Positions 1 through 64,000 are shown, counted from the first letter of the stretch. The stretch is DNA of 64,000 nucleotides from Candidatus Cloacimonadales bacterium (GCA_963662275.1 OY759316.1:2240001-2304000); one strand, 5' to 3'. The notes: generated by a model not told the origin, from the letters alone. A program made the numbers and translations.

Positions 1-893
1 GTAACGGGGATATTATTCAGGTTATGCCATCAAATGGAGCTTATTCGGGTATAACTATAACAAAAAGAATTGAGATTATCGGAGTTGGCTGGAATCCAGA
101 AGGACAAGATACATACACAATCAAAAGAACAAATATATTAGATTTATTTACATTTTCAACAGGATCTGCTGGTTCACGTCTAATTGGATTTGGAGGAGTA
201 TTTTATCTATTGATACAGCAGGATAACATTACAGTTAAAAATTGTAATTTAAGCTTTGTAGTTATAGGATCGAACAATACAACAGCGTATAATACATTAT
301 TGATTAATAATCTTATTTATAGTGTTTATTGTCCCCCATTAAGGTTATACTGTAACAATGGCTACAATTCTTCCGTTTCATTACAGATGTACAATTGCAT
401 GGTTATTTACGCCGGTGCGTTTATTTGGAACGAATATAATCAAAATTATGGAGTTTATCTTAGTAGTAATTATGTATTTATTAATAATACAATTCTTTAT
501 GCTTATGAGGGAATGGGATCATTTACATGGGATGATCGGGGTGATTATACTAACGCTACTTTAATGAACAATATCGTTACTGCAAACTTGGTTTCAAGTC
601 CAAATTTTACATATAATGTGACTGGTAATTCTGCCATATATTGCATCTCTTCTGATTATTACACTCTTCCAGGATCTGCTGCAATAGATGCAGGCAATCC
701 GAATATAGCTTTCAATGATCTTGATGTAAGCAGAAACGACTGCGGTGCATATGGCGGACCAACACCCTTTGTAGATGGAGGAATTCCGGGATATCCTTCT
801 ATCTATGAGATCAATGGACCTGGGGTTGCACACCCAATGAAAGTATTCCAATTCAAATCAAAGCCAAGACGAACAGGGATTAGGAGGAGGTGA
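1..893 (+). CDS. Secreted right-handed beta-helix-like protein, 5'-truncated by the window edge; probable frameshift near 831-836
   Basis: Frame is open from base 3 (NGDIIQVMPS...). Asn-rich parallel-beta repeats and a typical 'SAAIDAGNP...D..RNDCGAYGG' C-terminal motif. An alternative frame ends ...SIPIQIKAKTNRD* at 881-883. Confidence 0.65.
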   Translation, partial: NGDIIQVMPSNGAYSGITITKRIEIIGVGWNPEGQDTYTIKRTNILDLFTFSTGSAGSRLIGFGGVFYLLIQQDNITVKNCNLSFVVIGSNNTTAYNTLLINNLIYSVYCPPLRLYCNNGYNSSVSLQMYNCMVIYAGAFIWNEYNQNYGVYLSSNYVFINNTILYAYEGMGSFTWDDRGDYTNATLMNNIVTANLVSSPNFTYNVTGNSAIYCISSDYYTLPGSAAIDAGNPNIAFNDLDVSRNDCGAYGGPTPFVDGGIPGYPSIYEINGPGVAHPMKVFQFKSKPRRTGIRRR

Positions 894-3800
894 TGAAAAA
901 ATATCTAATTGTATCATTCTTTGTTTTTCTAATCTCGTTGTGCACCGCTGGTAATTCTCCTTATCCGATAATTTTTGTGCATGGGCTAAAGGATAGTGAT
1001 AAATGTTTCCTTAGTACAATGAGAATACTTAATACAAAAAATGGGAATTCACCAGATGATATCAAAATATATGACGTGATACTGAATGCTGATAATGATA
1101 ATGGCAATTCCTTATTAGCAGATGATGTGAAAGATACACCATTTATTTTACAGAAACACAACGATGTATATGCAATCTATCCCGGAAAAAGAATGTATGC
1201 TGAGTCAGTTAATGATTATGATATGAGTTGGCATGGCGATTCACAGATTTTTGCAGTTAACTTCGATAGTAAAAGAATAAAGGGAACCTTGGGTGAAGTA
1301 TGTGACTTAAGTAATCAGGCTGCTATTTATAAACAAGGTTGTGCCTTAGGAAAAATGATCCAGAAAGTGCTGGATTACACAGGTAAAGACAAAGTAATTT
1401 TAGTCGGTCATTCCTTGGGAGGTTTAGCAATTAGAGAATATCTCCAAAGAACAGATACAGGAATGCCCAATTCACTTCATACATGGTGGGTAGATAAAAA
1501 TGACGAAGAGAATGGACATAAGGTAGCAAGGGTTATTACAATTGACACACCACATTTAGGCTCTAATTCAAGTATTTTTGAACCACTGGTCAAAACAAGA
1601 GAATTTCCTTGGGAAGCATTACCTGATGAGTATAGTGAAGCTGTAAGAGATTTAAGAGTAAGTCACAATTCTCTCGGAGTAGAGCTTAATGGAGTATATT
1701 TATTTGGTGGTATGGAGTCAATTCCAGCATTGCTTTATCATAACTTTGATACGAATTGTAATGGAAATGAAACTGATTATATTACAGGGCTGAATTCTGG
1801 AACTGTGGCAAACCCGGCAATTAAATTACCTGATAATATACCTTATACCTGGGTAACTTCTGATTGTGGTGATGGTGACAACTCCTATTGGAATAATTCG
1901 TATTCTCCCGGTGATGGAGTTGTGTTTTTAGAGAGGCAATATTTATATTCAAATGATTTTATACCCTCTCCAGTAGGCTTAGCAGATACTCTTTTCACAC
2001 ATTACTTACATACAAGTCTCCCTGGAATAGATCATGAATCTGTGTTAAGCCATCCTGAAGTAGCAATCAGAGCTTTGGATGAGCCAGATACAGGTAGTTT
2101 TGCATATTTAGTGGAACCTAATAAGTGGTATAGCGGATTTATTACATATCAACAAGATATGTCTACGATGGATATTGATTTCTATAAGATGGAAGTATCC
2201 ATACCCAGTTTAATTACTTGCGAATTGTGGACGAACCAAACTGGATTACACCATGCTTATTTTACTGATTCTAATTTCGTTGTAATTCACGAACCCGTTA
2301 TTTTGGCAGATGGTCAGAATATCATTACATTTACTGCTTTACCAGGAACGATCTATATTAAGCTTGTTGGAGATGCATACGGTGGTATTTCTGGTAATAA
2401 TGCTTCAACAGATGATGCCTATGATTTTTATATAACTTCTTCTCAGATTTCAATGACAGCTCGATATCACGCTACACCTCTTGCCGGAAATACTGAGACT
2501 AATTTCCATTTTTATGATGATTCTACCACCCAAAACACAACGATAACAACATGGCAATGGGATTTCAACGGGGATGGTGAAGTCGAATCCACAGAGCAAA
2601 ATCCGGTATGGGTATACGACACTCCCGGGACATACAATGTGATTTTAAGAGTAACTGATGGTAGTGGTGCTCCGGGAAATGACGGAATTCATGCTGATTA
2701 TGAGATGAAAATGAACTATATTATTGTTAACGGCTTACCAAGTGGGAATGATAATGAAATTGTCTGGATGGAGTATTTCATCGATACTGATCCTGGAATC
2801 AATAACGGAGAACCCATATTTTTAATTCCTGCTCCGGATATTACTGCTGATGTTTCCATTAACATTGGTAACTTATCAGAGGGACTTCATAGGCTATACA
2901 TAAGGGCTTTGGATTCAAATGGCAAATGGGGACTTCCTCAATGCAAACCTTTCATCGTTCAGCAGACTTCTCCGCAGCAGCCTCTTCCGAATATCACCCA
3001 GATGGAGTATTTCATCGATACCAATGTCAGTCCCGGTAGTGGTACAAGTGTGCCTATCTCATCTTCAAGCGACGTAACTGCTACTACAAATGTGGCTTTG
3101 AATAACCTGACTGAAGGTTTACATCGGATGTATGTTCGAGCTAAAGACGCTAATGGCAGATGGGGTCTTCCTCAATGCAAACCATTCATCGTTCAGCAGA
3201 CTTCTCCTCAGCAGCCCTTACCTAATATCACACAGATGGAGTATTTCATCGATACAAGTGTCAATCCGGGTAGTGGAACAAGCGTGCCAATCTCTCCTTC
3301 TAATGATGTTACTGCTACTACAAATGTAACTTTAAATAATCTATCTGAAGGTTTACATCGAATGTATGTGAGAGCAAAAGATGCAAATGGCAGATGGGGA
3401 CTTCCTCAATGCAAGCCGTTCATTGTCCAGCAGACTTCTCCCTTTGAGTCTTTGCCGACAATCACTGAAATGGAGTATTTTTATGATACTGATCCGGGTA
3501 TTGGACAAGGTTCGCCAATTGCCGTGAGTCCTTCTTCAGATGTGACCGTGAATGCGACTTTGCCTGTCAGTGACCTTGATTTGGGCAATCATACCTTGTA
3601 TTTGCGAGCGAAAGATAGCTTAGATCGATGGGGATTACCACAGTCCATTGGTTTCCAGCTTGTAGTCAGACCGGATACACCTAAGAATGCAGAAATCACT
3701 ATACGGGATGGTGTTTTAGAGATAAGCTGGGATTCAGTCACACAGGTAACGGGCTATAAAGTCTATGCATCAGATAACTCGGTTTCAGGCTTTGCAGATA

Positions 3801-3970
3801 TTACGAACCAGGGAACTGTGAATCTGAGTCGAAGCAGAATGACCTGGACAACTTCGCTATCCACTGCTGCACATCAGTTCTATTATGTGAAATCGCATAA
3901 TAGTGAGAGGGCAGTCAAAGAGTTATTGAGCAGTAAGAAGCAGGAAAGAGAATTAAAAATTAAGAATTAA
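893..3970 (+). CDS. Secreted multidomain alpha/beta-hydrolase (lipase/PGAP1-like) with PKD domain, four 78-aa repeats and C-terminal FN3-like domain
   Basis: Signal peptide, PIIFVHG oxyanion motif, GHSLGG nucleophile elbow, TPHLGS, PKD motif WQWDFNGDG...YDTPGTY. AGGAGG RBS before the ATG at 893. Confidence 0.85.
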   Translation: MKKYLIVSFFVFLISLCTAGNSPYPIIFVHGLKDSDKCFLSTMRILNTKNGNSPDDIKIYDVILNADNDNGNSLLADDVKDTPFILQKHNDVYAIYPGKRMYAESVNDYDMSWHGDSQIFAVNFDSKRIKGTLGEVCDLSNQAAIYKQGCALGKMIQKVLDYTGKDKVILVGHSLGGLAIREYLQRTDTGMPNSLHTWWVDKNDEENGHKVARVITIDTPHLGSNSSIFEPLVKTREFPWEALPDEYSEAVRDLRVSHNSLGVELNGVYLFGGMESIPALLYHNFDTNCNGNETDYITGLNSGTVANPAIKLPDNIPYTWVTSDCGDGDNSYWNNSYSPGDGVVFLERQYLYSNDFIPSPVGLADTLFTHYLHTSLPGIDHESVLSHPEVAIRALDEPDTGSFAYLVEPNKWYSGFITYQQDMSTMDIDFYKMEVSIPSLITCELWTNQTGLHHAYFTDSNFVVIHEPVILADGQNIITFTALPGTIYIKLVGDAYGGISGNNASTDDAYDFYITSSQISMTARYHATPLAGNTETNFHFYDDSTTQNTTITTWQWDFNGDGEVESTEQNPVWVYDTPGTYNVILRVTDGSGAPGNDGIHADYEMKMNYIIVNGLPSGNDNEIVWMEYFIDTDPGINNGEPIFLIPAPDITADVSINIGNLSEGLHRLYIRALDSNGKWGLPQCKPFIVQQTSPQQPLPNITQMEYFIDTNVSPGSGTSVPISSSSDVTATTNVALNNLTEGLHRMYVRAKDANGRWGLPQCKPFIVQQTSPQQPLPNITQMEYFIDTSVNPGSGTSVPISPSNDVTATTNVTLNNLSEGLHRMYVRAKDANGRWGLPQCKPFIVQQTSPFESLPTITEMEYFYDTDPGIGQGSPIAVSPSSDVTVNATLPVSDLDLGNHTLYLRAKDSLDRWGLPQSIGFQLVVRPDTPKNAEITIRDGVLEISWDSVTQVTGYKVYASDNSVSGFADITNQGTVNLSRSRMTWTTSLSTAAHQFYYVKSHNSERAVKELLSSKKQERELKIKN
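2768..3660 (+). repeat. Four intragenic 234-nt (78-aa) tandem repeats, MEYFIDT.PG...GLHRMYVRAKD..GRWGLPQ
   Basis: ATGGAGTATTT recurs at 2768, 3002, 3236 and 3470, an exact 234-nt period. Confidence 0.95.
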
Positions 3971-4062
3971 GAATTAAGAATTGGCAGAGAAGAAGCTTAT
4001 AGCTGATAGCTTGTAGCTTATAGGGGCAGAGCGAAGATTGAAGAAATTAAGAATTAAGAAAT
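3950..4062. repeat. Short heptamer tandem repeats (AATTAAG)n and (AGCTTAT/AGCTGAT)n
   Basis: aattaaaaattaagaattaagaattaagaatt and agcttatagctgatagcttgtagcttatag are read directly. Confidence 0.85.
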
Positions 4063-4170
4063 GGCAGAGAAGAGCGGAACACTTCTGATTCTTCGATCTT
4101 TTGTAAAGAGAAGACAGGAACACTTTTGATTCCCCGCTCTTTTGTAAGGAGAAGACCTGTTCCCTCTGAT

Positions 4171-4717
4171 TCCCCGCTCTTTTGTAAAGAGAGGGATTAG
4201 GGGAGAGTTAGAATATCCAAAGTTGTGAGGGCATTATGAAAGTCATCAATCATATTTCTACAAAACGAAAGAGATCTGATCTTAGAAAAAAGCAAACTGA
4301 AGCTGAAAAGAAACTATGGTCACGTTTGCGAAATAAGAGTTTTATGGAACTTAAATTCTTCAGACAGTCTAGTATTGGTAATTATATCGCTGATTTCTAT
4401 TGTCCGTAAATGAAGTTGGTGATTGAGGTAGATGGTAGTCAGCATTTTGAAGAATCTAATCTTGAATATGATTTAAAACGTTCAGAATATTTTAGAAGTC
4501 TTGGTATTAGAGTTCTAAGATTCAATAATGGGGATGTTCTGATAAATATCGACGAAGTTATGGAACGCATTTACCTATTTTTGAATGAACCTGATCTGAT
4601 AATGAAATAGGAAACTAACTCTCATTTGATGCAGGAAGTTCTGGTATAATAAGGTAGGAGCTGGTTCAGAGAAGAACTAACTCTCCCCCAACCCCTCTCT
4701 TTACAAAAGAGCGGGGA
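4171..4717. mobile_element. 41-bp inverted repeats (39/41 identical) bracketing a DUF559 endonuclease pseudogene
   Basis: 4171-4211 TCCCCGCTCTTTTGTAAAGAGAGGGATTAGGGGAGAGTTAG is the reverse complement of 4677-4717 with 2 mismatches. Confidence 0.75.
4236..4610 (+). pseudogene. DUF559 / Vsr-like endonuclease interrupted by an in-frame TAA at 4407-4409
   Basis: ATG 4236 gives MKVINHISTKRKRSDLRKKQTEAEKKLWSRLRNK...FFRQ..IGNYIADFYCP*MKLVIEVDGSQH...GIRVLRF in one frame. Confidence 0.88.
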
Positions 4718-4817
4718 GTTAAAGCAATATAGAGCGGGGAGTTAGGCAATATAGAGCGGGGAGTTAAAGCTTTCCAGAGCTGGGAGTTAGGCAATATAGA
4801 GCGGGGAGTTAAAGTCC
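4708..4817. repeat. Five tandem 22-23-nt units AGAGCGGGGAGTTA(AAGC/GGC)AATAT
   Basis: Directly visible tandem expansion of the outer end of the right inverted repeat. Confidence 0.9.
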
Positions 4818-4824
4818 AACATAA

Positions 4825-5928
4825 TTACTCTTTATCAATATAAAAATCCATCACCAGTTGTTCATTTTCTTCCGAATCCTCAAACACAAGATTAGACATG
4901 GAAATTCCGAGTAATCTTACTTTCTGGGTAGGATTAACTTGAATCAACAAATCCCGAACTTGCCTGAAGATGCTTTTCGCATCATCAATAGCAATTAGTC
5001 CTGTTTTGCATCGAGTTATTGATTGAAAATCTTCATACTTCAATTTCAGCGTTGTTGTTTTAGCTTTTGCCCCTTCTTTTTTCATGCGTTTTTCCACTTC
5101 CTGTGATAATTCCTCCAAGACTGTTATCATTTCAGGGAAATTATCCAAATCACGATCAAAAGTAGTCTCATGTCCAATGGATTTGCTCAGTCTTTCCGGT
5201 GTTACAGGTCTGTTATCAATTCCCCTGACAATACAGTAATAATAGTATCCGGTTTTGCCAAATGTACGAAGCAAATCCTTTATATCCCATGATTTCAAAT
5301 CAGCTCCGTTCTTTATTCCCAGTTCAATCATCTTCTTTTCAGTGACTTTCCCGATACCGTAGAACTTTCCGATTTCCAACTTTTCAAGTACTGCTTCCGC
5401 ATTCTCAGGACGAATCACAACAAGACCATCGGGCTTTTCTAATTCAGAAGCTATCTTGGCTAGGAACATATTATAAGATACTCCCGCAGAGCAGGTCAAT
5501 TGCGTTCTTTCCAGTATTTTCTGTTTGATTTCGCGTGCAATGTTCGTAGCTACAGGATTATTCATTGTATTCTGGGTTACATCCATATAGGCTTCATCTA
5601 AGGACATGGTTTCCACAAGATCGGTATATTCATGAAAGACTTCCCTGATAATACGCGATGCTTCCCGATATGCTCCAAAATTAGAATGTACAAAGATACC
5701 TTCAGGACATAATCTTCGAGCCAATGAACTTGCCATTGCTGAATGAACTCCAAACTTCCTGGCTTCATACGAACATGTGGACACCACTCCCCTACTATTT
5801 GGGTTTCCCCCAACAATGACAGGCTTACCCTTCAATTCAGGATGATCCCGAATCTCCACAGCAGCAAAGAAAGCATCCATATCCACATGGATGATCTTAC
5901 GGGTTGTGTCATTATGTTCTAATAGCAT
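4825..5928 (-). CDS. dinB: DNA polymerase IV (Y family)
   Basis: IIHVDMDAFFAAVE, STCSYEARKFGV, SLDEAYMD motifs. Confidence 0.97.
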   Translation of the reverse strand: MLLEHNDTTRKIIHVDMDAFFAAVEIRDHPELKGKPVIVGGNPNSRGVVSTCSYEARKFGVHSAMASSLARRLCPEGIFVHSNFGAYREASRIIREVFHEYTDLVETMSLDEAYMDVTQNTMNNPVATNIAREIKQKILERTQLTCSAGVSYNMFLAKIASELEKPDGLVVIRPENAEAVLEKLEIGKFYGIGKVTEKKMIELGIKNGADLKSWDIKDLLRTFGKTGYYYYCIVRGIDNRPVTPERLSKSIGHETTFDRDLDNFPEMITVLEELSQEVEKRMKKEGAKAKTTTLKLKYEDFQSITRCKTGLIAIDDAKSIFRQVRDLLIQVNPTQKVRLLGISMSNLVFEDSEENEQLVMDFYIDKE

Positions 5929-5999
5929 TTATCTATTCCCTTTTTCTATATGCTGTAAGTACCCTGTACCCTTAACTAGTTAACCGCCTAAAGCCAGTG

Positions 6000-6305
6000 C
6001 TACATCAAATACTTCTTAAAATCGATTTTATCTCTCTCATCAAAAACGATACCTTCTTTTTCCAGGAGGCTTTTCTGCAATTCATATCCACAACCGAGGG
6101 GTAATGAAATCTTCCCTTTGCTATTGATAACACGATGCCAGGGCAGCTTTTCCTTGTCACTAGAGGAATTCAATACCCATACTACGACACGTGCAGCCAA
6201 TGGACTGCCTGCGAGAGCTGCGATCTGTCCATAAGTTGATACCTTTCCCTTTGGAATGGAACGGATTATCTCGATGATACTTTCTGCTAATGTTCTGTCT
6301 TGCAT
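6000..6305 (-). CDS. Alkyltransferase-like (ATL, MGMT family) DNA-binding protein
   Basis: IPKGKVSTYGQIA and PWHRV (Trp replaces the catalytic Cys of PCHRV). Confidence 0.92.
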   Translation of the reverse strand: MQDRTLAESIIEIIRSIPKGKVSTYGQIAALAGSPLAARVVVWVLNSSSDKEKLPWHRVINSKGKISLPLGCGYELQKSLLEKEGIVFDERDKIDFKKYLM

Positions 6306-6599
6306 AAGCTACCTTCAGAAATGTGATCTGGTATTGATGATTAAATATAAAATTTCAGTCAAGTACTAATCCTATTAAGAAATAAGTTTCTCTTATATAT
6401 GATTGTGAGACGATCTTAAATAAACTCGTATCTTCTTATATAACAAACGATATCCTGATTATCATGATATCCTCTTTATATCTAATAAAACGGCTACATT
6501 ATTATACTACATTCTTTTACAAATATGAAATTCCTTGACTTAATATTGTAGCCTTTGTTTTATATGATTCATATGAAATATTTCAGTAGGGGTGCTGAT

Positions 6600-8090
6600 A
6601 TGGCTGGAAATGAAAAGTTAAAACGTGCAAGCCGTTCTTTTCTGCTACGATTTGAATCTTTTTCTGAAGAAAATCATATCATCCTCAATGGTATGAAGAT
6701 CATTATCGGTGTCTCAGGTGGAGCAGATTCCATGGCTTTATTGCAGTGTCTGAATCTACTGCGTCAAAAATATCAGCTTTCTCTCTTGGTAGCCCATGTA
6801 AATTATCATTTACGGGGTGCTGATTCTGATCGAGATGCTAAGCATGTGAAAGATTTCTGTTTCAAGCATAATTTGTCCATTGTCATGAAAGATGCCCAAC
6901 TTAGTACTACTGTAGACCTTGAAAACCAGGCACGTAAGATTAGACGTGATTATTTCCAAGGTTTGATACAAACATATAACATGGATGTGATTGCGCTTGG
7001 ACATCAGCAGAAAGACCAGGCAGAGACATTCCTTATGAATATGATTCGTGGTGCCGGCTTGACTGGTTTGCATGCCATCCTGCCAAAGTCAGGAAATACT
7101 ATACATCCGCTTCTTCCTTTTTCCCGAAAGGAGATATGCGATTTTCTCAATGCAGAAGGAATTAGCTGGTGTGAGGATAGCAGTAATCAAGATACTCATT
7201 ACAAAAGAAACAAAGTCCGATTGGAATTGCTTCCCTGGATAGAAAATAACATGAATCCGGCAATTATTGAACATCTATCTGATTTGGCATCTGTTTTTGC
7301 TTCCACGGATACTTTCATCAGGGACACTGTACGGATCAAATTAAAACAACTCATAGTGGCACAGAACCAGGATACCATTTGCATTGAACTAGCTCCTCTA
7401 GTATTATTAAATCCAACATTGCGCTTCTACCTATGTCGAGAGCTATATTATCATTTTTCAGGAACTGAGCAGAATTTCTTCCGTCCTTATTGGGAGGATA
7501 TAGAAGCTCTCTACCATTCAAAAGGCTGTAAATATACAGTTCTTCCTAACCATATCTTTGTGATTCGAGAGTATGGAGAATTGATCTTTACAATCAAAGA
7601 CCCTAATATCTTACCAGAAGAACAGGAGCGAGAGTTATCTAATTTACGAAATCGCTTTGTTTTTGGAAATTACCGTATCGATTTGAAACGTTTGAAAGGA
7701 TTACCTTCAAAACGCTATCCTTTTGAAGATAAAAGCACTGTCTATCTTGATGCAGACCATATCACCTTCCCTCTTTGTATTCGTTACCGGAGAAATGGAG
7801 ATACATTCCAACCGCTTGGATTGAAGGGTAATAAGAAGCTTAAGGATTTTTTCATTGACGAAAAGATTGCTAAAACTGAGAGAGATAAGATTCCAGTCTT
7901 TGTAGATCAGGAGAAAATCCTGTGGATCAGTGGAATGAGAATAGATCAAAGAGTAGCAGTACAACAGAATACCAGGAATATTCTTATGATCCATATCGAA
8001 AAGATGAGTGAAGTAAAACAGCGTTCTGCGGAACGGATATCGAAGGAAGAAGCTGAACCTACTGCGAAAGATGTCTTTCTTCTTCGCTAA
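6600..8090 (+). CDS. tilS: tRNA(Ile)-lysidine synthetase
   Basis: SGGADS PP-loop and TilS C-terminal domain; tilS-hpt-ftsH synteny. Start taken at ATG 6600 (ORF track gives 6555). Confidence 0.95.
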   Translation: MAGNEKLKRASRSFLLRFESFSEENHIILNGMKIIIGVSGGADSMALLQCLNLLRQKYQLSLLVAHVNYHLRGADSDRDAKHVKDFCFKHNLSIVMKDAQLSTTVDLENQARKIRRDYFQGLIQTYNMDVIALGHQQKDQAETFLMNMIRGAGLTGLHAILPKSGNTIHPLLPFSRKEICDFLNAEGISWCEDSSNQDTHYKRNKVRLELLPWIENNMNPAIIEHLSDLASVFASTDTFIRDTVRIKLKQLIVAQNQDTICIELAPLVLLNPTLRFYLCRELYYHFSGTEQNFFRPYWEDIEALYHSKGCKYTVLPNHIFVIREYGELIFTIKDPNILPEEQERELSNLRNRFVFGNYRIDLKRLKGLPSKRYPFEDKSTVYLDADHITFPLCIRYRRNGDTFQPLGLKGNKKLKDFFIDEKIAKTERDKIPVFVDQEKILWISGMRIDQRVAVQQNTRNILMIHIEKMSEVKQRSAERISKEEAEPTAKDVFLLR

Positions 8091-8119
8091 AAACTATTAT
8101 ATTCTTTTATGAGGACTAT

Positions 8120-8665
8120 ATGACACAAATGAACAAAGATATATCTGCTGTTCTTTATGATGAACGGATGATAGAAACTCGTATTCGGACATTGGGTGAA
8201 CAGATTTCTAAAGACTATCACGGTAAAATACCGGTATTTGTCTGTATCCTGAAAGGCAGCCTGGTATTTCTTTCTGATCTGATCAGATGCGTAACCATTC
8301 CCATTGAAATTGATAGTATGGCAGTTTCCAGCTATGGTAACAGCCACGTTTCTTCCGGAGTGGTCAAGATCAAAAAGGATATTGACATCGACCTGTTTGA
8401 ACGGGATGTCATCATTGTGGAAGATATCGTTGATTCCGGTTTGTCACTGCAATATATCAAAGAATATCTTGCCAAGCATGAACCTTCATCTGTAAAAGTC
8501 TGTGTTTTCCTGGATAAGCCGAAGGCTCATAAAGTACCTGTCGCAATAGATTATTGTGGCTTTGAAATTGGTAATGAATTCGTAGTCGGATATGGATTGG
8601 ATTATGATGAGAACTACCGTAACCTGCCCTACATTGGAATCCTCAAAGAGGAGATATATACATGA
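8120..8665 (+). CDS. hpt: Hypoxanthine phosphoribosyltransferase
   Basis: VIIVEDIVDSGLSL PRPP-binding motif and FVVGYGLDY. Confidence 0.97.
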   Translation: MTQMNKDISAVLYDERMIETRIRTLGEQISKDYHGKIPVFVCILKGSLVFLSDLIRCVTIPIEIDSMAVSSYGNSHVSSGVVKIKKDIDIDLFERDVIIVEDIVDSGLSLQYIKEYLAKHEPSSVKVCVFLDKPKAHKVPVAIDYCGFEIGNEFVVGYGLDYDENYRNLPYIGILKEEIYT

Positions 8666-10677
8666 ACGATCAAAATCCGAATTCGGAGAAAAAACCTACT
8701 CCCCCATCTTCGAAACCACGGTCTCCCAAAAGATCGCAATCTATCACTTTCTGGCTTGTCATGATCCTGCTAATGGTCATTATTTATGAATATGCCGGAT
8801 TAAGCAAACCCAAGATCATTGAGACAAGTTATACTCAGTTTTATCGAATGGTGGAATTAAAAAAAATAACGAAAGTTCAATTCAATAATAAAGATGTGAA
8901 TTTCCAGGATACGACGAATAAACAATTTCATACCTATCTGGCGACTGAAGATCCGGAACTGGTGAAACAATTAGTTGCCCTGAATATAGATGTCAAATCA
9001 ACCAAGCCATCGCAATGGATGGCGATTTTGATAGGCTGGTTGCCATTTATTCTTCTGATAGGCTTCTGGATATTCATGATGCGAGGTATGAACAGCGGAG
9101 GTAACAAAGCTTTCAGTTTTGGTAAAAGTAGGGCACGTCTCTATGAAGCCGGAAAATCCCAAATCACTTTCAAGGATGTAGCCGGTGTGGATGAAGCAAA
9201 AGAGGAATTGGAGGAAATTGTCCAATTTCTGAAAGACCCTCGCAAATTCCAGCGACTCGGTGGTAGGATTCCTCGCGGCGTGTTACTTGTTGGTCGTCCT
9301 GGAACAGGTAAGACCCTGTTGGCTAAGGCTGTAGCTGGTGAAGCAAAAGTCCCCTTCTATAGTATCAGTGGTTCCGATTTCGTTGAAATGTTTGTAGGTG
9401 TGGGTGCAGCGCGCGTGCGTGATCTTTTTGAACAGGCAAAGAAAAGTGCGCCATGTATTGCCTTTATAGATGAAATAGATGCCGTTGGCAGGCACCGCGG
9501 TACCGGTCTTGGGGGCGGTCATGATGAAAGAGAACAGACTTTGAATCAGTTGCTTGTTGAAATGGATGGATTCGAAATTAACGATTCAGTCATTATCATT
9601 GCAGCAACCAATAGACCTGATATCCTTGATCCGGCTTTACTGCGTCCTGGTCGTTTTGATCGTCAGGTCATGGTTGATCTTCCAGATATTAAGGGGCGTT
9701 TTGAGATATTAAAGGTACATTCTTCCCGTATTCCATTATCGGAGAATGTGAATTTACAGATTATTGCTCGTGGTACTCCCGGATTCAGTGGTGCTGATCT
9801 TGCTAACCTGGTGAATGAAGCAGCTTTGATTGCAGCCGGTAAAAACAAGAAAGCGCTTGAAATGGATGATTTTGAGGAAGCGAAAGATAAAGTAACTTTG
9901 GGAAAAGAAAGGAAAAGCCGCGTCATTGAAGAAGATGAGAAACGTCTCACAGCATATCATGAAGTTGGTCATGTATTATGTTCCATATTCCAGGATAAGA
10001 CTGAACCAGTGCATAAAGTGACAATCATTCCACGTGGTTTTACTGGTGGAGCAACACACTATCTATTAACCGATAAATCCAATTATGCGAAGTCCTATCT
10101 TGACCAGATGCTTGTGACAATGATGGGCGGTAGGGCAGCAGAAGAAATAATCTTTGGTGAATTAACTACCGGTGCCGGCAATGATATTGAAAGAGCAACG
10201 GATATTGCCAAGAAAATGGTCTGCAGTTGGGGTATGAGTGAAAAGATAGGACCTATGACCATTGGTAGAGAACAAGGTGAAATCTTCTTGGGGAAAGAAA
10301 TTGCCCAGCGTGATTTTTATAGTGAAGAGACTGCTCAGCTAGTTGATACAGAAATCCGCAGTCTTATCAATAAGTCCCATGATGCTTCGATTGAAATCCT
10401 CAAAGCTCATCGTAATATCCTTGAAAAGATGTCTTTGGAACTCCTTGATAAAGAGACTTTGAATGCTGATGAAATATTCAGCCTGATTCTTGAATCCATA
10501 GATGATGCTACTCGTCAGATGGTGACGAAGAAGTATGATAAAGCTAAAGAATTACGTTTTGGTATGGAATCTGATTTACCTGATGATTTGCCAACTAACA
10601 CACAACCTGAAACGGATGAAGATAATCCCGGATTATTACCAGAACAACCAAATGATAATAAAGAGCCTATTAGCTAG
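8662..10677 (+). CDS. ftsH: ATP-dependent zinc metalloprotease FtsH
   Basis: Two TM helices, GRPGTGKT Walker A, FIDEIDA Walker B, HEVGH zinc motif. Confidence 0.98.
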
Positions 10678-10703
10678 TACTTATCATAACTGTATTAACC
10701 CTC

Positions 10704-10731
10704 ATGGCTGCTATCAGGCAGCCATATTTTA
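10704..10731 (+). terminator. Putative intrinsic terminator or stabilising hairpin after ftsH
   Basis: ATGGCTGC-tatcag-GCAGCCAT followed by ATTTT. Confidence 0.5.
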
Positions 10732-10751
10732 TGAATCATAGGTAGGATGAA

Positions 10752-11285
10752 ATGGAAAAGTGGATGGGAACGACCATTATTGGTATTCTCAATAATGGTA
10801 AATTAGCTATCGGTGGAGATGGTCAGGTTACCTTGGGAAACACCGTGATAAAGGCTAATGCACAGAAGATTCGCAAATTATATGATGGAAAGATCATTGC
10901 CGGTTTTGCAGGTGCTACTGCTGATGCATTCACACTGTTCGAAAAATTCGAAGAAAAGCTAAAAGCATATAAAGGTAACTTGCGTAAGGCAGCAGTCGAA
11001 TTAGCAAAAGATTGGCGTTCAGATAGAGTTTTAAGGCATTTAGAAGCAATGATCATTGTGGGAGATAAAGATGCACTGCTAATCATTTCCGGAAGCGGTG
11101 ATGTTTTGGAAACGGATGACAATATTGCTGCCATTGGTTCTGGAGGCAGCTACGCACTTGCAGCCGCACGTGCTATGACAAATAAGACAAAGATGAGTCC
11201 TGCTGATATTGTCACTGAATCTCTTCATATAGCCGCAGATATCTGTATCTATACAAATCACCAAATACACGTTGAGGAATTATAA
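10752..11285 (+). CDS. hslV: ATP-dependent protease subunit HslV
   Basis: TTII N-terminal nucleophile after a 6-aa propeptide, GDGQVT, AIGSGG. Confidence 0.97.
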
Positions 11286-11287
11286 TC

Positions 11288-12658
11288 ATGATACACCATG
11301 ACCAGCTTACACCAGCCAGGATCGTTTCCGAACTGGATAAATACATTATTGGGCAGGATCGTGCTAAACGTTCGGTTGCCATCGCATTAAGAAACCGATG
11401 GAGAAGACAGCAGATCGTTGGTGATATGCAGCAGGAAATTATACCGAACAATATTATTCTCATCGGTCCAACAGGAGTAGGTAAGACTGAAATAGCCAGG
11501 CGTTTATCCCGTTTAGCAAACGCACCTTTCATTAAAGTGGAAGCTTCAAAATTTACGGAAGTAGGTTATGTCGGTCGTGATGTCGAATCCATGGTGCGTG
11601 AGCTTATGGATATAGCAGTCAACCAGGTAAGAACCGAGATGATGTCAGATGTCCAGGAACTTGCTCTTCAACACGCAAAAGACAGAGTCCTGGATATCCT
11701 GGTTCCCTTGCCTAAGAAACAGCCTAATGGAAAGGATGAATCTGAAACACTAGCAGAACGTCACAGGCGTACCAGAGTCAAGATGGCTAATATGCTTGAA
11801 TTGGGAAAATTAAATGACAGGGATGTTGATATCAAGATAGAAGACCTCCATGAAACCCCGCATGTCGAGATATTTTCCAATATGGGTATGGAACTCATGG
11901 ATTTCAATATCAATGAAATGATGAATAACATCCTTCCTTTTAAGGGTGGTTCGAAAGAAAAGACGAAAAAGATGAAGGTTCCTGAAGCCATCGAACTTCT
12001 TGCGGAAGCTGAAGCAAATAACATGGTTAATAAAGATAAAGTAATTGAAATTGCGAAAGAACTAGTGGAAAACAATGGTATTATTTTCATTGATGAAATT
12101 GACAAGATTGCTTCAACAGATAAATCATCCAATGTTGATGTATCCAGATCAGGAGTACAACGTGACCTTCTTCCTATTGTGGAAGGATCGAACGTTCCAA
12201 CCAAATATGGTATCGTCGACACAGCTCACATACTGTTTATTGCAGCAGGTGCATTCCATGTAGCCAAACCTTCCGATTTAATACCTGAATTGCAAGGTCG
12301 TTTTCCCATCCGGGAAGAATTATCATCTCTTACAAAAGAAGATTTTGAAAGAATACTCATTGAACCGGAGAATGCACTAACAAAGCAATACATAGCTATC
12401 TTTGCTTCCGAAGGAGTGAAACTGTCTTTCGAGAAAAAAGCCATATCTCTTTTAGCGGAATATGCCACTCTGGCAAACGAAAAAATGGAGGATATTGGAG
12501 CTAGGAGACTTCATACCATAATGAACCATCTGTTGGAAGAATACTTATTCGACATGCCTGATAAAACATTTAAGCATGTGATAGTCACACCGAAGATGGT
12601 GAAAGAAAAGCTGAACAAAATTATCCAGAATGAAGATCTCTCGCGTTACATCCTCTAA
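11288..12658 (+). CDS. hslU: ATP-dependent protease ATPase subunit HslU
   Basis: GPTGVGKTE, GYVG pore loop, ELQGRFP. Confidence 0.98.
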   Translation: MIHHDQLTPARIVSELDKYIIGQDRAKRSVAIALRNRWRRQQIVGDMQQEIIPNNIILIGPTGVGKTEIARRLSRLANAPFIKVEASKFTEVGYVGRDVESMVRELMDIAVNQVRTEMMSDVQELALQHAKDRVLDILVPLPKKQPNGKDESETLAERHRRTRVKMANMLELGKLNDRDVDIKIEDLHETPHVEIFSNMGMELMDFNINEMMNNILPFKGGSKEKTKKMKVPEAIELLAEAEANNMVNKDKVIEIAKELVENNGIIFIDEIDKIASTDKSSNVDVSRSGVQRDLLPIVEGSNVPTKYGIVDTAHILFIAAGAFHVAKPSDLIPELQGRFPIREELSSLTKEDFERILIEPENALTKQYIAIFASEGVKLSFEKKAISLLAEYATLANEKMEDIGARRLHTIMNHLLEEYLFDMPDKTFKHVIVTPKMVKEKLNKIIQNEDLSRYIL

Positions 12659-13949
12659 ATTCAAGAATCGCGTTCGCGATACCTTCAGGGCACTCGAAAA
12701 CAGGAATTACCGCTTGTTTTTTGCAGGGCAGGGTGTTTCTCTTATTGGTACTTGGATGCAAAGGACCACGATGGGATGGTTTATCTATCGTATCACCGGT
12801 TCTGCATTCCTATTAGGTTTGATGGGCTTCCTCTCCCAAATACCAATTCTTTTCCTTAATCCTTTTGCAGGTGTCATCGCAGATAGGTACAATAGAAGAA
12901 CGATACTCATTTTCACTCAAATCGCATTTACAATCCAAGCGAGTATTCTATCAATACTTGTCCTGACTAATACGTATAAGATATGGATGCTGCTTACTTT
13001 GGCAGTTTTCCAGGGAATGATTGATTCATTTGATGGACCTGTGCGGCAATCCTTTGTTGTAGATATGGTAGAAAATAAAAAGTACATCACGAATGTTATC
13101 GCTTTGAATTCAGCTATGTTCAATATCGCTCGCTTAATTGGACCTTCTGTTGCGGGAATTCTGATCATCAAATTAAGCGAAGGTTATTGTTTTGCTATTA
13201 ATGCGATTAGTTATATAGCTGTTATTATATCATTGCTATTAATGAAGATAACTCCTAAAGTAATTCAAGTAAGCAAGCGTAAATTCATTACCCACATCAG
13301 GGAAGGTTGGAAGTACACTTTCAAGCATCCTATTCTTAAACATTTAATACTAAACATTGCGGTATTTACTTTATTAGCCATGTCTTATACAACCTTATTA
13401 CCTATATTTGCTAAAGATATTCTCCATGGTAATTCCAAGACCATGGGATTACTAATGTCCATGGCAGGTGTAGGTGCGTTGATTGGTGCCCTATATCTTG
13501 CATCACGCAAGACATTAAAAGGATTAGTAACAAAAATGCTAGTAGGTGGTTGTGTAGTTGGCATAACTTTACTGATCTTTTCACAATCACATATATTTGC
13601 TTTAAGCTTTATCCTCATGTTTTTTATAGGTATCGGTATGATGATGCAGATGGCTGTCAGCAATTCGCTCATTCAAACACTTGTTGATGATGATAAGCGT
13701 GGAAGGGTGATGAGCCTGTATATGATGTCTTTGATGGGAGTATCACCTTTCGGCAGTTTTCTTGTCGGATCAGCAGCAAGCCGATTCACAGCCCCGAAAA
13801 CAATGACGGTTTGTGCGTCTTTGCTATTGATCTGGATTATTTATTCTGCAATAAAAATGACGAAAATGAGAGGATTGATCAACACCTCAATACAAAATAA
13901 GTTAGAAAAAGAAGAAGTCCGTTCCTATCAATTAAAAACCCCAAATTAA
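12630..13949 (+). CDS. MFS transporter (H+ antiporter / MFS_3 type)
   Basis: About 12 TM segments, GVIADRYNRR motif A, N-terminal RNYRLFFAGQ. Confidence 0.92.
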   Translation: MKISRVTSSKFKNRVRDTFRALENRNYRLFFAGQGVSLIGTWMQRTTMGWFIYRITGSAFLLGLMGFLSQIPILFLNPFAGVIADRYNRRTILIFTQIAFTIQASILSILVLTNTYKIWMLLTLAVFQGMIDSFDGPVRQSFVVDMVENKKYITNVIALNSAMFNIARLIGPSVAGILIIKLSEGYCFAINAISYIAVIISLLLMKITPKVIQVSKRKFITHIREGWKYTFKHPILKHLILNIAVFTLLAMSYTTLLPIFAKDILHGNSKTMGLLMSMAGVGALIGALYLASRKTLKGLVTKMLVGGCVVGITLLIFSQSHIFALSFILMFFIGIGMMMQMAVSNSLIQTLVDDDKRGRVMSLYMMSLMGVSPFGSFLVGSAASRFTAPKTMTVCASLLLIWIIYSAIKMTKMRGLINTSIQNKLEKEEVRSYQLKTPN

Positions 13950-14490
13950 AAACCGGTAGAACTGAAAAGAAAACAGACTTTTCACGATAGATCAATTGTG
14001 ATTGAATGGAAGAAAAGAAAGCTGAGAAAGCAGATGGAATTCACTGAAAACTGCTTGAAAAATCTCTTAGCATGTGAGAGATTGGTGAGTGGATCCTGAG
14101 GGAATTAAGAATTAGACTCTGTGGAAAAAAGTAGCTAAGGAATACTGGAGTCCAAATCGCCACCGTGACTTGTTGATAATCGATTAAATATTAGCAATAC
14201 GGACTTTTCATGAAAGCTAAGAGTTTGGAGTTCAAATGCCCTAAACAAATTATCATTGAATACTTAACTAAAAGGGCATTCGGACTTCAAAATCGACCTT
14301 TCATTCTCGGTAGCGAAAATCATTTTCTGGGAAGTTCAGTATTCCAATTACCTGAACAATTGATTATTATCACTTTAAATTCGTTTATTTTCGCTAATGC
14401 CAAAGTCCGCAATTCCTATAAATTGGCAGTAGTATGGTTGTTTTCGTAGGAATTTTGAACTCCGGCATGCGTGTCTACAGAAGGTGCTCC

Positions 14491-15210
14491 CTACTCCCTA
14501 TTAACTCTAGCCTTTTTCGATATTGCCTTAACAGGGCAACCGGCAAAATCATCATTATTCCCGTTACGGCAAATTCCGCAATGGATACATTTACTAAGGT
14601 CAATCAAAGCCTTGTTGTCGATGAATTGAATTGCTCCCACGGGGCAATGTGATACACATAACTGACACCCAATACAAATTGAAGGATCAACTTTATAATC
14701 GAAATCTTGTGGTTGTTCAATTGCGTTTTGTTTTATAGGTGCGGTGTTCTTCACTTGCTTTTTTGCTGGAGCAATCCCGGTTATAGACATCGGTTTTATT
14801 GTGCTGTTTGAATCAGAATTAACTTTCACCCCTTGATTGATCACAACCTTTATATTTGCTGAAGTTTTCGTAACATCGGGAGATGTATCTTGAACGGGTG
14901 CTTTGTGTATAACAGGTGATGATGTGCTTTCAGGTCCAAATGCTCCGACCGGACAACCCTTGTAATTTAACTGGTTACCTACCTGGCATAACTTACATCC
15001 AATACAAGTTTCCCGATCGATTACTGCCTTACCAAAATGAATGTGGATCGCATTTACAGGGCATACTTTCGTTTCGCAGCAATATCCGCAGGTAATGCAT
15101 TTCTTTTGATCAACACGGTATTTGATCATCTGGCTGTAACTAATGATGATCATAAAAGTGAGTAATACTGCAAGTATTGATTTCTTCACTGCATTTTCCG
15201 GTAGGGACAT
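14491..15210 (-). CDS. Protein with two 2x[4Fe-4S] ferredoxin domains and an N-terminal hydrophobic segment
   Basis: Four CxxCxxC...CP motifs and a low-complexity linker. Likely GTG start at 15189, coupled to the upstream TGA. Confidence 0.85.
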   Translation of the reverse strand: MSLPENAVKKSILAVLLTFMIIISYSQMIKYRVDQKKCITCGYCCETKVCPVNAIHIHFGKAVIDRETCIGCKLCQVGNQLNYKGCPVGAFGPESTSSPVIHKAPVQDTSPDVTKTSANIKVVINQGVKVNSDSNSTIKPMSITGIAPAKKQVKNTAPIKQNAIEQPQDFDYKVDPSICIGCQLCVSHCPVGAIQFIDNKALIDLSKCIHCGICRNGNNDDFAGCPVKAISKKARVNRE

Positions 15211-15980
15211 ACATTACATTCAGCTAATGCATCTTTTTTTGGACATCTATCAATACAAATCTGGCAGTGAATACAATTAGGATTCTTAACCAGTTCCACA
15301 TCCTTGATCTCAATATTCATGGGACACATCCGATTACAAGCTCCGCAATCAATACAAACTTCCATGTTTCTTAAGACCATTTTTCTTTTAAAACCTATGA
15401 AACCAAATACATATTGAAGAATATTCATCAAAGCACCATACGGGCATAAATAACGACACCAAATCCTTTCCGTAAGCAATGTGCCAAGAAAGAGAATTGC
15501 CAGCGTAACAACGCCTGCGAGAGTCATTTGAATCGGATAGGAAACAACCATGACGGGACAGAACTTCATGTACAGATAAGAAAAACCGAATAATCCACCT
15601 GCCAGGGTTATTAAAAAGACTAGATATTTTATCCACATGATCTTTTTATCAATAAAATGAGGAACTCGTTTTGTCAGACGGTATTTCTGATGACGGGTCA
15701 TAAAAAGCAATTCCTGGATTGTACCAAAGACACATACATGTGAACAGAACCATCTTCCCCAGAATATTGCGGATAAGGCGATCAGGAATCCAATAATCAT
15801 GGTCATGGGATACATGAGATAAGGTAGAATCTTATGAAGTCCGATAGTGCCGAAACACACGTTTGCATAAGGACAAAACTTATGGGCAATCTCGAATGTC
15901 CCTGCCATCAATAGGACAAATAAGAGAAGCTGAATGCCTAAAAAGAAGAATTGTATTTTATTACGAGTATCCTGGTACAT
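15186..15980 (-). CDS. Membrane 4Fe-4S protein (NapH/MauN/YccM-like)
   Basis: TM helices, GRWFCSHVC, ERIWCRYLCPYG and two C-terminal CxxCxxCxxxCP motifs. Confidence 0.88.
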   Translation of the reverse strand: MYQDTRNKIQFFFLGIQLLLFVLLMAGTFEIAHKFCPYANVCFGTIGLHKILPYLMYPMTMIIGFLIALSAIFWGRWFCSHVCVFGTIQELLFMTRHQKYRLTKRVPHFIDKKIMWIKYLVFLITLAGGLFGFSYLYMKFCPVMVVSYPIQMTLAGVVTLAILFLGTLLTERIWCRYLCPYGALMNILQYVFGFIGFKRKMVLRNMEVCIDCGACNRMCPMNIEIKDVELVKNPNCIHCQICIDRCPKKDALAECNVCPYRKMQ

Positions 15981-15994
15981 ACATCAGCTTTCAT

Positions 15995-16228
15995 TTATAA
16001 GCAGGTGGTTTCTTCTGTATCTTCTGTGTAATGAAGCTTAAATTCTTCCATAAACCTGGCAGCATCGATATCACGTAAGCTGATTTTTTCTATATAATCG
16101 TTATGATTCATGGTAACAGCCAAAGAGAATTTAAGATCTATGTATGAATAAGGTTTCACAAATTTCTGAACATACATCACCTTATCAAAAGGAATTATAT
16201 AAAGATCATTTTCAAAATAAGCCTTCAT
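15995..16228 (-). CDS. Small hypothetical protein
   Basis: GGAG RBS before ATG 16228; first gene of the ferredoxin operon. Confidence 0.6.
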   Translation of the reverse strand: MKAYFENDLYIIPFDKVMYVQKFVKPYSYIDLKFSLAVTMNHNDYIEKISLRDIDAARFMEEFKLHYTEDTEETTCL

Positions 16229-16468
16229 CGATACTCCCATTTCTATTTTTGTAAAGTTCTAATGCATAACACATTCCATTACTCATTAATTTTCGGTCAA
16301 GAGAGATTTACAGAAGGTATTTGGACACACTACTATGAAATGGATAAAAACCTGCCCAATATGTTAATTATTGATGATAATAATCCGTAATGCCAGTGTA
16401 CGAATCGATAAATAAATTGAAATATTGACATCATATCCAATTCATTATCATAGGAATAGATTATTAAA

Positions 16469-16492
16469 AGCAGGATCGTTGTCCTGCTCTAC
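16469..16492 (-). repeat. Solo GTAG REP element (same family as 63046-63235)
   Basis: Minus strand reads GTAGAGCAGGACAACGATCCTGCT. Confidence 0.75.
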
Positions 16493-16514
16493 ATTTTAGT
16501 ATTAAGGAGCGTAT

Positions 16515-17864
16515 GTGGATAAGATTTATGTATTAGATACAAACGTATTAATTCACAATCCCAATGCCCTATTTTCATTTGGAACACATCGAGTTGTTGT
16601 ACCAATCGTTGTCATTGAAGAAATTGATCAGTTTAAGAAGGGCGTTGATGAAAAAGGTAGGAATGCCCGACAAGTAGGTCGTTATCTCGATGCATTACGT
16701 GAACAGGGTAGTTTACAGGAAGGTGTGGAGAATGAGCAGGGTGGAATTATCCAGGTTACGGTTAAGAATAGTTTCACTGAAGATTCAAACAACTTGTTCT
16801 TCAGTGATAAAAATGATAACCTGATCATTGGAACAGCTCTCTATTTCAAGGAAGCCTATCCAACTGCACAAGTGATCCTGGTCTCCATGGATACAAATGT
16901 CCGTATTAAAGCAGATTGTGTGGGAATTAATGCAGAAAGCTTTGAAAACGATGCTGTGAAATTTGATGAACTCTATACAGGTGTCGATAATCTTGTTGTT
17001 TCTGCTGAAGCACTTCAACATATGGAAGAGAATAACTTCTTGGAAAATACATATAAGGATTTTTATCCAAATCAATTTATCCGATTACTCGATGCTGAAG
17101 AAAACCCAAGCAGGATTATCGTTACTCGTTACGATTTAAAATCAAAGTCATTCCATCCTTTTTCCTTCTATAAAGGACAATCCGTGTTTGGTATCATGGC
17201 ACGCAACCAGGAACAGGCAATGGCATTAGAACTTCTATTGGATGATAACGTAAAAATGGTTTCTCTTTCAGGTATTGCAGGAACCGGGAAAACTCTTCTC
17301 GCCATGGCAGCCGGTCTTCATAAAGTGATTGAGGAGAACAAATATACCAGGCTTGTGATATCTCGCCCCATCTCTCCCATGGGAAAAGATTTGGGTTATC
17401 TACCGGGTACAAAATCAGAAAAGTTCAATCCCTGGATGCAGCCTATCTATGATAATATGGATATACTTATTATGCAGCATAGTGAGAATGACCCAAGTGA
17501 TAGCGGTCGTCTCTTCGGTAAAAAGAAAGCGACACTTCAAGACTATCTCGATTATGAATTCATAGAATTAGAACCTCTCACGTATATCCGAGGACGTAGT
17601 CTTCCCAACCAGTTTATGATTATTGATGAAACTCAGAATTTAACACCTCATGAAATGAAGACCATAATTACACGAGCTGGGGAAGGAACAAAGATAGTAC
17701 TGACCGGTGACCCATATCAAATTGATATCCCTTACCTTGATTCTGAAAGTAATGGCTTAAGTGTTGCTGTGGAGAAGCTGAAAGGTGAAGAAATCATAGG
17801 GCATGTTACACTGGAGAAAGGTGAACGCTCAGTGCTTGCAGATATTGCGGCAAAGTACTTTTAA
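16515..17864 (+). CDS. PIN-PhoH family ATPase/ribonuclease (PhoH2/YlaK-like)
   Basis: N-terminal PIN YVLDTNVL, GIAGTGKT, RGRSL and IDETQN. Confidence 0.95.
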   Translation: MDKIYVLDTNVLIHNPNALFSFGTHRVVVPIVVIEEIDQFKKGVDEKGRNARQVGRYLDALREQGSLQEGVENEQGGIIQVTVKNSFTEDSNNLFFSDKNDNLIIGTALYFKEAYPTAQVILVSMDTNVRIKADCVGINAESFENDAVKFDELYTGVDNLVVSAEALQHMEENNFLENTYKDFYPNQFIRLLDAEENPSRIIVTRYDLKSKSFHPFSFYKGQSVFGIMARNQEQAMALELLLDDNVKMVSLSGIAGTGKTLLAMAAGLHKVIEENKYTRLVISRPISPMGKDLGYLPGTKSEKFNPWMQPIYDNMDILIMQHSENDPSDSGRLFGKKKATLQDYLDYEFIELEPLTYIRGRSLPNQFMIIDETQNLTPHEMKTIITRAGEGTKIVLTGDPYQIDIPYLDSESNGLSVAVEKLKGEEIIGHVTLEKGERSVLADIAAKYF

Positions 17865-17866
17865 AT

Positions 17867-19765
17867 ATGGATAATACTATGCAAGATCGAAGTTGGACAG
17901 AAATCAATCTTAGTCATTTTGCCCATAATCTGAAGCAATTAAAGACTTTTCTTCCTGATAACACTTCTTTTATGCAAATCGTAAAAGCTGATGCGTATGG
18001 TCATGGTGCATTTGAAATAGCTCAAATAGCCATTCGTGAAGGTGCTTCCTTCCTTGGTGTAGCAAATGCAGAAGAAGGTGCATTACTAAGGTATAAGGGG
18101 ATCTCTATACCCATTTTGATCCTTTCTCCTTCATTGGTTGCAGAAATTCCCATTATTCTTGATAATAATCTACTTTGTACGATCTCTGATCTTTCTTTTG
18201 CAGATACTTTGCATTTGGCAGCACTGGAAACAGGGAAGGTTGCATCTGTGCATATCAAACTAGACACTGGTATGCACCGCAATGGCTTTCCTTGTATTGA
18301 AATCCAGAGAGCATTCGAGGTCTTATCTAATTTGAAAAGCTTGGATATCAATGGAATCTATTCTCATTTTGCTGCCAGTGAAAATGATGAAAATTTTACA
18401 AAACAGCAGGTTAAATTATTTGAATCTTGCCTGGATGAACTTCCCCAAAGACCTAAATATATCCATATCTCGAACAGCGCTGCTGTACTAACTTTCAATA
18501 CTACTACCACAAATTTAGTTAGATTCGGTTTATTAAGCTATGGTATCTATTCAAATTATTCTCAGCAAACAAGAGTTAATCTCAAGCCTGTCATGATTTT
18601 TAAAACGAAAATAAGTTTGCTTAAGGTATTGTCCCAAGGAGATAGTGTTGGATATAATCGAACTTTTTATGCGCATCAGGATATGAGAATTGCCATATTA
18701 CCTGTTGGCTATGCAGATGGTTATGATTATATGCTTTCGAATAAGGGCTGTGTTTTACTAAATCATAAATTATGTCCCGTTATCGGTAAGATCAGCATGG
18801 ATATGATTGCTATTGATGTCTCTCACGTAGATGATGTCCAGGTCGGACAGGAAGTTATTCTCCTCGGGGGTGAATGTGAAGAGCTGAGAGCAGAAAATCT
18901 TGTCGCTCTCTACCAGGGAAATCCTTACGAATTGTTATGCCAGATTGGTAGAAGAGCTAAGCGTTATTACTATGAAAATGACAGTTTAGTATCCAGTTCT
19001 CCCCTACTCCGCAGGGAATTTGTATCTCATGACTTCACTGACCAGAAGTTATCGACAATCATTGAATCTGCTCTTTCACAAAGGTTGCAAAGCAAGGAGC
19101 TGTCTTCTCTTATCGTTCATGATATTCTCAAAATGTTCTTTTTCAATCGTGACAGGAATATTCATTATCGTCAGCAATTTGAACATGAGATTTCATTCAG
19201 AGAAAATCAGGAAGTATCCCGAGCAGATTATTTCCTAACTGATACCAGGCTTTCATATCGAAAAGTACTTCAGAATGATTATTTTATTGTTGCCTGTGCT
19301 AATAATTCGAAAACATTGGATAAGTATTTTAGAAGACAAGATATTGAATATAGATGGCTTATAGATGAGAATTTCAATTTAGACAAGGATAGTTTTAATG
19401 TAACATCCGTTAAAGTTAATGATCTTGATTTAATAGTCACAAACCAAGTAAAGGATGGATGCCTGGAAATTCATTGTACGCATGAAGCACTTAAGAATCT
19501 TGTTGGACAGGAAGTAGTATTTTCTATTGAGACTCAAACCTACTATTCTCGTCTTTCTCATCAATTAAGTATCTTTATCAATGACCTGACTCGAGGTGTG
19601 AGTGTGCGATTCAACTTCCCTTCTTACCTGGAGGTCGAAGCTATCCCTATTTTTGCAGGACAAAACAAGTTTCCAAAAATTGATGCTGATGATAATAACA
19701 TAAGAGTCTATTCAAATCAAGACGAATGGATATTCCCTCAAAGCGGTATTGTGTTTGCATACTAG
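17867..19765 (+). CDS. alr: Alanine racemase with C-terminal extension of about 260 aa of unknown function
   Basis: VKADAYGHG (PLP Lys), KLDTGMHRNG, VGYNRT, GYADG, GKISMDM. Confidence 0.92.
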   Translation: MDNTMQDRSWTEINLSHFAHNLKQLKTFLPDNTSFMQIVKADAYGHGAFEIAQIAIREGASFLGVANAEEGALLRYKGISIPILILSPSLVAEIPIILDNNLLCTISDLSFADTLHLAALETGKVASVHIKLDTGMHRNGFPCIEIQRAFEVLSNLKSLDINGIYSHFAASENDENFTKQQVKLFESCLDELPQRPKYIHISNSAAVLTFNTTTTNLVRFGLLSYGIYSNYSQQTRVNLKPVMIFKTKISLLKVLSQGDSVGYNRTFYAHQDMRIAILPVGYADGYDYMLSNKGCVLLNHKLCPVIGKISMDMIAIDVSHVDDVQVGQEVILLGGECEELRAENLVALYQGNPYELLCQIGRRAKRYYYENDSLVSSSPLLRREFVSHDFTDQKLSTIIESALSQRLQSKELSSLIVHDILKMFFFNRDRNIHYRQQFEHEISFRENQEVSRADYFLTDTRLSYRKVLQNDYFIVACANNSKTLDKYFRRQDIEYRWLIDENFNLDKDSFNVTSVKVNDLDLIVTNQVKDGCLEIHCTHEALKNLVGQEVVFSIETQTYYSRLSHQLSIFINDLTRGVSVRFNFPSYLEVEAIPIFAGQNKFPKIDADDNNIRVYSNQDEWIFPQSGIVFAY

Positions 19766-19864
19766 GGGCTAAGCACAGAGAAGAGAAAATAACGCAATTT
19801 GTGAATATAGAAACACCAAATTGATTTTAGTGGTTATCAAATTACTTTCAACTTCTGCTCTGAT

Positions 19865-19896
19865 CTAACACCTAGAACCTAGAGCCTAGCACCTAC
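19865..19896. repeat. Heptamer tandem repeat (CCTAGNN)n between convergent genes
   Basis: ctaaca cctagaa cctagag cctagca cctac. Confidence 0.7.
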
Positions 19897-19900
19897 GAAA

Positions 19901-21661
19901 TTACGGATACATTCTTTTTAGAAATCCGTTTAACTGGTCAGAGTCCTGGGCAATCTTGTTAATCAATAATGACTGAACTGTAATTATTTTATCCGCTTTC
20001 TGGCTGACAAATAAGAAGGTCATTTCCACAAGTTCATGATTTTCAGAATCAAGCAAGCTACCTGTTACTTTCACATAATAGGTGTTTGCACTTTCAGAAG
20101 AAGCAATCCAATTAGTATTCGTCAGGATATTATTAATACTGTCACCGATCTTCATGCTGGGATAATTATCAAGATAATGCTCCTTCACATAACCGATAGC
20201 ATCGTCAAGAGTATAAGTTTCCTGTTCTGTCTGCTGATTCTGTTCTTGCTTCAACGAATCAGTCACATCCTGAGGAATGGTTTGATTTGTGGAAAAGAAC
20301 AGGTCATTTTTATCTCGAATATGATGCCAGAAAGCATAACCGGCAATTGCAGCAATGATGAATATAACGAACCAGATCATAAAGCTATTTCCCTGCTTAT
20401 TGTGGACAGTTTGCGGTGAGAAGGAAGAAGCCTGTTTCTGATGCGGTTGTTCTTTTGTTTTTTCCAGGTAAGGATTACCATCATAGTAAATTCGACTTAA
20501 CTCAGCATTGGTTTTGATGGCTTTTTGGAAATAATCTTCAGCAGCAAGATATCTTTCCTGCTTATAATTCAGAAGTCCAAGATAATAGAGTACCTTATCA
20601 TTCCATGGTTGCAATACAAGGGCTTTTGTGAGGAATTCCTGAGCTTCAGGGAAGTGAGACTTTTCCAAGCTGATCATTCCCAAATAATAGTATGCAAGTG
20701 CATTCTCCGGTTCTTTTTCCAGGATGAGCTTAAATATCATGGCAGCTTCATCATGCTTTTGCTGTTGGAATGCATCCTTTGCTTTCACAAACAATTCTGT
20801 AGCAGATTGCATACTGAGGACTGATAAATCTAATCCATTGGAATATGAAAACAACTGTTGCCGGCATTCTACAGCAGTTGCCATACGCTTATCTCGATCT
20901 TTGACCAGTAAACTATTCAATACAGAGAGTGTTTGCTGAGACATCTCGGGTTGAAGTAATCTTGGATCAGTAACATTTCCTTCGGTGATCTCCTTCATGA
21001 GAAGAAAATCACTATCCGTTTTGGAATGATATGGACTTTGCCCAGTAAGCATTTCGTATAAAATAACTCCTAAAGAAAAGAGATCAGCACGACCATCAAT
21101 ATTATCAATTGAAAGTACTTGTTCAGGGGAACGATAGCGGAGACTGTCATTGGATTTATTGATAACAGATAATCGTTTTTCCAGTAATGAGCCAAACCCG
21201 AAGTTAGCCACTTTCACCGAGTCAGTACTACTCACGTAGATATATCTTGGATTTAAAGCTAAATGATAAATGCCATATTTATGAGCTTCAATGAATGCAT
21301 TCAGTATCTGGCTTACAATGATCAGAGCTTTCTGTTCCTGGAACACTTTTTCTTTATCCATCAGTTCTCTTAAGTTTGTTCCATCAGAATAGTCTGTCAC
21401 TAAATAATATTCATTCTTCTCACGAAAGAAAGATTGGAGAGAAAGAATATTAGGATTTGATATCTCTGCCTGACGATTCACTTCTTCAAATAACAGATTG
21501 ATCAAATCGTCATCATGTTCAAACCTGGAAGCTAAAACACGGATGAAGATTTTACGCTGTAAGACGATATCCTCAGCGGAATAGACTTCACCCCATAAAT
21601 CTTCACTTACTTTTTTAACAATCCTAAAATCTCGTATCTTGGAGTTTTCTGTAATTGCCAT
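19901..21661 (-). CDS. Ser/Thr kinase-fold protein (probable pseudokinase) with TPR repeats, TM helix and extracytoplasmic domain
   Basis: Hanks C-lobe motifs YRSPEQ and DLFSLGVILYEMLTG, degenerate catalytic motifs, about 3 TPRs, hydrophobic helix near aa 428-445. Confidence 0.88.
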   Translation of the reverse strand: MAITENSKIRDFRIVKKVSEDLWGEVYSAEDIVLQRKIFIRVLASRFEHDDDLINLLFEEVNRQAEISNPNILSLQSFFREKNEYYLVTDYSDGTNLRELMDKEKVFQEQKALIIVSQILNAFIEAHKYGIYHLALNPRYIYVSSTDSVKVANFGFGSLLEKRLSVINKSNDSLRYRSPEQVLSIDNIDGRADLFSLGVILYEMLTGQSPYHSKTDSDFLLMKEITEGNVTDPRLLQPEMSQQTLSVLNSLLVKDRDKRMATAVECRQQLFSYSNGLDLSVLSMQSATELFVKAKDAFQQQKHDEAAMIFKLILEKEPENALAYYYLGMISLEKSHFPEAQEFLTKALVLQPWNDKVLYYLGLLNYKQERYLAAEDYFQKAIKTNAELSRIYYDGNPYLEKTKEQPHQKQASSFSPQTVHNKQGNSFMIWFVIFIIAAIAGYAFWHHIRDKNDLFFSTNQTIPQDVTDSLKQEQNQQTEQETYTLDDAIGYVKEHYLDNYPSMKIGDSINNILTNTNWIASSESANTYYVKVTGSLLDSENHELVEMTFLFVSQKADKIITVQSLLINKIAQDSDQLNGFLKRMYP

Positions 21662-21728
21662 CTGATATATCCTTATCTTTCAAGAATAATTAATTCCACG
21701 TAAGTCTATTATACATACATTGTCAATC

Positions 21729-23027
21729 TTATTCGATAAGACGTCCGATAAGAGTACCACCTGTGGCGTCTTCTATTTTAACAGGAATGATAGTTCCAAT
21801 CATCGATTTATCTCCATCTCTGATAACCGTTATCTTGAAATCGTCTGTCTTGCCGGATATATCCTTCTCAGATTTTTTACTGAAATTCTCAACGTAAACT
21901 TCTTTTATTTTGCCTATCTGTTGCTTAAATTTTGTCAGAGTAATGCTATGCTGCAGATTGATCAATTGCTGTAAGCGATTTAACCTTATTTCTTCCGGGA
22001 GATGATCGTCAAATTTGGCTGCTGCTGTCCCCTCCCTGGGAGAATATTTAAATGTAAACGCATAGTCAAAGGCGATTTCTTCCATCATGTGATATGTGTT
22101 CTGGAATTGAGCCTCTGTTTCACCTGGAAAACCTGCAATAATATCTGTCGTAATCCCAATATTCGGGATTGCCTTTCGTAATTTGCTGATTAGACCTAAG
22201 TAATGAGCGGAAGTATATTTACGATTCATCTTTTCTAAAATGACATCATCTCCACTTTGCAATGGGAGATGTATGTGATTGCATATCTTTTTTGTATCAG
22301 CCATAACTTGGATCAACGAATCGGATAAATCCTTGGGATGTGATGTCACAAATCTCAATCTCCACACTGATTCCAGGTTATTAATCTCTGACATTAATCG
22401 AGGGAAATCAATTCCTTGATAATTATATGAATTCACATTCTGACCTAAGAGAGTGATATCTCTGAAACCTGCCTTTGCAGCTTGATCTACTTCCATCAAG
22501 ATATCATCCAAGGGGCGGGATCGCTCTCTACCTCTTACATAAGGAACGATACAATAGGAGCAGAAGTTGTTGCATCCGCGCATAATCGTAATAAAGCCAC
22601 AAAGACCTTGTTTCCTGATAGGATAGATACTTTCATAAATTTCCAATTCATCAAGCTCAGTAAGAACCGCATGACCGGGGTGTTCCCCAAGTATTAATTC
22701 AGGAAGATGCTCATATTGATCAACACCGGCAACTATATCTATACCGGTCTTCATTGCTAACAGCTTCTCACCTAATCTTTGTGCCATGCAGCCAATCACA
22801 CCAATCTTCAGATTTGGCTTGGAAGATTTACGTGATTGTTCATTAGAAATCCGTCCAATCACACGATCTTCTGCATGTTGACGTACAGAACAGGTATTAA
22901 ATAAAATAACATCCGCATCATCTATCGTTTCTGCCTGAATGAAACCAGCCCTGATTAAGATGGATGCAACAAGTTCACTATCGGATACATTCATTTGGCA
23001 ACCGTAAGTTTCAATGTAAAAATTCAT
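21729..23027 (-). CDS. miaB: tRNA-2-methylthio-N6-dimethylallyladenosine synthase
   Basis: ETYGCQMN, CNNFCSYC radical SAM motif, C-terminal TRAM domain. Confidence 0.96.
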   Translation of the reverse strand: MNFYIETYGCQMNVSDSELVASILIRAGFIQAETIDDADVILFNTCSVRQHAEDRVIGRISNEQSRKSSKPNLKIGVIGCMAQRLGEKLLAMKTGIDIVAGVDQYEHLPELILGEHPGHAVLTELDELEIYESIYPIRKQGLCGFITIMRGCNNFCSYCIVPYVRGRERSRPLDDILMEVDQAAKAGFRDITLLGQNVNSYNYQGIDFPRLMSEINNLESVWRLRFVTSHPKDLSDSLIQVMADTKKICNHIHLPLQSGDDVILEKMNRKYTSAHYLGLISKLRKAIPNIGITTDIIAGFPGETEAQFQNTYHMMEEIAFDYAFTFKYSPREGTAAAKFDDHLPEEIRLNRLQQLINLQHSITLTKFKQQIGKIKEVYVENFSKKSEKDISGKTDDFKITVIRDGDKSMIGTIIPVKIEDATGGTLIGRLIE

Positions 23028-23191
23028 AGCCTCCCCTAATTATAATCTATTGGGTTATTCCAGGTTAGTAGCCTCAAAGGTCAATGATTTTTTCATCTTA
23101 TGATATGTATTATTAAAAATTGATAGACAGCACAGCACTGACTATTATATTGAAATTTAGAAAAATATTTCTATACATGGATGGAATTTAA

Positions 23192-24094
23192 ATGGATTGG
23201 AAAGAACTGGAATTATCTGACAAAGATCTAATCAATAGTTATTTTAAAAATAGTATCAGTGAAGCTTCAGAATTAACATTTACAAATCTCTTTCTCTGGC
23301 GAGCTGGTTATGATATCCAGTATAAAATCATCGAAGGAATGTTATGCATCAGGCATGTCGACATTATGAGACAACCCTTACTGTTCATTCCCTTGGGTTG
23401 TAGTTCCACTGCTAACGTATGCGGTTTGGTAATTAGTGAATTAATGAAGGAATGGAATACCAGGACTTTTCCTCTTATTTTATCTCCATTAACCAAGCAA
23501 CAGGCTGATACAATCATGAACTCCTTTCCTGGTAAATTTGATTTTTACGAAGAATCAACTAGTTCTGATTATATATACTCAATTCCCGAACTTATTAATT
23601 TACAGGGAAGGAAATTTCATAATAAAAAAAATATGGTTAATCGCTTCAAACGTGATCATGGATTTGAATACCTCCCTATCACTTCTGATATCATAGATGA
23701 TGTTGTGACTGCTGCAGAAGAGTGGTGTGAGATTAAGGATTGTGAAAACTATATTGAGCTGGAACATGAGAAAGAAGGTATCTTTGAGTGTTTGGAGAAT
23801 TTCCAGAAGCTTGATTGTGATGGTGGTGTTATCAGAATTGATGGAAAGATTATTGCATTCACTTTTGGAGAAGCATTAACTGATAATATGGCTGTTATTC
23901 ATATTGAGAAAGCTGATCCTCGTATTATCGGATCATACCAGATCATCAATCAGCAATATCTCGCCCATAGATGGTCAGGATACAAATGGGTAAATCGTGA
24001 AGGTGATATGGGTATCGAGGGTTTACAGCAAGCTAAATTGTCCTATAATCCTGTAAGAATGATTCGCAAGTATTCTTTAAAACAAAAAAGATAA
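23192..24094 (+). CDS. DUF2156 family protein (MprF C-terminal / GNAT-like)
   Basis: SELTFTNLFLW, DYIY...L.GRKFH.KKN, IHIEKA, VNREGDMG.EGL..AKLSY. Confidence 0.9.
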   Translation: MDWKELELSDKDLINSYFKNSISEASELTFTNLFLWRAGYDIQYKIIEGMLCIRHVDIMRQPLLFIPLGCSSTANVCGLVISELMKEWNTRTFPLILSPLTKQQADTIMNSFPGKFDFYEESTSSDYIYSIPELINLQGRKFHNKKNMVNRFKRDHGFEYLPITSDIIDDVVTAAEEWCEIKDCENYIELEHEKEGIFECLENFQKLDCDGGVIRIDGKIIAFTFGEALTDNMAVIHIEKADPRIIGSYQIINQQYLAHRWSGYKWVNREGDMGIEGLQQAKLSYNPVRMIRKYSLKQKR

Positions 24095-24148
24095 TAGAAT
24101 ACAATTTATTAAATCTGTTACAAAGCGATATTAATTAATAACTATAAA

Positions 24149-24937
24149 TTACGATCTATTCCAAAGACTGTTGAAAATCTCTAAAGGTTTAATAATGTCT
24201 TCAAGAATATCCGGACTGATCGTCTGCGATGCGTCACAAACAGCCTGATCAGGATCAATCTCAGTCTCAATGATTAATCCATCGGCACCAGCTGCGAGAG
24301 CTCCCCAACTCATCGATTTAATCAATTCACGATCACCGCTGCTATGAGATGGATCAACAATTACCGGAAATCGACTCAGGTTATGAGCAATTGGTATGGC
24401 AGCCAAATCAAGAGTAAAACGTGTTTTAGGTTCAAATGATCGAATACCTCGTTCACAAAGAATAATGTTCATATTTCCATTTTCAGAAATATATTCAGCA
24501 GCGTGGAGCCACTCCTGGATAGTACTGCCCATGCCTCTTTTCAGAATAATAGGATTATGGATTCTACCCAGCTTTTCTAAGAGAGGATAATTGTTCATGC
24601 TTCTTGTACCTACCAGGAGTATATCAATTTTACCGGACATGATATCAATATGATCAGAATCTATAATTTCGGAAACTGTGACCATATTCAATTCCTGCCC
24701 TACTCGATGAAGAATTTCAATTCCTTCATCACCTAACCCCCGAAAGCTATCACGCGAAGTGCGTAATTTGTATGCACCTCCCCGTAAAATACCAATTCCC
24801 ATTTGCTTCAATATTTTGGCAGTAGCTAACAAACGAGGGTAGTCAGATATTGTACATGGTCCAGCTATGATCTGAACTGGTGAAGTTCCAAATTCAATCC
24901 CCTTGATTCTTATATTTTTTTTATTATCATCTATCAT
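24149..24937 (-). CDS. aroF: DAHP synthase, type I-beta, catalytic domain only
   Basis: IIAGPC, RGGAYKLRTS, ILKRG, CERGIR, VDPSH. Confidence 0.88.
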   Translation of the reverse strand: MIDDNKKNIRIKGIEFGTSPVQIIAGPCTISDYPRLLATAKILKQMGIGILRGGAYKLRTSRDSFRGLGDEGIEILHRVGQELNMVTVSEIIDSDHIDIMSGKIDILLVGTRSMNNYPLLEKLGRIHNPIILKRGMGSTIQEWLHAAEYISENGNMNIILCERGIRSFEPKTRFTLDLAAIPIAHNLSRFPVIVDPSHSSGDRELIKSMSWGALAAGADGLIIETEIDPDQAVCDASQTISPDILEDIIKPLEIFNSLWNRS

Positions 24938-25142
24938 TCAAACCTCTTTTATAAAATCACATTGAAATTGGTTAAAATTACACAAAATACATCAATGAGA
25001 ATTATTTAGAGAAAAAGCTCAGTAAACTTGTCAATGATTATTGAGAAAGGATGATATTAATCATAAATTGTGGTTATGATTTATACGTTGATATAATTCA
25101 TCCTCAAGATGAAAAACATCGAAATGTAGAATTATTTAATAA

Positions 25143-25340
25143 TTAGAAGAATCTAGCTGATAACTCGCAGCCGGCACAACTGCCATTTGTCAAATATCCT
25201 TTTGGTGAAACGACTTGTGTCTGTCCCACAGATTTGGAAATATGATCATCATTATCATTGGTTTTTGAAATCAGGATTGAACTGTCACTTACAAATCCAC
25301 CATAACCAAGAGTATTAAGCATATCACTGATTGTTCCCAT
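25143..25340 (-). CDS. 65-aa small ORF, candidate radical-SAM precursor peptide
   Basis: GGGAG RBS and ATG at 25340, 21 nt after the rSAM stop; C-terminal GSCAGC. Confidence 0.45.
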   Translation of the reverse strand: MGTISDMLNTLGYGGFVSDSSILISKTNDNDDHISKSVGQTQVVSPKGYLTNGSCAGCELSARFF

Positions 25341-25361
25341 AACAACTCCCAATAAAATATT

Positions 25362-26888
25362 TTAGTTTGAAATTCTGCGTTTCATATTGTTATAAATATG
25401 AGTATAAGAACGATTTGGTTCTAGCTGCTTTTCATGAATGTTATCCCAATAAGGACAACGATAATCTGGAAAATCTTCTCGCTTAAATTTTTTCAGTGAT
25501 TCTCTCCAGCATCTGCCTTTTTGCTGTGTACAATTCATAAATAGAGCTTCATCACAATAACTGCAAGGACTATCAAGTGGCATCGCACTTTGCTGTGGAG
25601 TGATGATATTCCATCTCTCCGGTGAATCGAAAACCTCAAGTAAGGTTTGTTTTTTTAAATCACCTATCATATATTTAGGATTCCAATATAGCTCTTCACA
25701 ACAGGTTACTTTACCATCTGGAAGGATAATAATACCTGATCTGCCACCATTACAATTTTTTCTGTTCAGATATTCTGTTTCATTTAATTGAAAGTTCTTT
25801 CCTACCCATATCGGATCTTCGTTAAATTTCAGGAAAATATCCTGATCCTGGAAGATACTTTTTGTAATATGAAGCTGGTGTAAGTATTCTGGAATATCAT
25901 CTTCATGCAGCATAATCGATTCCATCCCCTCTTTGTACAGGGAGAATTCAGCAGCATCTATGGCAATTCGATAAATGTTGCTGTATACGGCTAGTTGCTG
26001 CATGGTAACGTAAATATCATGATAATTCAATCGTGTCTGTATACTATTAATCGAAAGTTTTAAGCCAACTTTTTCTGCAGTTTCGATGGATGTGATTAAT
26101 TGCCTTTTATATTCTTCCGGATTATTAATCTGTAGAATTTTTCCCAAATGATCTGAATCGAAAGTATCTAAACTAATCTGATAACTTCTAAATCCCAGTT
26201 CCAACAAATATTGTTGATCAGCAATACTTAATGGTGTTTTCGTTGGTAACTCAGGATAATAATGATAGTAAGCAAGGATAGCTACCAAATCCTTCCAGTG
26301 CGGATACTGAAAAATATCGCCCCCCGATACGGAGATATCTTTTGCTCTATATATGGTAGCTGCATCATATATAATTTTTTCCCATTGATCCATCGATAAC
26401 GGTTCATAAACAAAATTCTTATCAGCATAACAATAACAGCAATTCACTTTACAATTCATGTTAGGTATGAGCAAAAAAGTATTTGGATAAAATAAATAAT
26501 TCGTGGTCATATCGAATTCGTTAATCCGATTTAAATCAGGCAGGATTTCTGAAAGATCATATTGTCGATTCTTGATCGGTAAGGGATATGGACTCGAAGA
26601 ATAATAAACTTCAAGACATCCAGAGAGGAGTTCATCAAAATTATGAAAATCACTTTTGTTCAATTTAAAGTATTCAGAAACAAATTGAACAATCGTCCGA
26701 TAATCTCTCGTTCCATCCATAAGATACAAAGCAGTAGCTAAATCAGGACTTAAAGCTGTAAAAGGGATCACATGATCTTCTGATTTTATCATATATTCAT
26801 GCTGTCGATCCCGAAAATAGATAATAGTCCTTTTCTTATCGGATCGTAAGATTACATTGTCTTTAGTATGTAAATAACCTGATTTCAT
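25362..26888 (-). CDS. Radical SAM / SPASM domain protein with putative N-terminal PqqD-like recognition element
   Basis: CKVNCCYC, SGGD, SPASM C..G...ILPDGKVTCC...CSYC...C...GRC...PDYRCP. Confidence 0.92.
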   Translation of the reverse strand: MKSGYLHTKDNVILRSDKKRTIIYFRDRQHEYMIKSEDHVIPFTALSPDLATALYLMDGTRDYRTIVQFVSEYFKLNKSDFHNFDELLSGCLEVYYSSSPYPLPIKNRQYDLSEILPDLNRINEFDMTTNYLFYPNTFLLIPNMNCKVNCCYCYADKNFVYEPLSMDQWEKIIYDAATIYRAKDISVSGGDIFQYPHWKDLVAILAYYHYYPELPTKTPLSIADQQYLLELGFRSYQISLDTFDSDHLGKILQINNPEEYKRQLITSIETAEKVGLKLSINSIQTRLNYHDIYVTMQQLAVYSNIYRIAIDAAEFSLYKEGMESIMLHEDDIPEYLHQLHITKSIFQDQDIFLKFNEDPIWVGKNFQLNETEYLNRKNCNGGRSGIIILPDGKVTCCEELYWNPKYMIGDLKKQTLLEVFDSPERWNIITPQQSAMPLDSPCSYCDEALFMNCTQQKGRCWRESLKKFKREDFPDYRCPYWDNIHEKQLEPNRSYTHIYNNMKRRISN

Positions 26889-26936
26889 TTTTCTCCATTT
26901 TAGTCTGTACGAAAATGAATTCAGTTTTAAATAAAA

Positions 26937-27015
26937 ATGGTGGATATCCAGGGGATATGAAAACTACTCGTCGCGGAGAGCAATAAACACGGCTGTACTT
27001 TCGAATATCCACCAT
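26937..27015 (-). promoter_or_regulatory. Putative structured cis-element or terminator between the small ORF and the rSAM gene
   Basis: 11-bp perfect inverted repeat ATGGTGGATAT/ATATCCACCAT enclosing two weak internal stems, followed by a U-run on the minus strand. Confidence 0.45.
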
Positions 27016-27022
27016 AATTTAT

Positions 27023-27223
27023 TTATTTCTGGAGTTTTACGATGTACGTTTTGCCTTCAACGACAACGACTAGATAATCACTTCCTTCATAGATAGTACG
27101 TGCTACTACCTTCTTGATATCGCCTTCAAAAATTGGAATACTTTCTTCAGCCCATAGCTTGGAAATAACCGATACGGTTGTGAGCATATAGCTCAAACTT
27201 AGAAATACAAATATCTTTTTCAT
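27023..27223 (-). CDS. 66-aa small secreted protein
   Basis: MKK plus a hydrophobic signal peptide; GGAGG RBS. Confidence 0.75.
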   Translation of the reverse strand: MKKIFVFLSLSYMLTTVSVISKLWAEESIPIFEGDIKKVVARTIYEGSDYLVVVVEGKTYIVKLQK

Positions 27224-27262
27224 ATAACCTCCACTATTTATATAGTGGAGGTTATATGAAAA
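27217..27262. promoter_or_regulatory. Perfect 21-bp inverted repeat containing the RBS and start codon of the 66-aa ORF
   Basis: TTTTCATATAACCTCCACTAT-ttat-ATAGTGGAGGTTATATGAAAA. Confidence 0.8.
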
Positions 27263-27290
27263 GTTGGTGGACAGCTTGTATGTAATTGCT

Positions 27291-28208
27291 TTATTTTCGG
27301 TACTTTAAAAGATCTTCAGTCTCTTCCCTCGAAAGCTCTAATTTGCCTTTATCCAGGAAACTATCTAAAGTAAACTCGGTATTATCTGCCTCAATCATTA
27401 CAAGACTCGCCTCGAAAATGTGCAGAACATGAAGATAGTTCTTTTTATCGAAGTTGATTAAGAAAATAGGCATTTTCACTTGCGCATCAAATGTAATACA
27501 AACAAGAGATAGACGATAATTATCTTCCTGGTATCCAATAGACCATTCGCGACATTCTGCAATATCGCTAAAAATTGTTTGAACTTCCTCTGGGTTAATA
27601 CCTCTCAGATAGTTATTCAGATTTGTAATTGTCTTTTCCTCAACCGATTTCACAATTGTCCTGATAAATCTGGTTATGTTATTAAATTGCGCGAAATTAA
27701 GGACTTTTGTGCTATACCTCCATCCTTCATTCCAAAGTACATAGGAGAGAAGATTCCTTTTTATTCTTTTCTTTTGAAATGAGGCTGTATTATAACTCAG
27801 TTTTTCTTTTTCAGAATATTTTAGAATATTGAAATCAAGTTTTTTAAACTTTTGATATATTTTAAAATCTTCAACTGATAGAGCTTTTCTCACAAGTTTA
27901 TCATCTACCTTGGGAAGTGCTTCCGAATCATCATCAACTACTTTTGCAGGTTGAGGACTAGAAAATTTATTAATCGTGATATCATTATTTCTTTTAGCCT
28001 CTTCCAATTGATGCAAAGCTTCACGTTTCACAACTGTACGTAGCCAAGCGTAAGGACTGGTTACTTCTGTCTTCGATGAAATTAATTGCAGCATGGCGTT
28101 TTGGGCGATATCATAAGCTGAATCTTCATAACCTATGAATTTATAGGCAATACTCAGAGAGTATTTATACAGATCTTTGTAATCATTTTCCTGTAAAATT
28201 ATACTCAT
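27291..28208 (-). CDS. ECF/sigma-70-like factor with C-terminal extension
   Basis: Region-2-like LYKYSLSIAYKFIG...AYDIAQNAMLQL...AWLRTVVKRE, a degenerate region-4-like HTH, and about 150 extra C-terminal residues. Confidence 0.65.
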   Translation of the reverse strand: MSIILQENDYKDLYKYSLSIAYKFIGYEDSAYDIAQNAMLQLISSKTEVTSPYAWLRTVVKREALHQLEEAKRNNDITINKFSSPQPAKVVDDDSEALPKVDDKLVRKALSVEDFKIYQKFKKLDFNILKYSEKEKLSYNTASFQKKRIKRNLLSYVLWNEGWRYSTKVLNFAQFNNITRFIRTIVKSVEEKTITNLNNYLRGINPEEVQTIFSDIAECREWSIGYQEDNYRLSLVCITFDAQVKMPIFLINFDKKNYLHVLHIFEASLVMIEADNTEFTLDSFLDKGKLELSREETEDLLKYRK

Positions 28209-28715
28209 ACTACCACCTGCATTTTTTTAGAAACATTTATAAAGCATAAACACTGTCAAGAGTTTTTTATAAATCATATATGTGTATTTAAATTTTTAAA
28301 AAGCAGCTTGATAATGTAAAGTGATTAGCAATGTATAGTGAATTATGATTTTTATGAAGAATAACACTATTTTATTGAATAGAATGATGAAATTTATCTG
28401 ACTCTTTGCTTACACAAGTATTATTAGGATGTCTATTTCGCAATTCGCTCTCGATCAATAATCGCTTTATCAATACTAATTTGAAGAACTGATTCCAGGC
28501 TCATAGAAAACCTCCGCAGGTAAGGGGTAATTAGATTTTAAATGCACTATTTAGTTGAATTGAATTTAATGAAAATAGATGCTGCCGGTGAATTGGTCAA
28601 TGTAGTAGGAGATGCTATGGAATTGGTAGAGACTTGCCTGAAAATCTTTTTGCATTGATCAATTTGTAACGGATGTGTTTTCCTGCTATATTCTGAAGTT
28701 TGTAACTTTATGGCT

Positions 28716-29176
28716 CGTAATATAGAGTGGTATTCTGTTATATGAGGGGATTGGTAATCCCTGATAGAATCTTCATCCGATAATACCATTATCAAATACA
28801 ACACATTGCCAATGTATGCCACGCACAGTCGTAACATAAAGTGGTACTTTGTTGTATGAGTGAATTGGTAATCCCCGATTTCCTTTCATCATTGTTAACT
28901 GGCAATAACTGAATAAAGAAGAATCCGACAATACCATTGTCTTATACAACAGTTTATCAAACTATGTTACGGACGTCGTAACATAAAGTGGTACTTTGTT
29001 GTATGAGTGGATTGGTAATCCCCGACTCCCTTCTGCTTTCATATTAGCTGGTAATCTCCGATAGAATCTTCATCCGATAATACCATTATCGAATACAACA
29101 CATTACCAATGTATGCCACGACTCAGATTCCGACAATACTATTGTCTCATACAACAGTTTACCAAACTATGTTACG
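28716..29176. repeat. Array of seven about 50-nt REP-like double-hairpin units in both orientations
   Basis: Units CGTAACATA-xxx-TGGTA-xxx-TGTTGTA... at 28716, 28830 and 28977 (+) and ending at 28823, 28971, 29120 and 29176 (-). Confidence 0.9.
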
Positions 29177-30293
29177 CCCCTGCATTCTGAAAATCAAGGG
29201 AAATCCTACACACACGAAAGCCTACATACGTATAGCTGCTCGTCGCATAAATGTAGCTCCGATCGGAAACGGTGCTATTGCTCGGACCACTGTTCCAGCT
29301 ACCACCGCGGTACACTCGGTAAGACCCACTGACTGCCCCATGCGGGTTATTTTGCGCTCCGCTCGGATATGTACCCGGAATGTCCCAGTTCCACTCCCAG
29401 ACGTTACCGGTCATATCAAACAGACCCAGTTCATTGGCTGTCTTGGTGCCTACAGTGTGTGTTGTACTGCTGGAGTTACCACTATACCAAGCCACCTCAA
29501 TAATGTCATTACTACCGCTATAGGTAAAACCATGTGTTGAGATACCACCACGTGCAGCAAACTCCCATTCAGCTTCTGTCGGAAGACGATAACCATTCGC
29601 TGTCCAGTTACATATAATATTAGTATGGTTATTATAATCGGAGTTCCAACTGGAAGGCCAGGAAGCTGGATTTGTGCCATATGTAAGATAACTGTAACAA
29701 GGGGTCTGACCTTCATTTATACTGCGTTTGTTACAATATTCAATGGCATTGAACCAGGATATATAGTATACCGGATAATTGCTGCCGACACCGTATCCCG
29801 ATGCTGGATTGTTTCCCATCACTGCCTGATACGCAGCTTGTGTCAGCTCGTACTTATCCAAATAGAAACTGCTCACGGTTACATCAGATACGCCATTATT
29901 GAATGTTCCACCTGCTATATAAATAAAGTTCTCGGGTATAGGTATGCTATCCCATGCCTGGACGATAAAGGCAAACTGGCTGCCATCAAAACTCTGCGTT
30001 TCATTGCCTGCCTGCCAGATGATGTGTTTTCCCGTACCTATATGGATTTTACCAGAAGCTCCGCTGAGATTGGCATTATTCGGAATTATAGTATAAGTAC
30101 TTCCACCGTCATTGGACAAATTCAGTGTGATATAGACGCTATCAGCGGTTGCGTATGAGACATCAAAGTAAATATCGACAATTTTTGAGCCATCGGTGCG
30201 CTGGGAGGCTGTGGCATTGGTTACCACCGGATCGGCGGCATATATTGCAACTGAAAGAATAAGTAAAAGCAATAAAAGTATTGTATTCTTCAT
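29172..30293 (-). CDS. Secreted FGE-sulfatase (SUMF1/C-type-lectin fold) protein
   Basis: Signal peptide, FYLDKYELTQ, YRLPTEAEWEFAARGG, NELGLFDMTGNVWEW, RGGSW...GFRVCR. Confidence 0.95.
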   Translation of the reverse strand: MKNTILLLLLLILSVAIYAADPVVTNATASQRTDGSKIVDIYFDVSYATADSVYITLNLSNDGGSTYTIIPNNANLSGASGKIHIGTGKHIIWQAGNETQSFDGSQFAFIVQAWDSIPIPENFIYIAGGTFNNGVSDVTVSSFYLDKYELTQAAYQAVMGNNPASGYGVGSNYPVYYISWFNAIEYCNKRSINEGQTPCYSYLTYGTNPASWPSSWNSDYNNHTNIICNWTANGYRLPTEAEWEFAARGGISTHGFTYSGSNDIIEVAWYSGNSSSTTHTVGTKTANELGLFDMTGNVWEWNWDIPGTYPSGAQNNPHGAVSGSYRVYRGGSWNSGPSNSTVSDRSYIYATSSYTYVGFRVCRISLDFQNAGA

Positions 30294-30347
30294 TTTTTCT
30301 CCTTATATATTTTAATTTAACTGAAAGCAGGGAAAAGCAGAAAATCA

Positions 30348-30455
30348 AACTCTCCCTTAATCCCTCCCTTTATCCAAAGGGAGGGAAATCAGACAGGATA
30401 CATTTCTATGAAGTGCCAGTCTGGAAAATTCCTCCCTTTGTATAAAGGGAGGTGG
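30348..30455. repeat. Pair of CCCTCCCTTT-N4-AAAGGGAGGG hairpins (relatives of the DUF559-flanking repeat)
   Basis: Hairpins at 30362-30385 and 30431-30452; the first is preceded by CTCCCTTAAT. Confidence 0.75.
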
Positions 30456-30511
30456 CAATTTATAGCTTTGATAGGGAAATTGAATTCCAAAATCTATCTG
30501 TGCACAGCCCA

Positions 30512-31618
30512 TCATTCCGCCAACCTGCGTTTGAATTCCAGCCAGCTAATAGGCTCTTCTTTGCGATTCATTCCAGCCAGGACTGCACTCAATTTCCTAT
30601 CATAATCCACCACTGCTGTGACCCGATAAAACATATGCTTGGCACGACGAGCAACATTATGGTGTGTATAGCTGGTCGCTGTTTCTGTTTCACCTAAGTA
30701 ATAATAGGCAGCGGTATTTGATGAATCTGCAGTCGAATTATACCAGATGAGATAGGCAGAGGGAACAATTGGACCACCCAGGATAGTCTCCGTCACAGGA
30801 CTCCATGAAATCTCTGCATCGCGGTCAAGGACAATTAGTATTCTCACCTGTGGTGGTTTGGGTGGTACATAACTAATACTGAAAGGATTCTGCGATATAT
30901 CATTGGAAGTATTGCCAAAGGCATCACTCACCGTCAATCTGACTAAAGTCTGAACAGAAGTAATGGTGGGCATCTGCCAGCTATAAGTTCCATTATTAGC
31001 CAAATCGGGTTGAATAGTAGTCCAAATACCGGAACTGACCTTTTTGTATTCCAGTTTGATTGGTAAACTAATTAAGTGGTTATCACTGGCAGACCAGGTA
31101 ATATCATTTGATACGCCTATATACCAGGCTTCTCCGCCATTGGGTGTAAGCAAATCTGCCGTTGGATTGATCGTATCCATCGGGAAAAGCGATGTAATGG
31201 AAATCGTTGTGCCGGGTAAACTGAAAGAACCATCGCTGACATCATACCCGACATTCCCAAAGCTATCCACAGCAATTACTTTGACTATCGAATGCAAAGC
31301 AGTCAGGACAGGTATTGTCCAAGGGTAAGTACCATCATTAGATTCGTCTGCTGCTAAAATTGAGAAGGCTTCACCATTGTCAGTACTTAGATCAACTGTG
31401 ATTGGATTGCTGATCAGATGGCTGTCACTTGCGCTCCAGGTGATATTTTTGGAAGTGTTCATCAGCCACATCTCCCCGCCGTTAGGAGAAATTACAGTTA
31501 CTAGCGGATTCACAGTGTCCATGGAAAACATGGGAGTAACCATCATCCCCATTGCAGCTAAAGATAGACAGCTTCCCATTAATACGATAATGCATAAGAG
31601 ACTTCTTATCCTGTGCAT
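30512..31618 (-). CDS. Secreted protein with two PNGGE Ig-like repeats and C-terminal FN3-like domain
   Basis: GGAGG RBS before ATG 31618, signal peptide, two SPNGGE/TPNGGE..W....ITWSASD repeats, C-terminal FYRVTAV. Confidence 0.85.
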   Translation of the reverse strand: MHRIRSLLCIIVLMGSCLSLAAMGMMVTPMFSMDTVNPLVTVISPNGGEMWLMNTSKNITWSASDSHLISNPITVDLSTDNGEAFSILAADESNDGTYPWTIPVLTALHSIVKVIAVDSFGNVGYDVSDGSFSLPGTTISITSLFPMDTINPTADLLTPNGGEAWYIGVSNDITWSASDNHLISLPIKLEYKKVSSGIWTTIQPDLANNGTYSWQMPTITSVQTLVRLTVSDAFGNTSNDISQNPFSISYVPPKPPQVRILIVLDRDAEISWSPVTETILGGPIVPSAYLIWYNSTADSSNTAAYYYLGETETATSYTHHNVARRAKHMFYRVTAVVDYDRKLSAVLAGMNRKEEPISWLEFKRRLAE

Positions 31619-31804
31619 GGATACCTCCTGAGTTATTATTGTTGTTAATTTCATTCAATATCGTAAACATTCAGGGATATATTTTATTCTTTTTCAATTA
31701 ATTAAAATATCTTTTAGCTTGTCAATATCTAAAATTGAATTCGTAAATTGAAAGAGTCAGGTACTGACGAAAGACAGTAGTATGTATCGTACCACAAAGA
31801 TTAT

Positions 31805-31925
31805 TCCTGTTTCATACCAGTTTCAATCCTGTTTCATACCAGTTTCAATCCTGTTTCGCGAAACAGCTTTGAGATTTGTATGTAATAGGATTCAGGTTGG
31901 ATTGAATTTGTATTGATATTGGTAT
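31805..31925. repeat. 11-bp-periodic degenerate repeats arranged around a palindrome
   Basis: (TCCTGTTTCAT ACCAGTTTCAA)x2, then TCCTGTTTCGCGAAACAG and degenerate 11-mers. Confidence 0.6.
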
Positions 31926-31993
31926 TTTATAGGTGGAATATTGTCGGATTCAAATCTAACGAATATGCACGCTGCTTAAGTCACAACTTCAAT

Positions 31994-32247
31994 CGGTAGC
32001 AACAACTTCAGTCGTTGGAGCAACTGCTTTAGCCGGTAGCAACAACTTCAGTCGTTGGAGCAACTGCTTTAGCCGTTTAGGGGTTTAAAACCCCTTGATC
32101 TGATAAATCAAATCAGCCAACGAATAAATTCGTTGCTACGAATGTTGAGGTTTCAATCTCTATGAATTGTAAGTTATTTCAGAAGTAGCGTTGAAACGCT
32201 ATGGTTTGATGAATCAAACCGGTACAACGAATAAATTCGTTGCTACG
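31994..32247. repeat. GTAG REP cluster upstream of RAYT
   Basis: Exact 40-bp tandem duplication containing GTAGCAACAACTTCAGTCGTTG (31994-32073). Two inverted copies CAACGAATAAATTCGTTGCTAC at 32118 and 32225. Confidence 0.88.
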
Positions 32248-32327
32248 GAAATCGTAGTTACACAAATATCTTGACACAATTAATGTAAACAGAATAATTA
32301 AATAAATTAGAAATAAAGGGAGGGACT

Positions 32328-33017
32328 ATGAAATCAAGTGAACCATATCAAACCTACCACAAAGGACATCTACCCCATTTACAACCACAAGATCGAGCTT
32401 TCTTTATAACCTTTAGACTCGACATTGAACTAACAACGGATTTCTATCTTAGCATGGAAAAAAAGAAAAACGAACTTACTAACAGTTTAATGAATATCAA
32501 ATCACCTGCAGAACGTAATCTGATATTTAGTAAAAAGCTTTTTGCCTATACGGATAATTACTTTGATAAACTTCAAAGCAAGCATAATATACTTCAAGAA
32601 GCAACCTATGCGCAACTTGTTGTGAATGAATTAAAAGCTTTTGATACAGAAATGTATGATCTATATGCATATACGATCATGCCGAATCATGTACATATTC
32701 TCTTCAAACCGTTGAAGAATACTGATGGAGATGATTATTCTATAGCAAAGATCATACAAAAGGTGAAGGGAAGAAGCGCTCGGTTCATCAACCTGGAGTT
32801 GGGACGATCAGGGAAATTCTGGCAAAAAGAATACTATGATCATTATGTGAGAGATGAAAAGGAATTGCATAACATCGTTCGATATATTGTGAGAAACCCT
32901 TTTAATGCCGGATTAGCTGAACAACCCAAAGACTGGCGTTGGACTTGGGTGTTGCAGGAATTCCAAGCAACCATGAATGAAGATTGTATCAGAGAAGAAG
33001 AATCAGAATATTGTTAG
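32328..33017 (+). CDS. REP-associated tyrosine transposase (RAYT, IS200/Y1 HUH family)
   Basis: HLPH...FFITFRL, IMPNHVH (HUH), FWQKEYYDHYVR...YIVRNP. Confidence 0.93.
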   Translation: MKSSEPYQTYHKGHLPHLQPQDRAFFITFRLDIELTTDFYLSMEKKKNELTNSLMNIKSPAERNLIFSKKLFAYTDNYFDKLQSKHNILQEATYAQLVVNELKAFDTEMYDLYAYTIMPNHVHILFKPLKNTDGDDYSIAKIIQKVKGRSARFINLELGRSGKFWQKEYYDHYVRDEKELHNIVRYIVRNPFNAGLAEQPKDWRWTWVLQEFQATMNEDCIREEESEYC

Positions 33018-33090
33018 GCTATGAACCTTGAATTTGACAGTATTGTGAGATAGTTGTCCAACCTCGGAACTCTGAAGAAGATGGCGAGAA

Positions 33091-33873
33091 TCATACATCA
33101 ATAAAGCTTGTAGATGTATCCTGGGAAGCAACAATTAAATTCAGATCATGTCTGACTTGCTTAAGGTAATCTCGCATTTTGGTTTCTGCGATTTCAGGTG
33201 TATTGTTCGTTTCACTTAGATGAGCTAAGATCAGGTTGCGAAGGTTTTGATGCAGGATTTGGACAATAATACCGATTGCCTGATCATTTGATAAATGACC
33301 CAAAGTACTTTTTACCCGTTGTTTGAGTTTCCAGGGATATGGTCCTTCCATTAGCATCAGCTCATCGTGATTACTCTCCAGGACGAGCGTAGTGACATCC
33401 TGGAGACGATTGATCGTCACCTTGGAAGGAAACCCCAGGTCGGTGGCAACGGCAAGCTTGGCTATCGTATTGTTCTTCTGGACGAAAGTAAAATTGCATC
33501 CATCAACTGAATCATGTGAAGCGGAGAAAGCATGTACATGGATATCCCCTATTGTAAACTCATCACCGGGGCTAAAGTAGCGCACTGTTGGTATTTCACC
33601 GATACGGTGTTTGCATTCGATATGAGTAGGTCTTGTTATATAAACAGGTTTCCTGGTTTTCCTGGCTAAGGAACCAATACCGTTTGTGTGGTCGGCATGT
33701 TCATGGCTGACCAGTATAGCAGTGATATGTTCCTTAGTCATTTTATTCTGGAGAAGAAAATTAACAATGCGCATTGTGCTGATACCGGCATCAAGAATAA
33801 TTCTGGTTGTATCGGTAGAGATTAACATCGAGTTGCCTTTGCTGCCGCTCGCTATCATAGCTATTTTGAACAT
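33091..33873 (-). CDS. MBL-fold metallo-hydrolase (YycJ/WalJ-like)
   Basis: ASGSKGN, SHEHADH, ESNHD, GHLSN, AHLS. Confidence 0.93.
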   Translation of the reverse strand: MFKIAMIASGSKGNSMLISTDTTRIILDAGISTMRIVNFLLQNKMTKEHITAILVSHEHADHTNGIGSLARKTRKPVYITRPTHIECKHRIGEIPTVRYFSPGDEFTIGDIHVHAFSASHDSVDGCNFTFVQKNNTIAKLAVATDLGFPSKVTINRLQDVTTLVLESNHDELMLMEGPYPWKLKQRVKSTLGHLSNDQAIGIIVQILHQNLRNLILAHLSETNNTPEIAETKMRDYLKQVRHDLNLIVASQDTSTSFIDV

Positions 33874-33876
33874 AAA

Positions 33877-34818
33877 TTACCTTAAAAAATAATATCTTTC
33901 ATTCATGCGGTCAAATTCAGACCAATCCGCATCAGGAGAAGCTCCTTCTATCAATTGCATAACTCCAGTGGTCTGGGCATCTAGATTATCTGCAAAATGA
34001 AGTACTACGGCTTCCAAAGTTTGGGGCAATCGAACAGAAGCCTTTTCATATTCACCATGATGAGAAAGAATCAGATGTCGAATCTTCATTAATGTTACAG
34101 GAGGAAACTGGTTGATCGTTGCAGCAGCTTCTGAAATCATCTGATCACCAATTGCCAAGTGACCAATCAATCTTCCTACATCTGTGAAATCAATGTTCGT
34201 TTTCTGGTTGTATTCATAGACTTTACCAATATCATGCAGAAGTGCACCGGCAATGAGGATATCCTTATTGAGAGGGTACATAGCAGAAGTAAATTCACAT
34301 ATCCTGGCGACACTAATTGTATGTTCCAGTAATCCGGTAATAAAATTATGATGCCAAGACTTGGCAGCAGGCGAAGTGGCAAATATCCTGAAGAATTCTT
34401 TATCTTCATAAAAGTGCTTTAACAGAGCTCTTATATATGAATCACTAACGTTATCAATGTAATTAAAAAGTATTTCTGCCAGTTCATTAACATCCTTCTT
34501 GGATACAGGAAGAATATCTGCAAGATCAAATTCAACTGATTCAGCAATTCTCACTTGCTGCAATGTCAATTGCACCTGATTTTTATATAGAATGACCTGA
34601 GCTTTCACTTTTATGACATCACCTTCCTGGAACTTCTCGCTTTCAGATTTAGCATTATTCCAGACATTGGCAGCAACATTTCCAGTTTTGTCTGTCAGCT
34701 TCAAACGCAGGAAGAAGTCTTTTGCCCCTTCGCGAAGTTCCTTTTCGGAAACGAGATAATAACTGATGATTTCCCTGTTAACATATTCTTTGAGATTCCG
34801 GACGTCTATTCTTTCCAT
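33877..34818 (-). CDS. yhaM: 3'-5' exoribonuclease YhaM family (OB fold plus HD domain)
   Basis: OB fold, PAAKSWHH, LLHDIGK, SHHG. Start at ATG 34818 with RBS. Confidence 0.88.
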   Translation of the reverse strand: MERIDVRNLKEYVNREIISYYLVSEKELREGAKDFFLRLKLTDKTGNVAANVWNNAKSESEKFQEGDVIKVKAQVILYKNQVQLTLQQVRIAESVEFDLADILPVSKKDVNELAEILFNYIDNVSDSYIRALLKHFYEDKEFFRIFATSPAAKSWHHNFITGLLEHTISVARICEFTSAMYPLNKDILIAGALLHDIGKVYEYNQKTNIDFTDVGRLIGHLAIGDQMISEAAATINQFPPVTLMKIRHLILSHHGEYEKASVRLPQTLEAVVLHFADNLDAQTTGVMQLIEGASPDADWSEFDRMNERYYFLR

Positions 34819-34947
34819 TTTTATTTCCTTATTTAATAGTGAAATGCTATTTAAAACATTTATGACAATTACGTAATGGTTATCAATAACCTTCACGTTC
34901 GTTTTTTACTAATTTCTAATAGTCAATTTTTCAGTAGGATCGGAATC

Positions 34948-35997
34948 CTACTCCACAACATAGATAGGGTTTGTATATATCCAGCCTAAGCAATATCGTT
35001 GTATTTCCAATCTGTAGAAACCTGGTTTCGTAATCTCAAACTTCCCATGAATACCCGATTGTTTACTTACTGTCTTTCCGTTATGGATCAAGTGAATCCT
35101 GCCGTTTTTTGGTAGATTATAATATAACGCTAGTGAATCAGTAAATTTAATATCTTCACCACAGATAGCACTATTACCATGATCATCACAAATAGCAGTA
35201 TAAAAATTTGAAGGGGCACCAAGTCTTTGGTTCACAACGTAAGAATTGCCATTCTTCAGCGCTATTAAAACATCCTGCTGATCAGGATTTTGTTTCATGG
35301 GAATTAAAACATTGGTTCTGATATAGGCAAATAAAAGATTATGAGTTAAAACTTTCCATTTCATTCCAAAAATCTTTATACTCGTTCCATGAGCATCAAT
35401 TGCACCAATACCTGACTTTCGTTTTCCCTGCAAGTTCAGGTCATCCCAATATTTCAAAACTTTCCTGTATGGTCTCCTGATAAACATTTGCGGAAATAAC
35501 AGATGGAATGCTCCATTACGCCAATAATTCATTGTTTTCAGCCAAGATGAGATAAAATTCCAGATTTCCAGACCATCGAATTTATCCAATTCCAATTTAT
35601 TCCACTGGTATTTTGGAAAACGATTACCACATCTGTCTTCTAAAGGATGAGCTGCAAAAGTGATTGCCCCGGCTTTTTTATAATAAGCCAAGTAGTCTTC
35701 AACTCTGCCATTTGAAAGAGCTGTTTGATTATTAAATACGAGTAAGTGGTGTTCATCAACAGCATCATTTATTTCCATACCGGGAATCAGGAGAATTTTT
35801 TTTTCCCTGATGAAATCCGGATCATTGATCACATTCAAATTATTATGATCGGTAATACAGACATAATCAAGTCTTCTTTTCCTGGCAGCCTGGATCAGAG
35901 AGAAAACAGATTCATTTGAATCAAATGAATAGATCGTGTGATTATGGATTGTTCCCGTTAAATCAAGAAAATCACGTTTGAATATACGTTTCTTCAC
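34948..35997 (-). CDS. PHP-domain metallophosphoesterase
   Basis: HNHT..S.D, ITDHN, AHP and DAH motifs. Confidence 0.85.
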   Translation of the reverse strand: MKKRIFKRDFLDLTGTIHNHTIYSFDSNESVFSLIQAARKRRLDYVCITDHNNLNVINDPDFIREKKILLIPGMEINDAVDEHHLLVFNNQTALSNGRVEDYLAYYKKAGAITFAAHPLEDRCGNRFPKYQWNKLELDKFDGLEIWNFISSWLKTMNYWRNGAFHLLFPQMFIRRPYRKVLKYWDDLNLQGKRKSGIGAIDAHGTSIKIFGMKWKVLTHNLLFAYIRTNVLIPMKQNPDQQDVLIALKNGNSYVVNQRLGAPSNFYTAICDDHGNSAICGEDIKFTDSLALYYNLPKNGRIHLIHNGKTVSKQSGIHGKFEITKPGFYRLEIQRYCLGWIYTNPIYVVE

Positions 35998-37970
35998 TAA
36001 TTCACCAAGACGAATTTCTTTGCATAATGAAGCTTCTGCTGATTAGCATTTGTTCCTTCAATCTTAATAAAATAGATTCCACTACTAACATTCGCACCGT
36101 TTTTATCTTTCAGATTCCAGCTTAAATCGCTCTTTTCTCTTTCACCTTTTGGAAATGAATATACTAACTGCCCACGAATATTGTATATTTCAGTTCGATA
36201 CTCTTTGATTTTTTGGTTAGCCGGAATGCGTATACGTAGAGATTTATTCATGAAACATGGGTTCGGGAAAATGGAAGGGGAAACGATATTAGCAGCTTCC
36301 TCATCATCGTTGGATATAGGTAAATTCACAAGAGAGCGTTTACCGCAAAGATATACTCTATTGTCATCCCTGTTTTGAATAAAATAGACCAAAGAACAAT
36401 TCCTGATCGATGTATTTGGAGTACTGAGAAGATTGACATCAGAAGAACGGAATGTATAAATCTTAGAATGTGATACTCCATAAGAAAGCATACTCGGAAG
36501 TGAATCATCAATTGCAACAAATCCTAAGAATATATTAGCGGGGATATCATGATTATCCAGAATGGTCTCTACAATCGCCAGAGACAACCTGCAACGTGCT
36601 AAATAAGGAGTGAAGACATACGAAAATGGATTAGAAATTTCTAATTCCACGGCAATGTTGTCCCCTTCATAGTAAGGTTCACCAATCCGTTCTTCAACAA
36701 GAAAAGTCTTATCATTGTTAGCATCAATGATAGCATTCTCAATTTTAACACTATCGGAAATGGCTTGAAAACCATGAATTCGATAAATACCATCAACAGC
36801 AATCTCAGGATAGCCGATACTATCATAATAAAGATACCTGAGATTAGCATCTTCATTGAATAAGCTATCAGAGGCATTTGGATAATAATTAATAATGACA
36901 TCTCGAGAATCACCAAAATGGGCTTCTGCTCCATTTATTAATAAAGATGTTCCAAAATTATTGTGAAAGAAATTCTCTTCAAGCGTTCGAGTTGGTGCTG
37001 CATTAAAGGTATCGAAATCAACTGAAATTGAATTATTGCTAAGATAATCCATACTTTCATCATAACCGCTATCGAGTGTAGCAGTAAATGAATACTGACT
37101 CGGACTCCTGGACAAGGCGACATGAGCAAAATAAGTACTGCTATTACTTTCATCAACTACTAAAGTTTGCTGTGGTTGGAGTAGTGGAATACGAACTGAA
37201 TCGATAACAATATTTTCAGTAAATGCGGTTGTTCTTTGAAGAAAGAGTTTAGCATTTACAATTGTGCTATCGGACGCATTTTTAATGGTAAAAAGAGGTA
37301 TCAGATTGGAGCCTGTAACATGGTTACCCACAAGTTCAAAAGACTGAAGTTCCATTTCATGTGAGTGATTTGGATAAGAATAGGTACCGATCAAACTGAA
37401 TAAGAATTCACTTGAATATCCCAGGCTTGACATAGATTGAAAATACGGATTAATACCTGGAGTATTATTCCAGTAATAACTATTCTGCCCTCCCGTATTT
37501 TCTGCAGCTATATAAGGTCCATTTGCTGTTGTAGGAATACCAACGACTAACCATAATACGGATCTTGTGATAGGATACTGGATCAAATCTATTGGATTGA
37601 GAGTGATATCAGTCCATCCCTGCATATCATATACAATGCCGTTCGCCAGTTCTTCATCAGGAAAACCGTCCTGGTCAGAATAGAGAGTAACCCTGGCAGA
37701 ATCGGTTATACTTGGTAAATAAATATGAGCTATTGTCGGAGTGAAAAGGATGGTATCAGTAATACTCATGATGTTGCTGAACTGGAACCTGACAGCCCAC
37801 ATATTTGTCCCATACCAATGTTGATCATCGATGTTGTGGTGCCAGGAAGCTGTGGATAAACGAGGTAAATTAGGGTCAGGGACTTTCGTATGTGGTCCTT
37901 CTACAAAATCGATTGCTTGAAGAACTATCACGGTCAAGGTTATAAGACAGAGAAGTATTATTCTTTTCAT
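35997..37970 (-). CDS. Secreted protein with C-terminal FlgD-Ig / T9SS-type-A-like domain
   Basis: Signal peptide; C-terminal IFPNP...IYNIRGQLV...WN..D..G..VSSGIYFIK. Confidence 0.85.
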   Translation of the reverse strand: MKRIILLCLITLTVIVLQAIDFVEGPHTKVPDPNLPRLSTASWHHNIDDQHWYGTNMWAVRFQFSNIMSITDTILFTPTIAHIYLPSITDSARVTLYSDQDGFPDEELANGIVYDMQGWTDITLNPIDLIQYPITRSVLWLVVGIPTTANGPYIAAENTGGQNSYYWNNTPGINPYFQSMSSLGYSSEFLFSLIGTYSYPNHSHEMELQSFELVGNHVTGSNLIPLFTIKNASDSTIVNAKLFLQRTTAFTENIVIDSVRIPLLQPQQTLVVDESNSSTYFAHVALSRSPSQYSFTATLDSGYDESMDYLSNNSISVDFDTFNAAPTRTLEENFFHNNFGTSLLINGAEAHFGDSRDVIINYYPNASDSLFNEDANLRYLYYDSIGYPEIAVDGIYRIHGFQAISDSVKIENAIIDANNDKTFLVEERIGEPYYEGDNIAVELEISNPFSYVFTPYLARCRLSLAIVETILDNHDIPANIFLGFVAIDDSLPSMLSYGVSHSKIYTFRSSDVNLLSTPNTSIRNCSLVYFIQNRDDNRVYLCGKRSLVNLPISNDDEEAANIVSPSIFPNPCFMNKSLRIRIPANQKIKEYRTEIYNIRGQLVYSFPKGEREKSDLSWNLKDKNGANVSSGIYFIKIEGTNANQQKLHYAKKFVLVN

Positions 37971-38914
37971 AAAATTATGCCTTTTAAATATTCAGGTATT
38001 ATCTTTTGGGCAGTTTCAACATCATTTGAAATCGCCTTCTGTAAATCTTCCCTACTTGGGTATTGAATTTCGTCTCGTATTCTTTGAATAAAGAATACTT
38101 CAACCTTTGAGTCATAAATCTCACCTTCAAAATCAAGCAAATAAGTTTCAATTTCTTGGTTTTCCACTATCTTCAATGTAGGACTGTATCCAATATTGGT
38201 CAAGCCAAAATATTTATGTGAGAAAGCGTCTATAAGATATGTCAGATATATTCCACGTCGAGGGATTAGTTTATGAGGATCGTCGGGTAATAGATTGATT
38301 GTCGGAAAACCGATTGTATGTCCAATTCCTTTTCCATGAACGACTTTACCGGAAATGGAATACTCCCTATTTAAATACAGCTTTGCAGCTTCAACTTGAC
38401 CTTCGCTAATGCATTTCCTAATTAAGGTACTGCTGACAATCTGTCCAGAGCATTTAACTGGTGGGACATGTTGTGTTAGATAACTATAATTTTCTTCATT
38501 CATTTTCAGAAATTTGAAATCACCACATCGATTCCTGCCAAAATGAGAATCATATCCAATGAATATTTCAACCGGATGAAGTAATTGAACCAGGATATTC
38601 TTTAAAAAATCGGTGGCACTCATGTCGGAGATCCGATCATCAAAGTGAAGAAAGAGAACATGATCAATACCTAGATCCAATAAGATTCTTTCTTTCTTAG
38701 CTTTTTCAGTAAGGAGATATGGATATGGTTTTTTATGCAGTGTTTCAAAAGGATGGTGGTAATAAGTTAAGACGATGCTTTCACCTTGAATCTCAGCAGC
38801 TCTGTTCTTGAGAAGCATTAGCAATTTTTGATGACCGAGATGCACGCCATCAAAGTTACCCATGGTAATCACCGGATTCTTAAAACAATAAGGCTTATCT
38901 TTTAATATTTTCAT
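37967..38914 (-). CDS. ribF: Bifunctional riboflavin kinase / FAD synthetase
   Basis: GNFDGVHLGHQ, VSSTLIR, GFPTIN. Confidence 0.96.
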   Translation of the reverse strand: MKILKDKPYCFKNPVITMGNFDGVHLGHQKLLMLLKNRAAEIQGESIVLTYYHHPFETLHKKPYPYLLTEKAKKERILLDLGIDHVLFLHFDDRISDMSATDFLKNILVQLLHPVEIFIGYDSHFGRNRCGDFKFLKMNEENYSYLTQHVPPVKCSGQIVSSTLIRKCISEGQVEAAKLYLNREYSISGKVVHGKGIGHTIGFPTINLLPDDPHKLIPRRGIYLTYLIDAFSHKYFGLTNIGYSPTLKIVENQEIETYLLDFEGEIYDSKVEVFFIQRIRDEIQYPSREDLQKAISNDVETAQKIIPEYLKGIIL

Positions 38915-39771
38915 TGTATCACTCTTCTTGGATGGAGATTACCTTGAATATTTTCTCCCAAACCAAGGAGTTGATTTGCCAAACATACCAGATACATGCC
39001 ATCAACTTCTTCCCTATTGTCCTGCACGATACCTGTTACAAACAACCTTGCCTCCGTTTCGTTCAATAGAATTTGCTTCATATCTCTTAGTATGACTTCA
39101 ATGGGTAATAAGAATTGTCGCCAATTATTACTGTCAAGCATATCTAATGTGATTGAAGAAGATTCATCTACTTCTCCCACCCTGGTGCGAGATAGATCTA
39201 TTGTGGTAGCAATGGTTCCCAGCATCTCCCCTATTGTCTCTGACAAGCTACGTATGTATGTTCCCTTACTAACTGTACAGGAATAAGTTAGATAAGGAGA
39301 TTTAAAGTCAATTATATCAATATTAAATACCCTTATAGGTCTAGATGGAATATCAGTAATCTGTTCTTTACGAGCTAATTCGTAAGCTCTTTTACCGTTT
39401 ATTTTGATGGCGGAGAAATTTGGTGGTTTCTGTTCCCTCAAACTCATAATTTTGTCTTTCATTTCACTTAATAAAGCGGAAGTGATGATAGGAATAGGAG
39501 CTTCCATTGTAATTCTACCGGTATAATCACCAGTATTTGTTTTCAGTCCCAATTGAGCAGTGGCAGTGTATGATTTAATGTCATCAGTGAACAGACTGAT
39601 GAAGCGTGTTGCTTTTCCTACACCGATAAGTAGGACACCCGTAGCAAATGGATCTAATGTTCCGGTATGTCCAATTTTTCTAATCCCCGTGATCTTTCGC
39701 AATTGATGGATCACATCAAAGGATGTTATTCCTTTTGGTTTATTAATATTTAAAAAGCCATAATCAAGCAT
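38911..39771 (-). CDS. truB: tRNA pseudouridine(55) synthase
   Basis: KPKGITS, GHTGTLDPFATG, SKGTYIRSL. Start placed at ATG 39771. Confidence 0.96.
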   Translation of the reverse strand: MLDYGFLNINKPKGITSFDVIHQLRKITGIRKIGHTGTLDPFATGVLLIGVGKATRFISLFTDDIKSYTATAQLGLKTNTGDYTGRITMEAPIPIITSALLSEMKDKIMSLREQKPPNFSAIKINGKRAYELARKEQITDIPSRPIRVFNIDIIDFKSPYLTYSCTVSKGTYIRSLSETIGEMLGTIATTIDLSRTRVGEVDESSSITLDMLDSNNWRQFLLPIEVILRDMKQILLNETEARLFVTGIVQDNREEVDGMYLVCLANQLLGLGENIQGNLHPRRVIQ

Positions 39772-39776
39772 CTTTT

Positions 39777-40742
39777 TTATACTTTCAGATGTTCTAAAAT
39801 GATCCGTTTCACTTCCGTTAATGTTCCATTTATCATACAACCGGCAGCCAGTATGTGTCCACCACCACCATACATTTCCGCAATTGTGTTCACGGGAAAA
39901 TGACTTGAGCGCAGACTGAGACGATATGAATTTTGTTCAATTTCTCGGAAATAGACAATAACTTCAACACCTTCGACTCCTTTAACCCATCGAGTAAGCT
40001 TTGTTGTAGCACTCTGATCTAAATTATTCCTGGTTAACATATCCAATGATGAATCCATAAAAAGGATCGTGCCATTTAGATGCATTTCGATAGTTGCTAA
40101 TACTTCTCCAATAAATCGCATCTCTAATGGAGGTTTATTAAAGAGAAATACCTGAGCTATTTCTGCTGGTTTTAAGCCAAACTGCATCAATTCAGCAGAA
40201 GTTTGATATGCGGTGACATCAGTATTGGAGTTAACGAAATTATCTGTATCGTTTAAAATTGTTGTATATATTGCTTTAGCATAGTATCTTTGAATTTCAC
40301 TGGGTGATTTCAATATCTCTTCATATAAACAATAATGAAGCATGATTCCAACACTGACAGCCTTTGGATCTATCCAATTAATAGAATTTGGAATTGTTTC
40401 TCTTAATTCATGATGATCCGCAACAAATATATTCCTTGCATCTTTCAATAAGGCAGAACAAACACCTAACCGAGATACTTCATGGCAGTCTAATACAATC
40501 AGGAAATCGTAGGAAAGATCATCTGAAAAAACTTTTGTGAGTGTTATAGCATCTAGATAATCATAAATATGCGGGGCTTGTTCTTCGAGAATAATATCAG
40601 TTTCAATTTTCTTCCACGCTAAAAATCTCTTCAGACATAAAGCTGCTGCAAGACCGTCTCCATCAGGATCTTTATGTGTTAAAATGCCAATACTTGTGGC
40701 AGATGCAAGGTTCTTTTGTAATTGTTTCCACCATTCAATCAT
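39777..40742 (-). CDS. nrnA: DHH family phosphoesterase (NrnA-like oligoribonuclease / PAP phosphatase)
   Basis: HKDPDGD, DHH, GGGH motifs; rbfA-nrnA-truB synteny. Confidence 0.9.
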   Translation of the reverse strand: MIEWWKQLQKNLASATSIGILTHKDPDGDGLAAALCLKRFLAWKKIETDIILEEQAPHIYDYLDAITLTKVFSDDLSYDFLIVLDCHEVSRLGVCSALLKDARNIFVADHHELRETIPNSINWIDPKAVSVGIMLHYCLYEEILKSPSEIQRYYAKAIYTTILNDTDNFVNSNTDVTAYQTSAELMQFGLKPAEIAQVFLFNKPPLEMRFIGEVLATIEMHLNGTILFMDSSLDMLTRNNLDQSATTKLTRWVKGVEGVEVIVYFREIEQNSYRLSLRSSHFPVNTIAEMYGGGGHILAAGCMINGTLTEVKRIILEHLKV

Positions 40743-40764
40743 GATAACATCCTTTCAAATTAAC

Positions 40765-40795
40765 AAAAGAGGAGTTTACAAAACGTAAACTCCTC
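40765..40795 (-). terminator. Intrinsic terminator-like hairpin after rbfA
   Basis: GAGGAGTTTAC-N5-GTAAACTCCTC (11-bp stem) followed by TTTTGTT on the minus strand. Confidence 0.65.
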
Positions 40796-40815
40796 ATGAG
40801 ATATTAAAAGACACT

Positions 40816-41289
40816 TTAATTCAGATCCTCATCTTCTTCTTCGTCAAGGTCATCATAATCTTCGAAATCATCATCAAAGAAATCTTCATCATCATCTAGA
40901 TAATCATCTAGATCATAATCTTCATCAACATCGTCATCATTGTCATAATCGTCTTTCAATGAGGCAAGTAGTTTGTCCATGTGTGCTGCCTTGTCTTCAG
41001 TATCATCATAGAGAAAGGAGATTTCTGGGATGGTTCTCATAAGTTTTGCTCCTGCTATTTCTTTTTTAATGAATCCAGAAGCTTTTGTTAGAAGCTCCAG
41101 AATTTTTTTATGCGATGCTTTGTTATTATAGTGCGAAATAAAGATTCTTGCATAATGCAAATCTTTACTGAGAGTAATCCCGGTTATTGTTATCCACTGT
41201 AACCTTGGATCTCTCATTTTAGTATTCAGAGTAATACTGATCAGCTTGATCAATTCTTTCTCCAAACGTTGTATCCTGATTGCAGACAT
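40816..41289 (-). CDS. rbfA: Ribosome-binding factor A with acidic C-terminal tail
   Basis: RDPRL, LSKDL..A.I, RTIPEISF.YD; downstream of infB. Confidence 0.95.
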   Translation of the reverse strand: MSAIRIQRLEKELIKLISITLNTKMRDPRLQWITITGITLSKDLHYARIFISHYNNKASHKKILELLTKASGFIKKEIAGAKLMRTIPEISFLYDDTEDKAAHMDKLLASLKDDYDNDDDVDEDYDLDDYLDDDEDFFDDDFEDYDDLDEEEDEDLN

Positions 41290-41344
41290 TTTACCTTTTA
41301 CCTTATTGATTTAATAAAAATCAGTTTCTTCTTATGTCAAGTGT

Positions 41345-44281
41345 TTATAGTTTCTTTTCCATTTCTTCCATGATATAAGATTCAATTGTGTCATTTTCCT
41401 TAAGATCCGTAAAGCCTTCAATGGAAATACCACAATCAGATCCTGCTTTCACTTCGCTTGCTTCATTGGCATAATGTTTCAACGAAGACATTTTACCATC
41501 ATGAATCAACACATCATTGCGATATACCCGAATTTGAGAATTACGCTGCATGATACCTTCCTTAACGAAGCAACCAGCGATTGTACCGACTTTTTTGATT
41601 CTGAATACTTGTTTGACCATTGCAGAACCTAAGAATTTCTCTTGGAAAGTCGGTTTTAGTAAACCAACCATAGCCAAGCGTACATCTTCTATAGCATTGT
41701 AGATAATCTGATATGTTTTGATCTCCACACCTTCATCTTCAGCAAGCTTTTTAGCCATTGCATTTGCTCTGACATGGAAACCTATAATTATCGCATCGGA
41801 AGCATTTGCCAAGTTTACATCTGCTTCAATGATTCCTCCAACAGATTTATGAATAATATTCACAGCTACTTCTGAAGTAGACAGCTTCTGGAATGAATCG
41901 CATAAAGCCTCAACAGAACCGTCAAAATCACCTTTTACAATGATCTTCAGTTCTGACATCTGATTTTCTTTAATACGGATGAATAGATTCTGGAGACTTG
42001 TCTTATTATGATATTTTTCTCTTTCTAAACGTATCTGTAAACGCTCCGAACTGATCTGCCGTGCAATTTTACTATCTGCGACCTGATTCAGGATATCACC
42101 TGCTTTTGGCACATCATTCAATCCATAGATTCTTGCTATATCAGAAGGGTGAAGTATTTTAATCTCCTGGAATCGTTCATTCTCTAATTTTCTTACTCTT
42201 CCATAGGTTGCACCGCAACAAACAACATCTCCTTTTGTTAAGGTTCCTTCCTGGAGGAGAATGGTAACAACGGCACCCATATGAGTATCTTTTTCTGCTT
42301 CGATCACAACACCGGAAGCAGGAACATCTTCCTTTGCTGTCAGTTCTTTCATTTCAGATGTAAGAAGAATCAATTCGAGTAAATCTGGTATCCCTTTACC
42401 GGTAACAGCAGAACATTTTGCCCAGGGAACTTCTCCACCATATTGTTCCAGATAGACTCCATTTTCCAATAATTGAGCGATGGTCTTATCGATATTAGCA
42501 TCAGGTAAATCAATCTTATTAATGGCTATAATCATGGATACGCCCGCTGCTTTAGCATGATCAATGGCTTCCTTGGTTTGAGGCATCACACCATCATTGG
42601 CAGCGACGACAATAATCGCAATATCAGTTGCATTTGCACCACGGGCACGCATTGCTGTAAAAGCTTCATGACCGGGTGTATCAAGGAACGTGATCTTATG
42701 TTTGTGATAGGTGATCTGATAAGCACCAATATGCTGGGTAATGCCACCGGATTCACCGGCAACGACATTGCTGTCTCGAATATAATCCAGGATGGAAGTC
42801 TTACCATGATCAACGTGTCCCATAATTGTTACAACAGGAGGACGGGTAACGTCTTCTGCATCCGTGTATTTTTCTGTTTCCTTTTCAATCAGATCAACCC
42901 CATATTCGTCTTCAAATTGCGCATGAAATTCAAATTCATTGCAGATCAATTCCAGGGTATCACGATCAAGACGCTGGTTTATATTCGCTAGCTGTCCCAT
43001 TTGAAAAAGCTTTCCGATGATCTCGGTAGGCTGTTTATTCATAATTTTCGCTAATTCACTTACAGAAGTGAATTCTCTAATGATTATCTCCCCAGTTTCA
43101 CTCATAACAATTTGTGATTGAGGTTCGCGAACATATTTTTTCTTTTTGTGAGACTTCGCCATCGTAGCACGAATGTTTTTTACAATTTCAGCTTCTTCTA
43201 TTTCAGTTGGTAAAGCATGTGTTGGCTTTTTCCCTTTTTTTGTGCTATTTATTTTGGCTTTTAAGTGTTTACTTTTATCTCCAAATTCTTCTACTCCTGC
43301 TTTGTTCTTTCCAAATTTCCGTGTGACAGGCACTTCTGTACCAACTCGTACAGATTTGCCTTCTGTACTATCAGTTTTTGAAGTAGGAGAAAATGACGGT
43401 TTGGGTTTGAAAGGTGTACGCACCCCAAATTTGTTCTGACCTGCTTCACCAGTTGATTGACCCTGGTATGCGTTATCTCTATATGGTGGTCGAGTGGAAG
43501 GTGGACCTGAAGGTCTACGATCACGATCATAGCCAGCACCACGTTGAGCATCACCAGGTCTATTATACTGTTGCTGGGGGCGATCTCCACCTGGTCTTGG
43601 ACCTTGTTGCTGATATCGATCACCACCCGGTCTTGGACCCTGTTGCTGATAGCGGTCTCCACCTGGTCTTGGACCCTGTTGCTGGTATCGGTCTCCACCC
43701 GGTCTTGGACCTTGGTTTGTTCCCTGTCCTTGTTGCGGAGGACGATTATACTGTTGCTGCCCGTCTGTTCTCTGACCACTCTGCTGGTATTGCCTTTCAG
43801 GTTGCCTTGGAGCTTGAGTTGGCTTATCGCCTGTTGGGCGGACAGTTCTGCCGTCTACAATACTAGCTTTTTCTTGGGCATGTGCACGTTTTTGCTGTTC
43901 TGTAGCAACATTTTCATTCGGTCTTAGCTGAGGTTGAACGACATCCGGTTTCTTTGTTTCTTTCACATGGATTTCAACTTCCTCAGTCTTTATCACTGTT
44001 TTAGGTTCTGGAACCTGATTCTCAACAAGTTTCTCGATAGCAGGTTTTGGTGGTTCCGGTACAGGTTCTTTTTTATGTTCCTGGAACGCTTTTCTGTCTA
44101 AATCTAATTTTTTAGCTGCATTTATCTGCTCATTAAACATACCGCGAATTCTGTTCGCAGTTTCATCTTCGATCTGGCTCAAATGACTTTTTACATCTAT
44201 ACCAAGATCATGTAAATGCTTCCGTAAGGCAGCAGATGATATTTTTAATTCTTTCGAAAGATCCTGAACTCTTATGGACAA
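41345..44281 (-). CDS. infB: Translation initiation factor IF-2 (TTG start)
   Basis: RPPVVTIMGHVDHGKT, DTPGHEAF, NKID; GGAGG upstream of the TTG. Confidence 0.98.
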   Translation of the reverse strand: MSIRVQDLSKELKISSAALRKHLHDLGIDVKSHLSQIEDETANRIRGMFNEQINAAKKLDLDRKAFQEHKKEPVPEPPKPAIEKLVENQVPEPKTVIKTEEVEIHVKETKKPDVVQPQLRPNENVATEQQKRAHAQEKASIVDGRTVRPTGDKPTQAPRQPERQYQQSGQRTDGQQQYNRPPQQGQGTNQGPRPGGDRYQQQGPRPGGDRYQQQGPRPGGDRYQQQGPRPGGDRPQQQYNRPGDAQRGAGYDRDRRPSGPPSTRPPYRDNAYQGQSTGEAGQNKFGVRTPFKPKPSFSPTSKTDSTEGKSVRVGTEVPVTRKFGKNKAGVEEFGDKSKHLKAKINSTKKGKKPTHALPTEIEEAEIVKNIRATMAKSHKKKKYVREPQSQIVMSETGEIIIREFTSVSELAKIMNKQPTEIIGKLFQMGQLANINQRLDRDTLELICNEFEFHAQFEDEYGVDLIEKETEKYTDAEDVTRPPVVTIMGHVDHGKTSILDYIRDSNVVAGESGGITQHIGAYQITYHKHKITFLDTPGHEAFTAMRARGANATDIAIIVVAANDGVMPQTKEAIDHAKAAGVSMIIAINKIDLPDANIDKTIAQLLENGVYLEQYGGEVPWAKCSAVTGKGIPDLLELILLTSEMKELTAKEDVPASGVVIEAEKDTHMGAVVTILLQEGTLTKGDVVCCGATYGRVRKLENERFQEIKILHPSDIARIYGLNDVPKAGDILNQVADSKIARQISSERLQIRLEREKYHNKTSLQNLFIRIKENQMSELKIIVKGDFDGSVEALCDSFQKLSTSEVAVNIIHKSVGGIIEADVNLANASDAIIIGFHVRANAMAKKLAEDEGVEIKTYQIIYNAIEDVRLAMVGLLKPTFQEKFLGSAMVKQVFRIKKVGTIAGCFVKEGIMQRNSQIRVYRNDVLIHDGKMSSLKHYANEASEVKAGSDCGISIEGFTDLKENDTIESYIMEEMEKKL
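43570..43712 (-). repeat. 36-nt tandem repeats encoding QQQGPRPGGDRY in the IF2 N-terminal linker
   Basis: About 4 copies of GPRPGGDR. Confidence 0.9.
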
Positions 44282-44298
44282 AAGGCCTCCAAATTTAC

Positions 44299-44676
44299 TT
44301 ATTCAGCCAGTAACTTCAATATACCGGCAGCAAAATTCTTATCGATAATACCGAGTATTCCGATTTCCATGGCATCAAATGCTTGACCATATAGCTTTTT
44401 ATTACCAACTTTTATCAGCTTCGACTTTATGGTCAAAAGTCTTTCCACTTTTTCGTACGAGTTTTTTGCCAGATCCTCCGCTACTATGATAAGTTTGCAT
44501 TTATGCTGATTGATTCCTCTTTCAACATTATCTATTCCGATGACTAGTTTTCCTGCTTTCCGACTCATATGCAGAAGTTGGATAAATTTCTCCAATACCT
44601 GCTCATTCGGACTAAATTTAGTCACCTCTAAGTTACTTTCCTGTTGAGTCTTTTCTTTATTTTTTTTATCAACCAT
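44299..44676 (-). CDS. L7Ae/L30e family RNA-binding protein (YlxQ-like)
   Basis: RKAGKLVIG, IIVAEDLAKNS; nusA-infB operon position. Confidence 0.85.
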   Translation of the reverse strand: MVDKKNKEKTQQESNLEVTKFSPNEQVLEKFIQLLHMSRKAGKLVIGIDNVERGINQHKCKLIIVAEDLAKNSYEKVERLLTIKSKLIKVGNKKLYGQAFDAMEIGILGIIDKNFAAGILKLLAE

Positions 44677-44876
44677 TTATCGAGATGCTCCAGACATCTT
44701 TTATCCATTTCTGAGCAAATATAAAATCCACGACCGGACATCATTTGTCGTAAATCAAAGATAACCTGCTCTTTCAATATGACAAATTTTAGAAGGGAAC
44801 TACGGTCAATCTTTTTCTTACAGATCACGCAACTGCGCTCAGGAACATGGTCTGCATGAGATGAACGATTCGGCAT
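44628..44876 (-). CDS. ylxR: YlxR / DUF448 family protein
   Basis: PERSCVIC and GRGFYIC. Confidence 0.88.
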   Translation of the reverse strand: MPNRSSHADHVPERSCVICKKKIDRSSLLKFVILKEQVIFDLRQMMSGRGFYICSEMDKRCLEHLDKWLIKKIKKRLNRKVT

Positions 44877-46111
44877 TAAAATGCCTTTGCAGCTTCCTTC
44901 AGTTTTTCGGCAGTCTTCAGTCCCAACCCTTCCAGGTTCTTTAATTCTTCTATGGAAGCATTATATATGTCTTGTACAGAAGTATATCCATGTTGCTTCA
45001 GAATTTCAGTAATTTTAGGTGTGACACCATCAAGTTCCATAATATGACTGACAATTCTTTGTTCTTCGGATATTTTTTCCTCATACTCTTCTAAAGTAAA
45101 TATATCTAATTTATAACCTGTTAATTTTGCAGCGAGTTTGACATTCTGTCCCTTTTTTCCTATCGCCAGGTTCTTATTCTTTTCAGACACTATCACCCTG
45201 GCAAATTTACCACGTTCTGATACAATGACTCTTTCAACAAGATCAGGACCAACAGCGCTGGCAATTAAATTGTCGGCGTTTTCATCAAAAGGAACAATAT
45301 CAATCTGTTCACCATGAAGCTCTTTGCGTATATGTTCCAGACGAAATCCTTTCACACCGAAACAACTGCCTGAAACATCAATGGCTTTATTATTAGAGAC
45401 GACCTCGACCTTAGTACGAATTCCCGGTTCACGTACGATTTTCTTGATTTCAATTTCACGATTCAGGATTTCGGGCACTTCTAACTCAAAGAGTTTTTTT
45501 ACGAACTCAGGATTTGTTCGAGAAAGAATCACAGTAACTCCCGAATCTTTTTTCCTGATATTAATCACATAGGCACGAATGATATCACCATTTTTATAAT
45601 ACTCATCTTCAACTTGTTCTTCCGGTGGTAGAAGTGCTTCTGTGTAACCGATATCTACTTTATAACCATTGAATTCATTAGATTTGATTCGTCCTGAGAC
45701 AATCGTATTCTTCTGCTTTTCATAATCAAAAAGGATTCTGTCTTCTTCCAGTTTTTTAAAGTTCTCTTGGATTGCTTTGCGTGCGTTTTTAATTACTTTT
45801 GGTTCAAATTCACTAATGGGCATTTCCACGACAATCGCATCACCTATTTCAATATGTCTGCCATATTCATCCCGTGCATCATGGAGTGAGATTTCTCCCA
45901 ACTTTGTGTCAGTTTCCACAACAATACGGGTGAATTTAGCCACGACCGTATTACTATCAAAATCAGCGATAATTACCAGGTCATTATCCGGTTCCAGTTT
46001 TTTTTCGATAGACTGATACAAACTAGTTTGGATAATATCTTTGATCTTAGTTTTATCTAACTGTTTGAGATTTGCTAATTCATTTAATGAGGAAAGCAAG
46101 GAAGCGCTCAT
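44876..46111 (-). CDS. nusA: Transcription termination factor NusA
   Basis: S1 and KH domains, LFELEVPEI, AIGKKGQNVKLAAKLTG, C-terminal HhH. Confidence 0.97.
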   Translation of the reverse strand: MSASLLSSLNELANLKQLDKTKIKDIIQTSLYQSIEKKLEPDNDLVIIADFDSNTVVAKFTRIVVETDTKLGEISLHDARDEYGRHIEIGDAIVVEMPISEFEPKVIKNARKAIQENFKKLEEDRILFDYEKQKNTIVSGRIKSNEFNGYKVDIGYTEALLPPEEQVEDEYYKNGDIIRAYVINIRKKDSGVTVILSRTNPEFVKKLFELEVPEILNREIEIKKIVREPGIRTKVEVVSNNKAIDVSGSCFGVKGFRLEHIRKELHGEQIDIVPFDENADNLIASAVGPDLVERVIVSERGKFARVIVSEKNKNLAIGKKGQNVKLAAKLTGYKLDIFTLEEYEEKISEEQRIVSHIMELDGVTPKITEILKQHGYTSVQDIYNASIEELKNLEGLGLKTAEKLKEAAKAF

Positions 46112-46584
46112 AGTTTCTCCTTTTTAACGCCAAAATCAAAAACTGTCCTGGCTTTTCTTATGGCTGAAAAGGCAATTTCCTGCGTTTCTTCCCCAACCTG
46201 CAATTTGACAGTATCGGGGTTCACTTCCAGGAGTATACCTTCTATTGTTAATTTCTCATTCTCCAAGTTATATTGAATCCGTACCTTTTCGTTGATTGCA
46301 CTCAGATAATGTTTTTTGAATTTCAAAGGACGCTCCAGCCCTGGTGAAGAAACTTCCAGAAAATACTTATTAGGAATCAGATCAAGTTCTTCAAGTATAT
46401 GTCCCATAGATCGATTAACTCTTGTACATTCTTCTAAAGTTACACCACCAATTTTCGTAATCTGAACTGATATCACTTCACCTTTCTGGGTCATGATATT
46501 TTCAAAATCATATATCGAAACACCCGCATCAGAACATACCTGCTTGGCAATTTCTTCTAGTTTTTCCTTCATGTCTTTTGGCAT
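46108..46584 (-). CDS. rimP: Ribosome maturation factor RimP
   Basis: YFLEVSSPGLERPL. Confidence 0.96.
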   Translation of the reverse strand: MPKDMKEKLEEIAKQVCSDAGVSIYDFENIMTQKGEVISVQITKIGGVTLEECTRVNRSMGHILEELDLIPNKYFLEVSSPGLERPLKFKKHYLSAINEKVRIQYNLENEKLTIEGILLEVNPDTVKLQVGEETQEIAFSAIRKARTVFDFGVKKEKL

Positions 46585-46605
46585 TTACTCTCTCTATCAA
46601 TAATG

Positions 46606-46670
46606 AAACCACTGTTTAGCAGTGGTTTAACGATTTTTGAATATAAAAAAACTGACATCCGCGTCAGCTT
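46606..46670 (-). terminator. Leader hairpins upstream of rimP, including a terminator-like stem with U7
   Basis: Minus strand AGCTGAC-gcggat-GTCAGTTTTTTT, then AAACCACTG-N5-CAGTGGTTT. Confidence 0.6.
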
Positions 46671-46780
46671 TCAACAATCCGTTCTCAATTTCATGACGAT
46701 AGAAAATGAGTCTGTTTATATGTCAAGGAGTTTGTGTAATTAAGGTATGTATCAGGTGATGAGACTGTTCGTAACATTTC

Positions 46781-47893
46781 TTAAGACAGATAGATAAAAG
46801 TAGGATACATATTTTTTTTACTAACTGGAAATGTAATGCGATATTCTGTACCATTTTGCGATGATATTTCCATATGCCCCTGGATTTGCTCTACAAGAGA
46901 ATTAATTAAAAAAGTACCAAAACCTGTATCATCAGAATCGGAGTGAACTGTCTTTCTACCTACACCATCATCACCTATAACAAGTTCGCCAGTATTTTCT
47001 GCAATCTTCCTAATTGAAATATGAATAGTACCTTGACGATAGCCAGGGAAAGCATATTTAAATGTATTTGATAAAATTTCATTGATAATCAGCCCTATAT
47101 ATATGAGTGAGTCTACATCAAGATGAAGTTCTTCATCAATAATTTGATATGAGATATTGGAATTTCCATTAAATGTATGAGTTATTTCGTGGATTAAATC
47201 CCCAAAATAATCAACGGATGAGATATTCGTGAAATCCACCGATTTATACAACTTATCATAAATCATCATCATGTTGAAGAGTCTTGAACTCATGTCTCTC
47301 AGTATTGATTTGCTTGTTTCATCAATCACTAAATCCTTGTGAAGTTCGACAATAGATATAATCAAGCTCATGTTGTTTTTGATCCTGTGATGAACTTCTC
47401 TTAGCATAAGCTCCTTCTCGTCTAACATTCTACGAATCTGAGCTTCAGCTTTCTTTCGGTTTTCTTGTTCCTTGGATAGATTAATAGCTAACTCGATAGC
47501 ATTTTTCAACCTACTCAAATGATCTTTGATAACATAATCCATAGCTCCCTGTTTTAATAAAGCAACCGCTGCCTCCTCCCCGATGGCACCAGAGACGCAA
47601 ATGAATGGGCAACCAGGGCAAATTCTCTTCACTTGTTCAAGAGCTTCAGAAGCATTATAGAATGGCAGGAAATAATCAGCCAGAATGATATCGTAATGCA
47701 CATTAGTAATTTGATGGATAAATTCCTTCTCATTTCGAGCGATATCGACAATGCATTTCTCTATACTCATCAGTAGATATCTTCTGATAAGCTCTGCATC
47801 ATTCTCATTATCCTCTAAATAAAGGATTTGAAGATTGTTGTTTAACACTATTGTTTTCTCCTTACATCTGTGAAACATCAGGAGGGATTTCAT
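46781..47893 (-). CDS. Receiver-domain / HisKA_2-type histidine kinase hybrid
   Basis: REC domain (LEDN, ADY, K), EVHHRIKNN, DDGVG...GFG. True start is probably a few codons downstream. Confidence 0.92.
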   Translation of the reverse strand: MKSLLMFHRCKEKTIVLNNNLQILYLEDNENDAELIRRYLLMSIEKCIVDIARNEKEFIHQITNVHYDIILADYFLPFYNASEALEQVKRICPGCPFICVSGAIGEEAAVALLKQGAMDYVIKDHLSRLKNAIELAINLSKEQENRKKAEAQIRRMLDEKELMLREVHHRIKNNMSLIISIVELHKDLVIDETSKSILRDMSSRLFNMMMIYDKLYKSVDFTNISSVDYFGDLIHEITHTFNGNSNISYQIIDEELHLDVDSLIYIGLIINEILSNTFKYAFPGYRQGTIHISIRKIAENTGELVIGDDGVGRKTVHSDSDDTGFGTFLINSLVEQIQGHMEISSQNGTEYRITFPVSKKNMYPTFIYLS

Positions 47894-48107
47894 TAATCTG
47901 ATTTGTTTTTATATCGTAAATGCTGGAAAGTTCACTTCGAATCTGATCCATATAGGATATGAAATCATATCTCAGAGACACAGCAAATAAAATGAATATA
48001 ACCATGATATTGAGTATAAAACCTTGGAAATTAATAGACATCCCACATTTTCTCATATGTCCGGTTTTATCATTGTCCTTCTTTTGATTCTCATTCTCAT
48101 TAACCAT
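47862..48107 (-). CDS. Small hypothetical membrane protein or sensor-gene fragment
   Basis: GGAGG RBS and one TM helix; overlaps the next ORF. Confidence 0.45.
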   Translation of the reverse strand: MVNENENQKKDNDKTGHMRKCGMSINFQGFILNIMVIFILFAVSLRYDFISYMDQIRSELSSIYDIKTNQINEIPPDVSQM

Positions 48108-48341
48108 TACTCCTCCATACTGTCAATGAGTCACATAAAAAATCCAATCCCAAGAAATCAATATTACGAGAAAATATAATCAATATCAATCTCACTGCAA
48201 CATAAATAGTTGAAAACTAATGCAGTATCAGCATCAGGAAATTATGATAGTTGGATTATTATGTAATAAATTAAGATATAAGCTAGTTTAAGTACTATAT
48301 TCTTTAGCAGAATAGAAATATGTGTAATCAACTCTAAAATT

Positions 48342-49007
48342 TTATGAATTCATTGCAGACACATTAGCTTTGATAAAATCTTCAAAAGAAAAGACTTCAA
48401 TTTTCTTGTATTGCTGAATTAGATCAAAGACCCTTGTTGCTTCGTTCTCTAAAGTATTCATATCTCCATCATTGTAGACAACAACATCAGCAAGTTCAGC
48501 TTTTTTTGTCTCCGACATTTGGGCATTCATTCTTTTCAATGCCTCTACCCTATCCATTCGATGTTCAGTCAGTCTCTGTAATCGATTTTCATTAGAAGAT
48601 GTAACCAGGATATTGATGTCAAAACACTTCTGTAGTCCAGTTTCAAAAAGCAGTGGAATTTCGTATCCCAATATCGGATTCATACATAAGGAGATATTTC
48701 GCTCCATTTCCCGTAAAATCATTGGGTGTACCAGTTGGTTTAAGAATTTCAATTCCTGCTGATCATTGAACACAATAGAGGCAATCTTTTCTCGGTTAAT
48801 TTTAGATAGCTCCAGGATTTGATCACCCCATCGTATCACCAAAATATCTCTGACAACCTCGTTATCTAAAACATCATGACCAATATGATCTGTATCCAAG
48901 ATAGATAATCCAAGATCTCTCAGCATCCCTGTAAATAATGTTTTACCAGTAGCGATTCCACCTGTGATCGCAAAAAGAAAAGGTCTATTTGTTTGTGGCA
49001 TCTGCAA
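48342..49007 (-). CDS. coaE: Dephospho-CoA kinase
   Basis: TGGIATGKT, HP.I, EIPLLFE. Confidence 0.94.
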   Translation of the reverse strand: MQMPQTNRPFLFAITGGIATGKTLFTGMLRDLGLSILDTDHIGHDVLDNEVVRDILVIRWGDQILELSKINREKIASIVFNDQQELKFLNQLVHPMILREMERNISLCMNPILGYEIPLLFETGLQKCFDINILVTSSNENRLQRLTEHRMDRVEALKRMNAQMSETKKAELADVVVYNDGDMNTLENEATRVFDLIQQYKKIEVFSFEDFIKANVSAMNS

Positions 49008-49731
49008 TCCTTTGCATTAATTCTTCAAATGGTACGTTAGGTATCAATACTCCGTGTTGGGCAATTGAGACATGCCCTGTTTCCTCTGAAACAACAATCG
49101 CAAAAGCATCTGAAATTTCCGAAATACCAACAGCAGCCATATGACGCATACCGTATCTTTTCAGATATTCTTCACGACTGGAAAGAGGAAGCACTGCTTT
49201 AGCTGCTAAAATTCGCTCACCCCTAATAATCACAGCTCCATCATGTAGAATTGAACCGGAAGTAAATATGGAAAGCAATAATCGAACCGAAATGGCTGCA
49301 TCAATGACTTCTGCCTTATCGATGAATCGATCCAGGGGATAGGATAATTCAATTACAATCAAAGCTCCCATCTTTCGAAAGGACATTGATGAAATTGCAT
49401 CCATTAAATGTCCGTAAAAGAAAGTCTCCTTTTTTTTAAAAATTGCTCCAAAATTCTTACTTAGGTGAATTTTGGATAACATACTTCGCAATTCCGGTTG
49501 AAATAGTATGATGATCGCAAGCACCCATACATTTTTTAAAGTACGTAAAACAGCGGACATCATCTCCAAGTGAAACAAGGCGGCTGTATAATATAACAAG
49601 AAGACAACGATCAATCCAAAAAGAATCTGGTAACCACCTGTCCGTTTGGTGATAACAAAAACTTCATACAAAATGATAGACACTAAGATAATGTCAATGA
49701 TATCATTCAGTTTTGGAATTAAAAAATCCAT
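48985..49731 (-). CDS. dacA: Diadenylate cyclase CdaA/DacA
   Basis: Three TM helices, FQPELR, LHDGA, GMRHMAA. Confidence 0.93.
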   Translation of the reverse strand: MDFLIPKLNDIIDIILVSIILYEVFVITKRTGGYQILFGLIVVFLLYYTAALFHLEMMSAVLRTLKNVWVLAIIILFQPELRSMLSKIHLSKNFGAIFKKKETFFYGHLMDAISSMSFRKMGALIVIELSYPLDRFIDKAEVIDAAISVRLLLSIFTSGSILHDGAVIIRGERILAAKAVLPLSSREEYLKRYGMRHMAAVGISEISDAFAIVVSEETGHVSIAQHGVLIPNVPFEELMQRIADATNK

Positions 49732-49739
49732 TAATCTTC

Positions 49740-50582
49740 CTAGCTTTTATTGATCGCGTTGAGAACTAACAAAAACTGTCTGTTGGGCTGGATGTCATGA
49801 ACCCGTATTATATCAACATGATGCTGATAAGAAAGGGCTGTTACAGCCAATGTACCACCCAAACGATCATGAACTTCACAAGGATCGATCATGTTGATGA
49901 AACCTTTCCTTGAAGCTCCAATCAATATTGGTAAATCAAAAATCCTGAACTTCGCAATATTGCGTAGAATTTGAAGATTATCCCCTAATCGCTTTCCAAA
50001 TCCAATTCCAGGATCAAGTATTATCCTACTTCTCTGAATTCCATTATCGATACAGAATTGAATCCTTTCAGTAAAAAAATCCAGTAATTCGCTTACTACA
50101 TTCTCATAGAAAGGATTCTCCTGCATACTTTGGGGTATCCCCTGCATATGCATCAGGATTATCGCAACATTCTTGTTTCCAGTAAGGACTTCAATCATCT
50201 TAGGATCAAATCGCAGAGCACTGATATCATTGATAATTCGAACACCTTCCCTGATACCGGCTTCAGCGACTTCAGCTTTTGTGGTATCAAGCGATATAGG
50301 AATTTGTGAATGTCTCCTGATACCAGAGATTATAGGAATTACTCTTTCCAGCTCCGTTTGCACAGGCAAGGGTATGGCACCTGGTCGCGATGATTCACCA
50401 CCTATATCGATAATATCAGCTCCCTCCCTGATAAGAGAGAATGCATGCTCAACTGCCGAATCCCTCTGGATAAACTTATTTCCATCAGAAAATGAATCCG
50501 GAGTAACATTCAGTATTCCCATAAGCAAGGGAATCTGGCTGGATGAAAAATCAGGGATCAATTCTTCTATCATATGTTTCAT
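49740..50582 (-). CDS. folP: Dihydropteroate synthase
   Basis: MGILNVTPDSFSDG, DIGGESSRPG, DPGIGFGK, SRK, RVHD. Start placed at ATG 50582. Confidence 0.96.
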   Translation of the reverse strand: MKHMIEELIPDFSSSQIPLLMGILNVTPDSFSDGNKFIQRDSAVEHAFSLIREGADIIDIGGESSRPGAIPLPVQTELERVIPIISGIRRHSQIPISLDTTKAEVAEAGIREGVRIINDISALRFDPKMIEVLTGNKNVAIILMHMQGIPQSMQENPFYENVVSELLDFFTERIQFCIDNGIQRSRIILDPGIGFGKRLGDNLQILRNIAKFRIFDLPILIGASRKGFINMIDPCEVHDRLGGTLAVTALSYQHHVDIIRVHDIQPNRQFLLVLNAINKS

Positions 50583-50583
50583 A

Positions 50584-51321
50584 TTATTTGATCTGGTATA
50601 TAAAAGTGATCCTTCCCTTTCGAATCTGCCTGCCAATATATTGAGTGAATCTCCATTGCTGAAGTGATTCTACACTCAAATCATCCATCCGAGGATCTGC
50701 TTTCTTTATTACAATTACTGAGTTTTGATCAACACTGCCATTAGGAAAGACAGAAAATTGAAGGACGACTTTTGCATTTTTTTCAATTCCTTTTGGATAT
50801 TCAGGTATTTTTTTATACACAACACTGCTTTCCTGAAGATCTCCTTCCAAATAAAATGGAGAGTTCCCTCGAACATTTCCCTGGTTCTGGTCCGAAGTTT
50901 TTATAAGTGATTTCGCGGTCATTTTGGGAACAGGTCCTTTATAATCAGTATCTGCTATGCCTCGCGGGTTTCCATCAATGACACGAGTCTGTGATCTCCC
51001 TAAATCCATAGGCGCATCAGTACGCATCACATTCATCTTCATCTGAACATTATTATTCATGATATCAGTCGGGGCAAATACATGCTGTTCTTCTTTATTG
51101 ATATCATCTCCGAATTTCGGTAATGCCAAAGGTACGTTTGTATCAGCACCAGTGGGATTGGATAGGATATCCGTTCCACTCATATCAACGGAAATCACTT
51201 CAATCTCACTACTGGCAGCTCCAGGCAAATAATTCATATGGAACAAAAAGAATAAAGAGAACAGAATGACATGAATAAGTATTGAAAACATCACTCCATT
51301 GCGAAAATAAGAATTATTCAT
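50584..51321 (-). CDS. tonB: Energy transducer TonB family protein
   Basis: N-terminal TM with SxxxH; C-terminal PEYP...V.LQF.V..NG.V...WRF. Confidence 0.85.
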   Translation of the reverse strand: MNNSYFRNGVMFSILIHVILFSLFFLFHMNYLPGAASSEIEVISVDMSGTDILSNPTGADTNVPLALPKFGDDINKEEQHVFAPTDIMNNNVQMKMNVMRTDAPMDLGRSQTRVIDGNPRGIADTDYKGPVPKMTAKSLIKTSDQNQGNVRGNSPFYLEGDLQESSVVYKKIPEYPKGIEKNAKVVLQFSVFPNGSVDQNSVIVIKKADPRMDDLSVESLQQWRFTQYIGRQIRKGRITFIYQIK

Positions 51322-51731
51322 TGTATGGAAGTCCTGACCTTTTGTGTAGCTATATATATGCGTTCGTAGCCACTTTGTTTAATAATATCCATGACTTTTA
51401 CAACATTCTTCAATTCCGTAACTTCATCTGCACGCAGATATACAACTTGCAAGTCATCAGCAGTTTTTACCTGGATTAAGGTACTTCCGAGTTGTTCCCA
51501 TGAGACAGGCTGATTATCAACAAATACTTGGTTGTCGGTGGTAAGCGTGACAGAAATCGTTTTCGGATTTTGTTGAGCTTGGTTTGTGGATGCCGGTAGT
51601 TTGATGGGAATACCGCTCTGTGTTACAAAACTTGAGGCTATCAGCACGAAGAGGAGGAGGAGAAAAACCACATCCGTCATGGAAATCAGTATGGAAGTGC
51701 TGATATGTTTTTTTGTGGTTTCAAACTTCAT
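51318..51731 (-). CDS. exbD: Biopolymer transport protein ExbD
   Basis: DVVFLLLLFVL TM segment and LRAD motif. Confidence 0.9.
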   Translation of the reverse strand: MKFETTKKHISTSILISMTDVVFLLLLFVLIASSFVTQSGIPIKLPASTNQAQQNPKTISVTLTTDNQVFVDNQPVSWEQLGSTLIQVKTADDLQVVYLRADEVTELKNVVKVMDIIKQSGYERIYIATQKVRTSIQ

Positions 51732-51732
51732 T

Positions 51733-52359
51733 TTATACTGTGCTCCTCTTCATTTCCCTTTTGGCTTTCTGTAGAAAATCGTTGCTTGTTTCTTCCATCT
51801 GCTTTGTCATTGTCTCAGTTTTTGTAACGAGTGAATTGTAGAACATCAAAGCGATAATTCCAACAATTAAACCGCCTACAGTTGTCAGCAAAGCTTCCCA
51901 AATACCACCTGCTAGTAAGCTGATATCAACTCCTGCAGTGTTGGTCTGAATTTTTTGAAACACTTTTACCATTCCCGTAACCGTGCCAAGAAAACCAACG
52001 AGCGGTGATACTGCTGATAAAGTTGATAACAACCCGAGATGTCTCTCCAGATTGTGAATTTCAAATGATGCAGAAGCTTCCATTCCTTCCTTAGATTCAT
52101 CGATTCCCATATCAAGAAGGTAAAATCCCTTACGGATAACACGTCCTAATGGACTTTTGATCGTATTCGTGGAAAAATATTCCTTCATCTCTGCCATATT
52201 TATCATGGCATTTAGTTCAGAACCAAAGTCTTTATCCAGCTTGCTTGCCTTGTTTAATTCCAACAGTTTCTCAATGATGATGGCAACTGTCATGATAGAA
52301 AACAAAACAAGAACATACATCAAGGGTCCGCCCTTGGTAAATAGATCGATTAAAGACAT
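51733..52359 (-). CDS. exbB: MotA/TolQ/ExbB proton channel protein
   Basis: PLVGFLGTVTGM and GGIWEALLTT..GL. Confidence 0.92.
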   Translation of the reverse strand: MSLIDLFTKGGPLMYVLVLFSIMTVAIIIEKLLELNKASKLDKDFGSELNAMINMAEMKEYFSTNTIKSPLGRVIRKGFYLLDMGIDESKEGMEASASFEIHNLERHLGLLSTLSAVSPLVGFLGTVTGMVKVFQKIQTNTAGVDISLLAGGIWEALLTTVGGLIVGIIALMFYNSLVTKTETMTKQMEETSNDFLQKAKREMKRSTV

Positions 52360-52785
52360 CTTATGCCCCTTTCAGTTTGATTTTTATAAATTGGAATTCA
52401 CATAAGTATGTTTTTTCTGTCAATGGTTTGTTTTGATTCTCCACGATAAGTTTTATTTTATGACTTCACTGCTCTCTGAAATGCAGGATTTGAAATCCTA
52501 TTAAACTCGTTCAATTATCAGTCTCAATCAATCATACTGCATAATTATCAAGTTACTGCTCCCGTAAAAATATCAATTTGAAATTCTGCAAAGTATTCTT
52601 ACATTGTTTTTTAAAACTTAAGTAATATTAAAAAGAATTAAGTTATTAAAAATTATTGATTATCTTTATGATATGAGTTTTACGAAAGCGGGTTTTCGCT
52701 CCATAGGATGAAAGCTGAATTCTCCGAGTAAATTGATTCATCTATTAATATCAAGGAGACGACATTACACAATTATGAAGGGGCA

Positions 52786-52856
52786 CATCGGTTCATTTCG
52801 ATACAATCTCTCGCATTTCGACTTCGCTCAATGACCGAGAAATCACTCAATGAACA
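52786..52856. repeat. Nested palindromic element (CATTTCGACTTCGCTCAATGAC type)
   Basis: GTTCATTTCGATACAAT...CACTCAATGAAC encloses CATTTCGACTTCGCTCAATGAC. Confidence 0.55.
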
Positions 52857-53004
52857 GTCTCGTTGGCTGCTCCGGTGAAAGGACAGGTAAACCATGCTGT
52901 CACGATTCCTGAAGTAATCAACACAACAAAAAAGCTTCATAATTGTATAGTTACTAACCAAACAACATAACTAACAAGTGTCTGGTCAGAATTGCTATTT
53001 GTAT

Positions 53005-54865
53005 GAGACTGTTCATGAAGTTATTCATAATATTCAATAAGTTAGAAAGTAGCAAGTTGAAAAAAGTGGTCGAAACGGTCATAATTTAACATACCTTCCA
53101 GAATTGACAGATAAGCTCTGCTAAGGACACCAAATCACAAGTTAAGCTTTTTGACTAAAATTGAAAAACACGCGATTATAAGTAATGTTTCGAAGCCGTT
53201 TCTGACTAAATGTGTAGTTAAAATCATATAAAATAGTTCTTTACAAGTTTTTTGCTATAGCTTCAATGGCATTTGTTACCTGGTAACAAAAGGGAGGATA
53301 TTATGACAAAAAAACACTCCAATTCAAGAAGCGGTAAGTGTTAGTCATGAAAGTAACCAATACCATGTAAGTATTAACGTACCATTTTCATTCACTTTGC
53401 CTGAGACAACATCAAACCACAAGTTCTTAATAGCGTTTCTACGCTTATTAGTAGGAATAGGCGGAGACAACCTCCTTACACTTCAGCAAATAGCTGATCT
53501 GTTTAACTACGCAGACCGCAGGAATGTACATAATTTCTGGCAAGAGTTTGAGCAGCATGGTCATGATATCCTGGCATATTTAAGCCGGAAAGTTGACCTG
53601 CTGGAGTGTATTCCTCAGATCGAGAATTTTGTTATCAATAACCTGCTTTTACCTTTAAATGTCATGTATCAGGAGTTCATCAGCCATCATGATTTTAAAA
53701 TGTCCTATACCACTTTCTGCAAATATGCTTCTCAGGTCAATTCTCTGTCTGTAGTTAAGCAAGCTCAGAAGCTTCTTCTGAAAAAGACAGTAGGCGGTGA
53801 TGCTGTACATCTGCTGAAACTGCTTGCCGGTCAGCAGAATACACCTGTTATCTGTGACAGACTCCTGGAACAAATGAAGACTGCTAAAGGCAATACATCC
53901 CATAGAACCGCCGATGCAAAGCCGTTCCATAGTCTGGAACGCAAGAACCTGTGTCTGCTGGTACATTACCTGGTTGGAAGCGGTATGAACTTCGAGACGA
54001 TAGCTTTGCTGCTCAACACCTGTAAAGCTACAGTCTCAAATCTCTGGCATGAAATCGCTGACCTGCAGAGCCTGATTCTGAACTCAATCGGTAAGTGGAG
54101 CGGAAAGATCAGCATTGATGAGAAATATGTGAAGATCAAAGGTATTCCGTACTATGTCATCAGTATTGTTGATTTTGTGACTCACATCCCTCTGTTTTGT
54201 GAGTTGTATCCTGACACAAAGAAAGAATCATTCGAAGCATGTTTCAGAACCTTCAGACAGCTCTACAGGAAAGATCCAACCCTGATTGTCAGTGATGGCA
54301 GTAAATCGTTAGCAGTTGCAAGAAAAACAGTGTTTCCAAAAGTCCATTACCAACTCTGTAAGTTCCATAAGATACGAAATCTCTTCAAAAGAATCAGTCA
54401 ATGTCATCTCCCTGAAGACAGGGACAAGTTCTTTAAGAAGAGGATTATGAAAGCTTTCCGAAGAGAAACGGCGGGCGGAAGGAAAAAGGGTATCGCAAGC
54501 CTGACAGCTATTACTCCCCCAACCGCCGCCGAATACATCAAAAGCAATATCATTAGTGATTGGAGACACCTCAGCAAAGGTTTGACTTCCAATGTCTCTG
54601 AACGCTGGAACCGCAAAATCAAGAAGGTGACATCCGGTAGATTTGGACTAAAATCTGAAGAAACCACCCGCAACCTTGTGTTTTCGCTTTGGTTCAAAGA
54701 ACTGGTCGATAAAGGTCAACCAATCATGCGTCAGGAATCACTTTTAGCAAGTTTAAATATCTCCCGCATATGTCAAGAAAATGTGGATTGGTCGCACTTA
54801 GACCACTTTTTCTCTGTCACTACCAATAAGGCTGCGTAAAATGGAGGTTAATTTTGAACAGTCTC
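53005..54865 (+). mobile_element. Insertion sequence, IS256/Mutator-like DDE superfamily, 1861 bp, 8-bp target duplication
   Basis: 11-bp perfect terminal IRs GAGACTGTTCA / TGAACAGTCTC; ATTTGTAT duplicated at 52997-53004 and 54866-54873. Confidence 0.92.
53303..54839 (+). CDS. DDE transposase with a frameshift in an A7 run after the start codon
   Basis: ISIDEKY, IVSDG, LCKFH (CxxH), TSNVSERWN. The RBS-linked ATG at 53303 is one base out of frame with the main ORF (53397-54839). Confidence 0.85.
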
Positions 54866-54982
54866 ATTTGTATTGCAAAAAAAAATCAATAACAATAGAT
54901 TGACTTATTTGAAGTAGTTATTAAAAATATCTTAATTGCATTAATTTTTAAAACTCCTAGTCGTATATTTTCTGGAGGATTA

Positions 54983-57442
54983 ATGAAAAACCAGCAAACA
55001 ATTACGAGATTTATTATAGTTTTGTTTATTCTTTTTTTGTCATTACCTGCTTGGGCAGCTTATCTGACAAATATGGCGGTAACTGTCAATCAACCTGATG
55101 GAACTGAATTGAAGTGCTTTGCATCAGGTGATGAGTATCACAATTGGCTGCATGATTCAAATAATTACACGATAATCCAGTCTCCGGTAACCGGTTATTA
55201 TATGTATGCTGTAAGAAAAGGAACTGCCATTGTCGCAGGAAATTTGATTGCAGGCAGAGTTAATCCAGCGCAAAGAGGTATGATTCCCAATATTAATATC
55301 ACCCAGGAAGAATACAAGATCAAGCGCAGCACAATGTTTCAAGAGCTTGAAATTATGGATGCTCCAACCAGCGGAACGATTAACGACATTGTGATCTTTA
55401 TTCGATTCAGTGGTGAGTCTGACTTTGGTCAAAGCATTTCCACCTATAATGGTTGGTTTAATACAAATACAAGTTCACAAAAGAATTACTTCCTGGAAGC
55501 TTCCTATAATCAGCTAACTGTGAATACAACATTTTATCCTACAGCAATAGGCGGTAATATCGTCTCATGGCAGGATTCTCATATTCGAGGTTATTATCAG
55601 CCATATAATGCAACGACTAATCCCACAGGATATTCGGGAGGTGATAGCGGTGCGGAGCGTACTGCACGTGAATTTACTCTTTTGGAAAATGCAACAAACG
55701 GAATTGCCTCAATAATTCCTGTTGATTTAGCGATAGATTCCGATGGAGACGGTAATGTTGATAATGTTGTTTACGTGATCAGCGGTACTTCCGATGGCTG
55801 GAATAATTTATTATGGCCTCATCAGTGGGCAATTTATGATAGGACTGTGATGATCAATGGAAAGAGGGTTTTCGAGTTTAATCTGCAATTACAGGCTTTT
55901 CTCACTTCTCAGAATGTAGGTGTTATTTGCCATGAGTTTTTCCATACTTTAGGATCGCCTGATTTGTATCACTATTCAGGAGATGGTCTTTCCCCCGTTG
56001 GCGGATGGGATTTGATGGATAATCACAGCAATCCTCCACAACATATGGGTGCCTATATGAAGTATAAGTACGGTCATTGGATATCCTCTATTCCAACAAA
56101 ATCTGCCATTCAATCTTATTCTCTTAATCCTATAACTTCAGCAAGCGGAAATGCCTATCGGATCAATTCACCAAATTCAACAACCGAATATTACATTGTC
56201 GAATATCGAAGAAAAACAGGAACATTTGAAAATTCAATCCATGGTTCAGGCTTATTAGTTTATAGAATCAATTCCGAAATGGGAGGCAATGCCTCCGGTC
56301 CACCGGATGAAGTCTATCTATACCGTCCTGGAGGTACAACAACTTCAAATGGGACAATTAGTTCAGCTTATTTTAGTTCCGGTTCCGGCAGAACAGCTTT
56401 GAATTCTACAACGAATCCCACACCCTTCCTAACTAATGGAAATCCAGGAGGTCTTGTATTATCAAACATTGGTACCGCTGGTTCAACGATTAGCTTTAGT
56501 ATTGGCAATCCAGTACCTGGAGCTCCTATGTGTGAGATAACAGCACCCATTTCCGGAACCATCTTTAATCAAGGAGATATCATCTCAATAGAAGTTAATG
56601 CCACAGATCCATCGAAAAGTGTCTTACAGGTAGATTTTTACTTAGATGGAGCATTAACACCTATTGCCTTCGATAGTACTTCACCATATATTTGGAATTG
56701 GAATACAGACGGTGTTGATGGCGGGTCACATACGATAAGAGCAACAGCAGTCGATAACCTTGGTAATTCGACCTCAAATGATGTTAATGTATTTCTTCTC
56801 GCCTCAGCACAAGAAGGATTCGAGACAGGTGATTTTACTGCTTATCCTTGGGTGCAAAGTGGTGATTTACCTTGGTCTGTTCAATCTTCTGACAAATATT
56901 CTGGAAGTTACGCAGCTAAAACCGGTGGAATCTCGGATAGTCAAACGAGTACTATGGCTGTTACATTGAATATCACAACTGCGGGGAATATTACTTTTGC
57001 CCAGAAAACATCATCAGAAGCAGGATGGGATTTATTACAATTTTATATCGACAATATTGTAACTGGTACTTGGTCAGGAATTACTGATTGGTCAATTAAA
57101 TCATATCCGGTTACTGTTGGATTGCATGAATTCAAATGGCGTTACTCCAAAGATACAAATACAGCCAGCGGAAGTGATTGCGGTTATATTGATCATATAG
57201 TATTTCCCCCGTTCATTGATACAAATCAGCCTGCAAATACATATTTAATACTCAATGGAAACAACCTTGAGCTGCATTGGGATGCTGTCTTGGGGGCTAC
57301 AAATTACAAAGTATATGAAGCAGATAATCCAATAAGAAGCTGGACATTGAAAACAACGGCACTTACAAATGAATATATCCAGGGAATATCAAGCTTGAAT
57401 TCACATAAATTCTATAAGATAATAACTGTTTATTTGCCCTGA
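54983..57442 (+). CDS. Secreted M6 family (immune inhibitor A-like) metalloprotease with Ig-like, beta-sandwich and FN3-like domains
   Basis: QPDG...GDE propeptide, HEFFHTLGSPDLY, WDLM, EYYIVEYR, GLLVYRI. Confidence 0.92.
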   Translation: MKNQQTITRFIIVLFILFLSLPAWAAYLTNMAVTVNQPDGTELKCFASGDEYHNWLHDSNNYTIIQSPVTGYYMYAVRKGTAIVAGNLIAGRVNPAQRGMIPNINITQEEYKIKRSTMFQELEIMDAPTSGTINDIVIFIRFSGESDFGQSISTYNGWFNTNTSSQKNYFLEASYNQLTVNTTFYPTAIGGNIVSWQDSHIRGYYQPYNATTNPTGYSGGDSGAERTAREFTLLENATNGIASIIPVDLAIDSDGDGNVDNVVYVISGTSDGWNNLLWPHQWAIYDRTVMINGKRVFEFNLQLQAFLTSQNVGVICHEFFHTLGSPDLYHYSGDGLSPVGGWDLMDNHSNPPQHMGAYMKYKYGHWISSIPTKSAIQSYSLNPITSASGNAYRINSPNSTTEYYIVEYRRKTGTFENSIHGSGLLVYRINSEMGGNASGPPDEVYLYRPGGTTTSNGTISSAYFSSGSGRTALNSTTNPTPFLTNGNPGGLVLSNIGTAGSTISFSIGNPVPGAPMCEITAPISGTIFNQGDIISIEVNATDPSKSVLQVDFYLDGALTPIAFDSTSPYIWNWNTDGVDGGSHTIRATAVDNLGNSTSNDVNVFLLASAQEGFETGDFTAYPWVQSGDLPWSVQSSDKYSGSYAAKTGGISDSQTSTMAVTLNITTAGNITFAQKTSSEAGWDLLQFYIDNIVTGTWSGITDWSIKSYPVTVGLHEFKWRYSKDTNTASGSDCGYIDHIVFPPFIDTNQPANTYLILNGNNLELHWDAVLGATNYKVYEADNPIRSWTLKTTALTNEYIQGISSLNSHKFYKIITVYLP

Positions 57443-57716
57443 TAGGGTAACTATCCTCCTGGCAAGAACAGACATATCCTAAATCGGTTTCTAATCGAGG
57501 ATGATATTCACTAGTAAAAAGTTGCTTCCCTTCCATTTTCATGTAGCCGTTGGTAATTTCCAATGCCAACAAGATAAGAAAGACGATGAAAATTGATAAT
57601 ATGATAATGAGGAAAATTCCACAACCAGATGGTTTTACATCTTGTTTTTCACAGGTAAGACATTCAGAGGTTTCTGAGAATACACCATGAACACATTCTT
57701 TACATTTCTTCATCAT
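57363..57716 (-). CDS. Hypothetical membrane protein with N-terminal CxxC...CxxC
   Basis: CKEC...CLTC followed by a TM helix. The 3' end overlaps the convergent protease gene by 80 nt, so it may be truncated. Confidence 0.45.
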   Translation of the reverse strand: MMKKCKECVHGVFSETSECLTCEKQDVKPSGCGIFLIIILSIFIVFLILLALEITNGYMKMEGKQLFTSEYHPRLETDLGYVCSCQEDSYPIRANKQLLSYRIYVNSSLIFPGYIHL

Positions 57717-57735
57717 CGCTGCTTCCCCTGAATGC

Positions 57736-59742
57736 TCAACTGACTGTCTCAATCGCCTTTGAGACGGTGTGTTCATTCAAAGTGAAGAATATGGTCGTTC
57801 CAATATTTTCTTCACTTTCAATCCATATCTTGCCTTTATGTCGTTGGATTATCTTCGCCACAGAAGCTAAGCCGATTCCAGAACCGGCGAATTCATTCAA
57901 TTGGTGTAAACGCTGGAATGATTTGAAAAGTTTATCAACATAGCGCATATCAAATCCCACGCCATTGTCCCTGATAAAATATACTGGATGATGATGATCC
58001 ATCAATGATCCAAATTCTATCTGACTAACTTCTTCCTGGGATGTGAATTTCCAGGCATTATCCATAAGGTTGGATAACACATTATGCAAAAGTGCGGGAT
58101 CACCTTCAACCTGGAGATCTTTCGCTATGGAATATTCTATTTTCCGTTCCGGTTCGTGGATGATCAGATTTCCCAGTATTGATTCTGCGATTTGACTCAG
58201 GCTTACGTGTTCATACTTCAGATGAACCCTGGCAACGCGAGAGATTTCCAGTAAAGCATCAATTAACTCAGCCATGCGGATTGATTCTGTACAAAGATGA
58301 TTTAAAATTCCTTTAGCAGTATGATTTAATGAGAGGGCATAATCCGAAATTAAGATATTACTCCAGCCATTGATGTTGCGAAGGGGAGTGCGCAGGTCAT
58401 GCGAGATTGTATAAGCAAAACTCTCTAATTCCTTATTTGATAATTCTAGTTCAGAGGTTCTTTCCAGTACCCGATTTTCCAGTTCGGTATTCAGGTTCGC
58501 TATTTTCTGAGCAGCTAGTTTAGCTTCTGTTATATCTTCCACCATAGTAAGAATATATTCCGGTTTGTTATCAATTCCTTTGACTGTCGATACTGTAAGC
58601 TTTCCCCAGGTGATGTAGCCATTTTTATGTATAAATCGTTTTTCGATTTGGTAGTTATCCAATTTTCCATTGCGAAGTTGCTCATTGAAGTTAAGATCCT
58701 GCTGAAGATCGTCAGGATGGGTAAAATCCCGGAAAGTCATAGCATTATATTCTTCTTCCGTAAAACCAAGATGGTGAATGATCATAGGGTTATTGGTTGT
58801 GAACTGGTTCTTCAAATCATCCAGGGCAATTCCAATCAAGGCATTATCAAATACAATTCTGAAGCGTTTTTCACTTTCCCGATACTCTTGTTCTAATTCC
58901 AGTCTTGTTTCTACAAATTTAGCGCATATATTGCCAATCAGGATACAACTGAGGAAAATCACGATATTTTCAAAACTTAACTGTGAAGTGAACATATTTC
59001 GAATGATGTGATCATAGATATTACGCACAAAAAGCAGATTCAAAAGCGTTAAAAACTGACAGATCAAAAATCCCATAATGATAGATATTAAGATGATCCG
59101 ACAATTATATACGCAAGATTTTTTAACAGGTATATTGAGGATTCTTTTCACGAATGGCAAGAGAAGAAGTGTATCACCAATATTTACATAGAAGAATTGC
59201 AAGAAAACGGATTTAAGCGCAATAGCATACACAGTATCACTAGCTATTGTGGTCAAAGCTCGCGGGAACCAAAACGGAGGATTGAAATGGAAAAATACAG
59301 GATAAAGATAAATCTGCGGAAGAATGTAGAGCAGAAGATAGAGAACTTGTATGGTAAAAACATTGGTCTTCCATGAGGCTTTAACTCGATTTTGGTCAGC
59401 AAAATATCCGTGCCAGATAATCCATCCACAGTACTGAACCATATTGTAAAGATTTGCCCATCCATCTCCAGGCAAACTGATGAAGGGAAAAAGCCATATT
59501 CCCCCAAGAACAATTGAAATGATAGCATATTGCCATCCATATACTAAAGCAATAACCAAGGGGAATATTAAACTCCACTGAAAAGTGATGCTAAATCCGT
59601 GAATCTTGAGAGTGTAAGGTAGTAAGATTCCAACTAAACCTGCAAAGCCAAACAGGATTGCGAGACGAACATTTTTTTGATTCAGATTGGAAAAGGCATT
59701 TCCCCTGTTCTGGGTTTTAAAAGTATTACGTCCATTATCCAA
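57736..59742 (-). CDS. Membrane PAS-domain sensor histidine kinase
   Basis: Multi-TM N-terminus, PAS (FTHPDD), SHDLRTPL, NAWKF, DNGVGF, GIGL. TTG start at 59742 with GGAGG. Confidence 0.93.
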   Translation of the reverse strand: MDNGRNTFKTQNRGNAFSNLNQKNVRLAILFGFAGLVGILLPYTLKIHGFSITFQWSLIFPLVIALVYGWQYAIISIVLGGIWLFPFISLPGDGWANLYNMVQYCGWIIWHGYFADQNRVKASWKTNVFTIQVLYLLLYILPQIYLYPVFFHFNPPFWFPRALTTIASDTVYAIALKSVFLQFFYVNIGDTLLLLPFVKRILNIPVKKSCVYNCRIILISIIMGFLICQFLTLLNLLFVRNIYDHIIRNMFTSQLSFENIVIFLSCILIGNICAKFVETRLELEQEYRESEKRFRIVFDNALIGIALDDLKNQFTTNNPMIIHHLGFTEEEYNAMTFRDFTHPDDLQQDLNFNEQLRNGKLDNYQIEKRFIHKNGYITWGKLTVSTVKGIDNKPEYILTMVEDITEAKLAAQKIANLNTELENRVLERTSELELSNKELESFAYTISHDLRTPLRNINGWSNILISDYALSLNHTAKGILNHLCTESIRMAELIDALLEISRVARVHLKYEHVSLSQIAESILGNLIIHEPERKIEYSIAKDLQVEGDPALLHNVLSNLMDNAWKFTSQEEVSQIEFGSLMDHHHPVYFIRDNGVGFDMRYVDKLFKSFQRLHQLNEFAGSGIGLASVAKIIQRHKGKIWIESEENIGTTIFFTLNEHTVSKAIETVS

Positions 59743-59783
59743 AGACTTACCTCCTTGAACAGTCGTGTCCCTCCAGCCTAATC

Positions 59784-60545
59784 TCACGTCACAAAATACT
59801 TCACCACATTGTATATTTCAAGTATCCAGAGCAGGATTCCAAAGAAAATACATAGATAATGCCCGAATCCGGGAGATTCATACTGATTCCCGAGTTTTGC
59901 ATTTACCTTGTTTATATACTTCTGAGGTGGTAAAAGAAAAAGCGTATTCAAGATAAAAGAAGCTGCAAACATACCAGGATCAGCACTACTCTTGATATTC
60001 AGAAACATAAATGGAATGCTCATTAAAACGCCGGCTAATAGCCATCCCCAAAATAGAACTCTCCCATCAAACTTCGCACGCTCGACTTTGTTTAGTTCTT
60101 CGTCCATCTGGATCTTATCCAGGATCATTAATTGGAATAAAAACCAACCGGCTTCCCGATCAAAAGAACGTACCTGTTTACGCTTGTATGCCCAATAAGA
60201 CCACTGTTTGTACCACCAATATAACTGGTACAGACCGAATGATAAGATTGTCATTCGTACTAAACGCTTGATAGGGATGTAAAAATAGATATTATGGGGT
60301 ATTTCAACAGTTCCTTTGTCTAGCGCATCAATACCAGGAAATTCAGTACAATTCATGGTTATTGCAGGAGTATTAAACTTATCCATGATCGGTTTAACAT
60401 CCCGGATCTTTTTCCACAATCCGTCTTCGGTATTCATGATATTGGTATCGAAATCCAATTCCAGTTTGATTAGCATATCCACAATTTTAGTTTCAGCAAC
60501 TGGTCCAATTGTACGTCCGTTGAGCAAATACAACCATTCTTTCAT
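59784..60545 (-). CDS. GYF_2 (DUF4339) domain membrane protein
   Basis: W.Y..NG...GPV N-terminus; SFGLYQLYWWYKQW membrane domain. Confidence 0.8.
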   Translation of the reverse strand: MKEWLYLLNGRTIGPVAETKIVDMLIKLELDFDTNIMNTEDGLWKKIRDVKPIMDKFNTPAITMNCTEFPGIDALDKGTVEIPHNIYFYIPIKRLVRMTILSFGLYQLYWWYKQWSYWAYKRKQVRSFDREAGWFLFQLMILDKIQMDEELNKVERAKFDGRVLFWGWLLAGVLMSIPFMFLNIKSSADPGMFAASFILNTLFLLPPQKYINKVNAKLGNQYESPGFGHYLCIFFGILLWILEIYNVVKYFVT

Positions 60546-60832
60546 ATTAACTCCTATTTCTATTTAGTTTAAAAATACAAATTAGTAGAAATGTCAAGAA
60601 GTGAATTATCTCTTGAATCCTCATTGCTGAAAAAAAAAGATAACTTCATCCTAATTACTGGTAAAATAACCCCGGATTCAGTTACTGAATATGAATTAAT
60701 AAGTTAGATGCAACTATTTACAGCTAGATAACTTACACTATTTTCATATGGATCGATTTTTCAAATTATAATTTGACTTTCTTGCTGGCAATTTATATAT
60801 TATATACAAATTTAAGGAAGGAGATAAAAAAT

Positions 60833-61738
60833 ATGAAAACAAGTTGGTTAATTTTTCTATTAGCCCTGATTTGCTATGCAAATCTAAACTGGGCTGATGA
60901 CGTGGATGTCAATCTTAATACAAATGATGGAACTACAGGATTTTCGGTAAAAAACAATACAACCCCCACACCAGCTACTGTATTACGTGCTAAGAGCGAC
61001 GGTAAAGTTGGTGTTGGTACAACAGACCCAAATCATAAACTCGATGTAAATGGTAATGTCGGTATTTCCAACAATGGATATGTAAATGTTGGAGCAACAG
61101 ACGGATCGACAGGCTATGGATTCCGTGATAACAGCGGCTCGATGGAATATAAGAATACGGGTGGTAGCTGGACACCGTTCAATAATGGCGTAAGCAGTCC
61201 CTACGGTTTTTCTTCATCTACCTATAGTTTTGCTCAGATTGCCTATAACCATGGCAATTATGGCACTACACAGCCTTCCGTTGAAATTGGGGCTGATACA
61301 GCCTATGAGACAATGTTACCAGTTACGCTAGGTACGGGTGGAGGAACACCCTGGGAACTGATTGAAAGTGGAGATGTCACAGTTGCTTACGTGAATGCAA
61401 AGCCCGCCTATCTAAAAATCAATGCAACCGGTCTGTATCATATCAGTGGATCTGTCTCCATTAAAGGCACAGCGAATACATCAATTGAGGTTGAAGTTTT
61501 TAGACAAAACTCAGGTTCTATTCCGTTAACAACCAGTTGGATAACCGGAACACACGATTTGGAAGCTTTATCAACGGCTCTTTCCGTAACCAATGGTCAG
61601 TATGATGCCGGTAGTGTGAATGGTTTTTATCAACTGAATGCAAATGATTATTTAGCTCTTTGTTCAAGAGTGGTTAACGGCAGTACAAATACACAAAAAG
61701 TAATATGCATCAATTTTAACGTTGAACGGGTCAAGTAG
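60833..61738 (+). CDS. Secreted protein with GKVGVGT fibre-like segment and C-terminal C1q/TNF-like beta-sandwich
   Basis: Signal peptide; GKVGVGTTDPNHKLDVNG; IN.TGLYHISGSV...LNANDYL. Confidence 0.7.
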   Translation: MKTSWLIFLLALICYANLNWADDVDVNLNTNDGTTGFSVKNNTTPTPATVLRAKSDGKVGVGTTDPNHKLDVNGNVGISNNGYVNVGATDGSTGYGFRDNSGSMEYKNTGGSWTPFNNGVSSPYGFSSSTYSFAQIAYNHGNYGTTQPSVEIGADTAYETMLPVTLGTGGGTPWELIESGDVTVAYVNAKPAYLKINATGLYHISGSVSIKGTANTSIEVEVFRQNSGSIPLTTSWITGTHDLEALSTALSVTNGQYDAGSVNGFYQLNANDYLALCSRVVNGSTNTQKVICINFNVERVK

Positions 61739-61747
61739 CTTCAGGAT

Positions 61748-62974
61748 ATGCAGGAGTATATCATGAAAACTGTTGTAACTTTTCTCTTTGCAGTTTTCCT
61801 CATAACTATGGGGTATGCTGCACCTTCCATTGTCATCAATGCCGGTAGCATCATTTGTGTGAACGAAGCCTCCTTCACAATAAATAATGGTGATTTGGTC
61901 ATTAACAACCCGGATGGCTTCCTGTCTGATAACACTTCCACTGTAAATTCCGGAACTCCTACAGTATTTGAAGGTCCTGAAGGTACAAGCGATGCATTGA
62001 CTATTACTTCTTCTGCTCTTATGGGTACTGTTCAAATCATCAATTACAGCGGACAAAGACATCCCAATGCAACTACCAGCAAAATCAGCCGCTGGTGGAA
62101 TATGAGTATCCCTACGACCTCTACTTCGACAATTGTCTTCGGAGTCAGGGTCAGTAATGATTGTCTAGGTTATGATTTAACAAAGCTATCTCCTTATGAA
62201 TTGAGTGGCAGTAATTGGATTAAGATGTCGAATGCTGTACCTTCGGTTACCACGAATGGACAATTCAGTGACATTTCCTTTTCAGGTGTGGCATTCACAG
62301 CAAAGAAAGGTACCCATATTGTAACCCTGGGACTTAGTAGTGACCAGGAGTTGCCTGTGGAACTTTCATCATTTACGGCTGTTTCGGCTACATCTCAATT
62401 GTTGGTGACTTTGCAGTGGACAACTGAATCTGAGACTAATAACCTGGGATTCAATATCCTTCGTTCGAATGATGACGATATATCACATAGTATGTATGTG
62501 AATTCTGGTATCATCCAGGGAACGAATACTTCTACTCAGCAAACATATCAATTTGCTGATCATAATGTTGAAGGACTTAGAACTTATTTCTATTGGCTGG
62601 AAAACGTAGATTTCAACGGATTCAACGGATTTGCAGGTCCTGTTATGGTTCAAATACTTGAACAGGATGATCCAAATACACCTCCAATTATACCCTTGGT
62701 TACAAAACTCTGTAATGCTTATCCGAATCCTTTCAATCCTCAGACGATCATTGCCTATGATTTGAAGGCAGCCAGTGATGTTATTATTCAAATTTATAAC
62801 GTAAATGGTCAGCATATCAAAACACTTGTCGATACAAATCATGATGCTGGTCATTATACCATAGTTTGGAATGGTACGAATGATAAAGGAAACCCTTGCG
62901 GCAGCGGTATCTATTTCTATCGGATGAATGCAGGTAAGTATAACAAGACACAGAAAGTTGTTTTAATGAAATAG
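61748..62974 (+). CDS. Secreted protein with LPVELSSF segment and FlgD-Ig / T9SS-type-A-like C-terminal domain
   Basis: LPVELSSFTA...LQWTTESETNNLGFNI; NAYPNPFNPQT...SGIYFYRM. Confidence 0.88.
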   Translation: MQEYIMKTVVTFLFAVFLITMGYAAPSIVINAGSIICVNEASFTINNGDLVINNPDGFLSDNTSTVNSGTPTVFEGPEGTSDALTITSSALMGTVQIINYSGQRHPNATTSKISRWWNMSIPTTSTSTIVFGVRVSNDCLGYDLTKLSPYELSGSNWIKMSNAVPSVTTNGQFSDISFSGVAFTAKKGTHIVTLGLSSDQELPVELSSFTAVSATSQLLVTLQWTTESETNNLGFNILRSNDDDISHSMYVNSGIIQGTNTSTQQTYQFADHNVEGLRTYFYWLENVDFNGFNGFAGPVMVQILEQDDPNTPPIIPLVTKLCNAYPNPFNPQTIIAYDLKAASDVIIQIYNVNGQHIKTLVDTNHDAGHYTIVWNGTNDKGNPCGSGIYFYRMNAGKYNKTQKVVLMK

Positions 62975-63045
62975 CACAGTAATTGACAGTGAGTTGTCCA
63001 TCTCCTATATCATATATGGGATCAAATCCCCATATGGTTTGCCTT

Positions 63046-63553
63046 GTGGAGTAGGATTCCGATCCTACTGAATAGTAGCTCCGCATTTACGCGGTTGTAG
63101 AGCACGATGCCGATCCTGCTGATTAGTAGCTCCGCATTTACGCGGTTGTAGAGTAGGACGCTGTTCTTACTGTCTTTCTTTGGTAGTGGCATCCTTCAGG
63201 TTGCCTTCTTTGTAGAGCAGGATGCCGATCCTGCTTCGGCTTGGAGATAGAAACGCACGGGGTTCGTTTTGCCACCTGACGGGGTCAGGCGTTCCTGTAG
63301 ATCACAGGACGGCAGACAATGACCTAAAGAGCATTATCCTCAAGCTGAAGCAGTGACCATAATCTGAGAGTGTTCGAGGTCGGGACGACACTCTCACAAA
63401 ACAGATAAGACTATCTGTGCTACCGGACTCCGAACCAGAATGTGTCCGCTGACGCGAACCCCTACTTTTCCCAGGAAGGACTTCCTGGGCTAACGGAGTA
63501 ACGTCCTTTGGACTGTAATGCACCCCCCTACCCGAGGGGGGATTAAGGGTGGT
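63046..63553. repeat. Dense cluster of several distinct GTAG-type REP hairpins
   Basis: GTAGAGCAGGATGCCGATCCTGCT-type x4, GTAGCTCCGCATTTACGCGG x2, GTAGTGGCATCCTTCAGGTTGCC, and minus-strand GTAGCACAGATAGTCTTATCTGT and GTAGGGGTTCGCGTCAGCGGACAC. Confidence 0.8.
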
Positions 63554-63795
63554 TGTCTGCAACTTCACTCGGAACGCTGTTTTCAAACGGCTATGCTCTT
63601 CAATTCTGTATTATTATCTCCATTTCTTTATGCCCATCCATTTCAATACAGTCTTTATGCAGATGAATGATGGAAGTTAAATAACACACTAATGAAGTTC
63701 GAAGTTCGAAGTAAGAGTACGAGATTGGAAGAAGCGAGATAGAATTTAACACTTTTTTTTATGTAATTACTTTTGCATCATTAAGGGAGGGTTTT

Positions 63796-63969
63796 ATGTT
63801 AGATTTAATTGACCGTACAAAGAAAGTAGCAATTGATATTGTCAAATTTTGTTGCTCATTACCTCAAAATCAAGAATATCAAATCATTAGTAAACAGCTT
63901 ATTCGTTGTGCTATTTCGGACTTCGTACTTCGCACTTCGCACTTTCTTTTTGAGCTGGGTTTCATCTAG
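63796..63969 (+). pseudogene. Truncated four-helix-bundle protein (23S rRNA IVS / TIGR02436-like), 57 aa, not in the ORF track
   Basis: GGGAGG RBS; MLDLIDRTKKVAIDIVKFCCSLPQNQEYQIISKQLIRCAIS, then runs into heptamer repeats. Confidence 0.75.
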
Positions 63970-64000
63970 GCTTCATCTAGGCATTATCTAGGGATCATCT
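63961..64000. repeat. 11-bp tandem repeat TTCATCTAGGC, running off the window
   Basis: ttcatctaggc ttcatctaggc attatctaggg atcatct. Confidence 0.75.

Follow-up and report, generated by a model that had tools for sequence, protein, structure and literature searches.

A cluster of covarying hairpins with a near-invariant TGGTA tip behind an FGE-sulfatase gene in a Candidatus Cloacimonadales bacterium, a candidate atypical REP-like family

A 460-base stretch (28716-29176) in a piece of Candidatus Cloacimonadales bacterium DNA (GCA_963662275.1 OY759316.1:2240001-2304000; all 64,000 nucleotides of this piece are called the window below) holds seven repeat units of 47-50 nt, each with two hairpins. 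The stems of these hairpins have changed on both sides and still pair, while the tip has hardly changed at all. Our reading, made with modest confidence, is that the units belong to an atypical REP-like family and form a BIME-like cluster; they would be recognised as folded single-stranded DNA, through a T:A-closed GGT tip and a GTRR tag, by an enzyme of the RAYT type. This reading is favoured because the units form a cluster of inverted doublets and because the genome is rich in REPs and RAYTs, and the same two observations carry the earlier proposal of a REP-like class. The evidence against it is that no second locus was found in the window or in the genomes of 185,579 species, that the GTAG tag is absent, that the stems are AT-rich and weak, and that the array is bracketed by a direct repeat.

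Repeat anatomy and covariation

The frame pattern CGTRRCATANNNTRRYANNNTGTTGTAT has seven sites in the window, six of them exact and one with two mismatches, and has no match across 100 dinucleotide-preserving shuffles of the window. The original prediction of seven units of about 50 nt, three on the plus and four on the minus strand and each with two hairpins, is borne out by this search (Table 1). The order along the array is A'(U1)-B1(U2), A(U3)-X1-B2(U4), A(U5)-X2-B1(U6) and a final B2 (U7), which makes three inverted heterodimer doublets of an A unit on the plus strand and a B unit on the minus strand, their tags facing outward, and one solo B unit. Type A units differ in both stems from types B1 and B2. 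The spacer within the doublet is 11 nt in the first, which bears a deletion, and 45 and 47 nt in the second and third, which contain a tip remnant; successive doublets stand tag to tag, 5-6 nt apart. A doublet of about 145 bp has inverted arms of 31-43 nt with 72-81% complementarity, and the GC content of the units is 35-46%. Tandem Repeats Finder did not detect the array, because its units alternate in orientation.

Table 1. Coordinates of the repeat units, the flanking features and other REP-related features in the window.
Feature	Position	Strand	Remarks
U1, type A'	28716..28765	+	tag CGTAAT; H1 loop 28728-28732, H2 loop 28752-28756; compensated C-G to T-A pair in the frame
U2, type B1	28777..28823	-	tag CGTGG; H1 ACAT/ATGT with loop TGGCA; H2 GATAA/TTATC
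U3, type A	28830..28879	+	tag CGTAA; H1 AAAG/CTTT; H2 TGAAT/ATCCC, imperfect
X1, spacer remnant with TGGCA	28893..28911	+	weak hairpin in a different register; within 45-nt spacer 28880-28924
U4, type B2	28925..28971	-	tag CGTAA; H1 AGTT/AACT with loop TGATA; H2 GACAA/TTGTC
U5, type A	28977..29026	+	95% identity to U3
X2, spacer remnant	29042..29060	+	TGGTA loop and type-A H2 3' arm, unpaired; within 47-nt spacer 29027-29073
U6, type B1	29074..29120	-	tag CGTGG
U7, type B2, solo	29130..29176	-	H2 loop TAGTA; tag CGTAAC provides the TAA (29172-29174) of the FGE gene
Bracketing direct repeat, left copy (16 nt)	28682..28697		direct-repeat alignment
Bracketing direct repeat, right copy (13 nt)	29179..29191		within the last codons of the FGE ORF
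FGE-sulfatase/CLec-type gene P0001	29172..30293	-	373 aa, C-terminal FGE-sulfatase domain; the array follows on the same strand
RAYT P0002 (REP-associated tyrosine transposase)	32328..33017	+	3.1 kb from the array; flanking REPs 31985-32250 differ from the array units
GTAG-tagged hairpins	31985-32250		upstream of RAYT 32328-33017
Family Y hairpins, GTAG/GTGG tag	16468-16493; 34930-34958; 63044-63235		four at the last position, as 51-nt two-hairpin units

In the first hairpin of a unit (H1), the tag CGT[AG][AG] lies 5' of a 9-bp stem, which bulges out a single T and ends in a GGT triloop closed by a T:A pair. The second (H2) is preceded by GTAT in 7 of 7 units and has a stem of 5-6 bp and the same tip as H1. 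The H1 tag reads GTAA in five of the seven units and GTGG in two, and GTAG in none. The H1 stems are AGAG/TTCT, AAAG/CTTT (twice), ACAT/ATGT (twice) and AGTT/AACT (twice), and the H2 stems are GGGAT/ATCCC, GATAA/TTATC (twice), GACAA/TTGTC (twice) and two imperfect ones, in which TGAAT (U3) and TGGAT (U5) face ATCCC. When the spacer remnants X1 and X2 are left aside, the tips of the 14 unit hairpins are TGGTA (11 hairpins), TGGCA, TGATA and TAGTA (one each). All of the stem sequences reported before, and the count of 11 TGGTA loops out of 14, hold. That TGGTA is the loop is correct as a sequence count, but the T and the A of the tip pair with each other, so that the loop proper is a GGT triloop. 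Exact-TGGTA hairpins with at least four pairs occur only twice outside the array on the two strands of the whole 64-kb window, and the two TGGYA sites in the long spacers (X1 and X2) are poor hairpins made up of a tip and the remnant of a 3' arm.

To quantify covariation, 19-nt windows with six stem pairs were aligned for 16 tips (the 14 hairpins, X1 and X2; 15 distinct). In these 16 rows 85.6% of the stem cells are paired, as against 53.9% in shuffles, and double changes fill 28 cells as against 9.8, values that were reached by 0 of 500 shuffles. With the 3' partner slid by 1-3 columns as a control, 32-47% of the cells are paired. An independent RNAalifold run on the seven whole units gave an H1 of nine pairs with one bulged T and a T:A pair closing the GGT triloop; two-sided changes were found in four of the nine H1 pairs, and the two apparent mismatches of U1 to the frame proved to be a single compensated pair, C-G to T-A. 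Both analyses uphold the earlier observation that the stems change in compensating fashion while the loop is kept. At least eight two-sided stem changes can be counted (haplotypes counted by hand) and the tip is nearly invariant, which supports the claim that structure and tip are conserved beyond the expectation from common descent.

Folded one by one as single-stranded DNA, the units are weak (-3.3 to -6.2 kcal/mol, z-scores -0.8 to -3.6), with both hairpins present in five of seven. When the whole array is folded at once, long-range pairs between inverted units prevail, and such folds were not taken as evidence for local hairpins; a permissive listing of sites with GTRR and a hairpin (259 rows, mostly noise) was set aside. 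In unit orientation the 14 hairpins contain ten G.T pairs, seven of them at one inherited position, and one A.C pair. This excess is weak evidence that the TGGTA-carrying strand is the one that folds. With units pointing both ways, the tips could not all look alike in any one transcript.

The internal identities of the array (U3 and U5, 95%; U4 and U7, 92%; 28752-28823 and 29049-29120, 94%), with a spacing of 148-149 nt between the duplicated parts, point to local duplication and deletion as the processes that would have shaped it. Because 28752-28823 and 29049-29120 are so similar, U1 looks like a U5-type unit minus about 35 nt between two TGGTAATC repeats, and its H2 would thereby have become fused to a spacer remnant. 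Aligned with a single indel of 3 nt, the two copies of the bracketing direct repeat agree at 13 of 13 bases; among 2000 shuffles, 0.75% gave a score as high as this. We know of no RAYT or REP event that yields such a bracketing direct repeat.

REP elements and RAYT enzymes

The closest likeness is to the REP/BIME clusters and REPINs of E. coli and Pseudomonas, including the GTAG families described by Di Nocera et al. (2013, PMC3733652). These too are short extragenic palindromes with a conserved 5' tag, and covarying stems, heterodimers of the HH/TT kind, clusters and small stem-loops within the spacers are described for their families; PMC2817692 likewise describes how REP dimers, clusters and BIMEs are built. 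The array shares with them two alternating unit types, two spacer classes, heterodimers, stem-loop remnants in the spacers, compensating stem changes within the family and a genome that also encodes RAYTs (PMC3733652). It differs from them in its tag, which is GTAA or GTGG and not GTAG, in its weak AT-rich stems, in the fixed tandem of two hairpins per unit, in its single known locus and in a RAYT partner that is only putative. Conservation is also reversed with respect to most REP families, since the array hairpins vary least at the tip and most in the inner stem.

A REP is described as having a GT[AG]G tetranucleotide 0-2 nt from the foot of its hairpin (PMC6006769, PMC3733652), and the prediction rule given in PMC6006769 asks for at least three G/C in the first four basal pairs or a stem GC of at least 50%. 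A-T pairs predominate in the basal stem of H1, ACAT/TGT(T)GT, and in the inner stems, and both fall short of that rule. Strict membership among the REP/BIME elements therefore fails, in that five of the seven units lack the GT[AG]G tag, the stems are not GC-rich and the cognate RAYT is at most putative. The array looks like an unusual variety of REP, with fixed tips and variable stems, of an otherwise ordinary kind.

Two less typical systems bear on this point. The REPtron of S. maltophilia, with a group 3 TnpA-REP (Corneloup et al. 2021, PMC8266576), has a perfect 8-bp stem and a 3-nt loop, and its enzyme is reported to require the first G of the loop, for binding and cleavage, and a perfect stem, stem swaps having only mild effects; the E. 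coli TnpA-REP is described in the same paper as requiring GTAG, the bulge and lower-stem bases and as ignoring the loop. The array resembles the S. maltophilia element in its short stem, in a 3-nt loop that starts with G and in a stem that is free as long as it pairs. That element, however, is a single perfect GC-rich palindrome of 8 bp with a strict GTAG (PMC8266576), whereas H1 of the array is bulged, has another tag and is known from sequence alone. Quentin et al. (2018, PMC6006769) also note, from manual inspection, REP-like repeats without GT[AG]G and with weaker structure beside the genes of subclass 2.6 and class 3 TnpA-Y1 enzymes, in the FCB group and in other phyla; the subclasses with such neighbours include a Bacteroidetes one. 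The array is like these repeats in its lack of GT[AG]G and its weak structure, but they are defined by flanking their own transposase (PMC6006769) and the array units do not flank the RAYT of the window, whose motifs, by eye against the published table, look more like those of subclasses 2.4 and 2.7 than those of 2.6.

This RAYT, P0002, reaches 92.7 bits against NCBIfam NF047646 (cut-off 80), is also matched by Pfam Y1_Tnp and by the E. coli TnpA-REP (PDB 4er8), and carries the motifs NHVH, WQ and YIVRNP. Three further RAYT paralogues (P0131, P0133 and P0135; 52-53% identity) are encoded on the same contig of 4,378,784 bp. No array unit was found beside the RAYT of the window, where the covariance model of the units, R1, reaches 7.7 bits (E 8.8). 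P0002 exemplifies the class of enzyme proposed for the array but, its own flanking REPs being different, is only a candidate for the cognate role; the acting RAYT may be encoded outside the window, by one of its three paralogues. The array had been said to differ from the GTAG REPs next to P0002. It does so in its tag, which is never GTAG, and in the low R1 score, but H1 and the type-A H2 resemble such elements by eye: the H1 frame CGTAA-CA...GTTG is like the CGTAG-CAAC...GTTG of the REP that flanks the RAYT, and, taken together with its leader, the type-A H2 is like a family Y REP. These likenesses are no more than suggestive.

We infer protein recognition, cleavage and mobility of the hairpins, and any effect of the array on expression, along the following lines. 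When the DNA is single-stranded, the TGGTA-carrying strand would fold, and a HUH/Y1 enzyme of the RAYT type would bind the hairpin, chiefly at the tip and the 5' tag, and would cut and rejoin nearby. The enzyme could be drawn from the at least four diverged RAYT-type paralogues that the genome encodes, and its cutting and rejoining may seed inverted doublets and tandem clusters. The stems would be free to drift by compensating changes while the tip stays fixed, because a stem needs only to pair and the tip, as we propose, is contacted base-specifically. In the FGE transcript the array would fall within the 3' untranslated region, where it may also serve as an mRNA-end structure.

If so, the array would add a REP-type family from an uncultured phylum that has been little studied. 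The usual pattern of conservation would be inverted in this family, the tip being fixed and the stem free, and GTAG would be absent. The SELEX result for one group of RAYTs, that the enzyme can read the loop and needs the stem only to pair, would thereby be carried over to nature, and the family would supply simple oligonucleotide substrates for asking how the RAYT paralogues of one genome share out repeat families. For cell physiology it would carry little weight unless the link to a hypervariable FGE gene recurs.

Searches for further copies point to a repeat family that is rare or lineage-restricted. The covariance model that had been suggested as a check was built from the seven units, and with filters off it recovered from the 64-kb window only those seven, at 65-77 bits, the next match being at 10 bits (E about 2). 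By blastn the array had no further copy in the window and no match in plasmid and phage collections. A scan with the frame pattern over the genomes of 185,579 species, a collection that may not include the source genome, returned no true copy; about two chance matches had been estimated, and its sole match, in a Dojkabacteria MAG, is a chance hit with unpaired stems. A 96-aa ORF annotated over the array found only itself among 5.8 billion proteins. A 112-aa ORF that reads through the array had no relatives among 1.84 billion representatives, bar a 306-aa repeat protein (E 1.2e-4) that is a Xenopus tropicalis reference protein and was put down to chance or low complexity. Rfam gave no match at the gathering score in the window and only chance-level ones in 28200-29300 (E 0.9-9.9), and no tRNA or tmRNA genes were found. 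Integron attC sites, replication iterons, DnaA boxes and IHF sites were dropped by eye against consensus sequences, there being no core sites and no partner genes. In the literature on TGGTA hairpin loops with transposases, and on REPs and DGRs of Cloacimonadota, we found no description of such a repeat, and the RepRanger paper leaves Cloacimonadota unmentioned.

The FGE gene and alternative readings

The array is extragenic, lying between the FGE ORF and the ORF of a protein with sigma-70 region 2, whose gene is on the same strand about 500 nt beyond the array; U7 overlaps the end of the FGE ORF by only 5 nt. This position makes an element of the RNA level conceivable, although we regard it as unlikely. 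It would be kept in place in the 3' untranslated part of the FGE message, or in the long leader of the sigma-like gene downstream, as a protector of the mRNA end, a terminator or a platform for a protein that binds UGGUA tips, and would have grown by local duplication, not transposition. The array does stand between two same-strand genes and right behind the FGE ORF. Apart from the array the FGE gene lacks a strong terminator hairpin, unlike the neighbouring genes, which have long perfect ones at 27217-27262 and 30363-30452. The whole array also folds well as RNA (z = -7.1), and the single known locus and the regularly spaced, nearly identical internal duplications would suit growth in place. 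With three units on one strand and four on the other, however, one transcript would show UGGUA on roughly one tip in two and UACCA on the others, Rfam holds no match, no candidate RNA-binding partner was found, and paired inverted units whose tags are conserved are what characterises DNA elements of the REP type. A MITE-like or block insertion is improbable in our view. Here either the array as a block of about 490 bp, or the single doublets with their inverted ends, would have been moved by a conventional transposase, and the flanking repeat would be a target duplication. The long inverted arms of the doublets and the direct repeat around the array are what such an event might leave, and the window does contain a gene for a Mutator/IS256-type transposase with 24-nt inverted ends. 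A target duplication of 13-16 nt is long. The individual doublets, only a few nucleotides apart, are without target duplications, the bracketing repeat lies 18 and 2 nt off the outermost units, the ends of the bracketed block are by eye not inverted repeats, and the ends of the IS and the units have just an 11-mer in common, which is at chance level by estimate.

The FGE gene suggested another role for the hairpins, since it had been described as a target gene like those of diversity-generating retroelements (DGRs). DGR-target-like seems a fair label for it, because a 24-residue C-terminal segment is hypervariable, with a mean pairwise identity of 24% against 72% for the rest of the domain (10 sequences); the segment is a putative variable region. 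Adenine-specific mutagenesis would be visible only by comparison with a template repeat (TR), and neither a TR nor a reverse transcriptase (RT) was found in the window. The gene could then be a remote target of a DGR encoded elsewhere in the genome, with sense-strand hairpins after the variable region (VR) marking the target of cDNA integration and the array as an amplified form of this signal. The same genome has at least four FGE paralogues, the first sense-strand hairpin begins about 30 nt past the last GFR codons, and the published DGR target hairpins or cruciforms likewise lie downstream of a variable C-terminal CLec/FGE region, on the sense strand, and keep GRNA in the loop while their stems vary (Guo et al. 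2011, PMC3240598). The GGTA of the array tips fits GRNA, and such a tetranucleotide is found inside 15 of the 16 TGGTA-type tips. As described in that paper, though, there is one hairpin per VR, with a GC-rich stem of 7-10 bp and a 4-nt loop, 4-34 bp after the VR, in a system with an RT and a TR. In the array 14 hairpins point both ways, their stems are AT-rich and their loops count 5 nt (or 3), the frame bears REP-like tags and, by eye, there is no GC-rich stretch of the IMH type. None of the 48 ORFs scanned has an RT domain, and the 64-kb window contains no TR-like second copy of the 349 nt at the 3' end of the gene. The earlier suggestion of a targeting hairpin array is poorly supported by these results, and we consider a DGR signal very improbable. 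A bolder reading, to which we give only a small chance, holds that the hairpin tip, rather than the stem or a GTAG tag, specifies the class of repeat. The T:A-closed GGT triloop would then be read by a lineage-specific protein, either one of the four RAYT paralogues or a DGR machinery acting in trans, and the array at the 3' end of the hypervariable FGE-type surface-protein gene would mark or drive its diversification. Should such hairpins also stand behind the other FGE paralogues, REP-like repeats would be tied to targeted protein diversification.

On the reading of the array as a REP-like cluster, it would have come to overlap the FGE stop codon by accident. The original prediction placed the array directly on the stop codon, and the TAA of the gene does fall inside the tag of U7, but a frameshift of one base, by which the native stop was lost, is the probable cause of this overlap. 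This is suggested by the ends of the proteins: 9 of 9 aligned homologues end in R-[IV]-[SAF]-P-stop, whereas P0001 ends in RIS and eight extra residues. One C fewer in the C run at 29198-29200 would convert the S-P-stop ending to the observed read-through, leaving the TGA at 29194-29196 out of frame. Those homologues that have names are proteins of Cloacimonetes/Cloacimonadota. Proteins encoded in the window also carry T9SS sorting tails, which is consistent with the FCB group.

Borders of the hairpin array

A direct repeat flanks the entire array of seven two-hairpin units (U1-U7), with one copy of 16 nt at 28682-28697 and one of 13 nt at 29179-29191; a score as high was obtained in only 0.75% of shuffles. 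The 96-aa ORF that overlaps part of the array has no relatives among 5.8 billion proteins, and it is most likely not a gene.

Repeats and related features in the window
Feature	Coordinates	Strand
DUF559 gene	4236-4610	
Canonical REP family	16468-16493	-
Canonical REP family	34930-34958	-
Canonical REP family, four copies	63044-63235	+
21-bp perfect hairpin, 3' of sigma-like gene	27217-27262	
96-aa ORF, carried as a protein in public annotation, spanning units U1-U3	28547-28837	-
22-nt perfect hairpin, 9-bp stem, two copies, between FGE gene and its upstream neighbour	30363-30384 and 30431-30452	
Repeats 5' of RAYT gene	31805-31848 and 31985-32250	
In-frame coding repeats	43546-43725 and 2869-3570	
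Mutator/IS256-type transposase ORF (53397-54839) with bounding inverted repeats	52992-54878	

End of the FGE-type protein

The end of ORF 29172-30293 was considered at 29194-29216. The product of this FGE gene, whose 3' end the array follows, carries a tail of eight residues that is absent from all nine aligned homologues, each of which has a P-stop ending. The loss of a single base within a C-run would explain the read-through of this ORF into the repeat. In the FGE family the 24-aa segment preceding GFR is hypervariable (24% versus 72% identity), and the same genome encodes at least four paralogues of the protein. The perfect hairpins upstream of the FGE gene and 3' of the sigma-like gene look like terminators, whereas nothing similar lies immediately 3' of the FGE ORF.

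Other repeats in the window

The repeats listed as canonical REP family are that family, having a GTAG or GTGG tag immediately 5' of a GC-richer stem of 7-8 bp and a loop of 4-6 nt. The stem is AGCAGGAT/ATCCTGCT, with AGTAGGAT/ATCCTACT as a compensated variant, and at 63044-63145 the hairpin and a second, GTAG-tagged one form 51-nt units. The RAYT (REP-associated tyrosine transposase) gene has a REPtron-like setting, with repeats only on its upstream side: a perfect 22-nt tandem duplication, two 40-nt repeats with a GTAG-tagged hairpin in each, and a GTAG hairpin, its stem 7 bp long, that is present in two inverted copies.

An in-frame stop splits the DUF559 gene into halves of 57 and 66 aa, both of which match PF04480 (profile positions 5-50 and 54-108). 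Inverted arrays of another repeat family, of about 40 nt, flank it at 4084-4211 and 4677-4800, their 48-nt arms being 90% complementary. The inverted repeats on either side of the Mutator/IS256-type transposase ORF are 24 nt long (52992-53015 and 54855-54878; 79% complementary). Coding sequences also contain in-frame repeats: the IF-2 gene has four, spaced 36 nt apart, in its N-terminal part, and a 1026-aa PKD-domain protein has three of 234 nt.
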